Assembly (NCBI RefSeq): GCF_050920415.1 | Contig: NZ_CP169309.1 | Strand: one strand, 5' to 3' | Length of the DNA stretch: 64,000 nt | Source: Escherichia coli | GTDB lineage: Bacteria; Pseudomonadota; Gammaproteobacteria; Enterobacterales; Enterobacteriaceae | Part shown: one piece after another, positions 1 to 64,000 of the stretch | How the letters are laid out: the number at the start of each line of letters is the position of its first letter | Numbering within the stretch: the first letter of the stretch is position 1 | Position numbers and translations under genes: made by a program | The notes under the pieces: model-generated | Seen by the model: the letters and a program-made list of their open reading frames with translations, nothing else | Database searches by the model: none | What the model was told of the DNA's origin: nothing

Positions 1-1276
<1,276 letters not shown>

Positions 1277-1289
1277 TTCCGGTCTCCTG

Positions 1290-2045
1290 TCAGAACTTAT
1301 AACCACGATGCAGCGCCACAACCCCTGCCGTCAGGTTGTAATAGTCGACACTTTCGAATCCAGCATCCTGCATCATAGCTTGCAGGGTGTCCTGATCGGG
1401 ATGCATGCGGATAGATTCAGCAAGATAACGGTAGCTGTCAGCGTCGTTCGCGACCAGTGAGCCAATACGCGGCAGCACATGGAAGGAGTAAGCGTCATAG
1501 GCCTTACTTAACGGCTCGATAATCGGCTTCGAGAACTCAAGCACCAGCAGTCGGCCGCCAGGTTTCAGAACGCGATACATTGAACGCAGAGCTTTATCTT
1601 TGTCAGTGACGTTACGCAGACCAAACGAAATGGTGATGCAATCAAAGGTGTTATCCGGGAACGGCAGCGCCTCAGCGTTCGCCTGAACATACTCAACGTT
1701 GCCAATCACACCAATATTACGCAGCTTCTCGCGGCCCATTTTGAGCATGGATTCATTGATATCAGCAAGGACCACTTTGCCAGTTTCACCCACCAGGCGG
1801 GAGAATTTCGCTGTCAGGTCGCCAGTACCGCCTGCCAGATCCAGCACGGTCTGCCCGCGGCGTACGCCACTGCAATCAATCGTGAAGCGTTTCCACAAAC
1901 GATGTATGCCAAAAGACATCAAATCATTCATGACATCGTATTTCGATGCCACGGAATGGAAAACGTGGGCGACCATATCCGCTTTTTGTTCCTTCGCGAC
2001 GGTCTGAAAACCAAAGTGCGTCGTTTCTTGTGACTTATCCACCAT
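1290..2045 (-). CDS. ubiE: UbiE C-methyltransferase (ubiquinone/menaquinone), 251 aa
   Basis: Track ORF 251 aa, [16 protein letters not shown]..., SAM-MTase motif LDLAGGTGD. Confidence 0.95.
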
Positions 2046-2139
2046 CTCAATGCCTGCTCATCAAAAAATTGTTCCAGAAGTGTAACAGATTGGGCGTCGA
2101 TGCCCTAGATTTCTACCCGGCTTAACTACCCCCAATGGG

Positions 2140-3567
2140 CTAGCGCGACTGCTGATTATATTCATCATCGCGTTGATAAGCTTCATCATTCGGCTGCTCC
2201 GGTACCGACCGCAGTCGATACTCTTCATCCTGGCTCACCGCTTGTTCAGCCAAATCCGGATTAATCTCGCGTTTAATTTCTACTCCTAAACCGCGAAACG
2301 CTTCTGCTTGCGCCAGCACATTTCCGCGACCTGAAGAGAGTTTTTTCATTGCCTGGCGATAGTTATCCTGCGCTTTGTCGAGACTTTGACCAATCGCGGA
2401 CATATCATCGACAAACAAGCGCATTTTGTCGTACAACTTGCTGGCACGATCGGCTATTTTCTGAGCGTTGCGGCTTTGATGCTCATAGCGCCAGAGGTTG
2501 GCGATAGTGCGCAGCGCCACCAGCAGCGTGGTCGGGCTAACCAGCATGATATTGTTTTTCAACGCTTCGGTGATCAGCTCCGGCTGGCGGTCAAGCGCCA
2601 GTAAAAATGCGGGCTCAACAGGGATAAACATCAGCACGTAATCCAGGGTTCGTAGCCCCGGCAGCTGTTGATAATCTTTACGTCCCAGCAAGCGGATGTG
2701 GTTACGCACCGACGCGATATGTTCCTGTAGCGAGCTTTCGCGGGTGTAGTCGTCTTCTGCGTTGAAATAGCGTTCATAGGCGACCAGCGTCATTTTGGCG
2801 TCGATCACCACATCTTTTCCGTGCGGCAACCGCACGATGACATCCGGCTGCATCCGCGAGCGGGCGTCATTTTCGATGCTGACCTGGGTTTCATATTCAT
2901 ACCCTTCACGCAGACCGGAAGCCTCCAGCACACGCGTCAATACTACCTCGCCCCAGTTGCCCTGGGTTTTATTGTCGCCTTTCAGCGCACGCGTCAGGTT
3001 GATCGCTTCCTGGGCCATTTGCGCGTTGAGCTGCTGGAGATTGCGTATTTCGTGAGTCAGGGTATGGCGTTCTTGTGCTTCTTTACCGAAACTGTCCTGA
3101 ACCTGACGACGAAAATCGTCCAGTTGTTCACGTAGTGGCGACAACAGGCTGTTCAGACTCTGACGGTTTTGCTCATCAACCCGGCGATTGCTGTGCTCGA
3201 AAATACGGTTGGCGAGGTTTTCAAACTGCTCACTGAGGCGCTGTTCGCTGTTGATCATTTGGCGAATTTTATCGTCAGCATGTTGCTGTACAGCCTCCAT
3301 TCGCGTGGTGACTTCACGCAGATCCGCCTCCAGCGAGGTGTTAATGCTTTGCAGACTGCGCACTTCATTATTGAGTAACTCGCACTCAGCACGCCAATGT
3401 TCGCTTTGGGTAATTTGTTGTTTTGCCGCACTTAACTCCGCGACCATCTCTTCACGTTCAGCGAATTGCTCGGCTTTTTGCTGCGCATGCTGATAACTGG
3501 CAATCAGCCAGCCAATCGCCACGCTCACCAACGCAATAACTGCGTAAACCATGATTGAGATATCCAC
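2140..3567 (-). CDS. rmuC: RmuC DNA recombination protein, 475 aa from GTG
   Basis: Track frame 2140..3660; GGAGG 4 nt before GTG at 3565-3567 (VDISIMVYAVIAL...), which matches the 475-aa length I recall for RmuC; ATG five codons downstream is the alternative start. Confidence 0.85.
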   Translation of the reverse strand: MDISIMVYAVIALVSVAIGWLIASYQHAQQKAEQFAEREEMVAELSAAKQQITQSEHWRAECELLNNEVRSLQSINTSLEADLREVTTRMEAVQQHADDKIRQMINSEQRLSEQFENLANRIFEHSNRRVDEQNRQSLNSLLSPLREQLDDFRRQVQDSFGKEAQERHTLTHEIRNLQQLNAQMAQEAINLTRALKGDNKTQGNWGEVVLTRVLEASGLREGYEYETQVSIENDARSRMQPDVIVRLPHGKDVVIDAKMTLVAYERYFNAEDDYTRESSLQEHIASVRNHIRLLGRKDYQQLPGLRTLDYVLMFIPVEPAFLLALDRQPELITEALKNNIMLVSPTTLLVALRTIANLWRYEHQSRNAQKIADRASKLYDKMRLFVDDMSAIGQSLDKAQDNYRQAMKKLSSGRGNVLAQAEAFRGLGVEIKREINPDLAEQAVSQDEEYRLRSVPEQPNDEAYQRDDEYNQQSR

Positions 3568-3685
3568 AACGCCTCCAGCCTCATTACTTACCCGCACAAA
3601 ATAGAATTGTGCTGTACAAACGTCCAGTTTGAAAGAAGTTTCCTGCGAGGCGCTACGCAAAACGATCCTTAATTTTTATTATTTT

Positions 3686-3722
3686 ATCCCACAATATGAG
3701 ACGTAGTTTATATTGTGGGATA
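3686..3722. promoter_or_regulatory. Perfect 13-bp inverted repeat TATCCCACAATAT-N11-ATATTGTGGGATA, candidate operator in rmuC/IclR-gene divergent spacer
   Basis: Read directly; lies 58-94 bp upstream of the IclR-family gene ATG. Confidence 0.5.
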
Positions 3723-3779
3723 TATCACCTTTTCCCCACGTCATTATGTGGAACACTTCAGCAATATCATCAGGAGAAA

Positions 3780-4550
3780 CGTATGGCAGATACCTCTTCA
3801 ACCACCGCTGGCGCACAAACGTTATTACGCGGGCTGGCGGTTCTTAATGCTGTTTATAACGGCTGCCATGACCTGAAAAGTATCGGCGAGTTCACCGGCA
3901 CGACCCGGAGCACAACCCATCGTTTAGTCACCGTTCTGGTGGAACAACGCTACCTGCGCCACGTCCCAACGCAGGGCTACCAACTGGGCGCCAAACTGAT
4001 CGAATTCGGTGCCAGAGCGCTGGAAAGCACCTCGCTGTACGAAGTTGCGCTGCCCGTTTTGCAACGCCTTGCCCGTTACACCCTGGACACCGTGCATCTG
4101 GGGATCGTTGAAGGCGACGAAGTGCTGTATCTGGAGAAGATCAACAGCCAGCGCGGGCTGGAAATGCGCTCACGCCCAGGCCATCGCATGCCACTGGCAA
4201 TCACCGGCATCGGCAAGGCATTGATCCTCAACCGAACAGAAGAAGAGTGGCGCACGCTGTTTAAGACCTGTGGTGATGAAACAAAACTGGGCGCATTTAT
4301 TCAGAACATGCGTCGTTATGCCGCCAGTGGTTTTGCTTTTGATCTGGAAGAGAACGAGCCGACTATCCGTTGCGTTGCAGCGCCGGTTTACAACGCCCGG
4401 GATGAAATTGTGGCGGCTATTTCTGTCGCCAGTACCACTACGTATATGTCACTGGCGCGTCTGGAAGAACTGGCACCTTACGTCAAATCCTGTGCAGAAG
4501 AGATATCCGCTGAACTGGGCTGGGGTAAGCACGTTCACAAAAATAAATAA
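3780..4550 (+). CDS. IclR-family transcriptional regulator, 256 aa
   Basis: Track frame 3696..4550; start set at ATG 3780 (MADTSSTTAGAQTLLRGLAVLNAV...) with AGGAG 6 nt upstream; N-terminal HTH then effector domain typical of IclR/KdgR-type regulators. Confidence 0.8.
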   Translation, partial: RMADTSSTTAGAQTLLRGLAVLNAVYNGCHDLKSIGEFTGTTRSTTHRLVTVLVEQRYLRHVPTQGYQLGAKLIEFGARALESTSLYEVALPVLQRLARYTLDTVHLGIVEGDEVLYLEKINSQRGLEMRSRPGHRMPLAITGIGKALILNRTEEEWRTLFKTCGDETKLGAFIQNMRRYAASGFAFDLEENEPTIRCVAAPVYNARDEIVAAISVASTTTYMSLARLEELAPYVKSCAEEISAELGWGKHVHKNK

Positions 4551-4573
4551 ACCATGACTAAAGGAAACGGCTA

Positions 4574-5578
4574 ATGTCGGGAAACACCTCATTTATTGCC
4601 CTGGACTGGGGAACGTCATCGCTTCGGGCATGGCGTTTTGGCGACTCACCCAATCCACAAGAAAAACGTGAATTCCCGTGGGGGATCATGAAATTACCCT
4701 CCCAGGCAGCAACACGTGAGGACGCTTTCCACGATACGTTTTTACGTGTCTGCGGCGACTGGCTGGCACAATCCCCATGCCCGATTCTGGCTTGCGGCAT
4801 GATCGGCAGTGCGCAAGGGTGGCAACCCGCAGCTTATTTACCTTGCCCGGTCACTCTCGAGGGTCTGGCAAAGCAGTTGACGCCTGTTATCTACCAGCAG
4901 CAGACAATGCTGCACATCATTCCCGGCGTGATTAAAGAAGGTGAAATGCCCGAAGTGATGCGTGGCGAAGAGACACAAATCTTCGGTGCTATCTCGATGG
5001 AACCGGCCCTGCAAAACGCGCTCCGCCAGGGTATGCCTGTGCTGATTGGCTTACCTGGCACACATGCGAAATGGGCGGTAGTTGAAAACAACACCATTAC
5101 CGATTTTCGAACCTTTATGACAGGCGAGTTATTTGATGTTTTATCCCGCCATTCGATTCTCGGTGCCACCATGCGTTCGGGAGATGAACCGCACTGGGAT
5201 GCCTTCGCCCACGGGCTGACAGCGGCACAAGAGCATCATCAGACCGGATTATTATCGACGCTGTTTTCGACCCGTTCGCGCCTGCTGACCAGTAATCTTA
5301 CGCCGTCCTCACAGGGGGATTACCTTTCAGGATTACTGATAGGCCATGAATTATGCGGTCTGGCATCCAGTTTGCTACGTGATTTACCCGCCACAACACC
5401 GATCGCCTTAATCGGTAGCGCCACTCTGAACAGCCGCTATTCACAAGCATTCAGCCACGTTTTTCCCGACAGACAGCTACACGCCATTCCTAATGCCACT
5501 GAACAGGGGTTATGGCGAATCGCCCACGCTGCCGGGCTACTCTCCACCAACGCCAGGGAATGTACTCATGCCATTTAA
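4574..5578 (+). CDS. 2-dehydro-3-deoxygalactonokinase (DgoK)-family sugar-acid kinase, 334 aa
   Basis: MSGNTSFIALDWGTSSLRAW..., ...MRGEETQIFGA..., ...FRTFMTGELFD... align with my recollection of E. coli DgoK; about 40 aa longer at C-terminus. Confidence 0.75.
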   Translation: MSGNTSFIALDWGTSSLRAWRFGDSPNPQEKREFPWGIMKLPSQAATREDAFHDTFLRVCGDWLAQSPCPILACGMIGSAQGWQPAAYLPCPVTLEGLAKQLTPVIYQQQTMLHIIPGVIKEGEMPEVMRGEETQIFGAISMEPALQNALRQGMPVLIGLPGTHAKWAVVENNTITDFRTFMTGELFDVLSRHSILGATMRSGDEPHWDAFAHGLTAAQEHHQTGLLSTLFSTRSRLLTSNLTPSSQGDYLSGLLIGHELCGLASSLLRDLPATTPIALIGSATLNSRYSQAFSHVFPDRQLHAIPNATEQGLWRIAHAAGLLSTNARECTHAI

Positions 5579-6197
5579 TACGCTTTTGCAAAAAACCGGG
5601 TTAGTCGCCATTTTACGCGGCGTGAAACCGGATGAGATTGTCGCCATCGGTGAAAAGCTGTATGCCTCTGGATTTCGCCTGATTGAGATTCCCATGAACT
5701 CGCCGGAGCCGTTGCAAAGTATCAGTTTACTGCGCGACGCCCTGCCTAAGGACTGCCTGGTCGGAGCCGGAACTGTGCTTTCGGTGGAGCACGTCGTCGC
5801 GGTTAAAGAGGCTGGAGGCCAGATTATCGTGATGCCGCATTGCGATACTGCGGTGATCCGTCGTGCCCGTGCGCTGGGTATGTATTGTGCGCCTGGCGTC
5901 GCTACGCCCACCGAAGCTTTTGCTGCCATTGAGCATGGTGCTAATGCCATCAAGCTGTTCCCGGCTGAACAAATTACGCCTGAAGTCACCAAAGCCTGGC
6001 GTGCGGTTATTCCACAATCCGTTCCGATGTTACCGGTTGGCGGTATCACTCCGGAAACCATGGCGCGTTATCTGAGCCACGGTGCAAACGGCTTTGGTCT
6101 CGGTTCTGCGCTTTATCGCCCTGGCATGACGCCAGAGCAGGTCTATAAAAATGCAGTACTGTTTATGAACGCATGGACCAATTTAAACAACAACTAA
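5568..6197 (+). CDS. KDPG/KDPGal-aldolase family protein (DgoA-like), 209 aa
   Basis: Track frame 5493..6197; start set at ATG 5568 (MPFNTLLQKTGLVAILRGVKPDE...), overlapping the kinase gene by 11 nt; aldolase motifs AILRG, GAGTVL, PVGGIT. Confidence 0.75.
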   Translation: MPFNTLLQKTGLVAILRGVKPDEIVAIGEKLYASGFRLIEIPMNSPEPLQSISLLRDALPKDCLVGAGTVLSVEHVVAVKEAGGQIIVMPHCDTAVIRRARALGMYCAPGVATPTEAFAAIEHGANAIKLFPAEQITPEVTKAWRAVIPQSVPMLPVGGITPETMARYLSHGANGFGLGSALYRPGMTPEQVYKNAVLFMNAWTNLNNN

Positions 6198-6221
6198 CTG
6201 ATAAATAAGGATATAAAAACA

Positions 6222-7196
6222 ATGATAAAACATCTTACCTTACCGAAAAAAATGGCTGCAATGGTACTCCTTGCCGGCGCTTCCCTCAGCACTGCGCCTG
6301 TGCAGGCGGCCTCCTACCCAACCAAACAGATCGAGTTAGTCGTACCCTACGCGGCCGGAGGCGGTACGGATCTGGTTGCCCGTGCCTTTGCTGATGCCGC
6401 CAAAAACCATTTGCCCGTCAGCATCGGGGTTATCAATAAACCTGGCGGTGGCGGCGCTATCGGCCTGAGTGAAATCGCCGCTGCCCGCCCTAACGGTTAC
6501 AAAATGGGTTTAGGCACGGTTGAACTGACCACCCTTCCCAGCCTCGGAATGGTGCGTTTTAAAACCAGCGACTTTAAACCCATTGCCCGTCTGAACGCGG
6601 ATCCGGCTGCTATCACCGTCCGTTCTGATGCGCCGTGGAATAGCTATGAAGAATTTATGACTTACGCCAAAGCGAATCCCGGAAAAGTACGCATTGGTAA
6701 CTCAGGCACCGGAGCAATCTGGCATCTGGCGGCAGCTGCACTGGAAGACAAAACGGGCGTGAAGTTTTCTCATGTCCCATATGACGGCGCAGCCCCTGCC
6801 ATTACAGGCCTGTTAGGCGGGCATATTGAAGCGGTTTCCGTAAGCCCAGGTGAAGTTATCAATCATGTGAAAGGCGGCAAGCTGAAGACACTGGTAGTGA
6901 TGGCGGATGAACATATGAAAACCATGCCTGACGTACCGACGTTAAAAGAGAAAGGCGTTGATCTCTCCATCGGCACCTGGCGCGGTCTGATCGTGTCGCA
7001 AAAAACGCCGCAGGATGTGGTTGATGTTCTGGCTAAGGCCGCAAAAGAGACGGCTGAAGAGCCTGCATTCCAGGATGCTCTGCAAAAGTTGAATCTCAAC
7101 TATGCATGGCTTGATGGTGCCAGCTTCCAGACCCAAATCAACGAACAGGAAAAGTACTTTGACGAGTTACTAACTCGGCTGGGCTTGAAAAAATAA
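6222..7196 (+). CDS. tctC: Tripartite tricarboxylate transporter (TTT) periplasmic substrate-binding protein, TctC/Bug family, 324 aa
   Basis: N-terminal signal peptide (MIKHLTLPKKMAAMVLLAGASLSTAPVQA); AAGGGTDL motif typical of TctC/Bug proteins. Confidence 0.8.
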   Translation: MIKHLTLPKKMAAMVLLAGASLSTAPVQAASYPTKQIELVVPYAAGGGTDLVARAFADAAKNHLPVSIGVINKPGGGGAIGLSEIAAARPNGYKMGLGTVELTTLPSLGMVRFKTSDFKPIARLNADPAAITVRSDAPWNSYEEFMTYAKANPGKVRIGNSGTGAIWHLAAAALEDKTGVKFSHVPYDGAAPAITGLLGGHIEAVSVSPGEVINHVKGGKLKTLVVMADEHMKTMPDVPTLKEKGVDLSIGTWRGLIVSQKTPQDVVDVLAKAAKETAEEPAFQDALQKLNLNYAWLDGASFQTQINEQEKYFDELLTRLGLKK

Positions 7197-7212
7197 TCCC
7201 GAGGTACGGTCG

Positions 7213-7719
7213 ATGAACACAAAACAGTCTGTTGCTCAACTCGCCGTACCGCACCGCAAGCGCCTTTCATCCACTGTGGTGGTGGCGCTGTTACTTTGTG
7301 TGGTTGCTGGCGCGGTGATAATTAATGCCGCTGATTTTCCAGCAACTGCCATTGAAACGGATCCCGGTGCAAGTGCCTTCCCTACTTTCTATGCCTGCGC
7401 TCTGATTGTGCTCGCTGTCTTACTGGTGATACGCGATCTTTTGCTGGCAAAACCAGTCCCTTGCGCCAACGCACAGGAAAAACCGGCATTAAGGAAAACG
7501 GCAACAGGAATTGCGGCAACCGCGTTTTATATTGTGGCGATGAGCTACTGCGGTTATCTCATTACTACTCCTGTTTTCCTCATCGTCATTATGACGTTGA
7601 TGGGCTACAGGCGATGGGTACTCACACCGGGTATTGCGCTGCTGTTAACGGCAATCCTCTGGTTGCTGTTTGTCGAAGCGTTACAGGTGCCATTGCCTGT
7701 CGGCACATTTTTCGAATAA
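7213..7719 (+). CDS. tctB: TTT small membrane subunit TctB, 168 aa
   Basis: Small hydrophobic multi-TM protein between tctC-like and tctA-like genes. Confidence 0.75.
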   Translation: MNTKQSVAQLAVPHRKRLSSTVVVALLLCVVAGAVIINAADFPATAIETDPGASAFPTFYACALIVLAVLLVIRDLLLAKPVPCANAQEKPALRKTATGIAATAFYIVAMSYCGYLITTPVFLIVIMTLMGYRRWVLTPGIALLLTAILWLLFVEALQVPLPVGTFFE

Positions 7720-7731
7720 CAGGGGCCTGCA

Positions 7732-9222
7732 ATGTTTGAAAGTGAACTTTTAACTCAGGGGTTTTCGACATTACTCAGTAATCCTCAGGCGCTGCTGTTT
7801 GCCACGTTTGGAGTGATGCTGGGTATTATGATTGGCGCTCTGCCTGGCCTGACAGCGACCATGGGTGTGGCGATTTTGCTGCCTTTCACCTACGGCATGG
7901 AGCCTGTTTCTGGCTTATTGATGATTTGCGGTGTCTTTTTTGGTGGTGTGTATGGTGGTTCTATCACCGCAATTTTGCTCAAAATTCCCGGTACACCTGC
8001 CGCCGCTGCCACCGCCATTGACGGATATGAGCTGACGAAGCAGGGAAAAGCCGGGCTGGCGTTAAGTGCCGCCACGTTCTCTTCTTTTAGCGGTGGAACG
8101 CTCAGCATTATCGTATTGATGTTTCTCTCTCCGGTACTTGCCAGTTGGGCGTTGAAATTTAGTGCCTCGGAGTCCTTCGCCCTGGCAACCTTCGGGCTAA
8201 GTATTATTGCCAGTATTTCCGGTGAGTCACTGATTAAAGGGCTGATTGCCGGGGTTGGCGGATTGCTGATCGCAACGATAGGCCTTGATCCAATGGGCGG
8301 TTTTCCACGCTTTACAGGTGGATTTGTGGAGCTGATGAATGTGCCATTTATCCCGGTGATGATTGGTCTGTTTGCTGCTTCAGAAGCATTCCGCTCTATG
8401 GAGCAAAACCAGCAAATTCGTCAGGGGGCGAAGGTGGCTATCGGCAGTCTGTTACTGCCCTGGCAAACACTACGCCGCATCGCATTAACCATTTTGCGCT
8501 CATCAGGATTAGGGGTTTTTATCGGCATGATCCCCGGTGCGGGGGCAGATATTGCAGCTTTTGTTGCCTATAACGAAACTCGTCGTTTCAGTAAGACGCC
8601 TGAAAACTTTGGTAAGGGTGAGATTAAGGCGGTGGCCTCCTGTGAGGCAGGCGCGAATGGCTGCACCGGTGGCGCATTGTTACCTATGCTGACGTTGGGG
8701 ATCCCAGGCGATGCGGTAACTGCCATCATGCTGGGCGCGTTAACGTTACAAGGGATGCAGCCAGGCCCACTGATGTTTACCGACCACGGCGATATGGTTT
8801 ATACGCTGTTTGTCGGCATGATCTTTTGTTACTTCATGCTGCTAGTTCTTGGACTGCTCTCTTTGAAAGTCATCGGTAACGTGGTGAAGATCCCCGGCAA
8901 TATTCTCACGCCGATGATCCTCGCGCTTTGTGTTGTTGGGACTTATGCGCTGAACAACAGCCTGTTTGATGTTGGCATTATGCTGATTGCAGGCGTGGTG
9001 GGCTATTTCATGCAAAAAGGGGGGTATCCGGCGTCACCCGTAGTGCTGGCATTGATTATGGGGCCAATGGCGGAAAGTAATTTTCGCCGTGCGCTGTCGC
9101 TTTCAGGGGGGTCACTCGACTTCCTGTATACCCGACCGATAACCCTGGCATTGCTGACTCTGGCAGCCTTTACGCTACTGACGCCAATAATACGCAAAAT
9201 TATGCGCTTACGGCGTCAGTAA
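7732..9222 (+). CDS. tctA: TTT large permease subunit TctA, 496 aa
   Basis: About 500-aa polytopic membrane protein with Gly-rich helices, directly after tctB-like gene. Confidence 0.8.
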   Translation: MFESELLTQGFSTLLSNPQALLFATFGVMLGIMIGALPGLTATMGVAILLPFTYGMEPVSGLLMICGVFFGGVYGGSITAILLKIPGTPAAAATAIDGYELTKQGKAGLALSAATFSSFSGGTLSIIVLMFLSPVLASWALKFSASESFALATFGLSIIASISGESLIKGLIAGVGGLLIATIGLDPMGGFPRFTGGFVELMNVPFIPVMIGLFAASEAFRSMEQNQQIRQGAKVAIGSLLLPWQTLRRIALTILRSSGLGVFIGMIPGAGADIAAFVAYNETRRFSKTPENFGKGEIKAVASCEAGANGCTGGALLPMLTLGIPGDAVTAIMLGALTLQGMQPGPLMFTDHGDMVYTLFVGMIFCYFMLLVLGLLSLKVIGNVVKIPGNILTPMILALCVVGTYALNNSLFDVGIMLIAGVVGYFMQKGGYPASPVVLALIMGPMAESNFRRALSLSGGSLDFLYTRPITLALLTLAAFTLLTPIIRKIMRLRRQ

Positions 9223-9276
9223 TTGATATCGCTCCCCGACGTTGGGGAGTATGAGACTGATGACAAACGCTAAATT

Positions 9277-9376
9277 GCCTGATGCGCTGCGCTTATCAGG
9301 CCTACCACAGAAATGCAATATATTGAATTTGCATGCTTTTGTAGGCCGGATAAGGCGATCACGCCGCATCCGGCAT
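9277..9376. repeat. REP pair (BIME) in tctA-udp spacer
   Basis: gcctgatgcgctgcgcttatcaggcctac and gtaggccggataaggcgatcacgccgcatccggca, inverted REP consensus units. Confidence 0.8.
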
Positions 9377-9407
9377 GAACAAAGCACACGTTAACAACAA
9401 TCGGAAT

Positions 9408-9437
9408 GCTCCCCGACGTTGGGGAGCGTTTTTTTAT
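9408..9437 (+). terminator. Hairpin GCTCCCCGACGTTGGGGAGC followed by T7 run; intrinsic-terminator-like, oriented for plus strand
   Basis: Stem CTCCCC/GGGGAG then TTTTTTTATTT; sits just before udp stop; a copy of the hairpin without T-run occurs at 9231-9249. Confidence 0.5.
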
Positions 9438-10198
9438 TTCAGCAGACGACGCGCCGCTTCCACCACGATTTTCACCGCATGGCTTTCGGTTTGTTTCATC
9501 GTCTCAGCATTCGGGATCTCTTGCTGGGTACGATTGACGATAACGCCCGCCACCATACCCGCACGCAGGCCCTGGCTTGCACACATGGTCAGCAGGGTTG
9601 CAGATTCCATTTCATAGTTCATTACGCCCATCGCCTGCCACTCTTCCATAGAACCTTTAAAGTGACGGACTACACGACCAGAGTAAGTATCGTAACGTTC
9701 CTGACCTGGGTAGAAGGTATCAGAAGAAGCCGTCACACCAACGTGAGTGGTGGCACCAATTGACTTCGCCGCTTCAACCAGCGCGGTCGTACATTCGAAA
9801 TCTGCGACAGCCGGGAACTCCAGCGGAGCGAAGTGCAGGCTCGCGCCATCCAGACGAACAGACGCCGTGGTCACCAGCACATCACCCACATTAATATGCG
9901 GCTGGATAGCGCCCGTTGTACCGATACGCAGGAAGGTGCGAATGCCCAGCTGTGCCAGCTCTTCAACCGCAATAGAGGTAGACGGGCCGCCGATACCGGT
10001 AGAGCAGACGATAACAGGTTTACCATCCAGCTCTGCACGCCAGGTGGTGAATTCGCGGTGAGATGCCAGCTTAACCGGCTTATCCATCAGCGCGGCGATC
10101 TTTTCCACACGATCCGGGTCGCCAGGGACGATGGCAAGCGTAGCCCCTTGTAAATCGTTTTTAGTGAGGCCGAGATGAAAAACATCATACTTGGACAT
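9434..10198 (-). CDS. udp: Uridine phosphorylase, 254 aa
   Basis: Track [38 protein letters not shown]...; start set at second in-frame ATG (MSK...). Confidence 0.9.
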
Positions 10199-10269
10199 AT
10201 ACAACTCCTCTGTGAATCGGTTTAGTCAGAAGAAGCAAAAAGACACTTTACCGAAGGGTTTGACATTTT

Positions 10270-10345
10270 TTCGTGACACTCATCACCTTGATGCAAATGC
10301 GTTGCATAAATTTACCCAGCAAAAGTGATGCGAATCACATAAATC
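10270..10345 (-). promoter_or_regulatory. udp promoter region: two CRP-like sites flanking a TGCAA-repeat CytR-type element
   Basis: Minus-strand read: aTGTGAttcgcaTCACt and gGTGAtgagtgTCACg about 52 bp apart with ttgcaacgcatttgca between; matches known udp CRP/CytR architecture. Confidence 0.6.
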
Positions 10346-10459
10346 ACTCTTCATTCTGCATGACTGCATAAAAGATGAGCCGATTCAGGCAATGTGATTT
10401 GTTGCATGCTGACTATAGTTAACATTGCGCAACATTTTTATAAGGGTACGGAGAATACC

Positions 10460-11272
10460 ATGGCAACAACACAACAATCTGGATTTGCACCTGCTGCATC
10501 ACCTCTCGCTTCGACCATCGTTCAGACCCCGGATGACGCGATTGTAGCAGGCATCACCTCTATCCCTTCACAAGGGGATAACATGCCTGCTTACCATGCC
10601 AGACCAAAGCAGAGCGATGGCCTACTACCAGTGGTCATTGTAGTGCAGGAAATTTTTGGCGTGCATGAACATATCCGCGATATTTGTCGCCGTCTGGCAC
10701 TGGAGGGGTATCTGGCTATCGCACCTGAACTTTACTTCCGCGAAGGCGATCCGAATGATTTTGCCGATATCCCTACGCTGCTTAGCGGTCTGGTAGCAAA
10801 AGTGCCTGACTCGCAAGTACTGGCCGATCTCGATCATGTCGCCAGTTGGGCGTCACGCAACGGCGGCGATGTTCATCGCTTAATGATCACCGGATTTTGC
10901 TGGGGTGGGCGCATCACCTGGCTGTATGCTGCGCATAACCCGCAACTGAAAGCGGCGGTGGCATGGTACGGCAAACTGACAGGCGATAAGTCGCTGAATT
11001 CACCGAAACAACCTGTTGATATCGCAACCGATCTTAACGCGCCGGTTCTCGGCTTGTATGGTGGTCAGGATAACAGCATTCCGCAGGAGAGCGTTGAAAC
11101 CATGCGCCAGGCGCTGCGGGCTGCTAATGCGAAAGCAGAGATTATCGTCTACCCGGATGCCGGGCATGCATTCAACGCCGATTATCGCCCGAGCTATCAT
11201 GCCGAATCTGCGAAAGATGGCTGGCAGCGAATGCTGGAGTGGTTTAAGCGGTATGGTGGGAAACGGAATTAG
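10460..11272 (+). CDS. dlhH: Dienelactone-hydrolase-family protein DlhH (YsgA), 270 aa
   Basis: Track frame 10394..11272; start set at ATG 10460 (MATTQQSGFAPAASPL...) with GGAG upstream; alpha/beta hydrolase motifs. Confidence 0.85.
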   Translation: MATTQQSGFAPAASPLASTIVQTPDDAIVAGITSIPSQGDNMPAYHARPKQSDGLLPVVIVVQEIFGVHEHIRDICRRLALEGYLAIAPELYFREGDPNDFADIPTLLSGLVAKVPDSQVLADLDHVASWASRNGGDVHRLMITGFCWGGRITWLYAAHNPQLKAAVAWYGKLTGDKSLNSPKQPVDIATDLNAPVLGLYGGQDNSIPQESVETMRQALRAANAKAEIIVYPDAGHAFNADYRPSYHAESAKDGWQRMLEWFKRYGGKRN

Positions 11273-11663
11273 TTTCCTCTTAGTCTATATTTGAGATGGT
11301 GAGTGAACGAATGCGTTTTGCTGCCATCTCTGTCCCCCAAAAAATAATCAGTATGAATTGATTGGAGAGCACGACTCCGCTATTTGACCTTAAGAAAGTC
11401 GGCAAGTCATAGTCATAAATGAGTCTCTTCACTGGCAGACACCTTAAAGATTTACCATCAACTCCCATTCTCAAACAAACATTAATTATTATCAACACAT
11501 TCACATTAATTATAAATTATCTCAGACCTTCCTGATAAAAAGATATTAAAGTGAAACATTTTGTTTTTCACATTTTAGTTCATCCCTATTAGGCGTAAAT
11601 AAAGGTAAAAAATAACAATACTATTTTTCTTTCACAAAAGAATTAACAAAAGGTTTTTCAAGG

Positions 11664-12062
11664 ATGAGTGATATTATTTACCTGACCATAACCGGAGAAC
11701 AACACGGATGTATTTCCTCTCGTTGTGGAACGAGCACATCAATAGGTAATCGCTGGCAGATTGGTCATGAAGATGAAATCTTCGCGTTCTCGCTCTCTAA
11801 TAGTATTACGAATACAGGAAAAGGGTCACATTTGCATGGCCTTAGTTTCTGTAAGTTGATTGACAAAAGCTCCCCGTTACTTATTAACGCTATTAACAAT
11901 AACGAGCAGTTGTTCATGGAGTTTGACTTCTATCGGATCAATAGATTTGGTCGATGGGAGAAATATTACAACATTCAACTCCGCGGCGCGCTCTTATCAG
12001 CAATCAATCACCTGTTTACGGAGAACAATCTGGATACAGAAACCATCACTGTCAGTTATTAA
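11664..12062 (+). CDS. Hcp-family (T6SS tube protein) domain ORF, 132 aa, ends at TAA in frame with the downstream toxin-like ORF
   Basis: MSDIIYLTITGEQHG...GKGSHLHGLSFCKLIDKSSPLL...FDFYRINRFGRWEKYYNIQL fits the Hcp-family pattern; AT-rich. Confidence 0.7.
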   Translation: MSDIIYLTITGEQHGCISSRCGTSTSIGNRWQIGHEDEIFAFSLSNSITNTGKGSHLHGLSFCKLIDKSSPLLINAINNNEQLFMEFDFYRINRFGRWEKYYNIQLRGALLSAINHLFTENNLDTETITVSY

Positions 12063-12107
12063 TATATACTCTCCAGGCATCTGATTGCTAATACTGAATT
12101 TAGTTAT

Positions 12108-12812
12108 TTGGCATTTCCCGATAACTACAATCGTCTGTTTATACCACGGCCAAAAACTAAAGATGATAATGGCCTCAAAACACTCAATAGTAAAGCTGTT
12201 GGCAGACTGCTTGCTGCTGGCGGCATATACAATGGGAATATCGAAGGATTCAGGGAAACAGCAAACAAGTTGGGGGGAGATGCACCTGCTGGTTACGATC
12301 AAGTTATGGATAACAAAGGGTTACTCATCGCTGGTGCTTCAATAGTTGCTGGAGCAGTTCTGGGGAGAATGAGACTCCCTGATTTGGAATCACTTGAGCA
12401 TTTCGGAGCCAGAGGAGCAGTATCAGGAAGACCATTTAATCCCGACCTTGCCGGTGGTCCAATAGAAAATCTGACGACAGATGGCGTAACAATCAACAGG
12501 GAAGGTATCGCTATTGTTGAAAAACACATAGCCAGATTTGGTCATGACCCTGTAAATGAAGTGATGATCAATAGACTGAAAGACATTGAGAAAGGAAAAA
12601 TCCCCCCAGAACAAGTAGATCTTAACTTCTATACTCATGAATGTCGGGAATATCAGCGTTACTGTAATCTTGGTTGGGAAACAGGACAACCTGATGGTGA
12701 CGCAGGCTATGCACTCTGGAATCATACGCATACTGCTACTCTAGAAGATTATAAACTTAAGGGAGAACTTAATGACTTATACCACCAGGATGCACTTGAC
12801 TATGATAACTGA
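12108..12812 (+). CDS. Toxin-like C-terminal domain ORF (class undetermined), same frame as upstream Hcp ORF; 234 aa from TTG
   Basis: Same reading frame as 11664..12062 with only one stop (TAA 12060-12062) and 15 open codons between; no ATG or SD of its own. Confidence 0.6.
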   Translation: MAFPDNYNRLFIPRPKTKDDNGLKTLNSKAVGRLLAAGGIYNGNIEGFRETANKLGGDAPAGYDQVMDNKGLLIAGASIVAGAVLGRMRLPDLESLEHFGARGAVSGRPFNPDLAGGPIENLTTDGVTINREGIAIVEKHIARFGHDPVNEVMINRLKDIEKGKIPPEQVDLNFYTHECREYQRYCNLGWETGQPDGDAGYALWNHTHTATLEDYKLKGELNDLYHQDALDYDN

Positions 12813-13047
12813 AACTGAAATTAACGTACTGAAAGTTATGGCTGAGAAAGATATAAACTGGAACTGGATGAATCTCGATCGCACACTATCTATAAGGCAA
12901 ATTCCAGGATTCGGTAATGTTGTTAACATTGTTAACAAATTAGCTAACGAGGGTTTGGTTATTATTGAGGATAGCGGACATAAGTCTATGCCTCACTACC
13001 ACGTTACTGAAAAGGGATACAATCTCGTGAAAAGTGAGAATAAATAA
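12802..13047 (+). CDS. Small putative immunity protein, 81 aa
   Basis: ATG at 12802 overlaps the toxin ORF stop (ATGATAACTGA); track frame 12772..13047. Confidence 0.55.
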   Translation: MITETEINVLKVMAEKDINWNWMNLDRTLSIRQIPGFGNVVNIVNKLANEGLVIIEDSGHKSMPHYHVTEKGYNLVKSENK

Positions 13048-13141
13048 CGTAGCGTTGATTACTGAACAAATCGCTCAGGATTATATTTTGCGAAAAAAAT
13101 GATTCGGTTATTTCTGTGTCTGAACGGCCGCAGATAGCAAA

Positions 13142-13165
13142 ATGGCTTCCGGTGATGGAAGCCAT
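13142..13165 (+). terminator. 9-bp stem hairpin ATGGCTTCC-ggtgat-GGAAGCCAT downstream of the islet
   Basis: Perfect inverted repeat read directly; weak T tract (cagattattgg). Confidence 0.3.
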
Positions 13166-13195
13166 CAGATTATTGGCAAAGTGCGTGTTGTTCAT

Positions 13196-13226
13196 GCCGG
13201 ATGCGGCGTGAACGCCTTATCTGGCC
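13196..13226. repeat. REP element
   Basis: gccggatgcggcgtgaacgccttatctggcc. Confidence 0.75.
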
Positions 13227-13333
13227 AACTAAATCTTGAAAATTCAATAAATTGAATAAATTATGTAGGCCTGGTATCAGGCAGTTTCGCCTCTTTCATC
13301 GTACTGCAATTTACAGTGACTCGTTAATACTCA

Positions 13334-15595
13334 TCATCCCCGACGCAAATTCTGCGCCGCCTGCACCATGTTCGCCAGTGCCGCGCGGGTTTCTGGCCAG
13401 CCGCGCGTTTTCAGGCCACAGTCCGGGTTGACCCACAGACGCTCTGCCGGAATGCGTTGTGCCGCTTTCTTCAGCAGGGACTCAATCCATTCCACGCTCG
13501 GTACGTTTGGCGAGTGAATGTCATAGACGCCAGGACCGATTTCATTCGGATAATCAAACTCTTCAAACGACTCCAGCAACTCCATGTCGGAACGCGAGGT
13601 TTCGATTGTGATGACGTCAGCATCCAGCGCCGCAATCGAATCCATGATGTCGTTGAACTCGCAGTAACACATGTGAGTGTGGATTTGCGTGTCATCTTTC
13701 GCTACGGCAGCGTTGATACGGAAAGCCTCCACGCCCCACTGGAGATAGGCATCCCAGTCGCTGCGACGCAGCGGTAAACCTTCGCGTAGCGCCGGTTCAT
13801 CAATCTGGATGATGCCAATTCCAGCGGCTTCCAGATCGGCCACTTCATCACGAAGCGCCAGCGCAATTTGTTTGGCGATGGTTTCACGGCTGACATCTTC
13901 ACGCGGGAACGACCAGCAGAGAATGGTCACCGGGCCAGTCAGCATCCCTTTCACCGGTTTATCAGTCAGAGATTGCGCATACTTCGCCCACTCCACGGTA
14001 ATCGGTGCCGGGCGGCTAACGTCACCAATAACAATCGGTGGCTTCACGCAGCGGGAACCGTAGCTCTGTACCCAACCGTTTTGCGTAAAGACAAAGCCAT
14101 CCAGGTGCTCGCCAAAGTATTCCACCATGTCATTACGCTCGGCCTCACCATGCACCAGCACATCCAGACCCAGACGTTCCTGCTCAACAATGGCCTGCTT
14201 GATATGTTCTGCAATGCCCGTGCGGTAGTTGTTGGCGTCGAGATTACCCTTTTTGAAATCCAGACGCAGGGTACGGATTTCTGTGGTTTGCGGGAAAGAG
14301 CCAATCGTGGTGGTCGGCCAGGCTGGCAGTTTAAAACGCGCACGCTGGGCTTCAGCACGCACTTCATAAACGTTCGCACGCTGGCTGTCCTGGGCTGTGA
14401 TCGCTGCCAGACGTTTTTCTACCGCCGGATTATGGACGCGGGTTGAGTGACGACGCGCCTGAATCGGAGCGCTCCACTCTGCCAGAGCTGCCGTGTCACC
14501 ACTGTTCAACGCATCGCGCAGCAGCGCCAGTTCATGGCATTTTTGCAGGGCGAAGGCAAACCAGCTTTTCACTTCCGCATCAAGACGCGTTTCCACACTC
14601 AGGTCGATAGGGCTGTGCAGCAATGAGCAGGAAGATGCCACCCACAAATCACGTTTGCCGACAATGTCCTTAATTTGCGCATATTTCTCGGTAAGATCGG
14701 CGCGCCAGACGTTACGACCATTGATAAGACCCGCAGACAGCAGCCAGTCAGAAGGCAGACGCTTGTGCAGTTCAGCAACGTCATCTTTACCATGTACGAG
14801 ATCGACATGCAGCCCCTGAACAGGCAGCGCAGTAATGGTGTCGAGGTTTGGCGTTACGCCTTCAAAATAGGTGGTCAGCAGCAGTTTCACCTGGCCCTGG
14901 AGCGCGTCGTAAGCGGGTTTATAGGCGTCCAGCCACGCCTGCGGCAGTTCCAGTACCAGAGCCGGTTCGTCGATCTGTACCCACTCAATGCCGCGTTTTG
15001 CCAGTTCTGCCAACACTTGCTGATAAACCGGCAGAATGTCGTTTAGCAGGCTCAGGCGATCAAACTGTTCACCTTTCACTTTACCCAGCCACAGGTAGGT
15101 AACCGGCCCCAGCAGCACGGGCTTGACCTTGTGGCCCAGCGCCAGCGCCTCGTCCACTTCCTCCAGCAGTTGCGTCCAGGTCAGTTTGAACTGTTGGCCT
15201 TTAACGAACTCCGGCACCATGTAGTGATAGTTGGTGTTAAACCATTTGGTCATTTCCGCTGCCGCCGCAGGTTCACCAGTCGGTGCACGTCCACGACCAA
15301 TACGGAACAGGGTGTCGATATCTACCGAACCATCTTTGTTCTGGTGACGCGCCGGAACGTTACCCAGCAGCAGGCTGGTGGTCAGGACATGATCGTACCA
15401 GGCAAAATCGCCCACCGGCAGCAGGTCGATACCTGCTTGCTTTTGTTGATCCCAGTGACGGGCACGTAATTCACGCCCAACCGCCAGCAGTTCTTCACGC
15501 GTGGAGTTCCCCGCCCAATAACTCTCTTGCGCTTTTTTCAGCTCGCGACGCAGGCCAACGCGAGGGAAACCGAGGGTGTGATTCAATATTGTCAT
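13334..15595 (-). CDS. metE: Cobalamin-independent methionine synthase, 753 aa
   Basis: [29 protein letters not shown]... full-length. Confidence 0.95.
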
Positions 15596-15830
15596 TTTTC
15601 TTCCTCTAATTATATGTAAATCCTATGGATTTTGAATTTAGGGAAGGCGGCAAGTTTATTCATCCCCGGGAGCTTACTGAAGTAAGTGACCGGGGTGAAG
15701 AAACGCAGCCAACGCACCATAAATTTAAAAGACGAAGGATTTTAGCCGTCCAGATGTTTACACATCCATAATTGGCGGTTACTGTATATTCCTCAAGCGC
15801 AAATTATTCATGCCGAAGTGAAGGACTTTC
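15596..15830. promoter_or_regulatory. metE-metR divergent control region with tandem MetJ-box-like octamers
   Basis: AGCCGTCC AGATGTTT ACACATCC at about 15744-15767 resemble AGACGTCT met boxes; palindromic cttacTGAAgtaag nearby may be a MetR site. Confidence 0.45.
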
Positions 15831-16784
15831 ATGATCGAAGTAAAACACCTGAAAACGCTACAAGCGTTGCGGAACTGCGGCTCACTCGCAGCCGCTGCGG
15901 CGACGTTGCATCAAACGCAATCCGCCCTGTCTCACCAGTTTAGCGATCTGGAACAACGCCTTGGCTTCCGGCTATTTGTGCGTAAAAGCCAGCCGCTTCG
16001 GTTTACACCGCAGGGAGAAATCCTGTTGCAACTGGCGAATCAGGTGCTGCCGCAAATCAGCCAGGCACTGCAAGCCTGCAATGAACCGCAGCAGACGCGC
16101 CTGCGCATTGCCATTGAGTGCCATAGCTGTATTCAGTGGCTGACGCCCGCGTTAGAAAATTTCCATAAGAACTGGCCGCAGGTGGAGATGGATTTTAAAT
16201 CGGGCGTGACGTTTGACCCGCAGCCCGCGTTGCAGCAGGGTGAGCTGGATCTGGTGATGACCTCCGATATTCTGCCGCGCAGTGGCCTGCATTATTCGCC
16301 GATGTTCGATTATGAAGTGCGTCTGGTGTTAGCGCCTGACCATCCACTGGCGGCGAAAACGCGAATCACGCCGGAAGACCTCGCCAGCGAAACGCTGTTG
16401 ATTTATCCGGTGCAGCGTAGCCGACTGGATGTCTGGCGGCATTTTCTTCAGCCCGCAGGCGTTAGCCCGTCACTGAAAAGCGTCGATAACACCTTGTTGT
16501 TGATTCAGATGGTTGCCGCACGGATGGGCATCGCTGCGCTACCGCACTGGGTGGTGGAGAGTTTTGAACGCCAGGGTCTGGTGGTCACCAAAACCTTGGG
16601 CGAAGGCTTGTGGAGCCGACTGTACGCCGCCGTGCGCGATGGCGAGCAGCGTCAGCCGATTACAGAAGCGTTTATTCGTTCAGCGCGCAATCACGCCTGC
16701 GATCATCTGCCGTTTGTGAAGAGCGCGGAGCGACCCACTTACGATGCACCCACAGTGAGGCCAGGATCACCAGCGCGCCTGTAA
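15831..16784 (+). CDS. metR: LysR-family regulator MetR, 317 aa
   Basis: [49 protein letters not shown]... Confidence 0.95.
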
Positions 16785-17571
16785 TAAACGTTGGCCAGTG
16801 CGGCTGTTGGTGCCAGATAGCCAGGTTAACCAGCAGCCCTGCCGGAACGTGCATATTATTCATAATGCCCAGCGTTCCGGCGTCCACCTGCGTCGCGCCG
16901 TAGTTCCACATAAAGTAGCCAATTCCGGAGGCCACCACGCCAAGAAACACCAGAATGCCCCATTGCAGCGTGGTTTGCGGCATTTTCTGCGCATTTCCCA
17001 GCAAAAACCATGCAATCACTGCCACCAGAAACGCGCCAAGATAGAACCACGCAAAGGCGTTATGCTGTGGCATCGGACGAGTTTCCATCAGGCGTTTGTA
17101 ACCCACCATGCCGATGGCAAAAGTGATATTGGAGAGTTGCACCAGCAGCAGGCCAGTCCAGAAGTGGTCGGTGACCTGATCATAGCGAATAATCCCGGCA
17201 CCAATCACCGCCAACAAGGCGCTAAAAGCATAGCCCCAGCGCAGACGGCGCTTACTCATGATGTCATAAATCAGCGTGATGTAGAGCGGAGTCAGTACGG
17301 TGAACAGCAACAGCTCGGAGACCGTCAGGTAGAGATAGGCGCGAAAACTCAGCATATACATCACGCCAAGCTGCATCGCGCCCACCAGCATATACAGGCC
17401 AACCGTTTTCAGGCTATTGCCACGGGTACGCAGAAACGGCAGAAACACGAGTGCCGCCAGGCCAACGCGCACCAGCACTGCAAAATAGCTATCGACGTGC
17501 CCCGCAAGGTACTCGCCATAAAAGCTAAAGGAGAAGGCCCACAGAATCGTGGTGATGATAAGTAGCGCCAC
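16672..17571 (-). CDS. yigM: YigM (BioP) EamA-family transporter, 299 aa
   Basis: [24 protein letters not shown]...; 3' end overlaps metR convergently. Confidence 0.9.
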
Positions 17572-17646
17572 AATGGAAAACTCTTTGATTAACGAGTATC
17601 CATTGTAGCGAAGTATCAGGTTGACAACTGACCAAATAAAGAACGA

Positions 17647-18447
17647 TTACGATAAATAGAGTTTACGCAGATAATGCGGCACTGCATCCTCGGCGTTAGT
17701 ACCAATCACTTCCAGCTCCGGATGCAGATCTTTCAGACGCTGGTGCGCACTGCCCATAATGCAGCCTTTACCTGCCATCGACAGCATTTCGGCGTCGTTC
17801 ATCCCGTCACCAAAGGCAATACAATCTTTCAGACTGTAGCCCAGTTTCTTCGCCACCGCTTCCAGGGCATGGCCTTTTGAAACGCCGCCCGCCATCACTT
17901 CCAGACAAGTTAGGGTAGAGAAACTGACGTTGACGCGATCGCCCCAACGAGCGTTGATTGCCTGCTCCAGCGGCAGCAGTTGTTCATGAGAATCACAGGT
18001 GAAGAACACTTTGCTGACGCCTTCCGGATCCAGTAATCCTGGCTCATACAGCGCATATTTGAACACCGCTTCTTTAAAAAAGCGCATCTCTTCCGGGCGG
18101 TGGCGATTCATAAACCATTCGTCGTCGCGATAAACGTTAGTAATGATGTCCGGGTTGTCGTTGACCACGCCAAACAGATCGCTGGCAATGTCGCGATCCA
18201 GGTTATGAGCAAAAATCAGATTGCCATCCAGATCGTGAACGCGCGCGCCATTGGAGGTAATCATGTAAGACTTAATCTCCAGATTATCGCGAATTTGCCC
18301 CACATCAACGTGGTGGCGACCGGTCGCAAACACAAAGTTAATGCCGCGCGCGGTGAGCAGCTTCAGAGTTTCTTTGGCGTAAGGGGATAACGTATGGTCG
18401 GGAGAAAGTAACGTGCCATCTAAATCAGACGCAACAACCTGGTACAT
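17647..18447 (-). CDS. yigL: YigL HAD-family sugar/pyridoxal phosphatase, 266 aa
   Basis: Track frame 17647..18573; start set at MYQVVASDLDGTLL..., 5 nt after pldB stop. Confidence 0.9.
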   Translation of the reverse strand: MYQVVASDLDGTLLSPDHTLSPYAKETLKLLTARGINFVFATGRHHVDVGQIRDNLEIKSYMITSNGARVHDLDGNLIFAHNLDRDIASDLFGVVNDNPDIITNVYRDDEWFMNRHRPEEMRFFKEAVFKYALYEPGLLDPEGVSKVFFTCDSHEQLLPLEQAINARWGDRVNVSFSTLTCLEVMAGGVSKGHALEAVAKKLGYSLKDCIAFGDGMNDAEMLSMAGKGCIMGSAHQRLKDLHPELEVIGTNAEDAVPHYLRKLYLS

Positions 18448-18454
18448 AAGAAAT

Positions 18455-19477
18455 TTAAACCTCTGTAGAGCGGTTTCCGCTGGGTGAGTTATGCCTGTTG
18501 AAAAAATCAACAATGGCGTGGAGCGCGACTGAGCGCATTGCGTCCTTTTCAAAAAGGATCTCATGGTACGCACCTTTAATTACCAGCGGTCGTCCTCCTT
18601 CGACAGGATGGCCCGCAGCGGTGCGGAGTTCACAAAAACGGTCGTGCATGCGGTTATCCACCACGCGTTCCTCTTCAGCCTGCAAGAGAAGCGTTGGCGT
18701 AGCGTCATCACCCGCTCCGGCTAACACCTGTTCGCCAGCCAGAATACTTTCGCGTACCCAATGGTAGGTCGGCCCACCGACGCGAATCGTTGGGTCATCA
18801 GCATAAAAGCGTAAGTTACGTCGATATCGCTGTCTGCTGTGGGTCAGTACGTTGATAGCAAACGGCAACGCGCGCCAGCGCCCGGTGCCTATTGCATAGC
18901 CATCACGGAAACGTGGATGTGCTTCGGCCCAGTTAAGGATCTGCCGCGCCATAAATGACGGCATACGAATCACGATCCCAAACATTGGTGCAGTTAGCGC
19001 AATGGCGTCACATACACCTGGATGGCGTTGCAGAAATAACGTGGAGATCGCACCGCCCATCGAATGTGCCAGTATATAGCGCTTACGCCACGGACCGGGC
19101 TGGACCTCCTGTTGCCAGAATGCCGCCAGATCATCAACATAATCATTAAAGCGATTAACATGCCCAAGATGCGGATCGGCTAACAGGCGACCGGAACGTC
19201 CCTGCCCGCGATGGTCGATGATTAAGACATCAAACCCCAAATGGAACAGGTCGTAGGCCAGTTCCGCATATTTTACGTAGCTCTCAATACGCCCCGGGCA
19301 GATGACTATCACCCGGTCATGGTGCTGCGCGCGAAAACGGACAAAGCGCACCGGAATGTCATCCACACCAGTAAATTCTGCTTCATCACGCTGACGCCAG
19401 AAATCAGTCAGCGGTCCCATGGTAAAAGCAGCAAACGCGTTTTCTCTTGTTTCCCAGTCTTTTTGCTGCTGAAACAT
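18455..19477 (-). CDS. pldB: Lysophospholipase L2, 340 aa
   Basis: MFQQQKDWETRENAFAAFTMGPLTDFW...; GHSMGG lipase motif. Confidence 0.95.
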   Translation of the reverse strand: MFQQQKDWETRENAFAAFTMGPLTDFWRQRDEAEFTGVDDIPVRFVRFRAQHHDRVIVICPGRIESYVKYAELAYDLFHLGFDVLIIDHRGQGRSGRLLADPHLGHVNRFNDYVDDLAAFWQQEVQPGPWRKRYILAHSMGGAISTLFLQRHPGVCDAIALTAPMFGIVIRMPSFMARQILNWAEAHPRFRDGYAIGTGRWRALPFAINVLTHSRQRYRRNLRFYADDPTIRVGGPTYHWVRESILAGEQVLAGAGDDATPTLLLQAEEERVVDNRMHDRFCELRTAAGHPVEGGRPLVIKGAYHEILFEKDAMRSVALHAIVDFFNRHNSPSGNRSTEV

Positions 19478-19587
19478 CGGGTAATCTGCCTCTTAAACCA
19501 CGTAAAATCGTTTTTTTAAGCGTGCCTGACACAACGCTTCGACAGTAGCGTATTGTGGCACAAAAATAGACACACCGGGAGTTCATC

Positions 19588-20208
19588 ATGACCTTAGAAT
19601 GGTGGTTTGCCTACCTGCTAACATCAATCATTTTAAGCCTGTCGCCAGGCTCTGGTGCAATCAACACCATGACCACCTCGCTCAACCACGGTTATCGTGG
19701 TGCGATGGCGTCTATTGCTGGGCTTCAGACCGGACTGGCGATTCATATTGTGCTGGTTGGTGTGGGGTTGGGTACGCTATTTTCCCGCTCAGTGATTGCG
19801 TTTGAAGTGTTGAAGTGGGCAGGAGCAGCTTATTTGATTTGGCTGGGTATCCAGCAGTGGCGTGCTGCTGGCGCAATTGATCTTAAATCGCTGGCCTCTA
19901 CTCAATCGCGCCGACATTTGTTCCAACGCGCAGTGTTTGTGAATCTCACCAATCCCAAAAGTATTGTGTTTCTGGCAGCACTTTTTCCACAATTCATCAT
20001 GCCGCAACAGCCGCAAGTTATGCAGTATGTAGTGCTCGGCGTCACCACCATTGTGGTCGATATTATTGTGATGATCGGTTACGCCACCCTCGCCCAACGG
20101 ATCGCGTTATGGATAAAAGGGCCGAAACAGATGAAGGCATTGAATAAGATTTTCGGCTCGTTGTTTATGCTGGTGGGAGCGCTGTTAGCATCGGCGAGAC
20201 ATGCGTGA
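19588..20208 (+). CDS. rhtB: RhtB homoserine/homoserine-lactone exporter, 206 aa
   Basis: [27 protein letters not shown]... Confidence 0.95.
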
Positions 20209-20217
20209 AAAATAATG

Positions 20218-20247
20218 TCGGATGCGGCGTAAACGCCTTATCCGACT
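20218..20247. repeat. REP element between convergent rhtB and rhtC
   Basis: gtcggatgcggcgtaaacgccttatccgac. Confidence 0.75.
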
Positions 20248-20269
20248 TACTCTGATGACGCGTCTGGCA

Positions 20270-20890
20270 TCAACGCGAAATAATCAAATGAATACCAAAT
20301 CCGGCAAATAACGCCCCGGCAAAACCATCAATCCACTTCGCCAGACGTTGATAACCACGGCGCATTTGCGGCAGGGCAAACAGGCTGGCAACGACGGTAA
20401 ACCACGCCAGTGTTTCGACAATAATCAACGCGAAAATGCCCCAGCGCTCAGTGGTGCCGACGTTATCGCCGACAAACAGCGAGAATACCGAACCAAAGTA
20501 GATAATCGCTTTCGGATTGGCGAGATTGGTCAGTAAGCCTTTCAGGAAACTGCGCCCGCTTTTTGCCAGTTCTACCTGTGGCGCAGGCGCAGAAACGACC
20601 TCTTTTTTCAGTGCGCTACGCAGCATCTGATAACCCATCCAGCAGAGATACAGGCCACCGCCCACCATAATCAGCGTATGCAGCCAGGCCATTTTTTCGA
20701 TAATTAAATGCAGGCCAAGCAACGCGATCCCTGCCCAGACCATTACGCCGCAGGTAATGCCCAGCACGCCCATCATCGCTTCTTTGCGCGAACGGCTAAC
20801 GGCAGTCTGGGAGACAAAAAAGAAATCGGGACCGGGGCTCATAAGCGCCACGATATGAACCATGGCGACGGTGAGGAATAACATCAACAT
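20270..20890 (-). CDS. rhtC: RhtC threonine exporter, 206 aa
   Basis: MLMLFLTVAMVHIVALMSPGPDFFFV... Confidence 0.95.
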   Translation of the reverse strand: MLMLFLTVAMVHIVALMSPGPDFFFVSQTAVSRSRKEAMMGVLGITCGVMVWAGIALLGLHLIIEKMAWLHTLIMVGGGLYLCWMGYQMLRSALKKEVVSAPAPQVELAKSGRSFLKGLLTNLANPKAIIYFGSVFSLFVGDNVGTTERWGIFALIIVETLAWFTVVASLFALPQMRRGYQRLAKWIDGFAGALFAGFGIHLIISR

Positions 20891-20953
20891 ACAATTGACT
20901 CGCGGGGAAATCGTTTACGGAGTCTTCATCCTGGCACTTTTTTATGCTGCTGA

Positions 20954-22783
20954 CTACTCTTCGTCATCGCCATCGACATGCGCACGGATAAGTGCCATAA
21001 ACGGTTTGCCAAAGCGTTCCAGCTTGCGCATCCCAACGCCGTTAACGCTGAGCATTTCGCTGGCGGTGATTGGCATCTGTTCCGCCATCTCAATCAAGGT
21101 CGCGTCGTTAAACACCACATACGGCGGGACATTACTTTCATCAGCAATGGATTTACGCAGTTTGCGTAATTTGGCGAACAGTTTGCGATCGTAATTGCCA
21201 CCGAACGATTTCTGCATCGCTTTCGGTTTGAGCGCCACAATACGCGGCACGGCAAGTTGTAAAGAGGATTCGCCGCGCAACACAGGCCGTGCGGCTTCTG
21301 TCAGTTGTAATGCCGAATGCTGGGCGATATTTTGCGTCACAAGGCCGAGATGAATCAGCTGGCGGATCACGCTGACCCAATGTTCATGGCTTTTATCACG
21401 GCCCATGCCATAGACTTTCAGTTTGTCATGACCATAGTCGCGGATACGCTGATTATTAGCACCGCGAATCACTTCCACCACATAACCCATACCAAAACGC
21501 TGATTCACCCGACCAATGGTGGAAAGGGCAATCTGTGCATCGGTTGAACCATCGTACTGTTTCGGCGGATCGAGGCAGATATCGCAGTTCCCGCACGGCT
21601 CCTGCCGCCCTTCGCCAAAATAGTTCAGCAGCACCAGACGACGGCAAGTTTGTGCTTCGGCAAACGCGCCCATCGCATTGAGTTTATGACGTTCGATATC
21701 CTGCAACTGCCCTTGCGGCTTCTCTTCAAGGCAACGGCGCAACCACGCCATATCCGCTGGATCGTAAAACAGCATCGCTTCCGCGGGCAGGCCATCACGC
21801 CCGGCGCGTCCGGTTTCCTGATAATAGGATTCGATATTGCGCGGAATATCAAAGTGAACCACGAAGCGGACGTTAGGCTTGTTGATGCCCATGCCGAACG
21901 CTACCGTCGCCACCACAATTTGCAGGTCATCGCGCTGGAATTTTTCCTGCACGTCCGCACGGACATCGTTTTCAAGCCCGGCGTGATAAGCCGCTGCGCT
22001 GATACCCTTGCTTTGCAGACGCGCGGCGGTGTCTTCTACTTTCGCACGACTATTACAGTAAATAATCCCCGACTTACCGCGTTGTTCCTGCACGTAGCGC
22101 ATCAACTGATCGAGCGGTTTGAATTTCTCCATCAGCATGTAGCGAATGTTCGGGCGATCAAAACTGCTGATTTGAATCAGCGGATCGTTCAGCCCCAGCA
22201 GGCGCACGATATCCTGCCGCGTGGTGTCGTCGGCGGTGGCGGTTAGCGCCATAAACGGCAGAGTAGGAAAACGCTGACGCAGCTGACCGAGGGCAGCGTA
22301 TTCCGGGCGGAAATCGTGGCCCCATTGGGAGATACAGTGCGCTTCATCAACGGCTAATAACACTGGATTCCAGTGCGCCAGATGCTCAAGGAAGTTATCC
22401 AGCATCAGGCGTTCCGGCGCGATATACAGCAGGCGGATTTGCCCGGTACGGCAGCCTGTCATTACTTCAAGCTGCTGCTCGCGGGTTTGCGTCGAGTTAA
22501 GACACGCCGCCGCCACGCCGTTGGCTTGCAGTTGATCTACCTGATCTTTCATCAGTGAAATCAGTGGTGAAACAACCACGGTAAGGCCGTTTAGCAATAA
22601 GGCAGGAATTTGATAGCAAAGGGATTTTCCGCCACCAGTGGGCATGACGACCAGGCAATCGCGACCGGAAAGTACGGTGTCAATAATCTCTTCCTGCCCG
22701 GGGCGAAACTGTTGGTAGCCAAAGGTTTCTTGTAAAACCTGTTTAGCCCCGGACTCCAGATTCAACACTTCCGCCTGCGCCAC
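20954..22783 (-). CDS. recQ: ATP-dependent DNA helicase RecQ, 609 aa
   Basis: [34 protein letters not shown]...; DEAH box, HRDC C-terminus. Confidence 0.95.
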
Positions 22784-22800
22784 ATTAACCCCGATTGCCT

Positions 22801-22833
22801 GAAATAAAAACAGGCGCTATTTTCAGCGCCTGC
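22801..22833 (-). terminator. Intrinsic terminator after pldA
   Basis: Stem CAGGCGCT/AGCGCCTG followed on minus strand by TTTTTATTTCA. Confidence 0.6.
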
Positions 22834-22914
22834 GCGAGAAACTGCAATGCTTTTAGTCTCTGAGAGGGTAATCCTGGATGCTGGATTCCAGTTTTGCCTT
22901 TCAATCAACTCACA

Positions 22915-23784
22915 TTAGAACAAGTCGTTCAGCATAACCCCCACACCCACACGGGTCTGGTTAAAGTTATAGTCTATGAGCGATTCGCCATAACCGCTGT
23001 AAATCTGGGTATAAAGGCGCACATGCCTGGTGATCGGGTAACTTAAGCCTAACTCCGCACCACCGTAACCGGTGTTCCAGTTGTACTGTCCTTTCGCACT
23101 CAGCACCGCATCACCCAGGTGATAGCCGATTTTAAGCTGGTAGTAACCCATATATTTGGTGATATCTGGGTTATCGTCAGTATTCCCCACCACATACCAC
23201 GGCTTCACCTCTACCAGCCAGTTACCGTTTTCTGCCATCAGACGGGTATAAAGGCGGTTCCAGCTGCGGGAAGTCGGGTCTGAACGCCCGTTAGAGTCGT
23301 GGTTATAACCCATCTCCACATCGCGCAGCGTCCAGCCAGCAAAGCGGTAATCGGTGGCAAAGCCAAGGAACAATTGCGGTTCGTAGTTGGTTTCACGAAA
23401 CGGTGAAGACTCTTCGCTGTTGGACAGTTGCCACCAGGATTTTTGCGTGTAAGAAGCCCCCAACACCGAGTTTGGCCCCAATATTCCGCGCCACAGCGGA
23501 AATGCCAGGCTCAACTGGAATTTCACTTCATCCTTACGCGCATTTTCCGCCCAGTCGTAACTGGCAATCGCTTCTTTATTCAGATCGCTGGTTTGGGTGT
23601 AGATGAGGTAGTTGGTGTCATAAGGATAGAGCGTGAAAGGATTGTCATGCTCCTGCAGCATATTCGCGATAATACTGCCACGCACCGCAGGCGTGTCATG
23701 CACCTCTTTCACCGTTGCCTCTTGCGCATACACTGCCATTGGCAACATAAACACCGGCAACAACCAGCCCTGCAGAGTCCGCAT
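22915..23784 (-). CDS. pldA: Outer-membrane phospholipase A, 289 aa
   Basis: MRTLQGWLLPVFMLPMAVYAQEATVKEVHDTPAVRGSI... Confidence 0.95.
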   Translation of the reverse strand: MRTLQGWLLPVFMLPMAVYAQEATVKEVHDTPAVRGSIIANMLQEHDNPFTLYPYDTNYLIYTQTSDLNKEAIASYDWAENARKDEVKFQLSLAFPLWRGILGPNSVLGASYTQKSWWQLSNSEESSPFRETNYEPQLFLGFATDYRFAGWTLRDVEMGYNHDSNGRSDPTSRSWNRLYTRLMAENGNWLVEVKPWYVVGNTDDNPDITKYMGYYQLKIGYHLGDAVLSAKGQYNWNTGYGGAELGLSYPITRHVRLYTQIYSGYGESLIDYNFNQTRVGVGVMLNDLF

Positions 23785-23948
23785 CGGTCGTGTTCTCCGT
23801 AACGAATTATTGATTAGATGAATATTTTTCTGCGGGCTATTTTACATACTTAACTCCTTTGCCGTTAGTTATCCCTTCCTAAAGTAGAAACCAACAAAAA
23901 AGAAGCATAAAATCAACATTTCATTAACCAATGAAGTGTAAGGATGAT

Positions 23949-24416
23949 ATGTCTGCCGTACTGACCGCTGAACAAGCCCTGAAATTAGTGGGTGAGATGT
24001 TTGTTTATCACATGCCATTTAACCGTGCGTTAGGGATGGAACTGGAGCGTTACGAAAAAGAGTTCGCACAGCTGGCCTTTAAAAATCAGCCAATGATGGT
24101 GGGTAACTGGGCGCAAAGCATTTTGCACGGCGGGGTCATTGCGTCGGCGCTGGATGTCGCCGCAGGTCTGGTGTGCGTGGGAAGTACCTTAACCCGCCAC
24201 GAAACCATCAGTGAAGATGAACTACGCCAGCGGCTATCGCGGATGGGGACCATTGATCTTCGCGTCGATTATCTGCGCCCAGGCAGGGGTGAGCGTTTTA
24301 CTGCTACCAGTAGTCTGTTGCGTGCGGGCAATAAAGTCGCCGTCGCCCGCGTTGAATTACACAATGAAGAACAGCTTTATATAGCCAGTGCCACCGCCAC
24401 CTATATGGTAGGTTGA
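23949..24416 (+). CDS. yigI: YigI thioesterase-fold protein, 155 aa
   Basis: Track frame 23931..24416; start set at [18 protein letters not shown]... with AAGGA upstream. Confidence 0.85.
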
Positions 24417-24467
24417 TAACGTAAAAGCAGGTAAACTGCTGTTACCAATTAAAAATGAGTATTCCCG

Positions 24468-25358
24468 ATGGATGCAAAACAAACGCGGCAGGGCGTATTA
24501 CTCGCTCTTGCCGCTTATTTTATTTGGGGTATTGCGCCAGCGTACTTCAAGCTGATTTACTACGTGCCCGCCGATGAGATCCTGACGCATCGCGTGATCT
24601 GGTCGTTTTTCTTTATGGTGGTGCTGATGAGCATCTGCCGCCAGTGGTCTTATTTAAAAACGCTAATTCAGACGCCACAGAAAATTTTTATGCTGGCCGT
24701 CTCTGCCGTACTGATTGGCGGCAACTGGCTACTGTTTATCTGGGCGGTGAACAATCACCATATGCTGGAAGCGAGCCTCGGTTATTTTATTAACCCACTG
24801 GTGAACATTGTGCTGGGGATGATTTTCCTCGGCGAGCGATTCCGCCGGATGCAATGGCTGGCGGTGATTCTGGCGATATGTGGTGTATTGGTCCAGCTCT
24901 GGACTTTTGGTTCGCTGCCAATCATCGCGCTGGGGCTGGCGTTTAGTTTTGCCTTCTACGGCCTGGTACGCAAGAAAATTGCCGTTGAAGCGCAAACCGG
25001 CATGTTAATCGAAACCATGTGGCTGCTGCCCGTGGCGGCGATTTACCTGTTTGCTATTGCCGACAGCTCAACCAGCCATATGGGGCAAAACCCGATGTCG
25101 CTTAATTTACTGCTGATCGCCGCCGGTATTGTCACCACCGTTCCACTGTTGTGTTTTACTGCGGCTGCGACACGCCTGCGTCTCTCAACGTTAGGCTTTT
25201 TTCAGTACATTGGCCCGACGCTGATGTTCCTGCTGGCTGTGACGTTTTATGGTGAAAAACCGGGTGCCGATAAGATGGTGACCTTCGCCTTTATTTGGGT
25301 GGCGCTGGCAATTTTTGTGATGGATGCGATTTATACGCAGCGTAGAACGTCCAAATAA
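24468..25358 (+). CDS. rarD: RarD EamA-family transporter, 296 aa
   Basis: MDAKQTRQGVLLALAAYFIWGIAPAYFKLIYYVPADEILTHRV... Confidence 0.95.
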   Translation: MDAKQTRQGVLLALAAYFIWGIAPAYFKLIYYVPADEILTHRVIWSFFFMVVLMSICRQWSYLKTLIQTPQKIFMLAVSAVLIGGNWLLFIWAVNNHHMLEASLGYFINPLVNIVLGMIFLGERFRRMQWLAVILAICGVLVQLWTFGSLPIIALGLAFSFAFYGLVRKKIAVEAQTGMLIETMWLLPVAAIYLFAIADSSTSHMGQNPMSLNLLLIAAGIVTTVPLLCFTAAATRLRLSTLGFFQYIGPTLMFLLAVTFYGEKPGADKMVTFAFIWVALAIFVMDAIYTQRRTSK

Positions 25359-25668
25359 AAAATAAATATATTCTGAAAAAATATGCCGACTCTTGCATGA
25401 GAGTGGGCATATTGCCATGCTGACAGGAGACTCACATAAGGAAAGGCAGAATTTCCAGACGTCGTTGTATATTTTCATTTGCTTTAATAAATTTCATTTT
25501 TGGTAAATTCAGCATTATGTTATTAGCGATGAGCAAGACCAATCATTAACCAAGTTCTCTTCAGAATGTAATGAAAAATGTGAAGTGCATTTCTTTTTTA
25601 AAATTTTTTTACCCTATTATTTCTTATCAAATTAACATTGCCCTTAATTATAAGAAAGGAGAATATAA

Positions 25669-26517
25669 ATGAACAACATATTAGGCTCATCAATTAATAT
25701 GCCCTGTACACTTTTCGAAACTATTACTTTATTCGATGATTTTTCTGCTGATGATATGCAGTATGGGGATATGGAAGAACAAGATTTTCTCTCACTCGGC
25801 TTAAGCGACATCTCTGCAAAAGTTGATCCTTACCGCCTCATTAAATACCATTTTCCTGGGCCGAATTCTACTTATGGTGCTTTTAGTGTTCCAACTTCTG
25901 GAACAAAAATATCACAAAGTGAATGTATTGATATTTTATTTGCAGAAATGAAAGATCTGGCAAAAATGTTTTCCTTTTTTGGACAATACAAAACACTCAT
26001 CCAGGATCTGATTGATCATTTTAGATATGGAAATGGCAACAGTTTCCATAGCCAGGAATTGAACTTATCTTTTCATGAACGAATAAACAAATATGATTAT
26101 AATAGCCCAATACGTGTAATCAAAGAATGTATCGAAAATGATATTTCTTCAACACCTACGATAGGATACCGGCCTCTTCTCCTACAAAAGATTAAGACCG
26201 AATTACTTTCATCAAGACTAAATAAATTCAATGATTTTAAAGATAATTTTAATGGCCTGGGAATCAGCATTCATGATATCTCAGCTCAAAAAATATCTCT
26301 TTTAAATTTTCAAAAATATCCTATGGGCTGGAGCGCTACCATTCATTTCATAGCACAAGACCACTTTGGTTTGGATGTGACTGATATAAAAAACAAGATT
26401 TACAACAAGTATAGATTTTTTCGCATATGGTTCTTTTTACAACGGCATAAAGACTTTGCTTTCAAACCTTTTTTTACCAATTTTAACACTATCGAAAGAA
26501 TCGAAAATTATCTATGA
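25669..26517 (+). CDS. Hypothetical protein, 282 aa, AT-rich gene at the yigG/yigF position
   Basis: Long ORF in AT-rich DNA with a Shine-Dalgarno AAGGAG 7 nt upstream; no family I can assign. Confidence 0.6.
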   Translation: MNNILGSSINMPCTLFETITLFDDFSADDMQYGDMEEQDFLSLGLSDISAKVDPYRLIKYHFPGPNSTYGAFSVPTSGTKISQSECIDILFAEMKDLAKMFSFFGQYKTLIQDLIDHFRYGNGNSFHSQELNLSFHERINKYDYNSPIRVIKECIENDISSTPTIGYRPLLLQKIKTELLSSRLNKFNDFKDNFNGLGISIHDISAQKISLLNFQKYPMGWSATIHFIAQDHFGLDVTDIKNKIYNKYRFFRIWFFLQRHKDFAFKPFFTNFNTIERIENYL

Positions 26518-26942
26518 AAAGCAAACTCCAGAAAATTATATTATATTTATTTCTTATATGCTGCATCTATAATTTATGGACATTGCGTCCTGTACAGATT
26601 TTGTATACATACTCTGATGCTGGCAATTCAGTCTTTCTGGTCGTTGATCATCTGCCATGGACTGATAGCGATAAAATAAATTGGTATCTGAAGCATCAGG
26701 ATGAAATTAAAAGTCAAAATCCCCTACCAGAAGGTAGTTGGCATACCTGGTATGTTATTGATATCGGTAATGGCTTCACTGACTATAAAAAATATATCGA
26801 AGGGCTGTATGAAGATCTCTACTGTTTCCCGACGATTAAGAGCAATGATAATTGCATCGTAAAAAACTATTTAATGGTTATTAATGAATATCCTTACCGT
26901 AATACTCATTTTTTATTGCTGATAACAATGAGTATCAACTAA
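26514..26942 (+). CDS. Hypothetical small protein with N-terminal hydrophobic segment, 142 aa, translationally coupled to upstream gene
   Basis: ATGA start/stop overlap with 25669..26517; MKSKLQKIILYLFLICCIYNLW signal/anchor-like N-terminus. Confidence 0.6.
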   Translation: MKSKLQKIILYLFLICCIYNLWTLRPVQILYTYSDAGNSVFLVVDHLPWTDSDKINWYLKHQDEIKSQNPLPEGSWHTWYVIDIGNGFTDYKKYIEGLYEDLYCFPTIKSNDNCIVKNYLMVINEYPYRNTHFLLLITMSIN

Positions 26943-27045
26943 CCCAGGAAAATAAGATAGAGCGAGTGTTCAACCCGCATGACTTTGAAAAAGACAATTT
27001 TCAGCAATAAGCCGGATAAAGAACAATCTTTACCCGGCATTTATA

Positions 27046-27996
27046 TTACAACCAGTTCTTCCGCTTAAAGTAAAGATACGGTGCCAGGCCCGCGAGGATC
27101 ATAAAGATAATCGCGCCTGGGTAGCCGAAGCTCCACTTCAGTTCCGGCATAAACTCAAAGTTCATCCCGTAGCTGGAAGCGACCAGCGTCGGTGGCAGGA
27201 ACACCACGGATACCACCGAGAAGATTTTAATGATGCGGTTCTGCTCGATATTGATAAAGCCCATCGCCGCCTGCATCAGGAAGTTCACCTTCTGGAACAG
27301 GGATTCGTTATGCGGCAGCAGGGATTCGATATCTCGCAGGATTTCACGCGCCTGCTCCAGTTGCCCACCCGGTAAGCGTGCTTTACGTACCAGGAAGTTG
27401 AGCGCGCGCTGGGTATCCATCAGACACAGGCGAACTTTCCAGCCGATATCTTCCAGTTCCGCCAGCGTGGAGAGCGCCTCGTCGTACTCATCGCCCTGAT
27501 GCCCTTCCATAATCACCCGGCTCAACTGCTCCAGGTCGCTGTAGATATTTTCAATTTCATCTGCCAGCTGTTCGATTTTGGTTTCGAACAGATCCAACAG
27601 CAGCTCGTAGGCGTTACCGTCCACCATTGACTGGCTACGGGCGCGCATACGATACAGACGGAATGCAGGCAGTTCACGCTCACGCAGAGTAAACAGACGA
27701 CCATCACGGATGGTAAATGCCACAGTGGAGTTACCGGCGTGATCTTCCGCATCTTCAAAGAAGAAGAAGGAGTGAATATGCAGGCCGTCATCGTCTTCAA
27801 AGAAACGCGCTGATGCTTCGATGTCTTCCAGTTCCGGGCGTGTTGCCAGGCTCTGGCCAAGTTCAGATTGTACGCGCAGTCGCTCGTCGTCGTCCGGTTC
27901 GACAAGATCAATCCATACTGCATTTACAAGGGGTTGTGACTCTTCGACTTCCAGCCGGGTCAGTCGGTTATTTTCCAGTTGAAATGCGCTCAGCAT
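27046..27996 (-). CDS. corA: CorA Mg2+/Co2+ transporter, 316 aa
   Basis: Track frame to 28011; start set at [17 protein letters not shown]...; C-terminal [11 protein letters not shown] motif. Confidence 0.95.
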
Positions 27997-28365
27997 GACC
28001 GGGACTCCCAATGCTTAAAATATCGGACAGTTCGGTGGGCACACAGAAACAAATTGGGTTTCAGACCATTAAACAGCCTGACTCAGCGCGACGGGAAAAA
28101 TTGAGGTCGCTGACAACCGCTAAGGCTATCAGCAAAAAGGGATAGCCTTAGGAGTTGATCCTGGATGACAGGATAATGAGCCAGTATCTACTGGGTGTGT
28201 CCAAGGCGAATGTCCTCTTAGAGTGATCGTGCGCGCATGTTACGCCAGCAAAATTTTGCCGTCAACACGCAACAGAACACCACAGAACAATAGTTGAACT
28301 TCGCGCTTTTTGGTACTCGTCAAGGTCGCTAACAGGATAAAAAAATCCCACATCCAGGACCTATA

Positions 28366-29130
28366 ATGGCGCATCGGCTACTCATTGGTAAAGGAATGAT
28401 CACCTTGAATCTCAAACGGATTTTTCTCGCCCTCACCTTACTTCCCTTGTTTGCTGTTGCCGCTGATGATTGCGCACTATCAGATCCGACACTGACCATA
28501 CAGGCGTATACCGTTAATCCTCAAACAGAGCGGGTGAAAATGTACTGGCAAAAAGCCAATGGCGAAGCGTGGGAAACGTTACATGCGCTGCTGACGGATA
28601 TTAATAGTCAGGGTCAGGTGCAAATGGCGATGAACGGCAGCATCTATGATGAAAGCTATGCGCCGCTCGGTTTGTACATCGAAAACGGTCAGCAGAAGGT
28701 GGCGTTAAATCTCGCTTCAGGTGAAGGGAATTTCTTTATCCGTCCTGGCGGTGTGTTTTATGTCGCGGGAGATAAAGTCGGCATCGTTCGTCTGGATGCC
28801 TTTAAAACCAGTAAAGAGATTCAGTTCGCGGTGCAGTCAGGGCCAATGTTGATGGAAAACGGCGTCATTAATCCGCGTATTCATCCCAACGTCGCCTCAC
28901 GCAAAATTCGTAACGGTGTTGGGATTAATAAACAAGGGAACGCCGTGTTTTTGTTGAGCCAGCAGGTGACAAATTTTTATGATTTTGCCTGTTATGCCAA
29001 AACGAAACTGAACGTTGAGCAACTGCTTTATCTTGATGGCACGATTTCACATATGTATGTGAAAGGCGGGGCAATCCCGTGGCAACGCTATCCTTTTGTT
29101 ACCATGATTTCCGTCGAGCAGAAAAGTTAA
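28366..29130 (+). CDS. yigE: YigE, secreted protein of unknown function, 254 aa
   Basis: MAHRLLIGKGMITLNLKRIFLALTLLPLFAVAADD..., signal peptide. Confidence 0.85.
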   Translation: MAHRLLIGKGMITLNLKRIFLALTLLPLFAVAADDCALSDPTLTIQAYTVNPQTERVKMYWQKANGEAWETLHALLTDINSQGQVQMAMNGSIYDESYAPLGLYIENGQQKVALNLASGEGNFFIRPGGVFYVAGDKVGIVRLDAFKTSKEIQFAVQSGPMLMENGVINPRIHPNVASRKIRNGVGINKQGNAVFLLSQQVTNFYDFACYAKTKLNVEQLLYLDGTISHMYVKGGAIPWQRYPFVTMISVEQKS

Positions 29131-29165
29131 AACAACCGTTTTGTGTCACTGAATATGGTGCAGAT

Positions 29166-29270
29166 GCCGGATGCGGCGCAAACGCCTTACCCGGCCTACA
29201 TGACATTGCAATTTATTGAATCTACATGATTTTGTAGGCCGGATAAGGTGCGCAGCACCGCATCCGGCAA
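29166..29270. repeat. REP pair (BIME) between yigE and uvrD
   Basis: gccggatgcggcgcaaacgccttacccggcctac ... gtaggccggataaggtgcgcagcaccgcatccggca. Confidence 0.8.
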
Positions 29271-29272
29271 CG

Positions 29273-31435
29273 TTATACCGTCTCCAGCCGGGCGTAAGCC
29301 GCCACCAGCCATTTAATACCCTGGCCCTGGAATGCCACCTGCAAACGGCTATGCTCACCGCTGCCTTCCATATTGACGATGGTGCCTTCACCAAACTTGG
29401 CGTGGCGTACGCGCTGGCCGAGCTTGTAGCCGCTGTCGTTCTCGACCATCGGCGTACCCATCCGTTGATGGCTGACCGGGCGGCTTACCGTAGCGCGTAA
29501 ACGCACCTCTTCCACACACTCTTCCGGCAGCTCACCAATAAAGCGCGACGGGCGATGGTAAACCTCTTTGCCATACAGACGGCGGGTTTCCGCGTAGGTC
29601 AGTGTCAGTTTCTGCATCGCGCGGGTTACGCCAACGTAGGCCAGACGGCGTTCTTCTTCCAGACGCCCGCCTTCATCCAGCGACATCTGGCTTGGGAACA
29701 TGCCCTCTTCCATACCAACAATAAACACCTGCGGGAATTCCAGACCTTTCGCCGAGTGTAGCGTCATCAGCTGTACCGCATCCTGCCAGGTATCCGCCTG
29801 CCCTTCACCTGCTTCCAGTGCCGCATGGGAGAGGAACGCCTGCAGCGGCATTAAATCTTCGTCTTCTTCGTTGTAGCTGAACTGGCGCGTTGCCGTCACC
29901 AGTTCCTCTAAGTTTTCGATACGCGTCTGGCCTTTTTCGCCCTTCTCCTGCTCGTACATGGTGCGCAGGCCGGAGTCTTTAATTACCCGGTCAGTCTGTA
30001 CATGCAGCGGCATATCGGCAGTTTCTTGCGCTAAGGCGTCGATCAGTTCCATAAACCGTTGCAAAGCGCTGGCAGCACGCCCGGCGAGCGCTTTTTCCTG
30101 CAATAATTCGCGGCACGCCTGCCAGAGTGTTAACTGGCGATCGCGCGATGTCTGACGTACCACGTCCAGCGTCCGGTCACCAATACCCCGCGTTGGCGTA
30201 TTCACCACGCGCTCAAAGGCCGCGTCGTCGTTACGGTTGGCAATCAGGCGCAGATACGAGAGCGCATCTTTGATTTCCTGGCGTTCGAAGAAGCGCATCC
30301 CGCCATAAATACGGTACGGCATACTGGCTTGTAATAACGCCTCTTCCAGCACGCGCGACTGGGCGTTGCTGCGATAGAGAATGGCGCACTCGGCGAGCGC
30401 CCCGCCCTTGTCCTGCCAGGTCTTGATGCGGTTAACCACAAAACGCGCTTCGTCGAGTTCGTTAAAAGCGCAATAGAGGGAAATCGGCTCACCGTCCGCG
30501 CCATCGGTCCACAACTTTTTACCCAAACGCCCGTTGTTGTTTTCAATCAGGGCGTTCGCCGCGCTCAGGATATTGCTGGTAGAGCGGTAGTTTTGCTCCA
30601 GACGGATAGTTTCGGCACCGGGGAAATCATTGAGGAAACGCTGAATATTCTCTACCTGCGCCCCACGCCAGCCGTAGATTGACTGGTCGTCATCGCCAAC
30701 AATCATCACTTTGCCAGTATCGCCCGCCAGCAGGCGGATCCACGCGTACTGAATGTTGTTGGTATCCTGGAATTCGTCCACCAGGATATTGGTAAAACGT
30801 TCGCGGTAGTGTTGCAGGATATGCGGCTTGTTAAGCCACAGTTCGTGGGCGCGTAGCAGTAGTTCAGCGAAGTCCACCAGGCCCGCGCGGTCACACGCTT
30901 CCTGATACGCCTGGTACACCTTCTGCCAGGTCTGCTCCACCGGATTACCGTAGCTTTGAATATGATGCGGACGCAGCCCTTCATCTTTCTGGCTGTTGAT
31001 GTACCACATTGCCTGGCGCGGCGGCCACTGCTTCTCGTCGAGGTTCATGGCTTTGATCAGACGCTTAAGCAGGCGCAGCTGGTCTTCGCTGTCGAGGATC
31101 TGGAAATCCTGCGGCAGGTTGGCGTCCATATGGTGCGCACGCAGCAGACGGTGTGCCAGCCCGTGGAAAGTGCCGACCCACATACCGCCCTGGCTGGTAC
31201 CCATCAGTTGCCCGATACGATGGCGCATTTCCGCCGCCGCTTTGTTGGTAAATGTCACCGCCATAATCGAGTACGGCGAGCAGTTTTCCACGCTCATCAG
31301 CCAGGCGATACGATGCACCAGTACGCGCGTCTTACCACTGCCCGCGCCCGCCAGCACCAAAAGGTTGCTGCGTGGCGCGGCCACCGCTTCGCGCTGTTTG
31401 TCATTAAGGCTGTCGAGCAGGTAAGAAACGTCCAT
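29273..31435 (-). CDS. uvrD: UvrD DNA helicase II, 720 aa
   Basis: Track frame extends to 31621; start set at MDVSYLLDSLNDKQREAVAAPRSNLLVLAGAGSGKTRV... Confidence 0.95.
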   Translation of the reverse strand: MDVSYLLDSLNDKQREAVAAPRSNLLVLAGAGSGKTRVLVHRIAWLMSVENCSPYSIMAVTFTNKAAAEMRHRIGQLMGTSQGGMWVGTFHGLAHRLLRAHHMDANLPQDFQILDSEDQLRLLKRLIKAMNLDEKQWPPRQAMWYINSQKDEGLRPHHIQSYGNPVEQTWQKVYQAYQEACDRAGLVDFAELLLRAHELWLNKPHILQHYRERFTNILVDEFQDTNNIQYAWIRLLAGDTGKVMIVGDDDQSIYGWRGAQVENIQRFLNDFPGAETIRLEQNYRSTSNILSAANALIENNNGRLGKKLWTDGADGEPISLYCAFNELDEARFVVNRIKTWQDKGGALAECAILYRSNAQSRVLEEALLQASMPYRIYGGMRFFERQEIKDALSYLRLIANRNDDAAFERVVNTPTRGIGDRTLDVVRQTSRDRQLTLWQACRELLQEKALAGRAASALQRFMELIDALAQETADMPLHVQTDRVIKDSGLRTMYEQEKGEKGQTRIENLEELVTATRQFSYNEEDEDLMPLQAFLSHAALEAGEGQADTWQDAVQLMTLHSAKGLEFPQVFIVGMEEGMFPSQMSLDEGGRLEEERRLAYVGVTRAMQKLTLTYAETRRLYGKEVYHRPSRFIGELPEECVEEVRLRATVSRPVSHQRMGTPMVENDSGYKLGQRVRHAKFGEGTIVNMEGSGEHSRLQVAFQGQGIKWLVAAYARLETV

Positions 31436-31493
31436 TGGCACCGCCGCGTAAAAATAGGTTGGGCGGAGAAGCGCAACGCCCTCCGCCAAAAAG

Positions 31494-31509
31494 CTGGGTA
31501 TATATACAG
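31494..31509 (-). promoter_or_regulatory. LexA (SOS) box upstream of uvrD
   Basis: Minus-strand CTGTATATATACCCAG, matching CTGT-N8-ACAG consensus, about 60 bp upstream of uvrD ATG. Confidence 0.7.
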
Positions 31510-31518
31510 ATTTGCTGA

Positions 31519-32235
31519 TTATATCAGCGAGGTCAGAGATGCCAACCGGGAAATTTCCAGATGCGGGAGTAAACGGCTGTCCCAGGTTTGCATCAGATCG
31601 CCATTTTCCGGTCTGATCCAACAGGCCTGCATTCCGCTGCGAATTGCCCCACCCACGTCAGTGGTGAGATCGTCCCCGACATGTAAGATCTCGCCGATCG
31701 GCACGTTGAGTTTTTCCGCCGCCAGGAAGTACATATCGCTGAACGGTTTTGAGCGCCCGTGCGGGCCAGCACGCAGCACAAACTCAAAATAATCCCCCAA
31801 ACCAAACAGCTCCGGCTGGGCGTTACCGTTGGTGATCGCCACCAGCGGCCATTTCTTCGCCAGCTGTTTTAAGGTGTCGTGGGTTTGCTGCGGAACGTCG
31901 ATCCGGCTACGCCATTTGGCAAAGTTGATCATTGCCGCGTGTGCGCCTGCACTGGCTTCTTCTGCGCTCAGCCCGGCGTCAAGCATCGCTTGTTCTATTG
32001 AGCGAAAACGCCAGCGCGTCACATCATGATAAATCTCGGGTTCCGCTTCCCGTACCGCCTGACGCAGACGTTGCAGATCTTCATTCTGGAAGCTGCGCAG
32101 CGCCGGATGGTAATTTTGCACAAAGGTAAGCGCCTCCTGCTCAGTGCGCAAAATCACCGGACGGTTATCGTAAAGGGTATCATCCAGGTCAAAGGTGAGC
32201 GCCGAGATGCGCCCCAAAGGCCGGTAAAAACGCAT
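31519..32235 (-). CDS. yigB: YigB HAD-family FMN phosphatase, 238 aa
   Basis: [28 protein letters not shown]... Confidence 0.9.
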
Positions 32236-33131
32236 TATTTCCCCCGTTTGGCGCGTGGATGCGCCGCATCGTACACCGAGGCAAGGTGTTGAAAATCAAG
32301 ATGAGTATAGATTTGCGTGGTAGAAAGGTTCGCATGACCCAGCAGCTCCTGCACACCACGAAGATCACCGCTCGACTCCAGCATATGCGTAGCGAACGAG
32401 TGACGTAATTTATGCGGGTGAACGTGATTATTCAGCCCTTGTTTGATGCCCCATTCGGCAAAGCGTTTCTGCACATTACGCGCGGAGATACGCTTGCCCA
32501 GTTTCGACAGAAAAAGCGCGTCGTCTTCGCTACCAAACAGGTCGCGCAAATCAAGCCAGTGCTCAATCCACGCCACAGCGTTGCGACCAATCGGCAGGCG
32601 GCGCTCTTTGCTGCCTTTCCCCATCACCCACACTTCACCGGACTCCAGGTCGAGGTGTTTGATATCAAGCCCCACCAGTTCGGAAAGACGCAGACCCGCG
32701 CCGTACATCACTTCCAGCATTGCCCGATCGCGCACGGCGAGGGGATCGTTGATATCAATATCCAGCAGCCGATTTATATCATCGACGTCGATATTTTTCG
32801 GCAGATGACGCGGCGCTTTCGGTGCCGAAACACCTTTCGCCGGGTTGGCTTTAAGTTCGTTCTGGCTGACCAACCAGTCAAAAAAGCTACGTAGCGCAGA
32901 GAGGCGTAATGCGAGGCTTGCCGCGCCAAGCCCTTTACGGCGACTGCGTACAGCGAAATTGCGCACCATCGCCGCATCACATTGCTGCCAGCTTTGCAGG
33001 CCGTTTTCGCTGGCAAAATTGATGATCGCCTCAAGTTGGCGCTGGTAGTTAAGCAGGGTTATCGGGCTAAGCTGGCGCTCCACGCTCAGATAACGTAGGT
33101 AGCGTTCTACATCGGTGTGTAAATCGGTCAT
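32235..33131 (-). CDS. xerC: XerC tyrosine site-specific recombinase, 298 aa
   Basis: [35 protein letters not shown]...; R-H-R-Y catalytic region. Confidence 0.95.
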
Positions 33132-33835
33132 ACGCGTTCAATCCAACGCTCCAGAAGCTCCGGCAACATCAGCGCAATTTCATGAAGTAACTGCGTTCCC
33201 TGCCCTTGTTGATAGTGACTGGCATCGCGGCTGGTGAACAGCACGACACCCAAATCAGCATCGCTTCCCAGCATCGACATCGCCACCGATCCCACCGCTT
33301 TCGCTTCCGGTAGCACCACCAGCAGCTCCGGTCCGTTAAGCGGCCCAAGATAGTGCTGTTCCTGCCCCAGACGCTGAATACGCAGCGGTTCGAAAGACTG
33401 ACGGCTTAATGCGAGATGAGTGTAGTTTGACGGCGCACCTAAGCGCCAGCGATCCGGAAACAGGCGCAGACTCGCACCTGCCAGGCCGAGATCGCGCGCC
33501 CAGCGGTGAAAACGCATCAGCATATCGTCGAGACTGCTGGCGGCGGTGAGACTACGCTGCAGGTAAAGTAAGCGATAGAACAAGCCTTCGTTGGCGATAG
33601 CCTGTTCCATCAACAGCGCCATGTTCTCTTCCAGAACATGAATATGATGACGTGCGCGGGCCATGTGCCACTCGACCAACGAAACGGTGCCGCGTACCGG
33701 ATGCGGCACACGTATCGCTTCTACTGCGCGCGCATTGCGGATAAAAAACTCAGGATTTTTAATCAGATAATCGACAACCGCCCGGTCATCTAGCTCCGTG
33801 AGTGTTTCCTGCAGTTCTTCCCCTGGTTGCTTCAT
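33128..33835 (-). CDS. yigA: YigA (DUF484) protein, 235 aa
   Basis: [31 protein letters not shown]...; overlaps xerC start and dapF stop by 4 nt. Confidence 0.9.
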
Positions 33836-34656
33836 AGATGAATAAATCCGTCGTAGACATGTACCGCCGGCCCCGTCATATATAAGGGGTGACCCGGACC
33901 TTTCCAGGCGATATCAAGACGACCGCCGGGGAGTTCCACGCGTACTTCTTCGGCCAGCAAACCTTGCTGAATCCCTACCGCCACCGCCGCACACGCGCCG
34001 CTGCCGCAGGCCTGGGTTTCTCCTGCCCCACGCTCATAAACGCGTAAACGAATATGTTCGCGTTTAACCACTTGCATAAAACCGATATTGGCGCGCTCCG
34101 GAAAACGTTCGTGGCTTTCCAGAACAGGACCAAGCGTTTCTACCGCCGCAGTATCGACATCATCAACCTGAATCACGCAGTGCGGATTTCCCATCGACAC
34201 CACGCCGCATAAGATTGTCTGCTCGGCGGCGCGCATAATATAGGTCTTTTCCGCTTTGTTAGCGCGAAATGGCACGGCAGAAGGTTCGAAGTTGGGTTCG
34301 CCCATATTTACGCACACCAGATCGTCATCGGTGACGGTCAGAACCATCCGCCCGTTGGCAGTACTGACGCGGATATCGCGCTTATTGGTCAGCCCTTTCA
34401 GACGCACAAAACGGGCAAAGCAGCGCGCGCCGTTGCCGCACTGCGCTACTTCACTGCCATCAGCATTGAAAATGCGATAGTGAAAATCCAGTTCCGGATC
34501 ATACGGTGGCTCAACCACCAGCAGTTGGTCAAACCCTATCCCCAGGTGCCGATCCGCCAGGCGACGAATCAGTTCTGGTGAAAAAAAGACATTCTGCGTT
34601 ACCGCGTCGACGACCATAAAATCGTTGCCAAGGCCATGCATTTTCGAGAACTGCAT
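33832..34656 (-). CDS. dapF: Diaminopimelate epimerase, 274 aa
   Basis: [25 protein letters not shown]...; start set at second ATG of track frame. Confidence 0.95.
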
Positions 34657-34692
34657 CATTTACTCCAATCACGCGGGTACAGAAACTGACTT

Positions 34693-34896
34693 TTAGTAAT
34701 TCACCTGGGATGGACCATCGCCAGTGGCGCGATCGTTTTTATCCGGCACCGTGGATTGCGTTTGCGTCTCTACCGGTTTGGTCGGTGGCGGTGCGTTTTT
34801 ATCTGCAGGCGGGAAATAGAGCGGACCTTTCAGACCGCAGCCCGTCAGGCTGAAGAGAGTAAGTAATACAGTGAGTGCCTTAAACACGTTTTTCAT
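34693..34896 (-). CDS. yifL: YifL small lipoprotein, 67 aa
   Basis: MKNVFKALTVLLTLFSLTGCGLKGPLYFPP... with lipobox LTGC. Confidence 0.85.
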   Translation of the reverse strand: MKNVFKALTVLLTLFSLTGCGLKGPLYFPPADKNAPPPTKPVETQTQSTVPDKNDRATGDGPSQVNY

Positions 34897-35084
34897 TATG
34901 GATTGCCTGTAAAGTTCATCGCTTTCTGCTTTCTATCATCGCAGGAGAAGACGTAAAAGCAAGCGTTTAGCGACTCTTTATGAAGTCTGAAAAATGAGGA
35001 ATTGCTGCGAGTATAACGCTTACACGTGGGGATTTATGTTTTGCTGGTAGTTTCGTGATCGGCACCTCGCGCCAGGATGGCTTT

Positions 35085-37112
35085 ATGCACTATCGCAATG
35101 TGGTTTGTTTGTTGTCTTTTTTAGTTCCGTCAGCGTGGGGATGCTCGCTCGGTGAACCTGATCATAATATTTACCAGAAACAGGGAAAAGGCGTGGTATA
35201 CCTGCGCCCTAATGAAGAGACAAATCTTTCGTTACCGGAAGTAAATTACCAGCGACTGCGTCGTTTACCTGATTTATTCATTGCTCCTGACACCCAGGAC
35301 GATGGGGAAAAAGAACCGCCGTTAAACGACCTTACCACCGATTATATTGATCAGGGCGCATGGGCCTGGTATCCAAATTATGCTTACTTTAGCGATGGCC
35401 GTTTTGTCATTTATGCGGGCAAGATTGTACAAAATCCATCTGGTTATCCACCGGTCGATGTAGCCTCGTTCCATTCATGGGGCGATTTTGCCGTCGATAA
35501 AAACAGCATTTATTACAAAGGCCAACGGACAGATGAAAATGGCGGCAAGCAACGCGTCGATGAAAAAACGCTGCGCAAAGTAGGATTAGGTAGCCGTTGG
35601 ATGCCTGATCGGCTGGGATTGGTGCTACGTGACGCGCATTTTCTTTATATCGATGGGCACCGTTTTGATAACCCAGAGAGTTTTTCCGTGATCGCGCAAA
35701 AATCCTGGGGTCAACAAGGGAAATTCGCTTCAACGTTTTTTCCCTGCATTGCCTACCCCTTTGGCCCGTGGGATATGCTTACCCGCACACGAACAAAGTT
35801 GCTGATCAATGGAGAGCAACTGGATGCCGATCCGGACAATTTTTCTGTCGTTCGCTGGATGCCCGGCACCCTGTTTAGCTGGCGTGATAAACACGGCGAG
35901 CATCGTAAAGTCATTGATCAGGTTCGTTTGGCAAGGAATGAAGATATATCCCGGCAATGTGACAACTTTACGCTGTTAGAAAAAAAGGTGTTCTGGCGCA
36001 AGGGGCCAGATTGTGAGCAGGAAGAATTACCCAGTCTCGACCCGGAGCAGTTTCACCCGATCAGTGACATCGTGGCGCAGTATCAGGACAAGTTGTATGC
36101 AATCAGTAAGACCCCCTTCGGTGAAAATCAGTTGGAGATCATCACCCTGGATAACCCGAATCTGATCATCAATAAACGTTTTAATGCAGGAAGGCATCAT
36201 GGCTATTTACTCACCCGATCAACAAATTGGGACGGACATGAGAAAGACGGTTTACAGGTGTTTGAATCCGTTGGCCCACTGATACTGCTGGACTACCGTG
36301 TGCCGAATGAAGCAGATGCACACCGTGGCAATAACCCGCATTACAAAAAATGGTTTGCTCGCGACGATCGTTACGTTTATGCATTCGATGGTGCGCAGCT
36401 TTGGCGTTACCCTACGCAATATCCCAAAGCGGCACGTATCAAAGCCGCTAAAGACGACTGGCTGAACGTCAGCCTTAGCCAGTTGGACGGTGAGATAATG
36501 AAAGATGGCTCATTTACTCCCACTGGCATCAAGCACACATCCTCTTTAAAACCCGCCAAGGCATACGAAGATGGGGACAATGAATCTTCATTTATCGTAA
36601 ATAAATCGGGAGTAGGCTGGCGAAAAGCGCTTTCACCCGACCTGCAATGGAGTGAGTGGCATTACCTGGAAGGCATTGATCCAAAAAAGTTTCATCTGAT
36701 TACCGAACGTATTGCACAGTACAAAAACCAACTCTACGTCGTCAGGCGCTCGCATTTTGGAGAAGATCGGCTCGAAATCATAGAGTTGGAGTCATCTTTG
36801 CCCATCAAAAATAAACCGATAAATACGGGCAAGGAGCGTCATTACTTTCTGCAAAGTACCCGACAAAAACAGGATGTGCAGGTATTCACCAGCAGCGGTG
36901 CGCTGATAGCAACGGAGCGCTTTGCTTATGACGATAGCTATGTCTACACCTGGATTGACGATCAGCTTTATCGCACACCCTCCCCCTGCCCAGCGAAAAC
37001 ATACGTCAGAGAAAAGAATGTCCGTGAAATTCATAACAGCGACATTATTATTCCGGTGACGGAGGAATCGTGCCGGAACGCAGCAGCAGACGGGCAAACT
37101 TTGAAGCCCTGA
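35085..37112 (+). CDS. Large secreted DKNYY-repeat family protein, 675 aa from ATG (685 from upstream GTG)
   Basis: Signal peptide MHYRNVVCLLSFLVPSAWGC; motif DKNSIYYKGQR; two internally duplicated segments (FHPISDIVAQYQDKLY...FGENQLEIITLD / FHLITERIAQYKNQLY...FGEDRLEIIELE); AGGA 9 nt before ATG 35085. Confidence 0.7.
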   Translation: MHYRNVVCLLSFLVPSAWGCSLGEPDHNIYQKQGKGVVYLRPNEETNLSLPEVNYQRLRRLPDLFIAPDTQDDGEKEPPLNDLTTDYIDQGAWAWYPNYAYFSDGRFVIYAGKIVQNPSGYPPVDVASFHSWGDFAVDKNSIYYKGQRTDENGGKQRVDEKTLRKVGLGSRWMPDRLGLVLRDAHFLYIDGHRFDNPESFSVIAQKSWGQQGKFASTFFPCIAYPFGPWDMLTRTRTKLLINGEQLDADPDNFSVVRWMPGTLFSWRDKHGEHRKVIDQVRLARNEDISRQCDNFTLLEKKVFWRKGPDCEQEELPSLDPEQFHPISDIVAQYQDKLYAISKTPFGENQLEIITLDNPNLIINKRFNAGRHHGYLLTRSTNWDGHEKDGLQVFESVGPLILLDYRVPNEADAHRGNNPHYKKWFARDDRYVYAFDGAQLWRYPTQYPKAARIKAAKDDWLNVSLSQLDGEIMKDGSFTPTGIKHTSSLKPAKAYEDGDNESSFIVNKSGVGWRKALSPDLQWSEWHYLEGIDPKKFHLITERIAQYKNQLYVVRRSHFGEDRLEIIELESSLPIKNKPINTGKERHYFLQSTRQKQDVQVFTSSGALIATERFAYDDSYVYTWIDDQLYRTPSPCPAKTYVREKNVREIHNSDIIIPVTEESCRNAAADGQTLKP

Positions 37113-37159
37113 CACCATGCCGCTATACTGCCGCCATCACTTAAAAACAGGATACAACA

Positions 37160-37480
37160 ATGAACGACAGTGAATTTCATCGCCTGGCTGATCAACTGTG
37201 GCTGACCATTGAAGAGCGTCTGGACGACTGGGATGGCGACAGCGATATCGACTGCGAAATCAACGGCGGTGTGCTGACCATTACCTTTGAAAATGGCAGC
37301 AAAATCATTATCAACCGTCAGGAACCGCTGCACCAGGTTTGGCTGGCAACCAAACAGGGCGGCTACCATTTTGATCTGAAAGGTGACGAATGGATTTGCG
37401 ACCGTAGCGGTGAAACCTTCTGGGATTTGCTGGAACAGGCGGCAACGCAGCAGGCCGGTGAAACAGTCAGTTTCCGCTAA
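37160..37480 (+). CDS. cyaY: CyaY frataxin homologue, 106 aa
   Basis: [43 protein letters not shown]... Confidence 0.95.
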
Positions 37481-37519
37481 GATTGCATGCCGGATAAGCC
37501 TCGCTGTCCGGCACGCTCA

Positions 37520-40066
37520 TCACGAAAAATACTGCTGTAATAGCGGCGTGTCGTGATCCTGATTGGCAGGCGGCATGTTACCGATAGATTTGGTGCGGAA
37601 CGGAATCACCTGTTCACGACCATCAACCTTCACAATCTGATAGAACTGCGGCAGGTTGAAGTTGATGAAGCTTGAGCCGTAGGTAAAACGGTCGTGCGAT
37701 GACGAGTAGAAGCGACTGACGTCACGCACCAGCTCCTCTTTGCTGCCTTCGCAGTGGTGATACACCTCAACCCGGTTGCTTTCGTCGAGAATGTAGATAT
37801 TAAAGCCATTCTCGTCTTGCGTTTCTTCGAAGAAGAACTGGATGATCCCTTCGCTGGCAAAGCCGTCCACCACCGCCGGTAATTTGACGTGATTGGTTTC
37901 AACCTGCACTGACAGGCCGTGCAGTTTGTTATGCGAAATAGCGCCATAAAACTCGATGGCATTTTCCAGTTTCTGTACCGATACATTCAGCCGTTCGAAG
38001 AACAACCCCCAGGTTTGACCAGAAACGCGCAGCGCCTTGAAGCGCCCTGTTTCCTGACGGGTGCTGGACAGACGCAGTTCAATACACTCAGAAACCAGTT
38101 GCTGCACGCGAGTACGGATTAATCCGCGCAGATGCTGGCTGTAGCAGAAGACTTCCACGCTATCTGGCGGTGCGGCGTCCTGATGCATTTTGCCGAGAAT
38201 AGTTTTCAGGGCTTCGATCATCGATTGCTCGCCGTTGAAGTGCAGCGTACGCACTTCGTTCCACGAGTTGCGGTACAGCAGGTCCACGCTACCTACCAGG
38301 CAATTTTGGTTTTCGCCAAAGCTGAAGACGTCCAGCTTACGGAAATCAAAATGCACCACCTGATTGCGGAACGCAGCTGTCGGGTCATATTCCAGGTTAA
38401 CGATAATCGCCAGATGGCGAATTTCACACGGGCTGTAGAGCGCTTTTGGCGTCGGTGCAGGCAGGCGCAGCGGGAAATGGTGCGACACATCGGCGACCAT
38501 CTCCTGCAACTTAGGCAAATCGACAATGCCGTTGCCTTTAATATACAAGCGGGTGCGCGAGGTCAGCAGGCCGTTAAACCATGCCCACGCCACCAGTTTA
38601 TTAAGGTAACGGTTATATTCCAGCGGCTGATGGCTGATGATCGACTCAATATTTGGCGCGCGGTTATACAGATACCAACCTGAACGGTTAGCCCGGCCCG
38701 GCGGCACATAAATAAAGGTCAGATTCGGTTCCGAGAGATCGGGCGAAATCTGCGGGTTTACCAGCGTCACTTTACCTGGCAATGCTTCAAACGCGGCGTA
38801 CAGTTTACGCGTCAGCACGCCGATATCCTGCGGACTGGCAGAGACGCTAAGGTTATTGCGACGCGCAAAGCGGATCAGATTGCGGTAGCTCTGCATCATT
38901 GCATCGAGCAGTTCGTTGTGCGCCTCGCGCACCTGATCAATCTTCCAGTTAGCGCGGTTATCGAGCATTGCCAGACGAGCATCGTCCCATTCCCACTCTT
39001 TCACTAACTGGGTTAGCACTTCACGACGCCAGCCTACACAGGCGCGTTCACGGCTGAGTTTTTCGCACACTTTTAAATAGAAGCAGCGACGCACTAAATC
39101 CAGACGGGTGAAATCTTCAATCGCCGTCAGGTACTCAGTAACACGCTCCAGCATCATGCAGTACGGATCGAGACCAAACGATACAATCTCGCCGTCGTGC
39201 AAACGCTGTTTGATATCTTTCGCCAGCAGACGTGGGTTCGGGTATTCCCAGGAATAGGCTTCCAGCAGTAGTGTTTTCAGCACCGCTTTGTATGGGGAAT
39301 CGATACTCTTATAGAGCTGCCAAAGGCTGGCACCAAAGTACTCTTCGGCAGAAAGTGAGCTTAAGCCGCCGAGATCCAGCCATTCATTAGGAGTAAGCAC
39401 GCCCTGCGCGTAAAGCGTCATCACATAGTCGTCGTAATGCTCTTCTTCGTCACACGGCACCATATTCCACAGAATACGTTTACCGGCGAGACGCACGGCG
39501 GTACGATAAAATTCGTCAAGCAGCAGTATATGCTGGGTGGAGCCACAATCTTCGCCCCCCAGGCTGCCGCTTTCATTATGACGGAAGCGATTTTCATCAA
39601 TCAGGAAGAAGCTAACTTCCACGCCCAGCGAGGCGGCCCAGCTTTCCAGCAGGCTGCATTTACGTTGTAGTAACTGGCGCTCTTCGCTATCAAGCCAGGA
39701 TTGATGACAGACCCAGATATCCAGGTCAGAGGAACAACTTTGCCCTACGGACGAGGTGCTGCCCATGGTGTATACACCAGTAATTGGAAGCTCACCTTTC
39801 GGCGGATCCTGTACTGACATTCCACGATACAGTTCAAGCTCGTTCAGGTAGTGGCGTTGAGTTTCATCAGGCGTGTAAAGGCAAATGCCTTTGGGAACGT
39901 TACCATCAAGGTAGCCCGGCATTAGCGGATGGTGATAGTGCAACAATGTCGGCAGTAGACTGTAGACCTGTTGGAATGCAGGCCCCATAGCAGCAAGCGC
40001 GCGATCCACACGCAATTGATTTATGGCATCCAGTCTCTGTTTCAGAGTCTCAATATAGAGGTACAA
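37520..40066 (-). CDS. cyaA: Adenylate cyclase, 848 aa, TTG start
   Basis: [35 protein letters not shown]...; first codon is TTG as known for cyaA. Confidence 0.95.
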
Positions 40067-40452
40067 GACGTATCGCCTGATTTGCTACCCGTCATGACTG
40101 TGATTCCGCCAACATCAACGGTAACACGCGGCATTCGGGATATTTCGTATGTCAAAGGTAACCGTTACCACTTTTCGCGCCTGGTTTTTTTAGTTTCACG
40201 ACGAAAAAATGGTCTAAAACGTGATCAATTTAACACCTTGCTGATTGACCGTAAAGAAAGATGCGCTACATACAAGTGTAGCACCGTTTATTCTCTGTAA
40301 ATTCCTTATTACGACGGCGTGAAACGCCTGTCAGGATCCACTGCCAGACCTCATTTTTCGGTTTGCGCAGGCGTCTACGTTTCACCACAACACTGACATC
40401 GCTCTGGCAAGGATGTTAGGATGGACCACGGATGATAATGACGGTAACAAGC

Positions 40453-41394
40453 ATGTTAGACAATGTTTTAAGAATTGCCACACGCCAAAGCCCACTTGCA
40501 CTCTGGCAGGCACACTATGTCAAAGACAAGTTGATGGCGAGCCATCCGGGCCTGGTCGTTGAACTGGTACCGATGGTGACGCGCGGCGATGTGATTCTTG
40601 ATACGCCGCTGGCGAAAGTAGGCGGAAAAGGCTTATTTGTAAAAGAGCTGGAAGTCGCGCTCCTGGAGAATCGCGCCGATATCGCCGTACATTCAATGAA
40701 AGATGTGCCGGTTGAATTCCCGCAAGGTCTGGGGCTGGTCACTATTTGCGAGCGTGAAGATCCTCGCGATGCATTTGTGTCCAATAACTATGACAGTCTG
40801 GATGCGTTACCGGCAGGCAGTATCGTCGGGACGTCCAGTTTACGTCGCCAGTGCCAACTGGCTGAACGCCGCCCGGATCTGATTATCCGCTCCCTGCGCG
40901 GCAACGTCGGCACTCGCCTGAGCAAACTGGATAACGGCGAATACGATGCCATCATTCTTGCCGTAGCCGGACTAAAACGTTTAGGTCTGGAGTCACGCAT
41001 TCGCGCCGCGTTGCCACCCGAGATTTCTCTTCCGGCGGTAGGACAAGGTGCGGTCGGTATTGAATGCCGCCTTAATGATACTCGCACTCGCGAGCTGCTT
41101 GCCGCGCTGAATCACCACGAAACTGCACTGCGTGTTACCGCCGAACGCGCCATGAATACCCGTCTCGAAGGCGGATGTCAGGTGCCAATTGGTAGCTACG
41201 CCGAGCTTATTGATGGCGAAATCTGGCTGCGTGCGCTGGTCGGCGCGCCGGACGGTTCGCAGATTATTCGCGGTGAACGCCGCGGTGCGCCGCAAGATGC
41301 CGAACAAATGGGGATTTCGCTGGCAGAAGAGCTACTGAATAACGGCGCGCGCGAGATCCTTGCTGAAGTCTATAACGGAGACGCCCCGGCATGA
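40453..41394 (+). CDS. hemC: Porphobilinogen deaminase, 313 aa
   Basis: Track frame 40432..41394; start set at [27 protein letters not shown]... Confidence 0.9.
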
Positions 41395-42131
41395 GTATCC
41401 TGGTCACCCGCCCGTCTCCCGCAGGAGAAGAGTTAGTGAGCCGTCTGCGCACACTGGGGCAGGTGGCCTGGCATTTTCCGCTGATTGAGTTTTCTCCGGG
41501 TCGACAATTACCGCAACTTGCTGATCAACTGGCAGCGCTGGGAGAGAGCGATCTGTTGTTTACCCTCTCGCAACACGCGGTTGCTTTTGCCCAATCACAG
41601 CTGCATCAGCAAGATCGTAAATGGCCCCAACTACCTGATTATTTCGCCATTGGACGCACCACCGCGCTGGCACTACATACCGTAAGCGGACAGAAGATTC
41701 TCTACCCGCAGGATCGGGAAATCAGCGAAGTCTTGCTACAATTACCTGAATTACAAAATATTGCGGGCAAACGTGCGCTGATATTACGTGGCAATGGCGG
41801 TCGTGAGCTAATTGGGGATACCCTGACGGCGCGCGGCGCTGAAGTCACTTTTTGTGAATGTTATCAACGATGCGCAATCCATTACGATGGTGCAGAAGAA
41901 GCGATGCGCTGGCAATCCCGCGAGGTGACGACAGTCGTTGTTACCAGCGGTGAAATGTTACAGCAACTCTGGTCGCTGATCCCACAATGGTATCGTGAGC
42001 ACTGGTTACTACGCTGTCGACTTTTAGTCGTCAGTGAGCGTCTGGCGAAACTCGCCCGGGAACTGGGCTGGCAAGACATTAAGGTCGCCGATAACGCTGA
42101 CAACGATGCGCTTTTACGGGCATTACAATAA
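41391..42131 (+). CDS. hemD: Uroporphyrinogen-III synthase, 246 aa
   Basis: [34 protein letters not shown]...; overlaps hemC stop. Confidence 0.95.
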
Positions 42132-42152
42132 CTCTCATAACAGGAAGCCATA

Positions 42153-43361
42153 ATGACGGAACAAGAAAAAACCTCCGCCGTGGTTGAAGAGACCAGGGAG
42201 GCCGTGGACACCACGTCACAACCTGTCGCAACAGAAAAAAAGAGCAAGAACAACACCGCATTGATTCTCAGCGCGGTGGCTATCGCTATTGCTCTGGCGG
42301 CGGGCGTCGGTTTGTATGGCTGGGGTAAACAACAGGCCGTCAATCAGACTGCCACCAGCGATGCCCTGGCTAACCAACTTACGGCACTGCAAAAAGCCCA
42401 GGAGAGCCAAAAAGCCGAGCTGGAAGGCATTATCAAGCAACAAGCTACGCAGCTTGAACAGGCGAATCGTCAGCAAGAAACGCTGGCAAAACAGCTGGAT
42501 GAAGTCCAACAAAAGGTCGCGACTATTTCCGGCAGCGATGCTAAAACCTGGCTGCTGGCTCAGGCTGATTTCCTGGTGAAACTCGCCGGACGGAAGCTGT
42601 GGAGCGATCAGGACGTCACGACCGCTGCAGCGTTGCTGAAAAGTGCAGATGCCAGCCTGGCGGATATGAATGACCCGAGTCTGATTACCGTTCGTCGGGC
42701 AATTACCGATGATATCGCCAGCCTTTCTGCGGTATCGCAGGTGGATTATGACGGCATCATCCTTAAGCTGAATCAGCTTTCTAATCAGGTAGATAACCTG
42801 CGTCTGGCCGATAATGACAGCGATGGTTCACCAATGGATTCCGACGGTGAAGAGCTTTCCAGTTCCCTCAGCGAATGGCGTATCAATCTACAAAAAAGCT
42901 GGCAGAACTTTATGGACAACTTCATTACGATTCGCCGTCGTGATGACACCGCCGTACCACTGTTAGCACCGAATCAGGATATCTATCTGCGCGAAAATAT
43001 TCGCTCCCGCCTGCTGGTCGCGGCACAAGCCGTACCGCGTCATCAGGAAGAGACTTATCGCCAGGCGCTGGAGAATGTCTCCACCTGGGTACGTGCTTAC
43101 TACGATACTGATGATGCCACCACCAAAGCGTTCCTCGACGAGGTGGACCAGTTAAGCCAGCAAAATATCTCGATGGATCTCCCGGAAACTCTGCAAAGCC
43201 AGGCGATGCTGGAAAAACTGATGCAGACGCGCGTGCGCAATCTGCTGGCGCAACCAGCAGCAGAGGCTAAACCTGCACCTGCACCTGCACCTGCACCTGC
43301 ACCTGCACCTGCACCTGCACCGCAAGCTGATACTCCGGCAGCCGCGCCGCAAGGAGAATAA
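42153..43361 (+). CDS. hemX: HemX membrane protein, 402 aa
   Basis: [48 protein letters not shown]...; C-terminal (PA)8 tract. Confidence 0.9.
43272..43319 (+). repeat. Perfect hexanucleotide tandem repeat (CCTGCA)x8 inside hemX, encoding (Pro-Ala)8
   Basis: Counted directly in sequence. Confidence 0.85.
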
Positions 43362-43363
43362 CC

Positions 43364-44560
43364 ATGCTAAAAGTGTTATTGCTCTTTGTGTTGCTGATTG
43401 CGGGGATCGTGGTCGGCCCGATGATTGCCGGTCATCAGGGTTACGTGCTGATCCAGACCGATACCTACAATATCGAAACCAGCGTCACGGGCCTGGCGAT
43501 CATTTTGATTCTGGCGATGGTAGTGCTGTTTGCCATTGAGTGGCTACTGCGGCGGATCTTCCGCACAGGCGCACACACCCGTGGGTGGTTTATCGGACGT
43601 AAGCGTCGCCGTGCCCGTAAGCAGACCGAACAGGCGCTGCTGAAACTAGCGGAAGGCGATTATCAGCAAGTTGAAAAGCTGATGGCGAAAAATGCCGATC
43701 ACGCTGAACAACCGGTGGTGAACTATCTGCTGGCTGCCGAAGCCGCGCAACAACGCGGTGATGAAGCACGCGCCAACCAACATCTGGAACGCGCAGCGGA
43801 GCTGGCCGGCAACGACACAATTCCGGTAGAAATCACCCGTGTACGTCTGCAACTGGCCCGTAATGAAAACCATGCAGCACGTCACGGCGTTGATAAGCTG
43901 CTGGAAGTTACGCCACGCCATCCGGAAGTATTACGTCTGGCGGAACAGGCGTATATCCGCACTGGTGCATGGAGTTCGCTGCTGGATATCATCCCATCAA
44001 TGGCAAAAGCCCACGTTGGCGATGAAGAGCATCGTGCAATGCTGGAACAACAGGCATGGATTGGCCTGATGGATCAGGCGCGTGCCGATAACGGTAGCGA
44101 AGGTTTGCGTAACTGGTGGAAAAACCAAAGCCGGAAAACGCGTCATCAGGTGGCGTTACAGGTGGCAATGGCGGAACATCTTATTGAATGTGACGATCAT
44201 GATACTGCCCAGCAAATTATCATCGACGGCCTGAAACGCCAGTATGACGATCGCCTGCTGCTGCCGATCCCGCGTCTGAAAACCAATAACCCGGAACAGC
44301 TGGAAAAAGTGCTGCGCCAACAGATCAAAAACGTGGGCGATCGCCCGTTGTTGTGGAGCACACTGGGTCAGTCGCTGATGAAGCACGGAGAATGGCAGGA
44401 AGCATCGCTCGCCTTCCGCGCAGCGCTGAAACAACGTCCGGACGCCTACGATTACGCATGGCTTGCCGACGCGCTGGACAGACTGCACAAGCCGGAAGAA
44501 GCCGCAGCGATGCGTCGCGATGGCTTGATGTTAACGTTGCAGAACAACCCGCCACAGTAG
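43364..44560 (+). CDS. hemY: HemY TPR-containing membrane protein, 398 aa
   Basis: MLKVLLLFVLLIAGIVVGPMIAGHQGYVLIQTDTYNIETSVTGLAIIL... Confidence 0.95.
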   Translation: MLKVLLLFVLLIAGIVVGPMIAGHQGYVLIQTDTYNIETSVTGLAIILILAMVVLFAIEWLLRRIFRTGAHTRGWFIGRKRRRARKQTEQALLKLAEGDYQQVEKLMAKNADHAEQPVVNYLLAAEAAQQRGDEARANQHLERAAELAGNDTIPVEITRVRLQLARNENHAARHGVDKLLEVTPRHPEVLRLAEQAYIRTGAWSSLLDIIPSMAKAHVGDEEHRAMLEQQAWIGLMDQARADNGSEGLRNWWKNQSRKTRHQVALQVAMAEHLIECDDHDTAQQIIIDGLKRQYDDRLLLPIPRLKTNNPEQLEKVLRQQIKNVGDRPLLWSTLGQSLMKHGEWQEASLAFRAALKQRPDAYDYAWLADALDRLHKPEEAAAMRRDGLMLTLQNNPPQ

Positions 44561-44609
44561 CTCTTTCTCACCCGGAGGCAAGCACCTCCGGGACCTTTCT
44601 GATATATAA

Positions 44610-44814
44610 AAAAACGCCTGCTCTTATTACGGAGCAGGCGTTAAAACAGGTCTGTATGACAACAAGTGGGTGCTTCACTCAACGTTGTGTCCATGGTGTC
44701 TGATGAGGCATAAGCGACATCTGTCAGTGGACGATAAGCACCGTAAACGGCTCTGCGTCATTCCGGAGTTTATGAGGCACTAAGGCGAACATAAGAGATG
44801 GAATGAGCATCTAC
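44610..44814 (-). ncRNA. glmZ: GlmZ small regulatory RNA, including its intrinsic terminator
   Basis: Minus-strand sequence GTAGATGCTCATTCCATCTCTTATGTTCGCC...CAGACCTGTTTTAACGCCTGCTCCGTAATAAGAGCAGGCGTTTTTTT matches my recollection of GlmZ; hemY-aslA spacer is its known location. Confidence 0.8.
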
Positions 44815-45238
44815 TCGTTTATTATGCCACAGAGAACCGTGAAATAACATCCCTTAACACTTGTTATGAGATAATTCTGTAATCCTCTTTGCTTCCTGAG
44901 TAATAACTTCCTGAGTGAATATTTCTCCTGCGCACGATTCTACACATATATATAATGAATAATAAAAGTCATTCAATTAATAACATATATATTAATTGCC
45001 GTTAAAACTAAAAACAGCATCAATAATCAACGCGATATAACATCACCGCCTTACATATCACCTGCGCCAGAGGTAGGATTGAAAACGCTCTCCTGATTTT
45101 CCAATTCATTATCTGTATAAATAAATAATTTATTTTCATCACTATTATTTATGCAATCATCCTGTCAGGGAGAGGGATCTCAATTATCAATGCTTAATTA
45201 CGTCAACATTTTGACGACATGAAACCGGAGCATTTTGC

Positions 45239-46894
45239 ATGGAATTTTCGTTTTCACCCAAACTTCTTGTTGTGGCTGTCGCCGCCGCTCTTCCACTCAT
45301 GGCCAGCGCAGCAGATACCCCGTCAACCGCCACCGCACGCAAAGGCTTTGCCGGATACGATCACCCAAACCAGTATCTGGTTAAACCGGCGACCACTATT
45401 GCCGACAACATGATGCCGGTGATGCAGCATCCTGCACAAGACAAAGAAACCCAGCAGAAGCTGGCAGAACTTGAGAAAAAAACCGGTAAGAAACCGAACG
45501 TGGTTGTTTTCTTGCTGGATGATGTGGGCTGGATGGATGTTGGCTTTAACGGCGGTGGCGTGGCGGTGGGTAACCCTACACCAGATATCGACGCCGTTGC
45601 CAGCCAGGGGCTGATTTTAACTTCGGCGTATTCTCAACCGAGTTCTTCCCCAACCCGCGCCACGATTCTCACCGGACAATACTCCATCCACCACGGCATT
45701 CTGATGCCGCCAATGTACGGGCAGCCGGGCGGTCTGCAAGGGTTAACCACGCTGCCACAGTTGCTGCACGATCAGGGCTACGTCACCCAGGCTATCGGGA
45801 AATGGCATATGGGGGAAAACAAAGAGTCGCAGCCGCAGAACGTTGGCTTTGATGATTTCCGCGGCTTTAACTCGGTATCTGATATGTATACCGAATGGCG
45901 TGATGTTCATGTCAACCCGGAAGTCGCCCTGAGCCCGGATCGTTCTGAATACATCCAAAAACTGCCGTTCAGCAAAGATGACGTTCATGCCGTGCGCGGC
46001 GGTGAACAGGAAGCCATTGCCGACATTACGCCGAAATATATGGAAGATCTGGATCAACGCTGGATGGAATATGGCGTTAAGTTCCTCGACAAGATGGCAA
46101 AGAGCGATAAGCCATTCTTCCTCTACTATGGCACTCGCGGCTGTCACTTCGATAACTACCCGAACGCCAAATATGCGGGTAGCTCTCCGGCGCGCACCTC
46201 TTACGGCGACTGCATGGTGGAGATGAACGATATCTTCGCCAATCTGTATAAAGCACTGGAGAAAAACGGTCAGCTTGATAACACGCTGATTGTGTTCACC
46301 TCTGATAACGGTCCGGAAGCTGAAGTTCCGCCGCACGGTCGCACGCCGTTCCGCGGTGCGAAAGGTTCTACATGGGAAGGCGGCGTTCGTGTGCCAACCT
46401 TCGTTTACTGGAAAGGGATGATCCAACCGCGTAAATCTGACGGTATTGTCGATCTGGCGGATCTCTTCCCTACGGCGCTGGATCTGGCAGGACATCCTGG
46501 AGCGAAAGTGGCGAATTTAGTGCCGAAAACCACCTTTATTGATGGTGTGGACCAGACATCTTTCTTCCTGGGAACAAATGGTCAGTCTAACCGTAAGGCC
46601 GAGCACTACTTCCTCAACGGCAAACTTTCTGCTGTGCGTATGGATGAGTTTAAATATCACGTACTCATCCAACAGCCATACGCTTATACCCAGAGCGGGT
46701 ATCAGGGTGGATTCACCGGCACAGTAATGCAAACGGCGGGATCGTCGGTGTTTAACCTGTACACCGATCCGCAGGAAAGCGACTCTATCGGCGTGCGCCA
46801 TATCCCAATGGGTGTACCGCTACAGACCGAAATGCACGCGTATATGGAGATCCTGAAAAAATATCCGCCGCGCGCGCAGATTAAATCTGATTAA
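45239..46894 (+). CDS. aslA: AslA arylsulfatase-family protein, 551 aa
   Basis: [28 protein letters not shown]...; sulfatase motif [15 protein letters not shown]. Confidence 0.9.
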
Positions 46895-46930
46895 GCCGGC
46901 GCTATCGCTACATCGGGCCACACTGACCTT

Positions 46931-47034
46931 GCCGGATGCGGCGTGAACGCCTTATCCGGCCTACAAGCCTTGCAAATTCAATAAATTGCAGCGTCCTGTA
47001 GGCCGGATAAGATGCGTCAGCATCGCATCCGGCA
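46931..47034. repeat. REP pair (BIME) between convergent aslA and aslB
   Basis: gccggatgcggcgtgaacgccttatccggcctac ... gtaggccggataagatgcgtcagcatcgcatccggca. Confidence 0.8.
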
Positions 47035-47068
47035 ATCAACCGCAGGCGGCCACAAAATGGCTGCTTTT

Positions 47069-48304
47069 TTACTTATTCACCACCATCAAATGCGCCTGCA
47101 TAATGTCGCTGGCCGGGCGACCGTGCGCCAGCAAATCAGCCATTGCTTTAAGATATGGCGGTAGATAGCGGAAATAACGCTGATACCCGGCACACAAATA
47201 ATTCAGCCCCGGCTTACCGCTGGCATCGAGCATAAAGCGATGTTTCGGGCAGCCTCCCCAACATGCTTTTAACACGTTACAACTGCGACACTGCGCCGGT
47301 AACAGCTTAAATTTATCTTCTCCAAACACCTGCTGCTGCGGGGAATCTACCATTTCTGCAATTGTTTGCTGAAGCATATTCCCCAGTCGATATTGCGGAT
47401 AAACATAGTGATCGCAGGCGTAAACGTCGCCGTTGTGTTCGACAATCACCGAGCGTCCACAAGTCGGCTGATGATGGCAAACCGCACCCGGCGCACCGAC
47501 AAAATTGGCAAACGCCCATTCGATATTCATCACGAAAATCTTGCCGACGTCACGTTTGATCCAGTGGTCAAAAATTGCCACCAGAAACTCACCGAACTCA
47601 TCGGGGCGCACCGACCATTCTGTCAGTTCCCCCTGAATATCACCAGGCGCATGTAATTTCAGTCCATTGCGGGCAGCTGTTTCATCAGCCAGGCGCTCCA
47701 CCACCGGAATAAACTGGATAAACTCAACGCCTGCATTGCACAAAAAATCATAAACCTGTAACGGTTGCTGCGCGCTGGTGCGGTTGACACAGACCAGCAC
47801 GTTATAGTCGACATGATGTTTTTGCAGGAGCGTCAGGGCACGCATCACCAGCTTATGCGTGGGTCTGCCACCTTTGGTCACGCGATAATGATTGTGGATC
47901 TCAGCCGGACCGTCCAGCGATAACCCAACCAGAAAATGATTTTCTGCCAGAAATGCACACCATTCATCATCGAGCAGCACACCGTTAGTCTGAAAGCTGT
48001 TACTTATCTTCCTGCCAGCACCATATTTCGCCTGTAGCGCCACGGCACGTCGGTAAAAATCCAGCCCGAGTAACGTTGGTTCGCCGCCCTGCCAGGTAAA
48101 AGCCACTTCGTTTTGGGGTTCGCTGGCGGCGATATAGTGACGGACATACGCTTCCAGCGTGTCATCGTCCATATGCGCAACTGGCTTTTCGCGGTAAAGG
48201 GATTGTTTTTCGAGATAAAAACAGTAGTCACAGTTCAGATTACAATCGGAACCGCTTGGTTTCGCCATCACATGAAAAGCACGCGTTGGAACCTGTTGCA
48301 GCAT
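47069..48304 (-). CDS. aslB: AslB anaerobic sulfatase-maturating radical-SAM enzyme, 411 aa
   Basis: Track frame to 48334; start set at MLQQVPTRAFHVMAKPSGSDCNLNCDYCFY... (CxxxCxxC radical-SAM motif). Confidence 0.9.
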   Translation of the reverse strand: MLQQVPTRAFHVMAKPSGSDCNLNCDYCFYLEKQSLYREKPVAHMDDDTLEAYVRHYIAASEPQNEVAFTWQGGEPTLLGLDFYRRAVALQAKYGAGRKISNSFQTNGVLLDDEWCAFLAENHFLVGLSLDGPAEIHNHYRVTKGGRPTHKLVMRALTLLQKHHVDYNVLVCVNRTSAQQPLQVYDFLCNAGVEFIQFIPVVERLADETAARNGLKLHAPGDIQGELTEWSVRPDEFGEFLVAIFDHWIKRDVGKIFVMNIEWAFANFVGAPGAVCHHQPTCGRSVIVEHNGDVYACDHYVYPQYRLGNMLQQTIAEMVDSPQQQVFGEDKFKLLPAQCRSCNVLKACWGGCPKHRFMLDASGKPGLNYLCAGYQRYFRYLPPYLKAMADLLAHGRPASDIMQAHLMVVNK

Positions 48305-48413
48305 GGTCGCTCCTTGCCCGAAGTCATCCTTCAATACGTTAAGGGCGAAATCATACCGTGTAGCAATGAGTGATTACGGGCGTTTATTGCGAAGGGAGAG
48401 TGATGAAATGCAC

Positions 48414-48444
48414 AGAAAACAAAAAACCCCGCCGAAGCGGGGTT
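48414..48444 (-). terminator. Intrinsic terminator of the tRNA operon
   Basis: CCCCGC-cgaa-GCGGGG hairpin with A-run on plus strand (U-run on minus). Confidence 0.75.
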
Positions 48445-48450
48445 CAAAAT

Positions 48451-48527
48451 TGGTCGGCGAGAGAGGATTCGAACCTCCGACCCACTGGTCCCAAACCAGT
48501 TGCGCTACCAAGCTGCGCTACTCGCCG
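48451..48527 (-). tRNA. proM: tRNA-Pro (UGG)
   Basis: Minus strand CGGCGAGTAGCGCAGCTTGGTAGCGCAACTGGTTTGGGACCAGTGGGTCGGAGGTTCGAATCCTCTCTCGCCGACCA. Confidence 0.9.
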
Positions 48528-48569
48528 AAATACTGCTTTTTGAATTTTTAGTTCAATTCTTTAAAGTCG

Positions 48570-48656
48570 TGGTGCGAGGGGGGGGACTTGAACCCCCACG
48601 TCCGTAAGGACACTAACACCTGAAGCTAGCGCGTCTACCAATTCCGCCACCTTCGC
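48570..48656 (-). tRNA. leuT: tRNA-Leu (CAG)
   Basis: Minus strand GCGAAGGTGGCGGAATTGGTAGACGCGCTAGCTTCAGGTGTTAGTGTCCTTACGGACGTGGGGGTTCAAGTCCCCCCCCTCGCACCA. Confidence 0.9.
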
Positions 48657-48676
48657 ATTGTCACAACTTCTAATAA

Positions 48677-48753
48677 TGGGGTGGCTAATGGGATTCGAAC
48701 CCACGACAACTGGAATCACAATCCAGGGCTCTACCAACTGAGCTATAGCCACC
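48677..48753 (-). tRNA. hisR: tRNA-His (GUG)
   Basis: Minus strand GGTGGCTATAGCTCAGTTGGTAGAGCCCTGGATTGTGATTCCAGTTGTCGTGGGTTCGAATCCCATTAGCCACCCCA, with extra 5' G. Confidence 0.9.
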
Positions 48754-48810
48754 ACTACAAATCTTGTTACGCGGTATTACTACCACCGCAGCTCAAGCGC
48801 CGGGACTAAA

Positions 48811-48887
<77 letters not shown>

Positions 48888-48989
48888 TTAGCGCCGTTGC
48901 GGGGGTGGATAATACGGACTTCCCACCCCTCTGTCTAGTCCCTTTTTAAATAAATTGCGCGTTTGGTTACGGTTTGTGCGTTTTGCTGC

Positions 48990-50375
48990 TTATTCCTCCA
49001 GTTTATGCGCTTTACCGTGGCGATTAAGCCCAAAAACTTTATAAATTGCCGTCACCGCCAGCATAAAGATGATGCCGACAAACAGCGACATACGCGTATC
49101 TTCATTAAAGTACATGCCGATCAAAACGCAAATCAGGAATGCCATTGTTACGTAGTTGGCCCACGGGAACAGGATTGAGCGGAACGGATGGCTGGCAATC
49201 GCCGCTTTATGCGCACGACGAAAACGCAGCTGGCTTATCAATATCACAAACCATGGCACCATCCCCGGAAGCACGCTGGCACTGTAGACATAGACAAACA
49301 CACGCTGTGGATTGGGAATGATGTAGTTCAGGCATGAGCCAATTAACAGAATAGCAATTGATACCGCCACGCCTGCAACCGGAACACCTTGACGGGAAAC
49401 TTTCGCCATTGCCGCCGGTAACTGACGGTTTTTCGCCAGTGCGTAGAGCATACGTCCACAACTGTACATGCCGCTGTTACAGCCAGAGAGCGCAGCCGTC
49501 AGTACCACAAAGTTGATAATACCCGCCGCTGCGGTAATGCCGATTTTGGCGAAAGTCAGTACGAACGGGCTGCCGTTACTGCCTATTTCATTCCACGGGA
49601 AGATGGTGACGATAACGAAAATCGCGCCTACGTAGAAAATCAGGATACGCCACAACACCTTGCCTACGGCACTGCGCAGCGTCACCTGCGGATTCTTCGC
49701 TTCACCGGCAGTAATGCCAATCAGCTCCACGCCCTGGTAGGACGCCACCACAATACACAATGCGGTCAGGAACCCTTTCCAGCCACCCGCAAAGAAACCG
49801 CCATGCTCTGTGAGATTGCTAAAACCAATCGACTGCCCGCCATTGCCAAAACCAAAGAAAATTACGCCCAGGCCAATGACAATCATCACGATAATCGTGG
49901 TGACTTTGATCATCGCGAACCAGAACTCGATTTCGCCGTACAACCGCACTGCCGCCAGATTCGCCAACGCCACCAGCGCCACCGCGATCAATGCGGGTAT
50001 CCACTGCGCCATCTCCGGGAACCAGAACTGGACATAAACGCCAATGGCGGTGATTTCTGAGATCCCCACCGCCATCCACATAAACCAGTAAGACCAGGCG
50101 GTGAGATAGCCAAAAAACGGGCTCATATAACGATGCGCATAAACGGCGAACGAACCGGTAACCGGTTCGAGGAACAACATTTCGCCCATTGAACGCATGA
50201 TGAAAAAGACGAACAGCCCGGCGATGATATAGGCCAACAATACGGATGGCCCGGCCCATTTCAGGGTACTGGCGGCCCCCATAAACAGGCCGACGCCAAT
50301 GGTGCCCCCCAGGGCGATGAGTTCGATATGTCGAGCTTCCAGCCCACGCTGTAGCTCTGGTTTGTTATCTGCCAT
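48990..50375 (-). CDS. yifK: YifK APC-family amino-acid permease, 461 aa
   Basis: [36 protein letters not shown]... Confidence 0.9.
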
Positions 50376-50565
50376 AAATCCTCGTGTTGTGTTTGCATGC
50401 TTTCCGGTGTTACCGGTTATCGTTATGGGTACATCGAGTGTTGCGAATGTTTTCGTAATTCAGGAGAAATGGCAAATAAAGCATTAAAAATTTGAATGCT
50501 TTGTGTAATAAAAAGACAGGCAGGCGACGAAGTGACCACTCCGTCGCTTTACAGAGAGAGGAAAA

Positions 50566-51306
50566 TCAGAGGTTGCCGGTGTAATGCCAGCGTAAATAAC
50601 GCAGCAAACGAAGCTGACGCTTAATGCGGCTCGGCTGCGAAAGCAGGCGGTAGAGCCACTCCAGCCCCAGCGTTTGCCAGATTTTCGGTGCGCGTTTCAC
50701 GTGACCGGTGAAAACATCGTAAGTCCCGCCAACGCCCATATACAGCGCTTCTGGATGCACCAGACGGCAGTCGCGCATGAAGATCTCCTGCTTTGGCGAT
50801 CCCATCGCGACGGTGACGATTTGCGCTCCGCTGGCATGAATGCGTTCAAACAGCGCCTGACGCTGCTCGGGTTTAAAATAACCATCCTGACTGCCAACGA
50901 TATTCACATTCCACTGATTGCGCAGTTTAGCTTCAGTTTGCGCCAGCACTTCAGGTTTACCGCCCACAAGAAATACCGGCGTCCCTTCTTTGCCTGCGCG
51001 CGCCATCAGCTCTTCCCAGAGATCGGCCCCGGCAACGCGGGAAACCTGCGCCTGCGGGTACTTTTTACGTACTGAACGTACAACGCTGATGCCATCAGCA
51101 TATTTAAATTCGGCAGCATTAATTAACTCCCTGACCTCGGCGTTATCTTCAATGGTCAGCATTTTTTCGGCATTAATGGCAACCAGCGTTCCCTGCTTAA
51201 GCTGCCCGTCAGCAAACAGATAATCGAGGGCGTGCTGCATATCACGCCAACCAATCAACTGTAAGCCACGCAGCGTATAGGTCGGTGCTGTGGTGTTGTT
51301 ATTCAT
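50566..51306 (-). CDS. wecG: WecG (RffM) UDP-ManNAcA transferase, 246 aa
   Basis: [31 protein letters not shown]... Confidence 0.95.
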
Positions 51307-51308
51307 TG

Positions 51309-52661
51309 TTATCCTTCAACCTGCGTCCGGAGCGATGATTTTGTACGTTTATGAATGAGTCCGGCGCTTTCAAAAAGCCAGTACAACAGTTTTGCGATCA
51401 TCAGACATGCGCCGAAGACCACGATAAAAAAGACCACGCGTGAGACAAACGAATCCAGCCCTTCACGCGCCAGCACGATCATATTGAAGATCGCCCCGAA
51501 GCAGAAACTGTGCAATATCGCAGCCTTATAGCGATTAGTTTCGCGATTGCCCAGTTCATACAGCCAGTCGAACCATTTGATGATCAGTCCAACCACAATC
51601 GCCCCGAGCGGGATGAACAACGCGCCGCCCATAACAACCAGTGAGCCTATAAGAGTAGGCGAGATCGCCAGCCCGGAGTGGTTATTCAGCACTTCCCAGG
51701 TAAAGTAGTTGGCGGAGTTCAGTACCATACTCGGGCGACCCGGCCACAGCCAGGAAGGGATAAAGACATAGAAATCGCGGACAATGGGAGCCAGGCCCTG
51801 GAAGTCGATGTTGTCGTAGTTCTGCAACAGCAATGCCAGATTCTCCCACGGCGAAAAGGTATCGCGGGTGAGATAGAGAAACGTATAGAACGCTTCATCG
51901 CCGCTCACATTCATTCCATAGCGTTTTAGCGCCAGCCAGAACATGCCCACAATCCCCAGCACGCCCGCCGCCGCCAGCATCCACAACGAAATCCAGCCGC
52001 GAATAATGCCAATAAACAGGAAGATAGCGAATGCGATGATGATATTGGCGCGAGTGCCGCCGACAATCATATAAGTCAGCAAGCCAAAGGCGACCGTGCT
52101 GACGAGGAAAAACAGCCACGCTTTGCTGTCCTGGCGCAGAAAATAAACCACCAGCATCGCCGGGATGAAAAAGTAAAAGAAACGTTTTAACGCCACGCCG
52201 GAGACTTCACTGGAGAAGATCTGACTGTAGGAGTTAAGACGGAACAGCAAAAAACCGTTGTGCATGAAGAAGATGCCGACGCTTACCAACGCAATGCCCA
52301 TCAGGATCACCCACGTGAGATTGGTCTCCACGCGGTTCATGGTAAACAGCGGACGGCGCGGTACATCAGCAACGCGTTTGCGTAGGCGGGTTTTGTAGGT
52401 GACATAGTAAACCGCGTAGAAGCAGCCCGCAGAAAGCAACGCCTGCAACAAGATTTCTGGCGGCGCAACACCAACATCAAAGCGAAATACCAGCACGCTG
52501 GTCAGCGGAAAGCCGAAGAAAAAGGTGAGCAAAAACAGCAATGAAAAGAAGACATTGAAGTTAAAGCGCACACGGCGAAACTCAAACCAGGTCAGCGTGG
52601 CAATAAACAGCGTGCAGAGCAGCCAGACAACAAACAGGCCACTGAATTGCAGCAGACTCAT
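51309..52661 (-). CDS. wzyE: WzyE ECA polymerase, 450 aa
   Basis: [31 protein letters not shown]... polytopic. Confidence 0.95.
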
Positions 52662-53737
52662 GCGACCTCCCCGGCGGCAATCGCCAATGCCCGCTGCCAG
52701 CCTTGCAGATAGTTCGGGCTAAAGAAGGCAATGGTGTTTTTATCCACCGACGCCAACTGGCGCTGCGCTTCACGCACAATATCCTCGTTGAGATCGTCGG
52801 TAGTAAACAGCACCGGCAAATGCTGTTCCGTCATATCCTGCCAGAACGGATTTTCCCGGTTAAGCACACAAGGAATACCCGCCTGAATCAGTAAGCACAG
52901 CGTACCAATGCCCTGCTGGCGGGCAAAAATAAAGTAACCGAGATCGCACTGACGAAGTAGCGCCAGATAGGCATCAAATTCCAGTTTTTCGCTCAGAACT
53001 TGCAGATTTTCTTCGCTGAATAACGCCAGCCCCGCCTGGCGAACTTCATTGATATATGCATCGTTATTGGGTGGATATCCCATAGGCACCACGACTTTTA
53101 CCGTATCGCCAAATTGCTGATGAACGGCGCGTAAGGCGGCGACATGCTCATTGCTGCGGTCACCGGAGTTCCCCACCAGAATGGTCATTTTCCCTTCACG
53201 TAGGCGATCGTTCGCCATCGTATTGAGAGAAGGGTCCATCCGCGTCGGGAAGTACAGCAGTTCGCCCCGCACCTTTGGATGCGTTTTGGCAAAAAAACTC
53301 AAATCACCGCGGGTGGCAAATACACAGCCGACTCGCTTTTGCGCCAGACGGCGCAGCGGATAAAAAAGCTTATATCTCAAGCCACTGGAAAGCTCATACA
53401 GGTCTGCCCCCCAGATATGCCAGAAAAACTGGCTGGGCTTAATGCCACCACTCAGCAGAGCCAGCCACAGTTTGGGATTGAACTGACCGTGGAAAAAAAA
53501 TCGCTGCTGACGGTTAGCTTTTGCTTTCGCGATGACCGCTTCCGCCAGCGATTTTTTCCCAGGGAAAAATTGCACAGAAAGCGCCGGACAGCTATCACTT
53601 AAGCCGTCGTCCTTGCCAACAACCATAAACTCGCGCGCGTGCTCGCTCGTCGCGGCCAGCGCGTCGTTGAAAAACCGCAGAACGGTTTGGTTATGGTGAG
53701 GGATATCCGATCCCAGTACGTGAATCAGTACAGTCAT
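52658..53737 (-). CDS. wecF: WecF (RffT) 4-alpha-L-fucosyltransferase, 359 aa
   Basis: [33 protein letters not shown]... Confidence 0.95.
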
Positions 53738-54984
53738 GCCCGCCTACGCCAGAGTAAAAACACGCCACAACAAAGAGAAAAATAGACGATATAGGTTGCC
53801 ATATAGGCCTGCGCCGCGCCCAGTGCACCATGCGCAGGGATTAGCCAGTGGGCAAATACCATCAATAAAGTGAACTGGCTGACTTCCGCCAGAATATAAA
53901 ACCGCAGTGACGCTTTGGCGATCACCAGATAACCAAAGACATAAGCGCCCACTTTTAACACATCACCCACTAACTGCCAGGCAAAGAGATCGCGCATAGC
54001 GGTAAATTTATTCGACAACAGCAGCCAGATAGCAAAATCACGCAGCAACCAGACGGTAAAACTCGCCGCCGCCACTGCCGGTAAGACGAATTTCAGCGAT
54101 TTAACCACTTCCCGGGTGATATCGCGCTTTTCCGTTAGCCGCGACAACGTGGGCAGCAAATATACGCTGAACGATGCCGTAATAAATTGCAGGTAGGCAT
54201 CGGAAATACTGCTCACCCCTTGCCAGATCCCCACTTCATCCCAGCTATACTGCGCCGCCAGCAGTTTACGCATCATGATGTAAGCAACGGGCAAGGTCAC
54301 CGACGTAATCAACGCCATGAGCGTAAATTTGCTCAACTGCCCTGCCAGGCCGTTATCCCAGCTGGGTTTCAGATAGCTTAACGGGATGGCACCACGTTTG
54401 ATCAACATGATGACGGCAGGAATCACCACCAGCGCGGGAATCAACGCCAGCCCCAGCAACGCCCCTTCATAACCACCCAAACGGTAACTGACGTAGTACG
54501 CGAGAACGCCAATCAAGCTGCCGACAATCAGCGATAACGCATTACCTGCGGCATCGCGAAAGCCTTTCATCAACGCCAGTAACAGGTTGCCCCAGGCGAT
54601 CCCCATTTGCACCAACGCCACTAAACGCACCAGCCCCTGATAGTCGGTATTACCAAACAATCCCTGGCTAATTGGCGCTGCCGCCAGCACAAAAACCAGC
54701 GCCATCAGCGTAGAGAAACCAAGCACCATCGCTGATGAAGTGCCGACCACGCGACGCAGCTGCTGCGGATTATCATGGTACTGAGCAACGTATTTGGTTA
54801 CGCCATTAAAGATGCCCGCCCCGGCAAGCACGCCGAGCACGGTAATCAACTGGCGGAAATTTGCCGCCAGCCCAAGCCCCGCCGGACCAAATGACACCGC
54901 CAGCAACTTACCGACCAGTAACCCTGCACCAATCTTGACCAGTGTACTGGCCGCCGTCCATAAGGACGCTTTTGCCAACGACAT
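53734..54984 (-). CDS. wzxE: WzxE ECA lipid III flippase, 416 aa
   Basis: [39 protein letters not shown]... Confidence 0.95.
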
Positions 54985-54985
54985 A

Positions 54986-56116
54986 TCAGGAGAAGTAATT
55001 CAACAAGGTCGCAATTACCGTACGCTGATTGACGGGCGACAGGTTGTAGAACAGCGGCAGGCGCAGCAGGCGCTCGCTCTCTTTGGTGGTGTAGCGATCT
55101 TCACCGTGGAACTCACCAAAGCGTTCCCCCGCAGGGCAACCGTGCAGCGGAATGTAATGGAACACCGCCATGATTTCCGCTTCTTTCAGAAAGTTAATCA
55201 ACGCGCTCCGGTCATCAATATCCCGCAGTTTAATGTAGAACATATGCGCGTTCTGCACGCAGCCATCGGGAATCGACGGCAGCTCGATACGCCCGGCTTT
55301 CGCCAGAGGTGCTAACGCATCGTAGTAGTTTTGCCACAGCGCCAGACGTTGCTGATTGATACGATCCGCTGCTTCCAGTTGCGCCCACAGGTACGCGGCT
55401 TGCAGATCGGACATCAAATAGCTGGAGCCAATATCGCGCCAGGTATATTTATCAACCTGACCACGGAAGAACTGGCTGCGGTTAGTCCCTTTTTCACGGA
55501 TGATCTCGGCTCGTTCGATTAACGCTTTATCGTTAATCAGCGTCGCGCCGCCTTCACCGCCCGCCGTGTAGTTTTTGGTTTCATGGAAGCTAAAGCAGCC
55601 AATATGACCAATGGTTCCCAGCGCACGCCCTTTATAAGTGGACATCACGCCCTGAGCGGCATCTTCCACCACAAACAGATTATGCTTTTTCGCCAACGCC
55701 ATAATGGTGTCCATTTCGCAGGCCACACCCGCGTAATGCACCGGCACGATAACGCGCGTTTTGTCAGTGATCGCCGCTTCAATCAGCGTTTCGTCGATGT
55801 TCATGGTGTCCGGGCGAACATCCACAAAGACGATTTTCGCGCCACGCAGCACAAAGGCATTGGCGGTGGAGACAAAGGTGTAGCTCGGCATGATCACTTC
55901 ATCGCCAGGCTGGATATCGAGCAGCAGCGCCGCCATCTCCAGCGAAGCGGTGCAGGATGGTGTCAGTAACACTTTGGCGCTGCCAAAACGTTGCTCCAGC
56001 CACTGCTGGCAGCGACGGGTAAAACCGCCATCCCCACACAGTTTGCCGCTACCCATTGCCGACTGCATATAGTCGAGTTCGGTTCCCACCACCGGCGGTG
56101 CGTTAAATGGAATCAT
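54986..56116 (-). CDS. wecE: WecE (RffA) TDP-4-keto-6-deoxyglucose aminotransferase, 376 aa
   Basis: MIPFNAPPVVGTELDYMQSAMGSGKLCGDGGFTRRCQQWLEQRFG... Confidence 0.95.
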   Translation of the reverse strand: MIPFNAPPVVGTELDYMQSAMGSGKLCGDGGFTRRCQQWLEQRFGSAKVLLTPSCTASLEMAALLLDIQPGDEVIMPSYTFVSTANAFVLRGAKIVFVDVRPDTMNIDETLIEAAITDKTRVIVPVHYAGVACEMDTIMALAKKHNLFVVEDAAQGVMSTYKGRALGTIGHIGCFSFHETKNYTAGGEGGATLINDKALIERAEIIREKGTNRSQFFRGQVDKYTWRDIGSSYLMSDLQAAYLWAQLEAADRINQQRLALWQNYYDALAPLAKAGRIELPSIPDGCVQNAHMFYIKLRDIDDRSALINFLKEAEIMAVFHYIPLHGCPAGERFGEFHGEDRYTTKESERLLRLPLFYNLSPVNQRTVIATLLNYFS

Positions 56117-56120
56117 GTGA

Positions 56121-56795
56121 TCACCTATATAACCAGTACGCGGTGCTTTCTACATTCGCACCACTTTGTATGTATCGTTTAAGCGCGGCGGTGTTGCCCA
56201 TCTGGGTCGCCACCCGCAAAGTTGTTTTACCGCGAGCATACGCCCAGTTTAGCGCTGTTTGCATCAGCTCAGCACCTGCACCGCGTCCAGCCAGCAGGCC
56301 AATTCGCGCATCTGTCGCATTGAGTTCCCGTAAAGAGACATAGCCGCGAATATCGCCGGACGCCGAACGTAAAATGAGGCATTGATGATCAAAGGTGCCG
56401 CGCACGGCATTTTCAACCCACTGCGCATAAAAGCGACCGCTGGCGTCAGGCGCATACCACGGCGCACGAAAACGGCTTTGCGCAAATGCGGCACTGGCTA
56501 ACTCACGTAATACGGGAATATCTGTCTCTTGTGCCACTTCTGCGCCGCTATCACTGACATTGTTCACGGGTAGCGCCAAATCAACTTCACCTTCAACCAG
56601 GCAGAATCCCAGCTGTTGCAAGGCATCCAGCTCAACAGTATTTGATGCAGCAATTTTGGCCTGCACTCGTGACCACGGCGCTAACGCGTCTGGCGTCAGG
56701 AGTGGCGCATCAGGAGTGATGCGCACGATAGCGCTGTTAACGCCAAAGAAGGCATTTTCCCAGGCTAGTGGTTCAATACTGGCGCGGACGGGCAC
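56121..56795 (-). CDS. wecD: WecD (RffC) TDP-fucosamine acetyltransferase, 224 aa
   Basis: [28 protein letters not shown]...; GNAT fold C-terminus. Confidence 0.9.
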
Positions 56796-57654
56796 GGAGT
56801 AACTCCAGCAGATATTGGCCGTAGCCAGTTTTCGCTAATGAACTGGCAGCACGCTTCACACCTTCGTCATCGAGCCAGCCGTTACGCCAGGCAATCTCTT
56901 CCAGGCAGGCAATCTTAAAGCCCTGGCGTTTTTCCACCGTCTGTACAAAGGTACTGGCTTCAATCAGGCTGTCGTGTGTGCCGGTGTCCAGCCAGGCAAA
57001 TCCGCGCCCGAGCAGTTCAACGGTCAGGTTGCCTGCCTCAAGGTACATCTGGTTGATGGAGGTAATCTCCAGTTCACCACGCTCCGACGGCTTCACCTGC
57101 TTTGCGTACTCCACAACTTTACTGTCGTAGAAATAAAGCCCGGTCACCGCCCAGTTTGATTTTGGCTGTTTTGGCTTTTCTTCCAGAGAGATAGCGCGGA
57201 AATTGTCGTCAAACTCCACGACGCCAAAGCGTTCTGGATCCATTACCTGATAGCCAAATACCGTCGCCCCTTGCGTGCGCGCCGCAACATGACGCAGCTT
57301 CGGACTGAAGCCCTGTCCGAAGAAGATGTTATCGCCCAGCACCAGACAAGAAGGTTCACCGTTGAGGAAGGTTTCACCGATGATAAAGGCCTGCGCAAGA
57401 CCGTCCGGGCTGGGCTGTTCGGCATATTCCAGCTGGATACCGAACTCACTACCATCGCCCAGCAGGCGCTGGAAATAACCTTTATCTTCCGGCGTAGTGA
57501 TGATGAGAATTTCGCGGATACCGGCCAGCATCAGCACCGACAGCGGATAGTAAATCATTGGCTTATCGTAAATCGGCAACAGTTGCTTCGATACGCCGCG
57601 CGTAATCGGATGCAATCGGGTGCCGGAACCGCCCGCCAGGATAATACCTTTCAT
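56773..57654 (-). CDS. rffH: RffH glucose-1-phosphate thymidylyltransferase, 293 aa
   Basis: [57 protein letters not shown]... Confidence 0.95.
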
Positions 57655-57750
57655 GTTTGCCTCCGCTGAGAATTAGCCGTTCAGACCTAAACGCTCACCC
57701 TGATAGCTGCCGTCCTGCACCTGCTTCCACCAGCTTTCATTAGCCAGATA

Positions 57751-58740
57751 TCACTGCACTGTTTTACGCATTCCACTTTCAAAGGTTTCCTGCGGCAGCC
57801 AGCCAAGTTCACGGGCAATTTTCGAAGCATCAATGGCATAGCGCAGGTCATGCCCCGGACGGTCAGCGACAAAAGTGATCAGATCACGATAGTGCGCCAC
57901 ACCGTGCGGTTTATTCGGGGCCAGTTCTTCCAGCAGCTCGCAAATGGTTTCCACAACCTCGAGATTCTTACGCTCGTTGTGACCACCAATATTATAGGTT
58001 TCACCGACTTTCCCGGTGGTCACCACGCAATACAGCGCGCGGGCATGATCTTCAACATATAACCAGTCACGGATTTGCTGCCCATTGCCATATACCGGCA
58101 GCGGTTTACCCGCCAGCGCGTTGAGGATCATCAGCGGGATCAGTTTTTCCGGAAAGTGGTAAGGACCGTAGTTATTAGAGCAGTTGGTGATTAACGTCGG
58201 CAGGCCGTAGGTCCGCAGCCAGGCGCGCACCAGATGGTCGCTGCTTGCTTTTGAAGCAGAATAAGGGCTGCTCGGCGAATACGGCGTGGTTTCGGTGAAG
58301 AAATCATCTGTGGAATGCAGGTCACCGTATACTTCGTCGGTGGAGATATGATGAAAACGGAACGCCGATTTTTTGTCTTCTGCCAGCGCATTCCAGTAAG
58401 CCCGCGCCGCTTCAAGCAGTGTATAAGTCCCGACAATGTTGGTTTCGATAAACGCTGCCGGGCCGTCAATAGAACGGTCAACATGGCTTTCAGCTGCCAG
58501 ATGCATGACGCAGTCTGGCTGATGTTCTGTGAAAACACGCGCCAGTTCTGCCCGATCGCAGATATCAACTTTCTCAAAGGCAAAGCGATCGCTTTGCGCA
58601 ACCGGTGCCAGCGACATCAGGTTTCCGGCGTAGGTCAGCTTATCGACCACCACCACCGCATCGTTCGTCTCGTTGATGATATAACGCACCAGCGCCGAGC
58701 CAATAAACCCGGCACCGCCTGTTATCAGAATCTTTCTCAT
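57751..58740 (-). CDS. rffG: RffG dTDP-glucose 4,6-dehydratase, truncated by in-frame TGA (329 aa); frame stays open 25 more codons to TAA at 57673-57675
   Basis: [24 protein letters not shown]...GMRKTVQ then TGA; downstream in-frame YLANESWWKQVQDGSYQGERLGLNG then TAA, placed just before the rffH SD. Confidence 0.85.
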
Positions 58741-60002
58741 TAGCGCCACACTCCTTTGGCATCGACGACATACTGCTGATGGACGTTGTCGCCATTGATA
58801 ACTTTGAACTGACTATGATCGACCAACATCACCAGCACATCTGCCGTTGCCAGCGCCTCGTCAAGCTGCGCCAGAGTACAAAGCCCATTCAGTTTGTTCG
58901 GCAACTGGTGAATGTTAGGCTCAACAACCAGCGTTTCGCCGCTGTGCCACTGAGCGATCAATTCAGCGATTTCCATCGCCGGACTTTCGCGCAGGTCATC
59001 AATATTCGGTTTAAACGCCAGACCAAAACAGGCAATTTTCAGCTCACTGGCGCGTTTATCGGTAGCGGCCAGGCAGTCGGCAACCGCCGCTTTGACCTGA
59101 TCAATCACCCAGAACGGTTTGTGATCGTTTACTTCACGCGCGGTACGGATAAGCCGCGCCTGCTGCGGATTCTGTGCCACGATAAACCACGGATCAACAG
59201 CGATGCAGTGACCACCCACGCCAGGGCCAGGTTGAAGAATATTGACGCGAGGGTGACGATTCGCCAGGCGAATCAGTTCCCAGACGTTAATCCCCTGATC
59301 GGCGCAAATCAGCGACAGTTCGTTAGCAAAAGCGATATTCACATCGCGGAAGCTGTTCTCGGTGAGTTTACACATTTCCGCCGTCCGTGAGTTAGTGACG
59401 ACACACTCACCTTCGAGGAAAATTTTGTACAGTTCGCTGGCACGGGCCGAACAAACCGGCGTCATACCACCAATCACGCGATCGTTTTTAATCAGCTCGA
59501 CCATAACCTGGCCCGGTAACACGCGTTCCGGGCAGTAAGCAATGTTGACGTCCGCCTGCTCGCCCACCTGCTGTGGGAAAGTCAGGTCCGGACGCATCTC
59601 TGCTAACCATTCTGCCATCTTCTCGGTTGAACCCACCGGCGAGGTGGACTCAAGGATCACCAGCGCGCCTTTTTTCAGCACTGGCGCAATGGAGCGAGCA
59701 GCCGATTCAACGTAAGCCATATCAGGCTCATGATCGCCTTTAAACGGCGTGGGTACAGCAATCAGCCAGGCATCCGCTTCAACCGGCGTCGTGCTCGCTC
59801 GTAAAAAACCGCCTTCTACGGCAGTTTTTACTACGCTCGCCAAATCAGGCTCGACGATATGGATTTCGCCACGATTGATGGTATCAACCGCGTGTTGGTT
59901 GATATCAACACCAATCACCTGTTTTTGCCGGGAGGCAAACGCTGCCGCCGTTGGCAGTCCAATGTAACCCAGTCCAATGACAGAAATGGTCGCAAAACTC
60001 AT
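58740..60002 (-). CDS. wecC: WecC (RffD) UDP-ManNAc dehydrogenase, 420 aa
   Basis: [43 protein letters not shown]... Confidence 0.95.
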
Positions 60003-61129
60003 AGTGATATCCGATTATTTTTTAACGCTTCCAGAATGCGAGAGCATGCCTGACCATCACCATACGGGTTATGGGCGCGGCTCATGGTTTGATATTCGTT
60101 TTCGTCTTTTAAAAGACGCGTCACTTCCTCGACGATTCGCTGCTTATCCGTGCCGACTAGACGCACCGTACCCGCCTTCACTGCTTCCGGACGTTCAGTG
60201 GTTTCACGCATCACCAGCACTGGTTTCCCCAGCGAAGGCGCTTCCTCCTGAATGCCACCTGAATCGGTCAAAATCAGCCAGGCGTGGTTCATCAGCCAGA
60301 CAAACGGTAAATACTCCTGAGGATCGATCAGAATGACATTTTTCACGTGCCCCAGAATGCGATTGACCGGCTCTCTGACGTTCGGGTTGAGATGCACCGG
60401 ATAGACAATCTGGATGTCCTGGTGCGTGGTGGCGATGTCTGCCAGCGCATGGCAGATTTCTTCAAAGCCACGACCAAAACTCTCACGTCTGTGACCGGTC
60501 ACCAGAATCATTTTTTTATCAGGGTCGATAAACGGATAATTTGCCGCCAGTTCTGAACGCAGCGTATCGCTGCTCATCACCTGGTCACGCACCCATAACA
60601 GTGCATCAATAACGGTATTACCGGTAATGAAGATTCGGCTGTCAGCAACGTTTTCACGCAGCAAGTTTTGCCGGGACGTTTCGGTTGGAGAGAAATGATA
60701 CATCGCCAGATGCCCGGTCAATGTACGATTTGCCTCTTCCGGCCACGGCGAATAGAGATCGCCCGTGCGCAGACCAGCCTCAACGTGACCAACAGGAATA
60801 CGCTGATAAAACGCCGCCAGACTGGTTGCCAGCGTCGTCGTCGTATCGCCGTGAACCAGCACGACGTCTGGTTTGAATTCGGCAAGAATAGGTTTTAGCC
60901 CTTCCAGAATCCGACAGGTTATCTCTGTCAGACCCTGTCCTGGCTGCATTATGTTGAGATCGTAGTCAGGTACAATGGAAAAGAGTTTCAGCACCTGATC
61001 GAGCATCTCCCGATGCTGCGCAGTGACGCAAACTTTAGCCTCAAAAAAAGGATCTTTTGCCAACGCATGCACCAACGGCGCCATCTTGATGGCTTCCGGG
61101 CGCGTACCAAATACAGTCAGTACTTTCAC
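59999..61129 (-). CDS. wecB: WecB (RffE) UDP-GlcNAc 2-epimerase, 376 aa from GTG
   Basis: Track frame to 61171; start set at GTG giving [23 protein letters not shown]...; avoids overlap with wzzE. Confidence 0.9.
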
Positions 61130-61184
61130 ATCGATTCTCTTCGAATAAGCGGCGAGCGCCTTTGCGCTCACCGCAGCAGTGTTG

Positions 61185-62234
61185 CTATTTCGAGCAACGG
61201 CGGGTTAATGCGACACCAGCCCCGATCAGCCCCCCGACAATGCCCCACATAATCATCAGGAAGGCACGACGTGGGCTATCGCGTTTTACCGGTTCTTCCG
61301 GCGTACGCAAATAGCGATAGGTCTGAAAACGCGGATCCAGGGTTGGACCAACATTCAGGGTGTTTAACATGGCCCGATTCTGATCATAGTCGAGATCAAA
61401 GGCCGGACCGACGGCCTGTAAATTTTCCAGTCGCGCCTGGAGCATTGGACGCCCAAGCAGGAACATTTCTGAATCAGGTAGTTCCTCGGCAGGTACATCT
61501 GTCGCACTGCGCGAAATATTATGCTGCTCAGCAATTTTCAGCGCCTGTTCAATGCTGTTCATCCGGCGGTCGTAGATGGCTTTCGCCACTTCTTCCTGAC
61601 GCTTCACCTGAGCTTTCATCTGGATGGTACGCGCCGCCCATGCGCCTTTCAGCTCATCATTCAGATGGCTGGCTGCTCGTTGGCTGGCAAACGCAACATA
61701 CTGACGTAACAGGTTATTAGCGTCAGGCGCGGTTTCGGCAATCAGCTTAACGCTATCATTGACCGCACGCGTGAAGTCACCGGGAATAAACACGATGTTG
61801 TTAATCATTTCATCCAGCAACGCCGCATCGGCTTTGCTGTTCCCGACCATCCGCTGTTTGTAATAGTCTGTCTGCAACCAGAAATCGCGGCGGGTATCCC
61901 ACGAGGCCAGTTGCATAACAAACTCTTTATAGGCTTCATCCATGACCGATGGTTGGTCGGCAGAAGCCATGTTCGAACGGACGTCCAGGTTACGCAAGAA
62001 TTGCTGCTGCGAGTAGTATCCTCCCAGCATATTCACTGTTGGACGATCGGTAATCGCCGTCGAGCTCCACTCCTGACGAGCAAAAAAAGTATACGCCAGC
62101 GCGATTAACGCAAACGCCAGCCCCATGCCAATAATCCACAGCTTCCCAGCCCACAAGGTACGAAACAACCCACGAATATCCAGTTCATTTTCAGCGTCTT
62201 CGGCCGGTTTCCCAGGCATTGGTTGTGTCATCAC
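61185..62234 (-). CDS. wzzE: WzzE ECA chain-length regulator, 349 aa
   Basis: [41 protein letters not shown]... Confidence 0.95.
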
Positions 62235-62242
62235 ATCCTCAT

Positions 62243-63346
62243 TTATTTGGTTAAATTGGGGCTGCCACCACGATTTCTACGCAGTCTGCGTTTTACGCGC
62301 TTAATAAAGCGAGCAACTTTCCAGGCACGCTTAATGCAATATCCATAGAGGAAGAATGCTAGCAAAAAGAGCACCAGCATGACCCATTCCGGGACAAAAT
62401 GAGAGTATTCTGCCAGCACGCCAATTGAAGCGAGCAGTGCTGCGGCAAGGGTAATCAGCACAAACGCCTGGCGGGAAGTAAACCCGGCACGCATGATCAA
62501 ATGGTGAATATGCTGACGGTCAGGAGAGAATGGGCTCATGCCTTTACGCAGGCGACGGTACATAATCGCCACCATATCCATTAGCGGAATGGCGATAATC
62601 CATAATGCAGTAACCGGGCTTATTGGGTGCGTTTTTCCCTGAGTCGTTTCGAGCAGGATCCAGATAACGGTAAAACCAATCAGCGTACTGCCCGCATCAC
62701 CCATAAAGACTTTGTAGCGGCGACCCAGGATACCAAGGTTGAGCATGATATAGGGCAGGATGGCGGCGATCATCGCAAAGCACCAGATAGCGAGGCTGGT
62801 TTGCCCGTCGAACCACAAAATCATACCGATTGCTGCAAACGAGACGCAGGACAACCCGCCCAGCAAGCCATCAATGCCATCAACCATGTTGAAAGCATTA
62901 ATTGCCGCCCAGACGGCAAATAGCGTCAGGAAGTAGCCAAACGGTCCGAGCACCATCTCCCAGGAGCCAAAGATATAACCCAGGCTACTGAGATAAAGTT
63001 TGCCGAACACCATCATAACAATGCCAACAGCGGCCTGTATGGTGGCACGGATTTTTACGCTGATATCAAAACGGTCATCCAGCGCACCGATGAACACAAG
63101 CACACCGGCACAAGCGAGATAGAGAGATGCATGCGGAATATAATAATCGACAATTCCGAACGTGAAGCAAATCCCTGCGTAAACCGAAATACCCCCAACG
63201 AGAGGTATCAATCCCTGGTGACGTTTGCGGAAGTTAGGTTTATCCACTAAACCGACTTTTTTTGCTACCTTTCGGGCAAAAAACAGAAACAGTGTCGTGA
63301 ATAAAAAAATACTGATGAGATCAGTACTCACTGTCAGTAAATTCAC
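62243..63346 (-). CDS. wecA: WecA (Rfe) UDP-GlcNAc:undecaprenyl-phosphate GlcNAc-1-P transferase, 367 aa
   Basis: MNLLTVSTDLISIFLFTTLFLFFARKVAKKVGLVDKPNFRKRHQG... Confidence 0.95.
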   Translation of the reverse strand: MNLLTVSTDLISIFLFTTLFLFFARKVAKKVGLVDKPNFRKRHQGLIPLVGGISVYAGICFTFGIVDYYIPHASLYLACAGVLVFIGALDDRFDISVKIRATIQAAVGIVMMVFGKLYLSSLGYIFGSWEMVLGPFGYFLTLFAVWAAINAFNMVDGIDGLLGGLSCVSFAAIGMILWFDGQTSLAIWCFAMIAAILPYIMLNLGILGRRYKVFMGDAGSTLIGFTVIWILLETTQGKTHPISPVTALWIIAIPLMDMVAIMYRRLRKGMSPFSPDRQHIHHLIMRAGFTSRQAFVLITLAAALLASIGVLAEYSHFVPEWVMLVLFLLAFFLYGYCIKRAWKVARFIKRVKRRLRRNRGGSPNLTK

Positions 63347-63529
63347 AATGCATGCTCTCAGAGAAAATTATTAGCAGAAGTATAACCACGAAGACCTTTA
63401 TTCAGAAGGGAAAGTCCGTTCCGAACCCACCAGTCCTGTGCAAAAATTAATCATTCGATATGCAAATTGCATAACACACGAGCAAAACCCAGGAATTTTC
63501 CTAACATTGCCAGTGCGGCAATAAGATTA

Positions 63530-63571
63530 CAGATATAAAAGCAAAACGCCACGTAAACACGTGGCGTTTTT
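63530..63571 (-). terminator. Intrinsic terminator downstream of rho
   Basis: AAACGCCACG-taaaca-CGTGGCGTTT hairpin with T-runs on both strands. Confidence 0.7.
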
Positions 63572-63585
63572 GGCATAAGACAAAT

Positions 63586-64000
63586 TTATGAGCGCTTCAT
63601 CATTTCGAAGAAATCGTCATTGGTCTTGGTCATCGCCAGTTTATTAATGAGGAACTCCATGGCATCGATTTCGCCCATCGGGTGAATAATTTTGCGCAGG
63701 ATCCACATTTTCTGCAGCTCTTCCTGAGTAGTGAGCAGCTCTTCTTTACGGGTACCGGAACGGTTGTAGTCGATTGCCGGGAAGACGCGTTTTTCAGCGA
63801 TCTTACGAGAGAGGTGCAGTTCCATGTTGCCTGTACCTTTAAACTCTTCGTAGATAACTTCGTCCATCTTGGAACCGGTATCGATAAGCGCGGTAGCGAT
63901 GATGGTCAGGCTGCCGCCCTCTTCCACGTTACGCGCCGCACCGAAGAAGCGTTTCGGGCGATGCAGGGCGTTGGCATCCACACCACCGGTCAGCACTTTA
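63586..64000 (-). CDS. rho: Transcription termination factor Rho, C-terminal part (gene continues past window end)
   Basis: Minus-strand translation ...[61 protein letters not shown]...FFEMMKRS then stop. Confidence 0.95.

Follow-up and report, generated by a model that had tools for sequence, protein, structure and literature searches.

A small gene overlapping a broken Hcp-toxin gene in Escherichia coli probably encodes the immunity partner of a type VI effector toxin domain

Introduction

Between ysgA and metE, the E. coli chromosome studied here carries an islet of low GC content in which a small gene starts before the frame upstream of it has ended. What does this gene encode, and why is it intact next to a damaged neighbor? 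The window, meaning the whole stretch of DNA that was analyzed (64,000 nucleotides of contig NZ_CP169309.1, assembly GCF_050920415.1), had previously been read from its letters alone. That first-pass annotation proposed that 12802-13047 is a putative immunity gene translationally coupled to a toxin ORF, and that it would be retained even if the toxin were pseudogenized, as it would still protect against kin carrying intact copies. Here, we followed up this proposal by comparing the locus with other E. coli genomes, with homologous loci across species and with predicted structures.

Results

A conserved 81-aa gene overlaps the end of the toxin frame

The islet differs from its surroundings in composition (34-45% GC versus 50-56% in the flanks, as measured by a composition profile), and the ORF list of the 64-kb window contains no T6SS cluster. 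The following features frame the small gene.

11280..13250, no strand assigned: low-GC islet carrying the putative toxin-immunity module (composition profile).
12787..12790, plus strand: AGGA, a weak candidate Shine-Dalgarno sequence located 11 nt before the ATG (sequence inspection).
12802..12812, plus strand: start/stop overlap of 11 nt, ATGATAACTGA (read from the sequence).
12802..13047, plus strand: intact gene of the 81-aa immunity family, a predicted minimal winged-helix protein (ORF, overlap, RefSeq CDS elsewhere, homologs and AF2 model).

The sequence round position 12800 reads ctATGATAACTGAaact. The ATG at 12802-12804 lies 8 nt ahead of the TGA at 12810-12812, which is the stop of ORF 12108..12812, the frame taken for the toxin ORF in the first pass. 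The start of the small gene falls within the last toxin codons (Y-D-N-stop), and its frame closes at the TAA at 13045-13047 to give 81 aa. The start codon, the overlap and the length of the product are all as first described. In the ORF list, the same frame is opened at ATG 12772 and gives 91 aa; two in-frame ATGs (12772 and 12790) lie upstream of 12802. The start at 12802 is the one annotated by RefSeq in other strains (WP_000627418/420/421/422), and the homologs of Citrobacter, Atlantibacter and a Mangrovibacter-like plasmid begin at the equivalent position with 'MIT[ED]TE[IL]NVLKVMA'. Furthermore, the 11-nt overlap is identical in the Atlantibacter, Citrobacter and Mangrovibacter-like loci. 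The 81-aa ORF is real and goes beyond what chance would produce, as its family is conserved to 29% identity (in Pseudomonas indica), gathers 201 clusters in a profile search, almost all of them 75-100 aa long, and has a confident AlphaFold fold.

The toxin ORF is the tail of an interrupted Hcp-toxin gene

Comparison with other strains revealed that the intact form of the upstream gene corresponds to 11664..12812 and encodes 382 aa, with an Hcp (TssD) domain followed by a C-terminal toxin. Strains WL297 and S1-SRL-01-C encode a single 382-aa protein, annotated as 'type VI secretion system tube protein TssD', whose gene overlaps the 81-aa CDS downstream of it in the same way. The Pfam T6SS_HCP domain covers residues 6-135 of the intact protein, which is also matched by NCBIfam TIGR03344, and no Pfam match was found in its C-terminal 240 residues. 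The corresponding parts of the window are as follows.

11664..12062, plus strand: N-terminal part of Hcp (TssD), ended by the TAA at 12060-12062 (alignment with intact alleles, Pfam and TIGR03344).
12063..12812, plus strand: remainder of the Hcp-toxin frame, still open, with the end of Hcp, the linker and the toxin core (comparison with WL297).
About 12174-12398, plus strand: Gly/Ala-rich linker.
About 12399-12809, plus strand: toxin core, conserved in more than 380 proteins and predicted by AF2 to be all-helical (pLDDT >90).

A G>T change at 12060 converts codon 133 from GAA to TAA (E133*) and is the sole amino-acid difference between the window gene and the intact 382-aa protein of WL297. 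The 'toxin ORF' at 12108..12812 is therefore the open tail of a longer pseudogene. The pseudogenization that the first-pass annotation had claimed is confirmed by this comparison. An Hcp domain extended by a C-terminal toxin is present in the intact allele; in the window, E133* breaks this fusion.

The 81-aa gene is present in roughly a sixth of complete E. coli genomes

The 81-aa gene was detected in 848 of 5426 complete E. coli genomes and the DNA of the toxin core in 846. Carriers of the gene include Nissle 1917, UTI89 and STEC O121 and O145. Around 118 genomes have the type found in the window (hereafter A-type), and around 730 give a match of lower identity (B2-type). Strain 55989 lacks the islet, and ysgA adjoins metE there.

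The toxin core is a widespread domain carried by unrelated delivery proteins

A search with the last 211 residues of the toxin matched 383 proteins. The last ~135 residues retain 45-60% identity out to Pseudomonas, Burkholderiales, Planctomycetes and Cyanobacteria, and the linker ahead of the core is common to Enterobacterales only. In the A-type protein WP_001280048, the core corresponds to residues ~230-382. Sequence searches found the core on Hcp, DUF8093, PAAR, WXG100 and unannotated N-termini, and a structure search added RHS proteins and many bacteriocins of 500-770 aa annotated with an 'S-type pyocin / pyosin-cloacin translocation domain'. One toxin core is carried by several unrelated delivery N-termini, as in polymorphic toxins. 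Stand-alone versions of 136-165 aa also occur in other bacteria.

AlphaFold modeling from 29 sequences predicted that the core is a bundle of helices (pLDDT >90) devoid of a beta-beta-alpha-metal motif. Residues H117, R120, D148, Y152, H154, E155, E158, R161, W181, H185 and E190 (numbered along the 211-aa query) are invariant or nearly so; H117, H154, E155, E158 and H185 make up a His/Glu cluster. Neither sequence nor structure comparison found a relative of the toxin domain in Pfam or PDB. The core is acidic in most members (median pI of 5.1), an unexpected property for a DNase.

Several fragments of the gene are named 'HNH endonuclease' or 'colicin' in RefSeq. These names are unsupported because the domain has no Pfam match and is modeled as a helix bundle without the beta-beta-alpha-metal motif; neither the catalytic fold nor the motif of beta-beta-alpha-Me (HNH) enzymes was found in the toxin. 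An HNH or colicin-DNase toxin was rejected on these grounds and for want of a PDB relative. A papain-like enzyme, the fifth clan of the Hcp-ET proteins, is argued against by the single cysteine of the putative catalytic motif, which is not conserved (HECRE versus HELRE).

The 81-aa family follows the toxin core across species

To examine the pairing of the two genes, the toxin alignment was scanned against one genome per species, which yielded 79 loci, and a profile of the immunity family was then applied to these loci. In 46 of the 79, the toxin gene was directly followed by a co-directional gene for a homolog of the 81-aa protein, and in 35 of these 46 that gene started no more than 50 nt from the toxin stop. 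Three further loci had a homolog adjoining an interrupted toxin frame. The toxin-immunity layout suggested by the first-pass annotation is supported by this distribution. Co-occurrence in other genomes, on which the annotation had staked its claim, was found, and the claim stands.

We also checked loci by hand in Atlantibacter, Citrobacter, a Mangrovibacter-like conjugative plasmid, Pantoea, Cronobacter and Pseudomonas indica. In each case, the core is followed by a homolog of 80-97 aa, and these downstream proteins are 29-84% identical to the 81-aa protein. A WXG100-linked toxin is followed by a 236-aa HEAT-like protein instead.

In 23 of the 79 loci, the immunity position is occupied by another conserved ORF of 85-96 aa, a point that counts against immunity as the function of the 81-aa family. 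These loci encode mostly pyocin-like bacteriocins (Serratia, Pseudomonas, Pantoea and Erwinia), whose toxin cores are more distantly related. Comparison of the 81-aa family with this second family ('KGPNWKxPxF...') by hhalign gave E=0.026 and a probability of 1.9%.

The immunity protein diverges faster than its partner, with a mean divergence over 49 pairs of 0.68 for the immunity protein versus 0.44 for the toxin core. The two distance matrices correlate (r=0.88, a value reached by 0 of 2000 permutations), a correlation to which shared ancestry contributes. Orphan or duplicated immunity genes occur in B2-type E. coli loci and in an immunity array of Citrobacter. The pair thus has the hallmarks by which polymorphic toxin-immunity systems are recognized from sequence, namely varied carriers, a small co-directional gene, faster divergence of the immunity protein and orphans.

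A-type and B2-type loci differ in the toxin tip and in the number of immunity genes

The ~730 B2-type genomes match the 81-aa gene at 90-95%. We examined the layout of this type in two loci, those of Nissle 1917 and S1-JOR-02-A; the matching genomes also include UTI89. B2-type and A-type toxins are ~99% identical up to residue 270 and ~65% identical over residues 290-382. In both B2 loci, the toxin gene is followed, with an ATGA overlap, by a gene for an 85-aa paralog that is 62% identical to the 81-aa protein. After a gap of 75 nt comes a copy of the 81-aa gene with a GTG start, whose product is 89% identical. Homology with A-type DNA restarts in the B2 locus exactly at the start codon of this immunity gene. 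These observations fit the classic picture in which a new toxin tip and its own immunity gene would have recombined ahead of the old immunity gene, now an orphan. They also place the putative specificity determinant within the last ~95 toxin residues.

A probable immunity gene next to a carrier that no longer fires

We put the probability that 12802-13047 encodes the cognate immunity protein for a type VI effector, one in which Hcp is fused to a C-terminal toxin domain, at about 85%. In intact strains, the Hcp-toxin and its immunity protein would be produced from one transcript, and a ribosome ending the toxin could restart on the immunity gene because the start of the latter lies 8 nt before the toxin stop. 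The product, a cytoplasmic winged-helix protein, would then bind the toxin domain and block it, and the producer and its sisters would thereby be protected from toxin delivered by kin. The strain of the window can no longer fire the toxin because E133* kills the carrier gene. The immunity gene has stayed intact. Provided that the hcp promoter still drives its transcription, it would protect against neighbors bearing an intact A-type allele.

Whether the gene is still expressed in this strain is uncertain. The 11-nt overlap behind the proposed translational coupling is present, but with a premature stop 740 nt upstream, the coupling itself has probably been lost here. Furthermore, a promoter/terminator scan of the plus strand found no promoter-like site between 11413 and 13236, a segment that includes the toxin frame. 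Expression in the window strain is uncertain because the coupling partner is not translated to its end and the toxin frame offers no promoter-like site. These observations, together with an AGGA that is weak and distant from the ATG, favor an alternative according to which the gene descends from an immunity gene and is now a functionless relic, 246 bp being slow to decay. Likewise, pN/pS of the immunity gene was 0.74 among five A-type alleles, a value that gives no sign of purifying selection and comes from too few changes (6 synonymous and 18 non-synonymous pairwise differences). However, E133* is old enough to have reached several lineages that later acquired further lesions in the Hcp part. 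It is common to MFDS1022581, which also has an IS2 insertion, to O121, which also has H56*, and to OkiPb01683, which also has a 22-bp deletion; in O145 strains, the Hcp part was lost through an insertion of the IS3 family. The 81-aa ORF is still open in all these lineages, as is the frame of the toxin core. The orphan copy is open as well in the two B2 loci, and a hypothetical protein is annotated under the match in 33 of 33 sampled B2-type matches. We consider it unlikely that the gene is a mere relic. Its retention against kin, as proposed in the first pass, is plausible from the open frames in several lineages with a dead Hcp and from the orphan copies in the two B2 loci; the allele comparison did not demonstrate selection.

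The same lineages bear on another alternative, in which the toxin core and the immunity gene would form a self-contained module, either addiction-like or a silent 'orphan' recombination cassette. According to this reading, an internal start would continue to yield the core, and immunity would hence be kept against the cell's own fragment. The core frame is free of stops in every lineage with a destroyed Hcp, and the core looks constrained relative to Hcp (pN/pS of 0.07 versus 0.20 among the same five A-type alleles), but these are tiny counts that pool intact and broken alleles. Between the window and O121, the core shows 1 non-synonymous versus 4 synonymous differences, and the stand-alone cores found elsewhere point in the same direction. 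No convincing ribosome-binding site, however, precedes any in-frame start after 12062, and we regard a self-contained module as improbable. The favored reading remains that of a cognate immunity gene whose toxin carrier has been lost in this strain.

The 81-aa protein is predicted to be a minimal winged helix

AlphaFold modeling of the 81-aa protein from 20 sequences reached a mean pLDDT of 93.4, with elements in the order helix, helix, helix, strand, strand, helix. Foldseek superposed the model on the DNA-binding cores of RosR, MexR, MarR, MepR and PadR (TM of 0.7-0.8). On the strength of this model, we assign the protein to the winged helices, in a minimal form. The winged helix-turn-helix core of the MarR family is present; the ~140-aa size, the N- and C-terminal dimerization helices and a match to the MarR profile are absent from this 81-aa protein, which consists of the core only. 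Profile searches gave sub-threshold matches to HTH_45 (E of 0.07) and EarA (0.12) in Pfam and to Lrs14 in NCBIfam (E of 0.023, 14.7 bits versus a cut-off of 90). Pfam contained no MarR match at E<=10 and no matching immunity family. Having a winged-helix fold and no Pfam immunity family, the protein does not belong with the colicin E-type immunity proteins. Sequence searches of PDB returned no match for either the toxin or the 81-aa protein.

The family is near neutral, with a net charge of -3 to +1 in 17 of 20 members (range of -5 to +3, pI of 4.6-9.3), and the predicted recognition helix (VVNIVNKLAN) contains a single basic residue. A cytoplasmic location is expected for the 81-aa protein, as for the immunity proteins of toxins acting in the cytoplasm, because inspection of its sequence by eye revealed no signal peptide or hydrophobic segment. 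We infer that the target of the toxin is also cytoplasmic because its partner has no visible signal peptide or membrane segment and because scaffolds of nuclease-type bacteriocins carry the domain.

RefSeq labels the protein 'hypothetical protein' or, for some homologs, 'MarR family transcriptional regulator'. The winged helix is the commonest DNA-binding fold, which, like these 'MarR family' names, is a point against immunity. A winged-helix DNA-binding regulator of the locus, with no part in toxin neutralization, would agree with the superposition on RosR, MarR, MepR and PadR and with the weak HTH_45 and Lrs14 matches, but it is very improbable given that the MarR dimerization helices are missing, that the near-neutral charge and the single basic residue would argue against DNA binding, and that the gene accompanies the toxin core across operons, carriers and phyla, with duplicated and orphan copies that behave as immunity genes do.

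Discussion

The small gene between ysgA and metE is best explained as the immunity partner of a toxin domain whose carrier, an orphan Hcp, was interrupted in the window strain. This assignment corrects the labels 'MarR family regulator', 'HNH endonuclease' and 'colicin' that are currently attached to parts of the locus. Which E. coli strains can live side by side in the gut may depend in part on the two immunity specificities, A-type and B2-type. A broader picture can be drawn more speculatively, with the odds leaning against it: the core may be a new all-helical killing domain, probably metal-dependent and distributed from Proteobacteria to Cyanobacteria on Hcp, PAAR and RHS effectors of the T6SS, a WXG100 protein of the T7SS type and S-type pyocin-like bacteriocins, the immunity protein may be a winged-helix inhibitor derived from a DNA-binding fold, and core and immunity gene may be selected as a two-gene unit in lineages with a dead Hcp. 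In the literature searched, we found no paper mentioning this toxin-immunity pair.

Comparison with known systems

According to the summaries given in PMC6730261, PMC6099711 and bioRxiv 10.1101/2024.03.05.583533, Ma et al. (2017) described Hcp proteins that are extended by a toxin at the C-terminus (Hcp-ET), along with ETI immunity proteins for them. As stated in these summaries, Hcp-ET1 and ETI1 occur in E. coli O104:H4 C227-11, 55989 and STEC004, and ETI1 was tested experimentally. The published Hcp-ET1 locus tag in C227-11 corresponds to a 392-aa TssD of the YhhZ type followed by YrhA (164 aa), beside ggt. Hcp-ET1 resembles the window toxin in its Hcp domain and Gly/Ala-rich linker (73% identity over residues 1-230), in the logic of self-protection encoded downstream and in being an effector delivered by the T6SS, but the two proteins are unrelated beyond residue 230. 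The Hcp-ET1 tip gives weak HNH and Col-Pyo_DNase signals, whereas that of the window toxin gives none. The immunity proteins differ as well, ETI1 being the 164-aa YrhA and the window protein an 81-aa winged helix known from sequence and a model. Identity with Hcp-ET1/ETI1 was rejected, as 55989 lacks the islet and ET1 lies at yhhY-ggt rather than at ysgA-metE. The present assignment separates the ysgA-metE locus from this easily confused pair.

Two other types were considered. Hcp-ET3-4 of UPEC UTI89 (UTI89_C0121) is a 593-aa protein with Pyocin_S and Col-Pyo_DNase domains, accompanied by three immunity genes of the colicin-type bacteriocin family. As an Hcp-fused toxin with more than one immunity gene, it recalls the two paralogous genes of the B2 locus; identity was rejected, only the Hcp domain being common to both (65% over residues 1-170). 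Hcp-ET2 (DUF2235) was excluded, as the toxin tip of the window has no Pfam match. By sequence, we regard the locus as a further Hcp-ET type, with another toxin tip and another immunity protein, that is set apart from ET1, ET2 and ET3-4.

Many S-type pyocins and colicin-like bacteriocins of Serratia, Pseudomonas, Salmonella and Citrobacter have the same toxin core as their C-terminal killing domain, with a small ORF directly after it. These bacteriocins are released and imported through receptors, whereas an Hcp-toxin is fired by the T6SS. In the S-type pyocin-like loci, the protein encoded after the core comes from the 'KGPNWKxPxF...' family, which hhalign did not firmly link to the 81-aa family. 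The toxin core matches none of the classic bacteriocin killing domains in Pfam or PDB.

In CdiA-CT/CdiI and Rhs-CT/RhsI systems, recombination exchanges the C-terminal toxin tips, and the immunity genes displaced in this way persist downstream as orphans. The B2 locus looks the same, with a new tip and immunity gene ahead of the old one. The window differs from CdiA and Rhs modules in its Hcp carrier and in being a single short islet instead of an array.

PT1/PIM1 (Nachmias et al., bioRxiv 10.1101/2021.10.19.465003) is an Escherichia polymorphic toxin of novel fold whose active site is occluded by the immunity protein encoded downstream. The likeness lies in a recently found toxin domain of novel fold with a downstream immunity gene. 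Protein sizes led us to reject identity, and a search of the PDB yielded no solved relative of the window toxin. Compared with these systems, the layout of the ysgA-metE locus is ordinary, even textbook, and what sets it apart is a toxin domain and an antidote family that are unstudied and mis-annotated. With no known fold or activity, and arming pyocin-like bacteriocins in addition to an Hcp effector, the toxin domain is a reasonable target for biochemistry.

Toxin core on other carriers

The toxin core that forms the C-terminus of the Hcp-toxin was also found behind other N-termini. At locus L013 (3983-5619), it is carried by a 342-aa protein with a third, unannotated N-terminus and is accompanied by its own 86-aa immunity gene. 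On its contig, the pair neighbours a TraI relaxase gene and a DsbA/ScsC-like gene, and is followed by an orphan immunity gene of the colicin D type (PF09204) and by an EcoRII restriction-modification pair. These surroundings suggest that the pair is carried by a plasmid. On a metagenomic contig (L024/L025, 2580-5158), a WXG100 domain is fused to the toxin core and an EspC/WXG100 gene lies alongside, placing the fusion in a type VII secretion context. There, a 236-aa HEAT-like protein follows the toxin core in place of the small winged-helix protein.

Among pyocin-like bacteriocins of Serratia, Pseudomonas, Pantoea and Erwinia, a second conserved protein family of 85-96 aa ('...DVILFL...LDRFF...KGPNWKEPKFVTEKKYGIE') is encoded immediately 3' of this toxin core:

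About 2900-3210 in each locus (L075, L082, L090, L092-L096, L099-L106): second-family ORF

Comparison of this family with the 81-aa family of the window's immunity gene using hhalign gave E=0.026 at a probability of 1.9%. The second family is probably the immunity protein of those bacteriocins.

Surroundings of the islet

The stretch located 3' of the immunity gene (about 13150-13260, …gccggatgcggcgtgaacgccttatctggcc…) resembles a REP/BIME-type repeat, and a 4.1-kb query that included it had a median of 17 matching places per E. coli genome. In some RefSeq records, a 40-aa 'hypothetical protein' (WP_001230617.1) is called about 40 nt past the stop of the immunity gene, in or near this stretch. 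This CDS call is probably spurious.

The closest relative of the window is strain MFDS1022581 (L001), with 100% identity over the flanks. In this strain, the Hcp-toxin gene, which was dead already, carries an IS2 insertion (L001 4613-5840) that is absent from the window. Upstream of udp, the window contains tripartite tricarboxylate transporter genes (7213-9222) also present in a few other strains. Many E. coli lack these genes, and in them rmuC directly adjoins udp. The transporter genes form a second segment in the islet's vicinity that varies between strains.

Linker and comparison with the ggt locus

A conserved linker separates the Hcp domain from the toxin tip:

12174-12398 (+): linker (KTLNSKAVGRLLAAGGIYNGN...GLLIAGASIVAGAVLGRM), residues about 171-245 of the Hcp-toxin; also within L027, 10377-11555

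It contains a hydrophobic Gly/Ala-rich stretch, is predicted by AF2 with low confidence (pLDDT about 50-60), and is shared by proteins bearing other toxin tips (P0122-P0124, P0149, P0153). The linker marks the recombination point at which toxin tips are swapped, and its role may be that of a pre-toxin or translocation segment. The published Hcp-ET1 has the same linker, with 73% identity to the Hcp-toxin over residues 1-230, Hcp domain and linker together.

In E. coli, Hcp-ET1 is housed next to ggt/yhhA/ugpQ, where Citrobacter (L010/L011, 2713-7003) carries an array in the following order:

Hcp-toxin (384 aa)
164-aa ORF
111-aa ORF
Imm35
Orphan 87-aa member of the 81-aa family
Second Hcp-toxin (382 aa)
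Its 86-aa immunity gene

The 164-aa ORF takes the position of YrhA, the partner of Hcp-ET1 in E. coli.

Follow-up and report, generated by a model that had tools for sequence, protein, structure and literature searches.

The convergent genes metR and yigM (bioP) of Escherichia coli share the last 113 nt of their coding regions. We analyzed this overlap in a window of 64,000 nt of E. coli DNA, to which all coordinates below refer unless stated otherwise. Most likely it is a genuine, structurally trivial and ancient tail-to-tail arrangement, in which the C-terminal ends of both proteins are free-riding tails and the 3' ends of both transcripts are made inside the open reading frame (ORF) of the partner. 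Within this otherwise known feature we found one modest new lead, a stem-loop located in metR and formed by the RNA of yigM.

In the window, metR codes on the plus strand for the LysR-type regulator MetR (15831..16784, 317 aa, ATG start) and yigM, also called bioP, codes on the minus strand for a biotin transporter of the EamA/DMT family (16672..17571, 299 aa, GTG start); both genes appear in the ORF list and in RefSeq. Their coding regions overlap on opposite strands at 16672..16784, i.e. over 113 nt with both stop codons included, and metR terminates in two tandem stops, TAA TAA (16782-16787). The frames are phased such that the first codon positions of metR face the first positions of yigM, the second positions face the third, and the third positions face the second. 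An overlap of this length had been claimed by the sequence-only reading, and it is borne out by the ORF list, by the RefSeq annotation of a 100%-identical strain (locus L001: metR 1732-2685, bioP 2573-3472; same overlap) and by MG1655 (NC_000913.3: bioP 4011076..4011975, metR c4011863..4012816), where it also spans 113 nt. MetR and YigM from the window each show 99.7% protein identity to their K-12 counterparts. The surrounding 2.2 kb (15600-17800) is matched in 5,425 of 5,426 complete E. coli genomes, with 100% identity only to strain MFDS1022581 and with ~96.5% DNA identity to most other E. coli; the window stems from a divergent lineage of the species.

The overlap as such is not new: it is annotated in K-12 and has been in print since 2016. 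Cote et al. (2016, mBio; PMC5120140) described a substantial overlap of yigM with metR and a metR deletion strain that resembles a yigM mutant, and they ascribed the biotin-related phenotype of this strain to the concomitant disruption of yigM. The window and K-12 (RefSeq NC_000913.3; PMC5120140) do not differ in this feature: the locus is the same, and so are the 113 nt. The metR/yigM pair is absent from a preprint that deals with long antiparallel ORFs.

According to Palleja et al. (2008, PMC2478687), most annotated prokaryotic overlaps longer than 60 nt are artefactual, and one could suspect that an error of annotation or sequencing conceals an earlier end of one of the two genes, with no true overlap. 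However, the same authors find real long cases among convergent overlaps only, and gene ends, as opposed to gene starts, do not have to be predicted but are fixed by stop codons. All 81 sequences carry the yigM stop unchanged, and 74 of them have the metR stop at one and the same codon; curated models are matched at full length; and at least 80% of the 2.2-kb overlap region is present in 5,422 of the 5,426 complete E. coli genomes. These conservation data already refute an artefact, to which we assign practically no probability.

The assignment of both proteins agrees with profile and structure comparisons. MetR matches the NCBIfam equivalog NF011950 over residues 1-317 of 317 (741.3 bits, cut-off 382) and contains the Pfam domains HTH_1 (residues 5-63) and LysR_substrate (residues 86-288). 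Its residues 1-92 are identical to the E. coli MetR structure 5FO5 in the PDB, and the alignment to the solved regulatory domain of a MetR-like protein from Neisseria (4AB5) ends at residue 296. The gene is divergent from metE (13334..15595, minus strand; metR starts at 15831, plus strand), and the same order is found in all outgroup loci. YigM matches TIGR00950 (309.9 bits, cut-off 230.2) with the match ending at residue 273, and Pfam EamA in two stretches, the last of which ends at residue 275; alignments with distant homologs stop at query residues ~275-286. The high-affinity uptake of biotin by YigM/BioP is known from the literature on the K-12 ortholog, including Cote et al. (PMC5120140).

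Comparison of genomes indicates that the metR-yigM overlap is anciently conserved and not a chance feature of one genome. A scan of Enterobacteriaceae with one genome per species returned 80 loci: the overlap measures 113 nt in 70 of them, 116 nt in six (where the first of the tandem TAA TAA stops is mutated), 98 nt in two and 68 nt in one, and in one further locus the metR match is disrupted. In 81 of 81 Enterobacteriaceae sequences compared, the starts of metR and yigM are exactly 1741 nt apart, with no indel, and Yersinia is also free of indels. The lengths of the orthologs agree, with 299 aa for YigM and 317 aa for MetR in most of the 80 species; by this criterion of Palleja et al. (2008), neither gene has been extended at its 3' end through a frameshift or the loss of a stop in a single genome. 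For the other lineages, the family assignments were checked against the taxonomy. Yersinia shows the identical geometry (113 nt), and shorter overlaps occur in Pectobacterium (95 nt), Sodalis (95 nt) and a Dickeya-like metagenomic contig (98 nt). The genes are separated in Serratia (36-nt gap), in Gibbsiella (327-nt gap filled with repeats) and in Erwinia (Winslowiella) toletana, where a DUF1456 gene lies between them.

Because homology can still be recognised among the YigM tails of the overlap lineages (e.g. VKRPLQTVSAHRRADAPNE), the parsimonious reading would be a single origin of the overlap followed by two losses. The direction of evolution is read, for a few lineages outside Enterobacteriaceae, from parsimony and the homology of the tails, and the separated lineages stand for two independent events only, one of them probably shared by Serratia and Gibbsiella. 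We also considered distant YigM homologs (at most 51% identity) as representatives of the state before the overlap and dropped them: none of the five that were looked up adjoins metR, and their genomic contexts are unrelated.

Long convergent overlaps have been described before. The cases of Rogozin et al. (2002), as they are summarized by Palleja et al. (PMC2478687), likewise exceed 60 nt and involve two well-characterized genes; in the same summary their ends are set by stop codons, the lengths of the genes are like those of the orthologs, and the simplest origin is the loss of a stop codon or of a spacer, all of which applies to metR/yigM as well. Palleja et al. list 54 candidate real overlaps in 338 genomes, most of which are kept among very close species only. 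In contrast, the geometry of metR/yigM is identical across Enterobacteriaceae and Yersinia, and the overlap persists in a shortened form in Pectobacteriaceae and Sodalis.

Closer inspection suggests that the overlap is composed of two unconstrained C-terminal tails, each of which runs antisense through the conserved end of the partner protein. The column entropies at the two informative positions are 0.54 and 0.46 bits in the overlap, compared to 0.10 and 0.98 bits in the metR-only part and 1.05 and 0.13 bits in the yigM-only part. Per-codon entropies reveal a hand-over of constraint from one gene to the other: from 16671 to ~16736, MetR residues 281-302 are almost invariant, with the variation confined to the synonymous position of metR, and YigM residues 283-298 wander; from ~16737 to 16784, conservation passes to YigM residues 265-282, which form the end of the last transmembrane helix (ASLWVHRxWVAP), and it is MetR residues 303-317 that wander. 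Constraint in both frames is limited to ~12 nt, and this doubly constrained core (16726..16737, both strands) places MetR A299-E300-R301-P302 opposite YigM W279-V280-A281-P282. The YigM tail (residues 283-299; 16675..16725, minus strand) varies only where the synonymous sites of metR permit it. The MetR tail (residues 303-317; 16737..16781, plus strand) is unconstrained in its own frame: the amino-acid entropy is 1.3-3.1 bits at many residues, the third codon position (position 2 of yigM) is invariant, and the variation falls on the second codon position, which is the synonymous third position of yigM. The sequence-only reading had named an earlier end of either gene as the finding that would speak against the overlap. 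In the literal sense neither gene ends earlier, both stops being conserved; in the functional sense both do, as the conserved parts end at about P302 in MetR and at about P282 in YigM.

One could argue that both C-terminal extensions are needed and that the overlap is a true dual coding of useful peptides. This would agree with the highly conserved lengths of 299 aa and 317 aa, and with the presence of near-invariant residues such as R291 and E299 in YigM or P307 and S313 in MetR. However, each conserved residue of a tail faces a conserved codon of the partner, and it is precisely the synonymous sites of the partner that vary. In addition, three lineages lack the tails or carry unrelated sequence in their place: YigM from Serratia, Gibbsiella and Erwinia toletana has only 286-287 aa, ends 4-5 residues after the WVAP/WIIG motif and lacks the tail of the 299-aa protein, and MetR from these lineages ends 11-12 residues past an (A/G/S)R(P/A) motif aligned with E300-R301-P302, with an unrelated sequence in this stretch. 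Short alleles also occur naturally. YigM has 284-285 aa in locus L025 and in some Salmonella clusters, and MetR has 311-312 aa in two Enterobacteriaceae loci as well as in Pectobacterium, Sodalis and the Dickeya-like contig. We regard functional tails as very unlikely; the tails appear to be dispensable, although some of their conserved residues, which might have a function of their own, are confounded with the constraint on the partner. The growth of the Keio yigM deletion strain in mineral medium was also considered as an argument that MetR residues 288-317 are dispensable, and was rejected, as it hinges on the composition of the medium and on the exact end-points of the deletion.

The size of the overlap fits the reading in which the tails are free riders. 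The mean spacing of chance stops in the antisense frames is 16 codons for the metR frame and 30 codons for the yigM frame, and the tails have 15 and 17 codons, respectively; since the conserved cores abut, the length of the overlap is therefore about what chance predicts. Moreover, each gene has its stop codon opposite a conserved Phe-Ile codon pair of the partner, to which it is complementary. We propose that the ancestor from which Enterobacteriaceae, Yersiniaceae, Pectobacteriaceae and the Sodalis lineage descend lost the spacer between yigM and metR, presumably by a deletion. MetR and YigM would then have come to share ~12 nt at their conserved C-termini, and each frame would have run on, antisense to the other gene, to the first chance stop, adding 15 codons to MetR and 17 codons to YigM. 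From then on the overlap would have been frozen, with a constrained segment of the partner facing each tail, and with each stop being the complement of a Phe-Ile pair. In the lack of a spacer, the 3' ends of the transcripts would have to arise inside the ORF of the partner, where Rho could act on the C-rich antisense RNA, and in the case of yigM/bioP a hairpin in metR codons 262-277 would most likely shield the trimmed 3' end.

The sequence-only reading had also stated that neither gene can possess a conventional terminator outside the ORF of its partner. This agrees with our results, as the signals of the yigM strand described below, a hairpin and a Rho-dependent region from published data, are located within metR or antisense to it. 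A scan of 16300-17200 for intrinsic terminators (hairpin followed by a U-tract) returned one site, compared to 0.9 expected by chance; we discarded this candidate, which corresponds to the chance rate and lies in the wrong place, upstream of the metR stop. The RNA of the overlap is no more structured than shuffled sequences on either strand (z = +0.2 and +0.8). An Rfam scan of 15500-17800 yielded a single match, V_AS5 in the metE-metR spacer, which reaches 28.7 bits and stays below the gathering score of 96; we treat it as a chance hit. According to a composition scan, the RNA beyond each stop is C-rich on both strands, with C minus G of ~+0.12 over ~150 nt, and such untranslated C-rich antisense RNA past a stop would therefore be a natural substrate for Rho. 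On the yigM strand we delineated a candidate Rho-loading region at 16460..16615 (minus strand), which is C-rich and G-poor (C minus G ~+0.12), contains 14-16 YC dimers per 80 nt, and lies directly 3' of the hairpin described below.

Published data on Rho are available for the same strand. Adams et al. (2021) reported a region of Rho-dependent termination on the yigM strand at position 4011704 of MG1655, which corresponds to ~16943 in the window (Rho score 5.07, p = 1.3e-12); the position is approximate, having been obtained with windows of +/-800 nt, and the region is formally classed as internal to yigM. In untreated cells the DirectRNA-seq coverage goes from 98 upstream to 21 downstream of this region; in the presence of bicyclomycin, the corresponding values are 300 and 326. 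These published data point to Rho-dependent termination on the bioP/yigM strand, located to within +/-800 nt. For the metR strand, no Rho region is reported by Adams et al. (2021); their Term-seq tables hold no entry for the 3' ends of metR or yigM, and the SMRT-Cappable-seq supplement has no entry for either gene.

Four segments had been chosen beforehand for folding, namely the overlap in both orientations and the ~130 nt that follow either stop on its 3' side, and only the two downstream segments stood out. The stronger signal comes from the yigM side (16550-16680, minus strand; z = -3.06) and is due to a GC-rich stem-loop of 17 bp without a U-tract, which we term hairpin 1 (16616..16659 in the yigM-sense RNA, minus strand). 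It occupies metR codons 262-277 and lies 13-56 nt 3' of the yigM stop. In a sliding scan across 76 species, hairpin 1 is the most stable 63-nt window of the whole 1741-nt unit. Its predicted energy of -25.4 kcal/mol compares with -16.0 +/- 3.4 kcal/mol for 2000 synonymous recodings of metR, 99% of which are less stable. The same tendency is seen in the family: 88% of the 81 Enterobacteriaceae sequences fall below the 5% quantile of the null distribution, despite near-saturated synonymous sites, and hairpin 1 is the strongest outlier among 67 metR windows (mean z of -2.1 vs -0.06 +/- 0.61). Among the non-Watson-Crick cells of the stem, read on the yigM-sense RNA, G.U combinations outnumber A.C combinations by 195 to 21, an excess which points to selection on the yigM-sense RNA and not on the metR mRNA or the DNA. 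Classical covariation is weak, with double-sided changes in 2 of 17 pairs and a score of 0.136 compared to 0.124 for shuffles. A second stem on the yigM strand (~16566-16600) is an outlier within Enterobacteriaceae as well; it is missing in every outgroup, and we do not claim it as a 3' structure of yigM.

The most telling result on hairpin 1 comes from the comparison of lineages, in which we determined the fraction of synonymous recodings that are at least as stable as the natural sequence. Where the genes overlap, this fraction is 0.000 in Pectobacterium, 0.001 in the Dickeya-like contig, 0.004 in Yersinia and 0.072, a marginal value, in Sodalis. Where they are separated, it amounts to 0.289 in Serratia, 0.668 in Gibbsiella and 0.957 in Erwinia toletana. 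The MetR peptide encoded at hairpin 1 is identical in Erwinia toletana and differs only at P276A in Serratia and Gibbsiella. Hairpin 1 thus seems to have been kept together with the overlap and to have decayed once the genes were separated, a pattern that comprises two separation events only.

[quoted passage not shown] Hairpin 1 resembles them in its stability, in the lack of a U-tract, in its C-rich 3' flank and in its location on a strand with reported sensitivity to bicyclomycin. It differs from them in that it sits in the coding sequence of a convergent gene and is built from the synonymous sites of metR. Because of this shared anatomy we propose hairpin 1 as a candidate protective 3' stem-loop of the bioP mRNA, an assignment with roughly even odds. 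The fuller proposition is that bioP draws a stabilizing 3' stem-loop, read on the opposite strand, from the synonymous positions of 16 codons of metR, that this stem-loop has been under selection in the four sampled families that bear the overlap (Enterobacteriaceae, Yersinia, Pectobacteriaceae and, marginally so, Sodalis), and that it decayed in those sampled lineages in which a spacer was regained; we consider this a real possibility, slightly short of an even chance.

The counterpart on the metR side is less convincing. Hairpin 2 (16802..16838 in the metR-sense RNA, plus strand) lies 18-54 nt 3' of the metR stop, opposite yigM codons ~245-257, and also lacks a U-tract. The segment that contains it (16775-16900, plus strand) folds with z = -2.42, and hairpin 2 is the second most stable window. 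Only 40% of the species beat the synonymous recodings (mean z of -0.88), and no conservation of hairpin 2 was found outside Enterobacteriaceae. It is a weak candidate for a 3' structure of metR, and in the end we rejected both hairpin 2 and another stem (16840-16884) in this role, as neither shows a significant gain over synonymous recodings.

The presence of a hairpin beyond each stop brings to mind a different mechanism, in which the flanking hairpins pause the polymerases and the 3' ends of both transcripts are set by head-on collisions and not by Rho. Bidirectional termination by collision was proposed for hundreds of convergent gene pairs of E. coli by Ju et al. (2019), as reported in bioRxiv 10.1101/2022.10.23.513370. 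As far as this report describes the class, metR/yigM resembles it in being a convergent pair with overlapping transcripts and with hairpins unlike intrinsic terminators. The model needs a hairpin without a U-tract where the transcripts overlap, and in the whole-unit scan of 76 species the most stable windows on the two strands coincide with hairpins 1 and 2; no conserved local structures of the 1.7-kb unit are more stable than these two, and each of them lies directly beyond a stop. However, the published class is, according to the same report, intergenic and Rho-independent, whereas the coding regions of metR and yigM overlap and the yigM strand is sensitive to bicyclomycin. Furthermore, hairpin 1 is situated on the metR strand 123 nt upstream of the metR stop (16782-16784), and a polymerase that paused and terminated there would leave metR truncated. 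Judging from the G.U asymmetry, selection acts on the RNA of one strand only, and hairpin 2 is not significantly selected. The model is also reported to work best with frequent trailing polymerases, and the lack of a curated 3' end for either gene may reflect low expression. We consider collision-driven termination unlikely, and favor 3' ends that are made by Rho inside the partner ORF and, for yigM, possibly protected by hairpin 1.

The sequence-only reading went further and suggested that the overlap allows transcriptional interference or antisense effects between methionine regulation and biotin uptake. In such a scenario, convergent transcription across the 113 nt would lead to interference or to mutual antisense RNAs, as in an excludon, so that transcription of metR, whether controlled by MetR or dependent on methionine, would modulate bioP or the reverse. 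An excludon is defined by a demonstrated long antisense transcript together with reciprocal expression of genes with opposing functions, a concept derived from the transcriptomics of Listeria. The likeness of metR/yigM to excludons and to other cis-antisense overlaps of 3' UTRs lies in neighboring genes with complementary transcripts and in the possibility of mutual repression; the difference is that the regulation of methionine and the uptake of biotin do not oppose each other. The two mRNAs are necessarily complementary over at least 113 nt, the arrangement has been kept across several families, and when Rho is inhibited the transcription of the yigM strand extends ~five-fold further into antisense metR. 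In untreated cells, however, Rho reduces the downstream antisense-metR signal to ~1/5, and the conservation of the arrangement is fully accounted for by the dual coding constraint. Serratia, Gibbsiella and Erwinia have split the two genes and yet retain both. Reciprocal expression is seen in no data, and a literature search found no report of an antisense transcript that alters the expression of metR or yigM. The absence of a curated Term-seq 3' end for either gene may mean low abundance, in which case collisions of polymerases would be rare. Finally, the phenotypic link between metR and yigM has been ascribed to physical truncation (PMC5120140). The suggested coupling thus finds no support: Rho curbs the read-through, three lineages have separated the genes, and the link in phenotype is the disruption of yigM. 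We consider a regulatory coupling of metR and bioP quite unlikely, and infer that it is absent.

The metR-yigM pair can be regarded as an unusually old and rigid case of a long convergent overlap, which would persist without a function of its own, its tails being locked in place by the constraint on the partner. Our results do not change the understanding of methionine or biotin biology. They do have a practical consequence, namely that neither gene can be cleanly deleted without harm to its partner, and the metR deletion strain of the literature is at the same time a mutant in biotin transport. If the proposed role of hairpin 1 is true, it would provide a clean natural case of a coding segment that encodes, in antisense, the terminator-proximal structure of a convergent neighbor, with a constraint that relaxes once the two genes are separated. 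If confirmed, hairpin 1 would show how a pair of genes without a spacer can obtain a defined mRNA 3' end.

The stop codons of metR and yigM show a symmetry at the two ends of their overlap (window 16671-16676 and 16782-16788), in which each stop lies complementary to a Phe-Ile codon pair (TTT ATT) that is conserved in the partner gene. The TAA of yigM falls within F281-I282 of MetR, and the tandem TAA TAA of metR falls within F262-I263 of YigM. Because each stop complements a conserved pair of the other gene, both are nearly fixed in place. Natural YigM alleles of 284-285 aa, without most of the C-terminal tail (residues 283-299), do occur, namely in the Salmonella protein clusters P0076 and P0077 (42 and 66 member sequences, respectively) and in one of the compared loci (L025, 3001-3855). 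In the complete genome of Leclercia adecarboxylata NCTC13032 (locus L067, about 4379-4699), the match to metR is limited to residues 17-114, pointing to a frameshift, some other disruption or an error in the assembly.

In the yigM-sense RNA we found a second stem-loop at window 16566-16600 (-), located 3' of the yigM stop at a distance of 70-105 nt, which is an outlier relative to synonymous recodings in Enterobacteriaceae (z = -1.5 to -1.9); it was looked for in the outgroups and found in none. Among the lineages in which yigM and metR are separated, Erwinia toletana carries a hairpin in the spacer just 3' of yigM (locus L094, 3866-3900; AGCGGAGCGG-GTAA-ACCGCTCCGCT) with a strong 10-bp stem, and Serratia carries one in the same place (locus L092, 3862-3897; GGGCCA…TGGCCC). 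In both, the 3' structure appears to have been relocated from metR into the spacer. The spacer of Gibbsiella (327 nt; locus L095, 3856-4195) is full of tandem copies of a palindromic repeat, GGGAGAGGG / TAGGGTGAGGG, which looks like a REP-like element.

Two further features of the region were noted. A mechanical ORF of 255 aa (window 16798-17565, +) lies antisense to nearly all of yigM and does not share the frame of metR; it probably arises from the codon composition that goes with encoding a membrane protein. The spacer between metE and metR gave a weak Rfam match to the Vibrio antisense RNA V_AS5 (window 15621-15739, +; 28.7 bits, where the gathering score is 96; E = 0.002), which we take as a chance match.

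Comparison of window 15600-17800 with 5,425 complete E. coli genomes revealed about 96.5% identity to most of them and 100% identity to one strain, MFDS1022581, from animal-source food in Korea. These identities place the window in a divergent lineage of E. coli.

Follow-up and report, generated by a model that had tools for sequence, protein, structure and literature searches.

A probable orphan DUF3289/DUF943 effector-immunity module with a frameshifted immunity gene between rarD and corA in Escherichia coli

In a 64-kb stretch of an Escherichia coli genome (the window), an AT-rich cassette of two genes separates rarD from corA. It is, we think very likely, an orphan antibacterial effector-immunity module of the DUF3289/DUF943 family, carrying a toxin of the cell wall whose delivery is probably by a T6SS, and represents an already known kind of system. 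The module is not entire: a frameshift costs the DUF943 immunity gene its last ~32 codons, whereas the toxin gene stays intact. From the present analysis, the identification draws on family membership, structural homology to the crystallised complex 9JDI, the invariable pairing of the two genes, fusions of DUF3289 to PAAR and Hcp, and the T6SS genes of the related genome MFDS1022581; that such toxins act in the periplasm, are neutralised by DUF943 and depend on a T6SS for delivery is taken from the literature about homologues. The features of the locus and of its two products are as follows.

24468..25358, plus strand: rarD, the left flank of the cassette
25359..25442, plus strand: rarD-proximal intergenic segment, outside the cassette proper and common to K-12-type genomes
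25380-25413, within the preceding segment: imperfect inverted repeat AATATGCC...GGCATATT, from direct reading of the sequence
25443..25668, plus strand: cassette-specific AT-rich leader (GC ~0.27-0.35), from composition and sequence
25656-25661, plus strand: strong Shine-Dalgarno sequence AAGGAG at the leader's end, 7 nt ahead of the effector ATG
25669..26517, plus strand: intact effector gene for a 282-aa YPO3983/DUF3289 protein
Effector protein: family-conserved motif D231-H-F-G-L-D236-x-x-D239, plus W254, Q258 and P267-F268
26514..27010, plus strand: frameshifted DUF943 immunity gene, as read a 142-aa ORF at 26514-26942
26909-26914, plus strand: T6 homopolymer, the site of a 1-bp deletion (T7 in intact alleles, from alignments)
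DUF943 protein: N-terminal TM anchor at residues ~2-26, then a predicted periplasmic domain with C104 and C114
27011..27038, between the convergent DUF943 and corA genes: GC-rich, terminator-like hairpin (terminator scan: 12-pair stem with 6 G-C pairs)
27046 onwards, minus strand: corA, the right flank of the cassette, convergent with the DUF943 gene

As the initial annotation had described, the cassette occupies the gap in which K-12 has yigG and yigF, a placement with which both the flanks and a comparison with K-12/MC4100 agree, and it holds two plus-strand ORFs of 282 and 142 aa (25669..26517 and 26514..26942) that share an ATGA. Its AT-richness, also pointed out there, is evident from a GC content of 0.27-0.37 over 25300-27100 against 0.46-0.57 in rarD, corA and beyond. 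K-12-type genomes align to 25359-27045 only at query bases 1-84, at 96-99%. From ~25502 on, the leader is homologous to that of a second haplotype described below ('both'), in which it is located after a corA' fragment. The inverted repeat at 25380-25413 was not called by the terminator scan, and a promoter scan detected no sigma-70 consensus promoter on the plus strand upstream of the effector gene, the 8 promoter-like sites found comparing with 8.6 expected by chance. At the other end, the hairpin was reported on the minus strand; on the plus strand it starts directly after the ancestral DUF943 stop codon, and, as a putative terminator, it is probably bidirectional. A search of 25200-27200 for known RNA elements returned two sub-threshold eukaryotic snoRNA models alone, which are chance matches.

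The 282-aa protein had been read as lacking any recognisable domain. However, its residues 8-280 match the whole of the TIGR03034 'YPO3983 family' model (positions 1-274 of 274) at 395.9 bits, against a cut-off of 156.45, and the protein also matches Pfam DUF3289 (PF11692) with an E-value of 7.9e-83; judged by these profiles, it is a full-length member of the YPO3983/DUF3289 family. Residues D231, H232, F233, G234, D239, W254, L257, Q258, P267 and F268 are invariant across 49 sequences and are all found in the window protein. The DHFGLDxxD motif is also present in 9JDI, the solved DUF3289-type structure whose fold the 282-aa protein matches. We found no signal peptide, TM or hydrophobic segment in this ~33 kDa protein, and no recognised loading domain (PAAR, MIX, PIX or Rhs). 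PAAR-fused relatives are ~35-37% identical to it, and the N-terminal 80 residues are conserved in these fused versions too, the matches starting at query residue 8-10. Estimates of dN/dS for the cassette genes are 0.12-0.22. The cassette proteins diverge far faster than their surroundings, with 63% identity to their Salmonella counterparts versus 90-97% for the flanks.

The second gene encodes a DUF943 protein, and here the initial reading holds only in part: the 142-aa ORF is present as described, but the sequence comparisons indicate that it is the frameshift product of a gene whose native protein has 165 aa, the window carrying T6 where intact alleles carry T7. The ancestral frame picks up again past the T-run, so that its tail remains legible in the +2 frame up to the TAA at 27008-27010. 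As read, the product matches PF06092 with an E-value of 1.4e-23 over model positions 2-133 of 151; an intact allele does so with 2.2e-27 over positions 2-150. The frameshift takes away the C-terminal strands 139-143 and 149-152, both modelled with confidence, as well as the motif Y-QLTPENKIERV, which is kept in close relatives. The N-terminal hydrophobic segment that had been noted is borne out (residues 8-26, Kyte-Doolittle 19-residue mean 1.63; AF2 helix at 2-24). We infer that the body of the protein, with C104 and C114, an invariant Cys pair in the DUF943 proteins compared, faces the periplasm. A lipoprotein reading of the N-terminus (LIC followed by C) was rejected, since this Cys is not conserved among orthologues.

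The exact window allele is found in only 3 of the 751 genomes that carry the same allele group. Over 7,688 nt, MFDS1022581 departs from the window at 1 SNP and at the T indel; it has T7 and an intact DUF943 gene. The deletion, private with respect to this one-SNP relative, is therefore either of very recent origin or an error in sequencing the homopolymer. The T6 allele is also recorded elsewhere: RefSeq marks the same lesion as 'frameshifted' or a pseudogene in three other genomes, and T6 is seen on at least 3 different cassette haplotypes, including that of strain M1/5, in which an 11-bp deletion in the effector gene leaves both genes broken. That the T tract is a genuine, recurrent slippage site, producing cells with toxin and T6SS both intact and without full-length immunity, strikes us as distinctly improbable. 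The 142-aa product may still protect, given that the DUF943 proteins of 130 aa encoded beside PAAR-DUF3289 fusions end naturally at about the window's truncation point and that the remaining HMM match is still at E 1e-23.

The cassette is present, at this one fixed site, in about half of complete E. coli genomes and missing from the rest. Carriers include B2 pathogens, Nissle 1917 and O157:H7, in whose Sakai strain the two genes (ECs_4747 and ECs_5766) are annotated as 'hypothetical'; K-12 is without the cassette. In K-12/MC4100, the same rarD-corA gap holds yigG and yigF, which had been suggested to be a decayed version of the cassette. They share with it this position and the character of small genes without known function. 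YigG and YigF differ, however, in being multi-TM membrane proteins that belong to other Pfam and NCBIfam families (YigF to DUF2628), and their sizes, 126 aa each, are indeed unlike those of the window ORFs, as had been remarked. Compared with K-12 YigG and YigF by BLASTP, neither window protein gave a match (E>1). Moreover, the junction yigF-corA'-DUF3289 occurs in 1,697 of 5,426 complete E. coli genomes (for example L001), so the two gene pairs are separate insertions in one gap and not alleles, and the suggestion of decay in K-12 falls. In this 'both' haplotype, the cassette is bordered by ~145-bp direct repeats of corA, which would permit its deletion. As a further observation on the locus, the flanks of APEC O2-211, M1/5 and BCE049 are only 95-98% identical to the window, and these genomes have an extra gene between yigE and uvrD.

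In every neighbourhood examined, DUF3289 is followed immediately by DUF943. These neighbourhoods comprise E. coli, Salmonella (at the same rarD-corA site), a tandem double pair in Enterobacter and three more distant contexts, which include PAAR-DUF3289 fusions and extra DUF943 copies; the linkage of the two families has also been reported in Klebsiella (n=780; PMC12469244). Structural homology links the two window proteins to the two chains of 9JDI, a T6SS effector-immunity complex. Among 32 long DUF3289 proteins, nine carry PAAR, two Hcp/TssD and one DUF4280, and others carry cell-wall domains: M23 (three proteins), PG_binding_1 (two), LysM, SH3 and M14. PIX-DUF3289 fusions have also been described (bioRxiv 10.1101/2023.07.16.549128). 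As for a T6SS in the same genome, the near-identical MFDS1022581, a relative standing in for the window's own genome, encodes a complete one, its full core set comprising tssA, B, C, E, F, G, H, J, K, L and M, alongside tagH, two Hcp, three VgrG and two PAAR genes. Likewise, in O157:H7 Sakai the cassette coexists with a T6SS island. The 64-kb window is free of T6SS, VgrG, Hcp and adaptor genes, and no T6SS gene lies beside the stand-alone DUF3289 copies examined; delivery by a T6SS of E. coli is for this reason something we infer, as we do how the toxin is loaded, lipid II as its target and what the frameshift means for immunity. Taken with the fusions and homologues, the analysis suggests that the 282-aa toxin is probably delivered by a T6SS. 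No study of the E. coli pair itself turned up in a literature search.

Among the closest described counterparts is T6EC1/T6IC1 of Yersinia pseudotuberculosis IP32881, with the same Pfam families in the same order (Geller et al. 2024, PMC11148199). There, the PAAR-DUF3289 effector is toxic in the periplasm of E. coli, where it causes cell rounding, and is counteracted by its DUF943 immunity protein, T6IC1, which like the window DUF943 has a single N-terminal TM helix and a periplasmic body (PMC11148199). The window effector differs from T6EC1 in being stand-alone, with DUF3289 over the whole of its 282 aa, and orphan. As an orphan it resembles the DUF3289 effector of Aeromonas jandaei DSM 7311, likewise encoded away from T6SS genes and with its immunity gene directly downstream, for which tssB-dependent secretion and killing, the latter blocked by the downstream gene, have been demonstrated (Fridman et al. 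2025, PMC12135965). The A. jandaei immunity protein is nonetheless different, having 95 aa, a signal peptide and three TM helices, and is not a DUF943 protein (PMC12135965). A further counterpart is BtpeA-BtpiA of Bacteroides fragilis (Bacteroidota; PDB 9JDI, 9JG8/9JG9), with only ~22% identity between BtpeA and the window effector and only 11% between BtpiA and DUF943. BtpeA has 608 aa, with a PAAR tip encoded N-terminally within the effector, and requires the adaptor BtapC (PMC13402684).

After 9JDI, the next best fold neighbours are PaeM, ColM and pectocin M1. Like the role proposed for DUF3289, the colicin M family (ColM, PaeM, syringacin M, pectocin M; PF14859) acts periplasmically on the cell-wall pathway, and its immunity protein Cmi has an inner-membrane anchor and faces the periplasm, as predicted for DUF943, yet DUF943 does not resemble Cmi. 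Membership of the colicin M family by sequence was rejected: the 282-aa protein has no PF14859 match, hhalign gave a probability of 0.2% whether the target was ColM by itself or a ColM-family alignment, and the motif DxYDx5HR, present in eight of 11 ColM-family sequences, was found in none of 49 DUF3289 sequences even as a relaxed pattern. The window effector also differs from colicin M in lacking TonB-box and FhuA-binding import domains, and would enter by injection instead of receptor-mediated uptake. With the ColM motif missing and family members fused to peptidoglycan-binding and M23 domains, the chemistry of DUF3289 may not be colicin-M-like at all.

On this basis, it seems reasonable to propose that the DUF3289 protein, which has no export signal, would be made in the cytoplasm, loaded on a T6SS and injected into Gram-negative neighbours. 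Once in the target periplasm, it would harm cell-wall synthesis or integrity, leading to rounding and lysis; in print, it has been proposed that the lipid II precursor is cleaved in the manner of colicin M. Its putative catalytic centre is most likely the acidic/His cluster D231-H232...D236...D239. DUF943, encoded downstream and translationally coupled, would be anchored in the inner membrane by its one N-terminal helix, and its disulfide-containing domain in the periplasm may bind and block toxin arriving from sister cells. Were the system active, a T6SS-positive lineage should pay a price for an intact toxin beside a truncated immunity protein, which counts against this model, as do the orphan position of the cassette, the lack of a recognised loading domain and the failure to detect a consensus promoter upstream.

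It is possible, though we think it rather unlikely, that the module is decaying here, that is, that the frameshifted immunity gene has left the pair unable to work as a weapon and the AT-rich cassette is perhaps silent and heading for loss. The lost strands and motif fit such decay, as do the treatment of the same lesion as a pseudogene in RefSeq, the two broken genes of M1/5 (T6 and the 11-bp effector deletion), the lack of the cassette in about half of E. coli genomes and the deletion that the corA repeats of the 'both' haplotype would allow. However, the effector ORF is intact and equal in length to functional-looking alleles, the lesion is either very recent or a sequencing error, and the natural 130-aa homologues and the remaining HMM match suggest that a truncated protein may still protect. 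This reading bears on the condition of the cassette today and leaves its identity untouched. We consider it improbable that the same toxin-antidote pair works without a T6SS, either as a colicin-like bacteriocin released by lysis or as an addiction module that stabilises the locus. The stand-alone cassettes are orphan everywhere examined, the closest folds outside the family are the released bacteriocins PaeM, ColM and pectocin M1, and the size is near that of ColM (282 versus 271 aa). Yet there is neither a lysis gene nor an SOS-type context; the N-terminal 80 residues, the would-be receptor or translocation module, are hard to reconcile with an import role when they are conserved in PAAR-fused versions; the family is fused to PAAR, Hcp and DUF4280; the orphan Aeromonas member depends on a T6SS (PMC12135965); and, unlike a cytoplasmic addiction toxin, the toxin is active only when sent to the periplasm (PMC11148199).

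The initial annotation had likened the pair to effector/immunity or small defence gene pairs, and only the former likeness is sustained, through the DUF3289/DUF943 families, already described in print as a T6SS effector-immunity pair (PMC11148199, PMC12135965), and the homology to 9JDI. A two-gene anti-phage defence or abortive-infection system is highly improbable: generic features alone speak for it (an AT-rich accessory cassette, variable presence, a soluble protein with a small membrane protein), and against these stand the absence of any match at E<=0.1 for either protein among 5,027 PADLOC models, the homology of both proteins to a solved T6SS complex and the position of the cassette between core genes and not in a defence island. 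That the two ORFs are orthologues of K-12 yigG and yigF, whether ordinary and full-length or diverged, is almost certainly wrong and has in effect already been refuted; the shared rarD-corA position favours it, but sequence similarity is lacking, the families differ and the two pairs coexist in tandem.

With the orphan effector-immunity module as the preferred reading, the idea of K-12 yigG and yigF as remnants of the cassette can go, and the annotation of ECs_4747 and ECs_5766 of O157:H7 Sakai can be updated to a putative T6SS toxin of the cell wall with its immunity protein. The known workings of such systems are unchanged by these findings. A genuine T6 allele that inactivates the gene would amount to a natural on/off switch for self-protection, and so to a form of kin-culling or of enforced cooperation; a genuine but harmless one would mean that DUF943 can do without its clade-specific C-terminal strands. 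The locus is also a neat case of a presence/absence polymorphism kept by flanking repeats and allele exchange. Finally, as an orphan module at one fixed site in about half of genomes and absent from K-12, the cassette is a candidate for one of the factors that decide how strains compete with each other in the gut.

The AT-rich two-gene cassette reported between rarD and corA in the initial annotation is real and correctly delimited, as judged from its open reading frames and from a dip in GC content (0.27-0.37 over 25300-27100 vs ~0.46-0.57 on both sides). A chance ORF is excluded, because the first gene maintains 282 codons in DNA of 33% GC and has hundreds of homologues. The two genes share an ATGA overlap.

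Features of the rarD-corA interval (window coordinates)
24468..25358, + strand: rarD, upstream flank
25380-25413: imperfect inverted repeat AATATGCC-GACTCT...AGAGTG-GGCATATT, just 3' of the rarD stop codon
25656-25661: strong Shine-Dalgarno sequence AAGGAG, 5' of the DUF3289 gene
25669..26517, + strand: first ORF, 282 aa, DUF3289
26514..26942, + strand: second ORF, 142 aa, DUF943
27011-27038: GC-rich hairpin between the DUF943 gene and corA
27046.., - strand: corA, convergent flank

The inverted repeat, which is also kept in K-12-type genomes, is possibly the rarD terminator; it was not flagged in a terminator scan and is not followed by a T-run. A search of the cassette region for known RNA families returned no match. 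The 282-aa protein had been thought to lack a recognisable domain, which proved wrong: it aligns with NCBIfam TIGR03034 ('YPO3983 family protein') over the whole model at 395.9 bits (cut-off 156.45 bits) and hits Pfam DUF3289 with an E-value of 7.9e-83. It has neither a signal peptide nor a TM segment. The 142-aa product matches Pfam DUF943 (E 1.4e-23; 2.2e-27 for the intact allele), and topology analysis bore out its hydrophobic N-terminal segment as an anchor, alongside a pair of cysteines such as periplasmic proteins typically have. RefSeq already names the pair DUF3289/DUF943 in thousands of E. coli genomes.

The cassette is an ordinary member of a published T6SS effector-immunity family. 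In every context examined, a DUF943 gene lies directly after the DUF3289 gene: Salmonella subspecies carry the pair at the same rarD-corA site, Enterobacter has two pairs in tandem at a different locus (L006 6499-9319), and three more distant contexts keep the same order, among them GCA_041200025.1 (L012 5632-10682), which encodes two PAAR-DUF3289 proteins, each with a DUF943 partner. The last array also holds an extra DUF943 gene and a DUF3289 fragment paired with a DUF943 of its own, and elsewhere a single effector is accompanied by two DUF943 genes (L011 341-2238); orphan immunity genes typically accumulate in such module arrays. Furthermore, 32 long DUF3289 members include fusions to PAAR (9/32), Hcp/TssD (2/32) and DUF4280 (1/32), and others carry M23 peptidase, PG_binding_1, LysM, SH3 or M14 domains; these architectures point to a probable T6SS delivery route and a cell-wall target.

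The T6SS effector-immunity role of the family has been published since 2024, and a structure was released in 2025. When directed to the periplasm, a Yersinia PAAR-DUF3289 protein makes E. coli cells round up and kills them, and its DUF943 partner neutralises it (Geller et al. 2024; PMC11148199). An orphan DUF3289 protein of Aeromonas jandaei depends on tssB for its secretion and killing and is blocked by the gene downstream of it (Fridman et al. 2025; PMC12135965). The same DUF3289/DUF943 linkage emerged from a Klebsiella survey (PMC12469244), and the PIX delivery domain also precedes DUF3289 (bioRxiv 10.1101/2023.07.16.549128). The pair had been likened to either an effector/immunity or a defence module; the pairing, the fusions and the literature favour the former, whereas no defence model matched the cassette region.

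DUF3289 proteins share an invariant cluster (D231-H232-F-G-L-D236-x-x-D239, W254, Q258, P267-F268) in place of the colicin M (ColM) motif, and because this cluster is their own, the 282-aa protein is best classed as a DUF3289 effector and not as a colicin M family member. The ColM motif follows a beta-hairpin, much as the DUF3289 cluster appears to do in our secondary-structure reading. The same cluster is present in the B. fragilis T6SS effector BtpeA, whose structure was reportedly solved by Li et al. in 2025. Cleavage of lipid II by DUF3289 is plausible but unproven.

The second ORF is present as first read, but its 142 aa are not the native length: it is a truncated form of a 165-aa protein. 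Alignment places a T6 run at 26909-26914 where E2348/69 and others have T7, a single-base deletion, and the ancestral tail IADNNEYQLTQENKIERVFNPHDFEKDNFQQ, with its stop, is readable in the shifted frame to 27010. The complete genome MFDS1022581, a near-twin whose only differences over 7,688 nt are a SNP at 24914 and the T missing from the window, encodes the intact protein, so that the lesion is either very recent or a homopolymer sequencing error. An identical T6 allele occurs in only 3 of the 751 complete genomes of the same allele group (APEC O2-211, M1/5 and BCE049), where RefSeq labels the gene 'frameshifted'; because the cassette haplotypes of these genomes differ (45 mismatches separate APEC O2-211 from the window), the slip is recurrent. 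The frameshift may inactivate the window DUF943 protein, since it removes a motif conserved among close relatives and two C-terminal strands (139-143 and 149-152) that are predicted confidently in the model. However, the whole conserved core is retained, including invariant cysteines C104 and C114, and the 130-aa DUF943 proteins behind PAAR-DUF3289 fusions have their natural C-terminus close to this position. In M1/5 (L016 2806-4136) both genes are pseudogenes, the DUF3289 gene through an 11-bp deletion (window equivalent 26367-26377) and DUF943 through the T6 frameshift, an instance of decay across the entire module.

The suggestion that K-12 yigG/yigF represent a decayed version of the cassette found no support: YigG and YigF resemble neither of the window proteins (E>1), and both pairs occur together in ~1,700 genomes. 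Of this interval, K-12-type genomes (MC4100) share with the window no more than the 84 bases that follow rarD. Gene content in the rarD-corA gap is hypervariable (window 25359-27045; L001 2501-5120; L015 5087-7728), with three haplotypes: the K-12 type, rarD-yigG-yigF-corA with yigG-yigF only (~2,700 genomes); the window type, with DUF3289-DUF943 only (~750-930 genomes, including E2348/69, Nissle 1917, ATCC 11775 and APEC strains); and one in which small membrane-protein genes are followed by corA' and the cassette (~1,700 genomes). The last is marked by a junction of yigF, a 147-nt 3' fragment of corA and DUF3289, contained by 1,697 of 5,426 genomes (coverage ≥80%; L001, for example), and the two pairs are therefore not alternatives. 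Here ~145-bp direct repeats derived from the corA 3' end, ~95% identical (3410-3556 and 5121-5267 in L001; window equivalent 27046-27190), lie on both sides of the cassette, and their recombination would remove it, leaving the K-12 arrangement. O157:H7 Sakai lacks K-12-like yigG/yigF on the rarD side and has instead a divergent YigG-like 128-aa ORF and a 104-aa membrane ORF (ECs_4748). A second presence/absence polymorphism lies 2 kb from the cassette: yigE and uvrD adjoin directly in the window (29131-29272), as in K-12, and are separated in E2348/69, APEC O2-211, M1/5, BCE049, L001 and Sakai by a ~900-nt gene of the SAM hydrolase/SAM-dependent halogenase family (named 'acetolactate synthase' in Sakai).

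Within E. coli, flanking proteins are 99-100% identical, DUF3289 84% and DUF943 94%; against Salmonella, the flanks are 90-97% and both cassette proteins 63% identical. With a dN/dS of 0.12-0.22, the cassette genes evolve fast yet remain functional, as conflict genes are expected to. The cassette is 99.0-99.5% identical to that of B2 strains (E2348/69, M1/5, BCE049), above its flanks (pldA-rarD 95%, corA-yigE 98%), so recombination seems to have carried the allele from one lineage to another. The region 22915-29130 is a mosaic, and pldA dS is ~0.30 against another E. coli. The window lineage is rare: among 5,426 complete genomes only MFDS1022581 closely matches its flank, the next best pldA-rarD match being 98.5%. 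The cassette is essentially chromosomal, with one plasmid place among 5,350.

MFDS1022581 carries a T6SS at the yafV/aspV island (L019 39568-49001 and L020 1-35001, 4.109-4.152 Mb), with tssA, B, C, E, F, G, H, J, K, L, M, tagH and vasI, two Hcp, three full VgrG, two PAAR and the effectors Tae4, M23 and Tle1. The core machinery is intact as annotated; an IS21 splits one VgrG gene, an IS2 and remnants of ISAs1 are present, and a group II intron (ltrA) adjoins the Tle1/DUF3304/DUF4123 module. O157:H7 Sakai likewise combines the cassette (ECs_4747, 85% identity; ECs_5766) with a T6SS island. The 33-kDa effector has no known loading domain; it would be a putative cargo of the cell's own T6SS.

Follow-up and report, generated by a model that had tools for sequence, protein, structure and literature searches.

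Operator and leader hairpin at the yigB-uvrD junction of Escherichia coli: a LexA-controlled promoter followed by a probable partial terminator

Introduction

The closest described system is the uvrD region itself. The title of the study by Easton & Kushner (1983; NAR 11:8625-8640) names both lexA repressor control and attenuation of uvrD transcription and, as far as that title goes, organism, gene and sequence are the same as here and the object itself is no different. The operator and the attenuator of uvrD are already known: the elements have been in print since 1983, and a genome-wide mapping of the RNA ends followed in 2023. The present analysis adds to the 1983 description a modern transcription start site, in vivo 3′-end coordinates, a comparison of 80 species, the non-canonical geometry of the terminator and a resemblance to REP elements. 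Mildly new are the turnover of the hairpin among relatives, its REP-like character and its probable dual role as terminator of yigB and attenuator of uvrD.

Other known elements resemble parts of the locus. Gammaproteobacterial LexA operators follow the consensus TACTG(TA)5CAGTA. The uvrD box shares with them the CTG-N10-CAG framework, an alternating AT spacer and a location over the transcription start of a DNA-repair gene, but its right half reads CCAG rather than ACAG, its flanks depart from the consensus and its heterology index of 8.5 goes with weak repression and about 2-fold induction. Intrinsic terminators and leader attenuators, such as those of pyrBI, pyrE, trp and his, likewise consist of a GC-rich stem-loop in the leader, with a U-run nearby and 3′ ends just downstream. 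In contrast to these attenuators, uvrD has a 7-nt non-U spacer between the stem and U5 and lacks both an antiterminator/anti-antiterminator alternative and a leader peptide, and its hairpin also appears to end the upstream operon. REP and BIME elements are, like the uvrD hairpin, imperfect GC-rich palindromes of about 30 nt that contain an internal mismatch and lie just past a stop codon. The arms of the uvrD hairpin have diverged from them, CAAC replaces CTAC and repeats elsewhere were not detected at the sensitivity of megablast.

The UvrD helicase is needed constantly, for mismatch and excision repair, and the combination of a weak operator with a fixed throttle in the leader would give a high basal expression with a modest SOS induction. 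For the annotation of terminators and REP elements, the interest lies in a hairpin that keeps its place as its sequence turns over, and in one hairpin serving two transcription units, a consequence of the downstream promoter being buried in the upstream gene. Termination in vitro at the dyad symmetry of the uvrD leader was reportedly seen already in the early work.

The yigB-uvrD junction

The window, which is the whole 64-kb stretch of DNA analysed here, represents in this region the E. coli chromosome. The 401 bases around the site are found with 95-100% identity in 5425 of 5426 complete E. coli genomes, at a place annotated yigB | uvrD, and the 136 bases that comprise promoter, leader and start codon are base-for-base the same as in K-12 MG1655. 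Published MG1655 coordinates were converted through the uvrD ATG, which is 3,997,983 in MG1655 and 31435 in the window (minus strand, +77). All control elements of the junction lie on the minus strand. The coding sequence of yigB occupies 31519..32235 (minus strand; ORF list, translation and RefSeq annotation of the identical E. coli sequence) and that of uvrD, encoding DNA helicase II of 720 aa, occupies 29273..31435 (minus strand; translation and RefSeq annotation). The Shine-Dalgarno-like GGCGGUG read from the sequence ahead of the uvrD ATG (31439..31445, minus strand) is presumably the ribosome-binding site of the gene. The uvrD frame stays open for 62 codons 5′ of the ATG, so that a TTG at 31621 opens an ORF of 782 aa (29273-31621, minus strand). 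An N-terminal extension of UvrD from this TTG was rejected because the differences in leader length among relatives are not multiples of three and the sequence ahead of the ATG is unconserved as protein, and the open frame looks like a chance feature of the sequence.

The comparison covered 80 loci, from Escherichia to Alteromonas, obtained with residues 1-312 of UvrD as the query of a single scan and set so that the uvrD ATG stands at position 1501 in each (individual loci are given below by their L numbers). In 39 loci of the Enterobacterales type yigB lies directly upstream, co-oriented, and ends 42-188 nt before the ATG. The promoter hexamers are conserved in place in these loci, as is the sequence (G/A)CGGTGC before the uvrD ATG.

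Promoter scanning of 1.4 kb yielded a single promoter, TTGGCA-16-TATAAT, with 11 of 12 matches, a 16-nt spacer and TG ahead of the -10. Its -35 hexamer TTGGCA (31540..31545, minus strand) is kept in the Enterobacterales loci, where its -10 hexamer TATAAT (31518..31523, minus strand) appears as (C/G/T)TATAAT. The promoter (31518-31545, minus strand) is embedded in the end of yigB: the last yigB codons carry it, with the -35 falling within them, and the yigB stop TAA (31521-31519, minus strand) lies inside the -10 hexamer, of which it forms a part. This overlap is kept in all 39 Enterobacterales loci. The transcription start, an A at 31511 (minus strand), corresponds to MG1655 position 3,997,907, listed as 'Nearby TSS' in Supplementary Data 4 of a study of RNA 3′ termini (PMC10687069), which quotes it from the dRNA-seq of Thomason 2015. 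It falls exactly 7 nt past the -10 hexamer, resulting in a 5′ UTR of 76 nt. The uvrD promoter has been found to respond early to UV (PMC5999292).

The LexA operator

The LexA operator, or SOS box, CTGTATATATACCCAG spans 31494..31509 (minus strand, +3 to +18) and was identified by consensus match and conserved position. It agrees with the 16-mer consensus CTG(TA)5CAG at 14 of 16 positions and is the sole site within three mismatches of it in the 64-kb window, where shuffles lead one to expect 0.08 such sites (at least one occurred in 7 of 100 shuffles). The looser pattern CTGT-N8-ACAG with one mismatch was found at chance level (20 sites against 18.8 expected), indicating that it is the AT-rich spacer that gives the uvrD box its specificity. 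The box starts 8 nt past the -10 hexamer and overlaps the region of the transcription start. Among the classical SOS genes that depend on LexA, uvrD is entered with a heterology index of 8.5, placing its box in the weaker half of the classical SOS boxes, and AZT induced the gene 2.1-fold, with a dependence on LexA cleavage (lexA3) of 1.7-fold (PMC11228462). The uvrD box is real, and of moderate rather than high strength. An earlier note on this DNA had called it a good SOS box. Its place proved exact to the base and its match to the consensus is close, but 'good' is generous for an index of 8.5 and an induction of about 2-fold. The LexA dependence that the same note had assumed agrees with the literature, in which uvrD stands in the list of classical SOS genes and its promoter is UV-responsive.

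A CTG-N10-CAG motif lies directly past the -10 hexamer in 36 of the 39 Enterobacterales loci and takes the form TTG-N10-CAG in the other three; related boxes also precede uvrD in Vibrionaceae and Alteromonadales. Among loci L041-L079 (Vibrionaceae and relatives) the left half of the box is ATG, TTG or GTG instead of CTG, for example ATGTATAAATAACCAGT. Their box lies 9-23 nt upstream of the ATG (1501), almost touching it, with no hairpin, and yigB is usually absent upstream.

A second CTG-N10-CAG motif, mostly CTGATATAATCACCAG, covers the -10 hexamer in 13 of the 39 Enterobacterales loci (L004-L007, L010, L012, L013, L017, L019, L023, L030, L036 and L038). In the loci where both motifs could be placed, the second precedes the main box by 20-22 nt, most often 21. 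Judged by motif and spacing, a tandem LexA operator in these 13 loci is possible. The counterpart in E. coli is broken (CTGATATAATCAGCAA, window 31526-31511).

The leader hairpin in E. coli

Between the box and the uvrD ATG, the RNA is predicted to fold into a stem-loop at 31462..31487 (minus strand, +25 to +50), and the same structure is given in Supplementary Data 3 of PMC10687069. Its outer stem is formed by GGCGGAG (31487-31481) and CTCCGCC (31468-31462), with a 12-nt interval between them. The hairpin comprises 11 pairs in total: the 7-bp outer stem, a G.U pair, a bulged U and an inner GCG/CGC closed by a UUG loop. With a predicted energy of -17.9 kcal/mol it has a z of -3.1, and none of 200 shuffles folded as well. 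Only 18 distinct GC-rich perfect 7-bp hairpins exist in the window, and a random 76-nt interval contains one in about 2% of cases. The 81-nt whole leader is not unusually stable (z = -0.11), which locates the stability signal in the hairpin.

Two segments were folded, the 63-nt leader and a 116-nt piece that extends into the early coding region, and the hairpin alone was shared by their minimum-energy and centroid structures. The AU-rich RNA of the box is left unpaired by both centroids and by the fold of the 63-nt leader, and neither segment was predicted to form an antiterminator alternative. No leader peptide signal was found in the uvrD leader. A scan of 30900-32100 against Rfam (E <= 10) returned no family at the leader and a lone chance snoRNA match inside yigB. 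The 5′ arm of the hairpin, GGCGGAG (31481-31487), is nearly equal to the Shine-Dalgarno-like GGCGGUG (31439-31445), both on the minus strand. Pairing of the 3′ arm with the Shine-Dalgarno sequence is possible in principle and was set aside as unfavoured in the predicted folds.

Within the species the element hardly varies: over the 70 nt that hold box and hairpin, 5365 of 5425 E. coli genomes show 99% identity or more to the window. The GTDB representative of E. coli carries a G-to-A change that creates a C.A mismatch in the outer stem. E. albertii has five substitutions between the -35 and the ATG, four of them within the hairpin (one makes a G.U pair and two fall in the loop), with promoter, LexA box and U-run unchanged. 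The leaders of both variants are still predicted to fold, at -15.3 and -14.8 kcal/mol, respectively.

Leader hairpins in relatives

The stretch from the box to the ribosome-binding site measures 11-136 nt in the Enterobacterales loci and is mostly unalignable between genera. A leader stem-loop of -8 kcal/mol or stronger is nevertheless present in 30 of these 39 loci, with differing sequences, and in 25 of the 30 the stem-loop starts at most 8 nt from the box or shares the final bases of the box. Three leaders are too short for folding; the other 36 proved on average more structured than dinucleotide shuffles: the mean z was -1.95, p was below 0.05 in 18 of the 36, and a Wilcoxon test over loci that are not phylogenetically independent gave p ~6e-10. 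Textbook terminators occur in some relatives, for example in L036 (a long stem followed by TTTTTTGTTTTT), L014, L018/L023 and L027, and at least four T in the 10 nt past the stem were found in only 11 of the 30 hairpin-bearing loci.

Hairpins were lacking in six Enterobacterales leaders (L007, L017, L024, L032, L033 and L039) and in all of the more distant relatives, whose leaders are mostly short, including L040, L044 and L046, which retain yigB. On this comparative evidence, the enterobacterial leader hairpin is recurrent and apparently selected for structure; it is dispensable, since several Enterobacterales and all more distant relatives do without it.

RNA 3′ ends at the hairpin

The mapping of transcript ends published in 2023 (TRS study, PMC10687069, supplementary tables) places an RNA 3′ terminus on the plus strand of MG1655 at 3,997,957-3,997,969, with dominant positions 3,997,962/963. 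In the window this zone of in vivo termini is 31449..31461 (minus strand, +51 to +63), the dominant ends being 31456/31455 (+56/+57). The structure printed for the terminus is exactly the leader hairpin, with the same -17.9 kcal/mol, and termini just past the hairpin occur in several data sets. The readthrough statistic at the terminus, for which 0 means full readthrough, is 0.63-0.90. The study assigns the terminus to yigB, as its 'Primary' end, gives a 3′ UTR of 64 nt and notes a start site nearby (PMC10687069). In the same data, read starts number about 0.2 per position within the yigB coding region, against 0.42-0.52 past the start site. This higher density suggests that transcripts from the uvrD promoter, too, seem to contribute to the 3′ ends past the hairpin. 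No 3′ end for uvrD/yigB, or at 39979xx in the region, appears in the curated Term-seq tables (Adams et al. 2021), an absence that thresholds or low expression may account for.

By its geometry, the E. coli leader hairpin is not a canonical intrinsic terminator. Instead of a U-tract 0-2 nt past the stem, 7 nt (CAACCUA) intervene before a run of five U (31454-31450, minus strand); spacer and run both lie inside the zone of 3′ termini. A scan for consensus terminators did not call the hairpin either, and its four plus-strand calls all fall within coding sequence. Moreover, a 3′ terminus mapped by sequencing looks the same whether the polymerase stopped there or an exonuclease trimmed the RNA back to a stable hairpin.

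The earlier note had proposed a stable hairpin GGCGGAG-N12-CTCCGCC between the box and the ATG that could act as an attenuator. Coordinates and sequence of the hairpin were exact, and the predicted energy bears out its stability. The start mapped by dRNA-seq at 31511 lies upstream of the hairpin, so that the hairpin belongs to the transcript. As to attenuation, the idea matches the published description of the locus and the 3′ termini found directly after the hairpin, but the element departs from a canonical terminator, nothing indicates that attenuation is regulated, and the hairpin also serves, or is annotated, as the 3′ end of the yigB transcript.

The spacing of the U-run can be read in another way. 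The stem ends at 31462 and the run at 31454-31450 lies 8-12 nt downstream, so the hairpin might be an element for pausing, with RNA polymerase stalling at the U-run about 11 nt downstream in a geometry like that of the his pause, or for the tuning of translation, setting the accessibility of the ribosome-binding site, for example by keeping its CUCCGCC arm off the Shine-Dalgarno GGCGGUG, and not a terminator. A U-tract directly past the stem is missing in most relatives, their stems typically end 17-28 nt ahead of the ATG even though the hairpin sequences differ, and the GGCGGAG arm resembles the Shine-Dalgarno sequence, all of which agrees with such a function. We consider it unlikely. Stable 3′ ends accumulate in vivo, which a transient pause should not yield in 3′-end libraries of total RNA, the predicted folds keep the hairpin closed with no sequestration of the Shine-Dalgarno sequence by the 3′ arm, and a search for experimental pause data returned none.

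Control of uvrD in two layers

Promoter, operator, hairpin and RNA ends are best explained by a control of uvrD in two layers, in which a LexA-controlled promoter is very probably followed by a leader hairpin that acts as a partial terminator. A sigma-70 promoter in the last yigB codons would start transcription at 31511, where LexA bound to the box at +3 to +18 would block initiation or escape, and the RecA-stimulated cleavage of LexA after DNA damage would relieve the repression. A box of moderate strength would leave basal expression of uvrD substantial and limit the induction to about 2-fold. Every transcript that crosses the leader, whether begun at the uvrD promoter or reading through from the dapF-yigA-xerC-yigB operon, would form the hairpin at +25 to +50, and a large share of these transcripts would end 1-13 nt past it. 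Acting as a partial terminator, the hairpin would both close the upstream operon and cap the output of uvrD, which amounts to attenuation. We infer that termination, not trimming, generates the 3′ ends, and that both transcript populations stop there. With the uvrD promoter inside yigB, any terminator of yigB must sit in the uvrD leader, and a shared element is almost forced.

Attenuation in this model is most likely constitutive rather than responsive to a signal, as neither a competing antiterminator fold nor a leader peptide can be made out. Non-canonical terminators are the kind most sensitive to elongation factors. The non-canonical geometry of the uvrD hairpin would, on that general ground, suit a conditional attenuation, in which termination at the hairpin is modulated during SOS or by a trans-acting factor and thus forms a second regulated layer. 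The variation of the readthrough statistic between data sets (from 0.63 to 0.90) and the word 'attenuation' in the title of 1983 are in line with it. We nevertheless judge conditional attenuation very unlikely: a competing RNA fold is absent, the upstream part of the leader being AU-rich operator sequence, a leader peptide signal is absent as well, and the overall induction of uvrD, about 2-fold, is small. The turnover of the hairpin sequence among genera, several of which lack a hairpin, likewise speaks against a specific site for a ligand or factor.

Regions of Rho-dependent termination have been mapped at MG1655 3,996,822, inside xerC, and at 4,000,389, antisense to yigE and just past uvrD (Adams et al. 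2021). The region in xerC, which is upstream of yigB, could limit the upstream transcription that reaches the uvrD leader.

Resemblance of the hairpin to REP elements

When the hairpin and its flanks were aligned to the E. coli REP consensus GCCGGATGCGGCGTGAACGCCTTATCCGGCCTAC, a score of 10 was obtained (p ~0.002-0.003); the same score was reached by 9 of 5000 mononucleotide shuffles and by 14 of 5000 random hairpins that preserved the palindrome. Searches with the REP consensus allowing three mismatches did not pick up the leader hairpin site. The feature table of MG1655 has no REP feature at the site, but it contains none even at a canonical REP. The outer arms GGCGGA/TCCGCC compare with GCCGGA/TCCGGC in REP, and the terminal tag GTAG/CTAC is missing: E. 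coli has CCCAAC where REP has GCCTAC, and the homologous units of L003, L010 and L011 end in CTAC. By megablast, which cannot detect diverged 30-nt repeats, the 70-nt segment occurs at a median of one place per genome.

At the orthologous site, L003, L010 and L011 carry a pair of REP units. The first of these is colinear with the E. coli hairpin, TTTTTGGCGGATGGCGCTACGCTTATCCGCTCTAC of L003 being, for example, the counterpart of TTTTTGGCGGAGGGCGTTGCGCTTCTCCGCCCAAC in E. coli, and the second is a canonical inverted REP ending in CCTAC. The pair, found at about 1390-1470 in these Enterobacter/Pluralibacter-like loci, is inverted and BIME-like, and it lengthens the distance from box to ATG to 109-110 nt. 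The Salmonella uvrD box lies 105 nt from the ATG (PMC8072944), which suggests that the Salmonella uvrD leader holds a similar insert with a REP pair. From alignment and colinearity, it is plausible that the E. coli leader hairpin is a degenerate relic of a REP element.

This resemblance gives weight to a further reading, according to which the hairpin is mainly a REP-type element of the 3′ end of the yigB message, a barrier to 3′-to-5′ exonucleases and perhaps the terminator of the operon. Its position in the leader would then follow from the uvrD promoter being embedded in yigB, and any effect on uvrD would be a by-product. The annotation of the terminus as 'Primary' yigB end with its 64-nt 3′ UTR (PMC10687069) fits this reading, as do the alignment that beats the shuffles, the colinearity with the first unit of the REP pair and the frequency of canonical REPs in the window, one of which lies just after uvrD. 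The dominant 3′ end, located before the U-run, is also where trimming to the base of the hairpin would leave it. Against these points stand the CAAC in place of the tag CTAC and the outer arms off the consensus, the single copy of the element at megablast sensitivity, the 1983 title, which itself reports attenuation of uvrD transcription, and the rise of the read density past the uvrD start, by which transcripts from the uvrD promoter seem to feed the 3′ ends. A primarily REP-type role at the yigB end is thus possible, and we hold it with less than even confidence. It is compatible with control of uvrD in two layers, from which it differs mainly in what it takes to be the primary role.

Both views can be combined in a bolder proposal, that of a domesticated REP-type palindrome which ends the dapF-yigA-xerC-yigB operon and throttles uvrD, and in which, in addition, either the throttle is conditional (relieved by SOS, or sensitive to the action of NusA, NusG or UvrD on RNA polymerase) or the attenuated leader RNA of about 56 nt from the LexA-controlled promoter is a functional SOS-induced small RNA. 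We regard this whole chain as remote.

Five canonical REPs were found elsewhere in the window. A canonical REP with two mismatches lies at 29166-29199 (matched on the plus strand), shortly after the uvrD stop (29273). An RNA 3′ terminus at MG1655 4,000,255-260, about 29163-29158 in the window, follows directly after the REP downstream of uvrD (PMC10687069), which indicates that the uvrD message ends at this REP hairpin.

Follow-up and report, generated by a model that had tools for sequence, protein, structure and literature searches.

The lptM–cyaY interval of Escherichia coli raises two linked questions: whether the 2-kb gene that occupies it in some strains was inserted there, and what the encoded protein does. 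The stretch analyzed here, termed the window, comprises 64,000 nucleotides of contig NZ_CP169309.1, and its numbering is used throughout. A first-pass annotation had described the gene as an insertion, relative to K-12, between yifL (lptM) and cyaY, and its product as a secreted DKNYY-repeat protein. The gene, its product and its site were compared with 5426 complete E. coli genomes and with other enterobacteria.

The gene and its flanks

An ORF scan of the window revealed an uninterrupted plus-strand frame that begins at a GTG (35055) or an ATG (35085), ends at 37112 and encodes 675 aa from the ATG. A Shine–Dalgarno sequence, AGGA, is located at 35074–35077 with a 7-nt spacing to the ATG, and PGAP places the start at the same codon in NZ_CP169399.1, the record of E. 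coli MFDS1022581. The product listed there, WP_001361096.1 ('hypothetical protein'), is 100% identical to that of the window. The reported 675-aa gene between yifL and cyaY is thus intact, and RefSeq and UniProt already list it, as uncharacterized. The features of the locus are compiled in Table 1. The divergent intergenic region upstream of the gene is near-identical in K-12, Nissle, 55989, E600003, and JA0072, as judged from the allele alignment. At the opposite end, the candidate cyaY promoter spans the stop codon of the gene and lies 31 nt upstream of cyaY. This stretch is near-invariant across K-12 and all alleles compared, and belongs to the 3' remnant that K-12 retains. An Rfam search over positions 30000–42000 found no RNA families.

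Table 1. Coordinates of features at the lptM–cyaY locus of the window
Feature	Position	Strand	Basis or remark
lptM (yifL), divergent left neighbor	34693..34896	-	ORF and annotation in identical record
Divergent intergenic region, 188 bp, with Shine–Dalgarno sequence	34897..35084	.	Kept in K-12
CDS of 675 aa, predicted DKNYY-like envelope protein	35085..37112	+	Stop codon 37110–37112
Predicted signal peptide, aa 1–19, with lipobox-like A-W-G-C; Cys20 at 35142–35144	35085..35144	+	Conserved Cys column
N-terminal domain, aa 21–290, degenerate DKNYY-type hairpin units	35145..35954	+	Motifs and AF2 model
Segment absent from K-12-type genomes, exactly 1800 bp	35236..37035	+	Junction mapped by alignment
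C-module copy 1, aa 294–453	35964..36443	+	Orthologous to gene-1 C-module of two-gene strains
C-module copy 2, aa 498–642	36576..37010	+	Orthologous to C-module of periplasmic paralog, gene 2
Sigma-70-like promoter match TTGAAG-17-TATACT, candidate cyaY promoter	37101..37129	+	Consensus scan only
cyaY, right neighbor	37160..37480	+	ORF and annotation in identical record

The K-12 spacer and the exchange of cassettes

The lptM–cyaY spacer of K-12 is short (462 bp), as the first-pass annotation had stated, but it is not an ancestral gene-free spacer. Alignment to the window revealed that it holds the 5' 151 nt of the gene joined directly to the 3' 77 nt. The remnant is further disabled: its codon 18 has become a stop (TGG>TGA), and a 1-nt deletion shifts the frame. 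PGAP labels it a 'DKNYY family protein' pseudogene. A GAA>AAA change is also present in K-12. Among the six alleles compared, a 6-bp deletion and several SNPs are specific to the window allele, and the K-12 5' remnant carries them too, which indicates that the K-12 scar derives from a window-type allele. The K-12 junction is found in 2485 of the 5426 complete E. coli genomes (about 46%).

The site is also occupied beyond E. coli. In Salmonella enterica, Atlantibacter, Pseudocitrobacter, E. albertii, Phytobacter, Citrobacter, and Klebsiella spallanzanii, a homolog likewise lies between lptM and cyaY. The gene is ancestral at this position in at least eight enterobacterial genera; in Superficieibacter only a 51-aa remnant was found. 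All of the syntenic loci are flanked by dapF, lptM, cyaY, and cyaA. The genes for a MocR regulator, an amidohydrolase, and MFS transporters in the additional 7 kb of the K. spallanzanii locus give no hint of function. Full-length orthologs of about 60% identity are present in Salmonella, E. albertii, and Pseudocitrobacter, and the presence of the long, 675-aa-type architecture in these three lineages shows that it is old. These comparisons indicate that the gene at lptM–cyaY predates the split of the Escherichia, Salmonella, Citrobacter, Klebsiella, and Atlantibacter lineages. A second array of paralogs is located at an unrelated site, fklB–ytfE.

Horizontal acquisition of the gene into an otherwise short yifL–cyaY spacer would be in keeping with its GC content, which at 46.8–49.2% is below the approximately 53–59% of the flanks, and with the rarity of the exact allele, found at ≥99.5% identity in only five of the 5426 genomes. 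Against this reading, the K-12 spacer is built from the two ends of the gene itself and bears disabling mutations, and the same site is filled across at least eight genera. Relative to an 87%-identical ortholog from another, sister Escherichia, moreover, the gene has a dS of 0.24, which fits the 0.23–0.54 of its flanks. No integrase or IS was detected at the window locus, and neither a target-site duplication nor terminal repeats bracket the gene. Searches of phage and plasmid collections matched only mislabeled chromosomal records or fragments, so carriage by a mobile element was rejected. Insertion is therefore extremely improbable; the scar made of gene ends and the cross-genus synteny essentially refute it, and the polarity proposed in the first-pass annotation is reversed. 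The gene is ancestral at lptM–cyaY and has been repeatedly lost, with the K-12 site representing a deletion scar and not an empty site.

Within E. coli, how widely the gene is present depends on which part of it is followed. Remnants of the gene ends were detected in 5425 of the 5426 genomes, while homologs of the gene body, intact or not, occur in only 1588 (~29%), all at only 60–80% DNA identity. The N-domain of a second gene (gene 2) was found in 1409 genomes and a DUF3304 gene in 1667. The locus holds zero to four paralogs, most commonly a pair, gene 1 and gene 2. The forms encountered between lptM and cyaY are the scar of K-12-type genomes, two genes (Nissle, JA0072, and E600003), a DUF3304 gene with two genes (55989 and 268.2), four genes (CUVET24-IPD24), an IS1-disrupted version, and the single 675-aa gene of the window; an Escherichia sp. 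contains gene 1, gene 2, and a long form all together.

The divergence among these forms lies mainly in the gene body. About 75 nt at the start and about 140 nt at the end of the coding region are conserved between strains, as are the flanks. Strains with flanks that differ by 2% or less have bodies that differ by about 32% at the DNA level and about 40% at the protein level. In E600003, for example, the flanks differ from those of the window by 0–2% on the left and 0–4% on the right, while the encoded proteins are 61–63% identical to the window protein and the final 46 aa are identical. Conserved ends and near-identical flanks around a divergent body show that whole cassettes are swapped by recombination inside the conserved ends. 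Flank divergence was examined for a rise toward the locus, as would mark a linked balanced polymorphism, and showed no clear gradient. Between the window gene and Nissle gene 1, dN is 0.27 and dS is 1.9, compared with a flank dS of 0.13–0.48, and this dN is as large as that relative to Salmonella (0.29). Collectively, the lptM–cyaY locus behaves as an exchangeable cassette.

The selective regime bears on whether the gene is still functional. The comparison with the 87%-identical ortholog yields a dN/dS of 0.29, and the overall range for the gene is 0.14–0.29, compared with 0.006–0.05 in neighboring genes, which points to purifying but relaxed selection. These ratios and the length of the uninterrupted frames speak for a functional protein in the genomes that carry the gene. 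Decay is certainly common, as illustrated by the K-12 deletion, the IS1 insertion, frameshifts, the Shigella fragments, and the Superficieibacter remnant, and the window gene could by the same token be a functionless relic whose frame merely happens to have stayed open where loss has yet to occur. This reading is improbable, because a frame of 675 codons has stayed open across a dS of 0.24 at a dN/dS of 0.29, full-length orthologs persist at about 60% identity in three other lineages, and all five E. coli carriers of the allele are annotated as intact.

Architecture, family, and predicted export of the protein

The long protein combines parts of the two genes found in other strains. Its aa 1–480 are 60–63% identical to the gene-1 product of two-gene strains (~490 aa, with the same AWGC motif), and the C-terminal 180 aa of gene 2 (~440 aa) are 59–61% identical to aa 498–675; the two genes overlap by 4 nt at their stop and start codons. 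The internal duplication noted earlier is also evident, as aa 294–453 and aa 502–642 share 33% identity (E=1e-22). Copy 2 is more similar to aa 261–439 of gene 2 from Nissle and E600003 (59–61% identity) than to copy 1 (33%). The 675-aa protein therefore has the architecture of gene 1, a linker, and the C-terminal module of gene 2, and the internal repeat exists because the C-modules of gene 1 and gene 2 are paralogous. The two-gene allele of Nissle 1917 (WP_001443188.1 and WP_001014282.1) and that of 55989 share the site, the conserved ends, and the domains with the window. In contrast, the window carries a single fused gene that lacks the signal peptide and N-domain of gene 2, and, unlike 55989-type strains, it has no DUF3304 gene.

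An AF2 model of the protein is confident and all-beta, with hairpin repeats, a pLDDT of 84.7, and a pTM of 0.80. It has no relative of solved structure: a family-profile search of PDB sequences returned only a weak PQQ-propeller match (E=0.018). The beta-propeller envelope scaffolds BamB and TolB have in common with the predicted protein their all-beta repeats, a lipoprotein or periplasmic nature, and a presumed role in protein binding. Three cysteines, C221, C292, and C310, are conserved in the family alignment.

The assignment to the DKNYY family holds only indirectly. The motif DKNSIYYKG is present, as reported, at aa 138–146 (35496–35522), and it is the sole canonical unit. A regular expression for DKNYY-type units retrieved this motif together with DAHFLYIDG (aa 183), QDKLYAIS (aa 334), and DDRYVYAFD (aa 427); two more degenerate units, near aa 548 and 616, were recognized by eye and have no match to the expression. 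Half-units of the form xDPxxF occur at aa 124, 158, 248, 318, and 531. Direct comparison of the window protein with the Pfam profile PF13644 gave a non-significant i-Evalue of 1.4 over aa 101–146. None of 20 relatives reached E≤0.001 (best 0.027) or matched another Pfam family significantly, and gene 2 of Nissle scored 0.019. The NCBIfam search returned only a spurious NodC match (E=0.24). The link to the family is transitive. A family profile, which retrieves only 108 cluster representatives among 1.84 billion proteins, matches the cluster representative P0071 at 1.6e-50, and P0071 in turn matches PF13644 at 4.5e-22, 8e-8, and 3e-4. BLASTP aligns the window protein with P0071 at E=2e-35 over 580 columns, with homology extending over about 520 residues, and the best-conserved region is the N-terminal domain. 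Since the window protein is homologous to P0071 and P0071 matches PF13644, the protein belongs to the DKNYY superfamily as a divergent branch and not as a Pfam-defined member; PGAP and UniProt name its close relatives 'DKNYY family protein'. Like the Pfam family, it has units of the D-K-N-x-hydrophobic-Y-Y-x-G type and no assigned function. The enterobacterial branch differs in having an N-domain with one or two C-modules, in forming pairs of a lipoprotein and a periplasmic protein, and in occupying a fixed chromosomal site. In agreement with the earlier statement that DKNYY proteins have no assigned function, a literature search found DKNYY only as an incidental table entry, nothing for PF13644, and nothing relevant on a lipoprotein of yifL–cyaY.

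The N-terminus has the features expected for export. The sequence MHYRNVVCLLSFLVPSAWG, with predicted cleavage before Cys at position 20, comprises a basic n-region and a hydrophobic core, consistent with the signal peptide proposed earlier. The AWGC motif is indeed non-canonical: it fails PROSITE PS51257 because of the Trp at position -2, and it is also compatible with a signal-peptidase-I site, yet the lipobox-like motif is conserved. Conservation of the Cys reaches at least 90% in the family alignment, and 13 distant homologs satisfy PS51257 with their Cys in the same column as Cys20. The Cys-less paralogs have clear signal-peptidase-I signals, as exemplified by gene 2, whose signal MNGQIITVALILLGNSFLTPPVQA, with predicted cleavage before Ile, is of the classical signal-peptidase-I type. 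Relatives in UniProt and AFDB are named 'Lipoprotein'. With moderate confidence, the protein is predicted to be exported and lipidated on Cys20, and the residue at +2, Ser and not Asp, would let the Lol pathway carry it to the outer membrane. A predicted outer-membrane lipoprotein is the best reading of its localization.

Possible roles in the envelope

Pfam, NCBIfam, PADLOC, PHROGs, the PDB, gene neighborhoods, and the literature assign no function to this protein. PADLOC returned only Csn2 (E=0.027), which was taken as chance, PHROGs gave no match, and no catalytic motif is recognizable in the protein. The genomic contexts of the distant homologs P0071, P0079, P0098, and P0076 contain no recurrent partner genes. 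An Rhs array lies ~4 kb from P0076 on the opposite strand and is not convincing as a link.

Considering the locus and the protein together, it is somewhat probable that the gene is an ancestral, exchangeable cassette gene encoding a predicted lipoprotein of a divergent DKNYY-superfamily branch, possibly a protective binder. In the proposed mechanism, the protein would be exported, lipidated at Cys20, and Lol-sorted to the outer membrane, where it would act as a non-enzymatic binding module. The products of gene 1 and gene 2 would normally form a complex of a lipoprotein and its periplasmic partner; the fusion of the gene-2 module to gene 1 suggests such a complex with moderate confidence. The protein might then bind incoming antagonists of the envelope, for instance a T6SS effector, a bacteriocin, or a phage component, and neutralize or exclude them. 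The diversity of the cassettes, the paralog arrays, the frequent loss, and the orphan DUF3304 gene at the same site favor a protective binder, and the specific proposal, a binding or protective protein that is anchored in the outer membrane and has no enzymatic activity, is tentative and of low confidence. DUF3304 corresponds to Tli1, a family whose members confer immunity to the T6SS effector Tle1 (PMC13133936), and the DUF3304 gene of the locus, absent from the window, has a moderate Pfam match (E=1.5e-4). The likeness to Tli immunity proteins, which act against T6SS Tle phospholipases, lies in the predicted envelope location and in the orphan, polymorphic, and arrayed genes, and a DUF3304 gene shares the lptM–cyaY locus in many E. 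coli. The window protein differs in having no sequence or fold similarity to Tli, no adjacent cognate effector, and a much larger size, and the role is purely conjectural. Known immunity proteins are usually much smaller than 675 aa. No T6SS, effector, VgrG/PAAR, toxin, or phage genes adjoin the gene in the window or in the related loci examined. The importance of the protein is also questioned by the fact that most E. coli, K-12 included, live without the gene.

The allelic divergence, cassette exchange, and frequent pseudogenization are equally reminiscent of a surface antigen. The protein could be an outer-membrane lipoprotein displayed on the cell surface, for example an adhesin, an antigen, or a phage or colicin receptor, whose diversity and repeated loss result from host immunity or phage predation and not from a role in protective binding; the lipobox-like signal with a +2 residue other than Asp and the predicted beta-repeat fold, of a kind often serving binding, would agree with this. 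We consider such a role unlikely, since the gene-2 paralogs carry ordinary periplasmic signals, which suggests a periplasmic working compartment, and since NCBIfam, Pfam, and PDB profile searches linked it to no known adhesin and to no export signal of surface lipoproteins. The genomic position hints at yet another role, as an accessory factor of envelope biogenesis or the cell wall tied to lptM (LptD maturation) and dapF (peptidoglycan precursor). The stable, divergently transcribed placement beside lptM across genera and the conserved cysteines of a predicted outer-membrane lipoprotein are in line with it. Its probability is nevertheless small: the gene is dispensable in most E. coli, its non-synonymous rate is about 10–40 times that of its neighbors, unlike housekeeping assembly factors, and the second paralog array resides at the unrelated fklB–ytfE site.

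Extending the protective-binder reading, both lptM–cyaY and fklB–ytfE might be hotspots of cassette exchange that store DKNYY-like lipoprotein/periplasmic pairs, an unrecognized class of envelope immunity or exclusion proteins, beside orphan Tli1-type genes. The alleles would then represent an ancient trans-specific polymorphism under antagonist-driven selection, and the 675-aa form would be a 'Rosetta-stone' fusion of the partners. This broader scenario is distinctly unlikely as a whole.

The lptM–cyaY locus is notable as a core-genome site with near-identical flanks at which the cassettes of E. coli are as divergent from each other as they are from those of Salmonella. These cassettes supply zero to four paralogs of an uncharacterized envelope family for which no structure has been solved. 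Since the K-12 reference carries the scar, pangenome analyses and 'insertion' calls made against K-12 misread this locus. Should the protective-binder reading be true, the proteins would constitute a new family in the repertoire of interbacterial and phage defense, and this would be the first function for the DKNYY superfamily.

Mosaic divergence and the conserved 3′ end

At the sequence level, the comparison of the 675-aa DKNYY-like gene with its 87%-identical orthologue L017 from another Escherichia is mosaic. The dS values reach 0.63–0.87 (dN 0.19) over residues 1–150 (window 35085–35534), whereas they are only 0.04–0.23 in the remainder of the gene. This contrast indicates a recombination breakpoint inside the N-domain. 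At the opposite end, a sigma-70-like promoter match was kept, nearly invariant, in every allele compared and in the K-12 scar, the remnant of an 1800-bp internal deletion. Deletions always spare the 3′ end of the gene, and this candidate promoter may be the reason.

Mobile elements and neighbouring genes at the lptM–cyaY locus

An IS1A element interrupting gene 1, the lipoprotein-type paralogue of two-gene strains, represents a further independent inactivation route. In a metagenomic contig, a TnpB-type fragment is flanked by lptM and an array comprising a 135-aa ORF and three paralogues, hinting that elements of the IS200/IS605 type also reach this hotspot. In Klebsiella spallanzanii, an insertion of approximately 7 kb separates the DKNYY-like pair from cyaY. 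This unrelated cargo encodes an amidohydrolase and a MocR-type regulator, together with two MFS efflux-like proteins.

In many E. coli, lptM is separated from the DKNYY-like genes by a DUF3304 gene that has no effector in its vicinity. DUF3304 is the Tli1-type T6SS immunity family (PMC13133936), and the copy at the lptM locus appears to be a TM-anchored protein and not a lipoprotein. DNA similar to this gene occurs in 1667 of the 5426 complete E. coli genomes, part of these matches lying at other loci.

Two MAG contigs labelled Collinsella sp. and Aerococcus sp. (L025 and L029) encode proteins of 57–64% identity within an enterobacterial lptM–cyaY locus. Their labels most likely reflect binning contamination rather than true Gram-positive homologues.

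Features of the lptM–cyaY and fklB–ytfE loci (L-numbers, related loci from other genomes)
Feature	Position	Source	Remark
Promoter match TTGAAG-17-TATACT	window 37101–37129	E. coli	overlaps stop codon; 31 nt upstream of cyaY
IS1A	L015:380–1077	E. coli 13P484A	
Cas12f1-like TNB (TnpB-type) fragment	L014:1240–1557	metagenomic enterobacterial contig	
DUF3304 gene	L005:1353–1907	E. coli 55989	
DUF3304 gene	L003:2147–2701		further copy
Cargo	L028:10746–18144	K. spallanzanii	
fklB–ytfE array	L031:6320–10690	Escherichia whittamii	
fklB–ytfE array	L030	Pseudocitrobacter vendiensis	

A second array between fklB and ytfE

Distant paralogues of the family (29–36% identity) form a second tandem array between fklB and ytfE, a core site unrelated to lptM–cyaY. 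Two paralogues were confirmed by tblastn, and the homology of a third, adjoining ORF is doubtful (19% identity in the multiple alignment). There are therefore at least two hotspots in the chromosome where the DKNYY-like family resides.

Follow-up and report, generated by a model that had tools for sequence, protein, structure and literature searches.

The spacer between hemC and cyaA of Escherichia coli is the classical, already known divergent control region of the two genes; knowledge of its main parts dates from the 1980s, and it is largely ordinary. What is added here is that a palindrome with published GalR binding overlies the foot of a conserved hairpin in the cyaA leader. The region as a whole is best explained jointly, with a probability of roughly 0.8, by a P2 promoter repressed by CRP, a limit set on translation by the UUG start, an operator bound by GalR and a leader hairpin, within a spacer transcribed on both strands.

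In the window (the whole stretch of 64,000 nucleotides that was analysed), the spacer occupies exactly positions 40067–40452, i.e. 386 bp, according to both the list of open reading frames and the RefSeq annotation. The cyaA coding sequence (848 aa; same two sources) lies on the − strand at 37520–40066, and the RefSeq annotation places the hemC start on the + strand at 40453. A 701-bp stretch around the spacer has matches in 5425 of the 5426 complete E. coli genomes, the match reaching 100% in one of them. Window positions (w) were converted to MG1655 coordinates (m, NC_000913.3) as m = 3991153 + (40066 − w), U00096.2 coordinates being those of NC_000913.3 minus 1977. For comparison between species, 80 orthologous loci were collected, one per species and Enterobacteriaceae throughout; 79 were usable and the spacer alignment comprises 78 species. 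Divergent hemC is the neighbour of cyaA in all 79 usable loci, with spacer lengths of 283–418 bp.

Promoter, start codon and transcription on both strands

Within the spacer, the first-pass annotation had read a CRP-like pair of half-sites (cGTGAtcaatttAACAc, 40220–40236) and suggested that it could mediate autoregulation by cAMP-CRP. This suggestion is upheld: the 16-mer CGTGATCAATTTAACA (40220–40235), core of the cAMP-CRP binding site at 40217–40238, is the very motif beneath the hemC/cyaA CRP ChIP-seq peak of ETEC H10407 (PMC4287617), and it lies over the putative −10 and start of P2. The core, CGTGA-N6-TAACA, agrees with TGTGA-N6-TCACA at 8 of 10 positions. Matches to this consensus with at most two mismatches occur at chance frequency (24 in the 64-kb window versus 25.5 expected), so that the match by itself is weak evidence. 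The site is invariant or nearly so across the 78 aligned Enterobacteriaceae species and is present also in Serratia-like and Vibrio loci; together with P2, it falls in a block, about −240 to −135 relative to the TTG, that is almost invariant in the same alignment.

On the − strand, the sequence reads as a P2 promoter at 40228–40255, with a −35 TTTACG (40255–40250), a 16-bp spacer and a −10 TTAAAT (40233–40228), from which a start near 40222–40220 is inferred. The centre of the CRP site lies at about −5.5 from this putative start and the site covers the −10 and the start, a position that would fit repression of P2. Repression of cyaA P2 by cAMP-CRP was reportedly described by Aiba in 1985, by Mori and Aiba in 1985 and by Kawamukai in 1985, and the CRP footprint obtained by Aiba at P2 is said to extend from about −20 to +11. 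Gene, site and position over the −10 and start are all the same here, without any difference from that system. The literature describes CRP as a repressor of cyaA, and the −10 of Yersinia cyaA is covered by CRP. P2 would be the main source of cyaA transcripts, and cAMP-CRP bound over its −10 would repress cyaA and provide negative feedback on cAMP synthesis, a published feedback to which our own analysis speaks through position and conservation only. A search for the P2 start in the supplementary data of two studies (Ettwiller 2016; Kim 2012) returned nothing, and in the list of transcription start sites in the supplement of PMC7373196 a distal start at 40445 stands alone in the cyaA direction, with no P2 start.

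At window 40245–40255, the putative P2 −35 TTTACG of the − strand is abutted by a TTGACC on the + strand, which may serve as −35 to a hemC promoter with its start near 40283. Such back-to-back P2 and hemC promoters, if real, would account for the invariance of the block. PhoP, considered as an input to the cyaA promoter, was set aside, as the PhoP-cAMP effect in Salmonella runs via Mg2+ and ATP (PMC12714265).

The second known brake on cyaA is its TTG start codon (40066–40064, − strand), on which the list of open reading frames, the RefSeq annotation and the species alignment agree. The first-pass annotation had called this codon translation-limiting, and rightly so: TTG stands at the aligned cyaA start in 79 of 79 Enterobacteriaceae species, and adenylate cyclase synthesis from UUG, GUG and AUG is given as 1:2:6 (Reddy et al. 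1985, in the form quoted in PMC5499595). The codon is the same as in the UUG-limited translation of cyaA described by Reddy, Peterkofsky & McKenney (1985), and no difference from that case was found. At the translation step, this universal UUG would keep cyaA output low, in line with the published effect.

A small predicted hairpin of the initiation region (AGGCG-AUA-CGUCU, 40062–40081, − strand), the sole helix returned by RNAalifold for the full leader, pairs an SD-like AGG with the first U of the UUG start. Its sequence is nearly invariant, with zero compensatory changes across species, and it could contribute to low cyaA translation. In one Vibrio locus (L091), an AAGG/CCUU pairing is possible at the equivalent position. 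Further downstream, Term-seq places two cyaA 3′ ends at MG1655 3991231 and 3991346, both within the open reading frame and published as Rho-dependent premature termination (PMC7815308). These ends convert to window 39988 and 39873 (− strand), 78 and 193 nt into cyaA, and fit a weak UUG translation that leaves the early cyaA reading frame open to Rho.

The distal start in the cyaA direction, an A at 40445 on the − strand, corresponds to U00096.2 3988797(+), with first bases ACCGTCATTATC (supplement of Huang et al. 2020, PMC7373196). The hemC ATG is only 8 nt away, and the likely −10 of this distal start, TAACAT (40458–40453), overlaps it. In the opposite direction, the same supplement lists a hemC-direction start inside the cyaA coding region, at window 39968 on the + strand (U00096.2 3989274(−)). 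In stationary phase, the dsRNA cluster of the hemC/cyaA pair ranks third in abundance among those of coding genes (PMC7373196); this cluster, 3988343–3989253, corresponds to window 40899–39989, and is explained by the starts at 40445 and 39968, since the cyaA and hemC mRNAs overlap over the whole spacer. Transcription of the spacer on both strands would yield dsRNA cleaved by RNase III, as published. The hemC/cyaA pair belongs to the overlapping divergent transcripts described as RNase III substrates (Lybecker 2014; Huang 2020); its overlap is not known to have regulatory effects.

Three further elements were noted on the hemC side. A perfect inverted repeat, GCTACA-N6-TGTAGC (40265–40282), is nearly invariant in the 78 species; it lies upstream of P2, where the hemC transcription unit begins according to published data, and was flagged as terminator-like on both strands in a scan. 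We know of no protein that binds it. The overlap of hemC and cyaA transcripts reported by Conway ends at U00096.2 3988959, i.e. window 40283. Closer to hemC, a consensus scan found a promoter-like site on the + strand (CTGACA-18-TAGGAT with TG, 40393–40422), whose two hexamers are listed for the spacer in a SELEX study of the RpoD holoenzyme (PMC3946193). The hemC leader also carries a long imperfect inverted repeat, GTGAAACGCCTG ... CAGGCGTCTACGTTTCAC (40319–40385, + strand); a folding energy of −51 kcal/mol (z = −1.8) is predicted for the 178-nt leader, and positions 40319–40385 are poorly conserved between genera.

The palindrome and the GalR operator

The palindrome GGTAAC-C-GTTACC, which had been placed at about 40157–40169 in the first reading and left there without a function, is present at exactly these coordinates as a perfect inverted repeat with 6-bp arms. 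It forms the core of a GalR/GalS-type operator at 40156–40171 (− strand GTGGTAACGGTTACCT, + strand AGGTAACC.GTTACCAC), recognized from published ChIP data and a matrix. In the GalR ChIP-chip experiment of Qian et al. 2016 (PMC5110547), the hemC/cyaA region has its peak probe at 3991055 with a score of 12.4, the fifth highest of 15, and cyaA is among the six GalR sites for which these authors obtained ChIP-qPCR confirmation using another tag. The site they deduced at hemC/cyaA, GTGGTAACGGTTACC, was assigned by MEME and not by footprint (PMC5110547). It is identical to the − strand of window 40157–40171, and the centre of the operator converts to NC_000913.3 3991055.5, which coincides with the centre of the ChIP-chip peak probe.

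Compared with the 16-bp hyphenated dyad GTGNAANC.GNTTNCAC, the operator matches 9 of 12 specified positions and has the central CG; at positions 3, 5, 9 and 15, which are genetically critical in that mutations there kill the operator, all four match. The remaining three mismatches explain why the site was missed by the in silico screen of Qian and colleagues, which allowed two (PMC5110547). With a leave-one-out matrix derived from the other 18 bound sites, the cyaA operator scores 19.8 bits, within the 14–22 bits spanned by bound sites, and it is the top match among the approximately 128,000 window positions scanned. The runner-up, at 15.2 bits, is GGGAAATCGTTTACG at 20905–20919 (+ strand), probably inside the pldB/yigL coding region and absent from the published GalR ChIP regions.

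Within the species, the operator is nearly fixed: a 32-mer around it is exact in 5420 of 5426 E. coli genomes, versus 5352 for a control 32-mer taken from the variable leader. Beyond E. coli, a GalR score of at least 14 bits is reached by E. albertii and by one other Escherichia with a broken central CG, and by no others; scores of about 19.7 bits are confined to E. coli and E. albertii, and the approximately 70 other species score at most 12.3 bits. Two genomes of the Escherichia lineage are altered in the operator, one by a change of the central CG to CA and one by a 1-bp deletion, a sign that constraint on the site is weak within the genus. Four changes separate the family consensus AAGGGTAACGGTTATTT from the E. 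coli sequence AGTGGTAACGGTTACCT, three of which go towards the GalR consensus, and these Escherichia-specific substitutions lift the GalR score from about 10.7 to 19.8 bits. From sequence comparison, the strong GalR site looks like a gain in the Escherichia lineage.

It may be asked whether the palindrome is simply a chance feature without a function of its own. Palindromes of such size do occur at chance frequency: 30 perfect ones with 6-bp arms and a 1-nt spacer were counted in the 64-kb window and, for spacers of 0–10 nt, about one is expected per 386 bp and two are observed between hemC and cyaA. Moreover, in the species alignment the perfect palindrome is conserved within Escherichia only. 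Its axis (base 40163) is also half a base pair away from the GalR dyad, which lies between 40163 and 40164; the perfect repeat thus arises as a by-product of two offset half-sites, and its symmetry is not the one that is recognized. However, the same region is the top GalR-matrix match in 64 kb, GalR binding to it has been published and validated, and its core is kept family-wide and paired in a covarying helix, so that we consider a purely fortuitous palindrome very unlikely. As for a part of the palindrome in cAMP-CRP autoregulation, for instance as a second CRP site, we give it next to no credence: nearness to the CRP site speaks for it and nothing more, whereas GGTAACCGTTACC fails TGTGA-N6-TCACA at up to two mismatches and the ChIP-seq CRP motif is located at 40220–40235. 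Neither the palindrome nor the CRP motif is significant from sequence alone, and their reality rests on published binding and on conservation. Of the two elements singled out in the first reading, the CRP site thus stays where it was placed, under the ChIP-seq motif, and the perfect palindrome is conserved only as far as Escherichia extends.

The hexamer GGTAAC/GTTACC occurs in four copies in the 386-bp spacer (at 40120, 40157, 40164 and 40443), whereas its frequency over the window predicts about 0.2. The copy at 40117–40127 (− strand GTGTTACCGTT) resembles a GalR left half-site, in a stretch that is not conserved. GntR, Cra, PurR, FadR, CpxR, OmpR, DnaA, IHF and FNR were compared by eye, through their consensus sequences, with the conserved core, and none fitted.

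The GalR operator invites comparison with the OI of the gal operon. The galE OI, GTGGTAGCGGTTACA, differs from the cyaA site at 2 of 15 positions, and the cyaA site likewise lies within the transcribed region, at about +58; the gal OI is reportedly centred at +53.5. In contrast with the gal OI, the cyaA site is confined to Escherichia and has no OE-like partner for HU-dependent looping. A matrix scan for a second operator of the gal type found no independent one in the spacer, where the next best match (8.3 bits) overlaps the same site, and the highest-scoring match in the vicinity (10.9 bits, 39892–39906) is about 265 bp away inside cyaA. With the GalR/GalS regulon (Weickert & Adhya; Qian et al. 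2016), the cyaA site shares GalR binding in vivo, but no regulation was detected at cyaA, and cyaA has no role in galactose metabolism. In a galR deletion, the new targets, including cyaA, showed little or no regulation under standard conditions, and the authors propose condition-specific control or an architectural role for the new GalR sites (PMC5110547). In the mechanism that we propose, the LacI-family operator GTGGTAAC.GGTTACCT, centred at about +58 of the P2 transcript, is the element occupied by GalR in vivo, and GalR and/or GalS would most likely block or modulate P2 transcription weakly and under certain conditions, an effect lifted by D-galactose.

The leader hairpin and its possible roles

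On the − strand, the first nucleotides of the cyaA P2 leader form a conserved hairpin of about 59 nt (40163–40221), identified by folding each species separately and by covariation. It consists of three helices, CGUU (overlapping the end of the CRP half-site) with AACG, ACC with GGU, and a U-run followed by CGUC with GACG followed by an A-run, which together enclose a variable loop. The family retains the sequence GGTAACGG(T/C)T, and the GGTAACG core is conserved family-wide because it is the 3′ foot of this hairpin.

Several observations support the structure. The hairpin is predicted in nearly all of 63 distinct leaders, each folded alone. In a structure-blind MAFFT alignment, 84.8% of cells are paired versus 36–62% when the partners are slid; 8 of the 18 hairpin pairs vary on both sides, a count attained by none of 500 shuffles, and G·U wobbles favour the cyaA-sense strand by 115 versus 39. 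A covariance model gives a single match in the window, the hairpin itself, at 73 bits, as well as weak matches in Serratia-like loci. The leaders of these loci (L083, L087 and L085) show the same hairpin design with other helix sequences, followed by U5–U7. Folding energies are less telling: the mean z over the 63 leaders is −1.9, with 30 below −2; the E. coli hairpin alone (−15.9 kcal/mol, z = −0.9) is unremarkable and the full E. coli P2 leader has no unusual stability (z = +0.25). Nor does energy choose the strand, as the sense strand is the more stable in only 40 of the 63 leaders. RNAalifold on the full leader missed the hairpin at 40163–40221, the variable loop of which is misaligned by MAFFT. 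An Rfam scan of 39800–40700 at E ≤ 1 returned no family, save a spurious lncRNA match at E = 0.99. To our knowledge, the cyaA leader hairpin has no description as an RNA stabilizer or attenuator.

Directly 3′ of the hairpin lies a pyrimidine- and U-rich tail (40153–40162, − strand), GUUACCUUUG in E. coli and GUUAUUUUUG in Salmonella and Citrobacter. It contains on average 6.2 U per 10 nt over the 63 leaders, and at least six in 48 of them; the E. coli tail has only five because the TT-to-CC change that completes the palindrome interrupts the U-run. A promoter built on the conserved TTGACA/TTGAAA that follows the hairpin was also considered and rejected, no consistent −10 being found across species.

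The hairpin of the first approximately 60 nt would most plausibly protect the 5′ end of the mRNA or damp transcription. A comparable case is the ompA leader, for which Emory, Bouvet and Belasco are said to have described, in 1992, a stabilizing 5′-terminal stem-loop. The cyaA hairpin likewise begins within a few nucleotides of the putative mRNA 5′ end, and differs from that of ompA in the U-rich tail that follows it and in that the 5′ end itself is deduced from the P2 reading. We infer that protection of the 5′ end is at least as likely as a role in termination.

A terminator proper has nevertheless to be weighed. Hairpin and tail could act as a working intrinsic terminator that stops some P2 transcripts at about +65 to +75, releases a short leader RNA and sets the level of cyaA. 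A long hairpin followed directly by a U-rich tail is found in most genera, the run reaching U7 in Serratia (locus L083) and in an Enterobacter-like genome, and published northern blots show short 5′ cyaA fragments. Against termination here, E. coli Term-seq lists no 3′ end at the hairpin tail, the Rho-dependent ends at 3991231 and 3991346 being those detected (PMC7815308); the stem has a weak base, made up of CGUU/AACG and an internal loop, and the hairpin is only a few nucleotides from the putative 5′ end, which leaves no space for an upstream antiterminator. We thus hold a working terminator to be unlikely. Somewhat different is the view that the RNA level alone matters, GGUAACG being the foot of a hairpin that acts as a 5′ stabilizer or attenuator, and occupancy by GalR a by-product without output. 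The core is indeed kept in approximately 70 species that lack a GalR-grade site, covariation and strand-specific wobbles back the hairpin, the design of hairpin plus U-run recurs in Serratia-like loci, and expression was unchanged in the galR deletion. This last point is open to the objection that, with galR alone deleted, GalS might hide an effect. Furthermore, three of the four Escherichia substitutions go towards the GalR consensus, with the rise in matrix score noted above, the TT-to-CC change weakens the U-tract, which would be odd were the RNA role alone selected, and GalR binding in vivo is strong compared with other sites. A function confined to the RNA is therefore possible, if on balance improbable. 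Finally, the two codes may be superimposed on a single 16-bp stretch: the Escherichia GalR/GalS operator would have been written by four substitutions over an older hairpin common to the family, at its foot and tail, adding an input from galactose to cAMP to an RNA stabilizer or attenuator. We regard this double coding as doubtful; if it is true, the gain of the operator would have cost part of the U-tract.

Place in the control of cAMP

The joint reading, in which a CRP-repressed P2, the UUG limit, the GalR-bound operator and the leader hairpin stand together in a spacer transcribed on both strands, remains the one we prefer. The region sets the level of adenylate cyclase, and hence of cAMP, in E. 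coli, and is as such central to catabolite control. If galactose sensing reaches cAMP through the GalR site, it would be one more input to a textbook circuit that is otherwise unchanged. The same holds for the hairpin: control of the stability or read-through of the cyaA mRNA, if true, would add one further input and leave that circuit as it stands.
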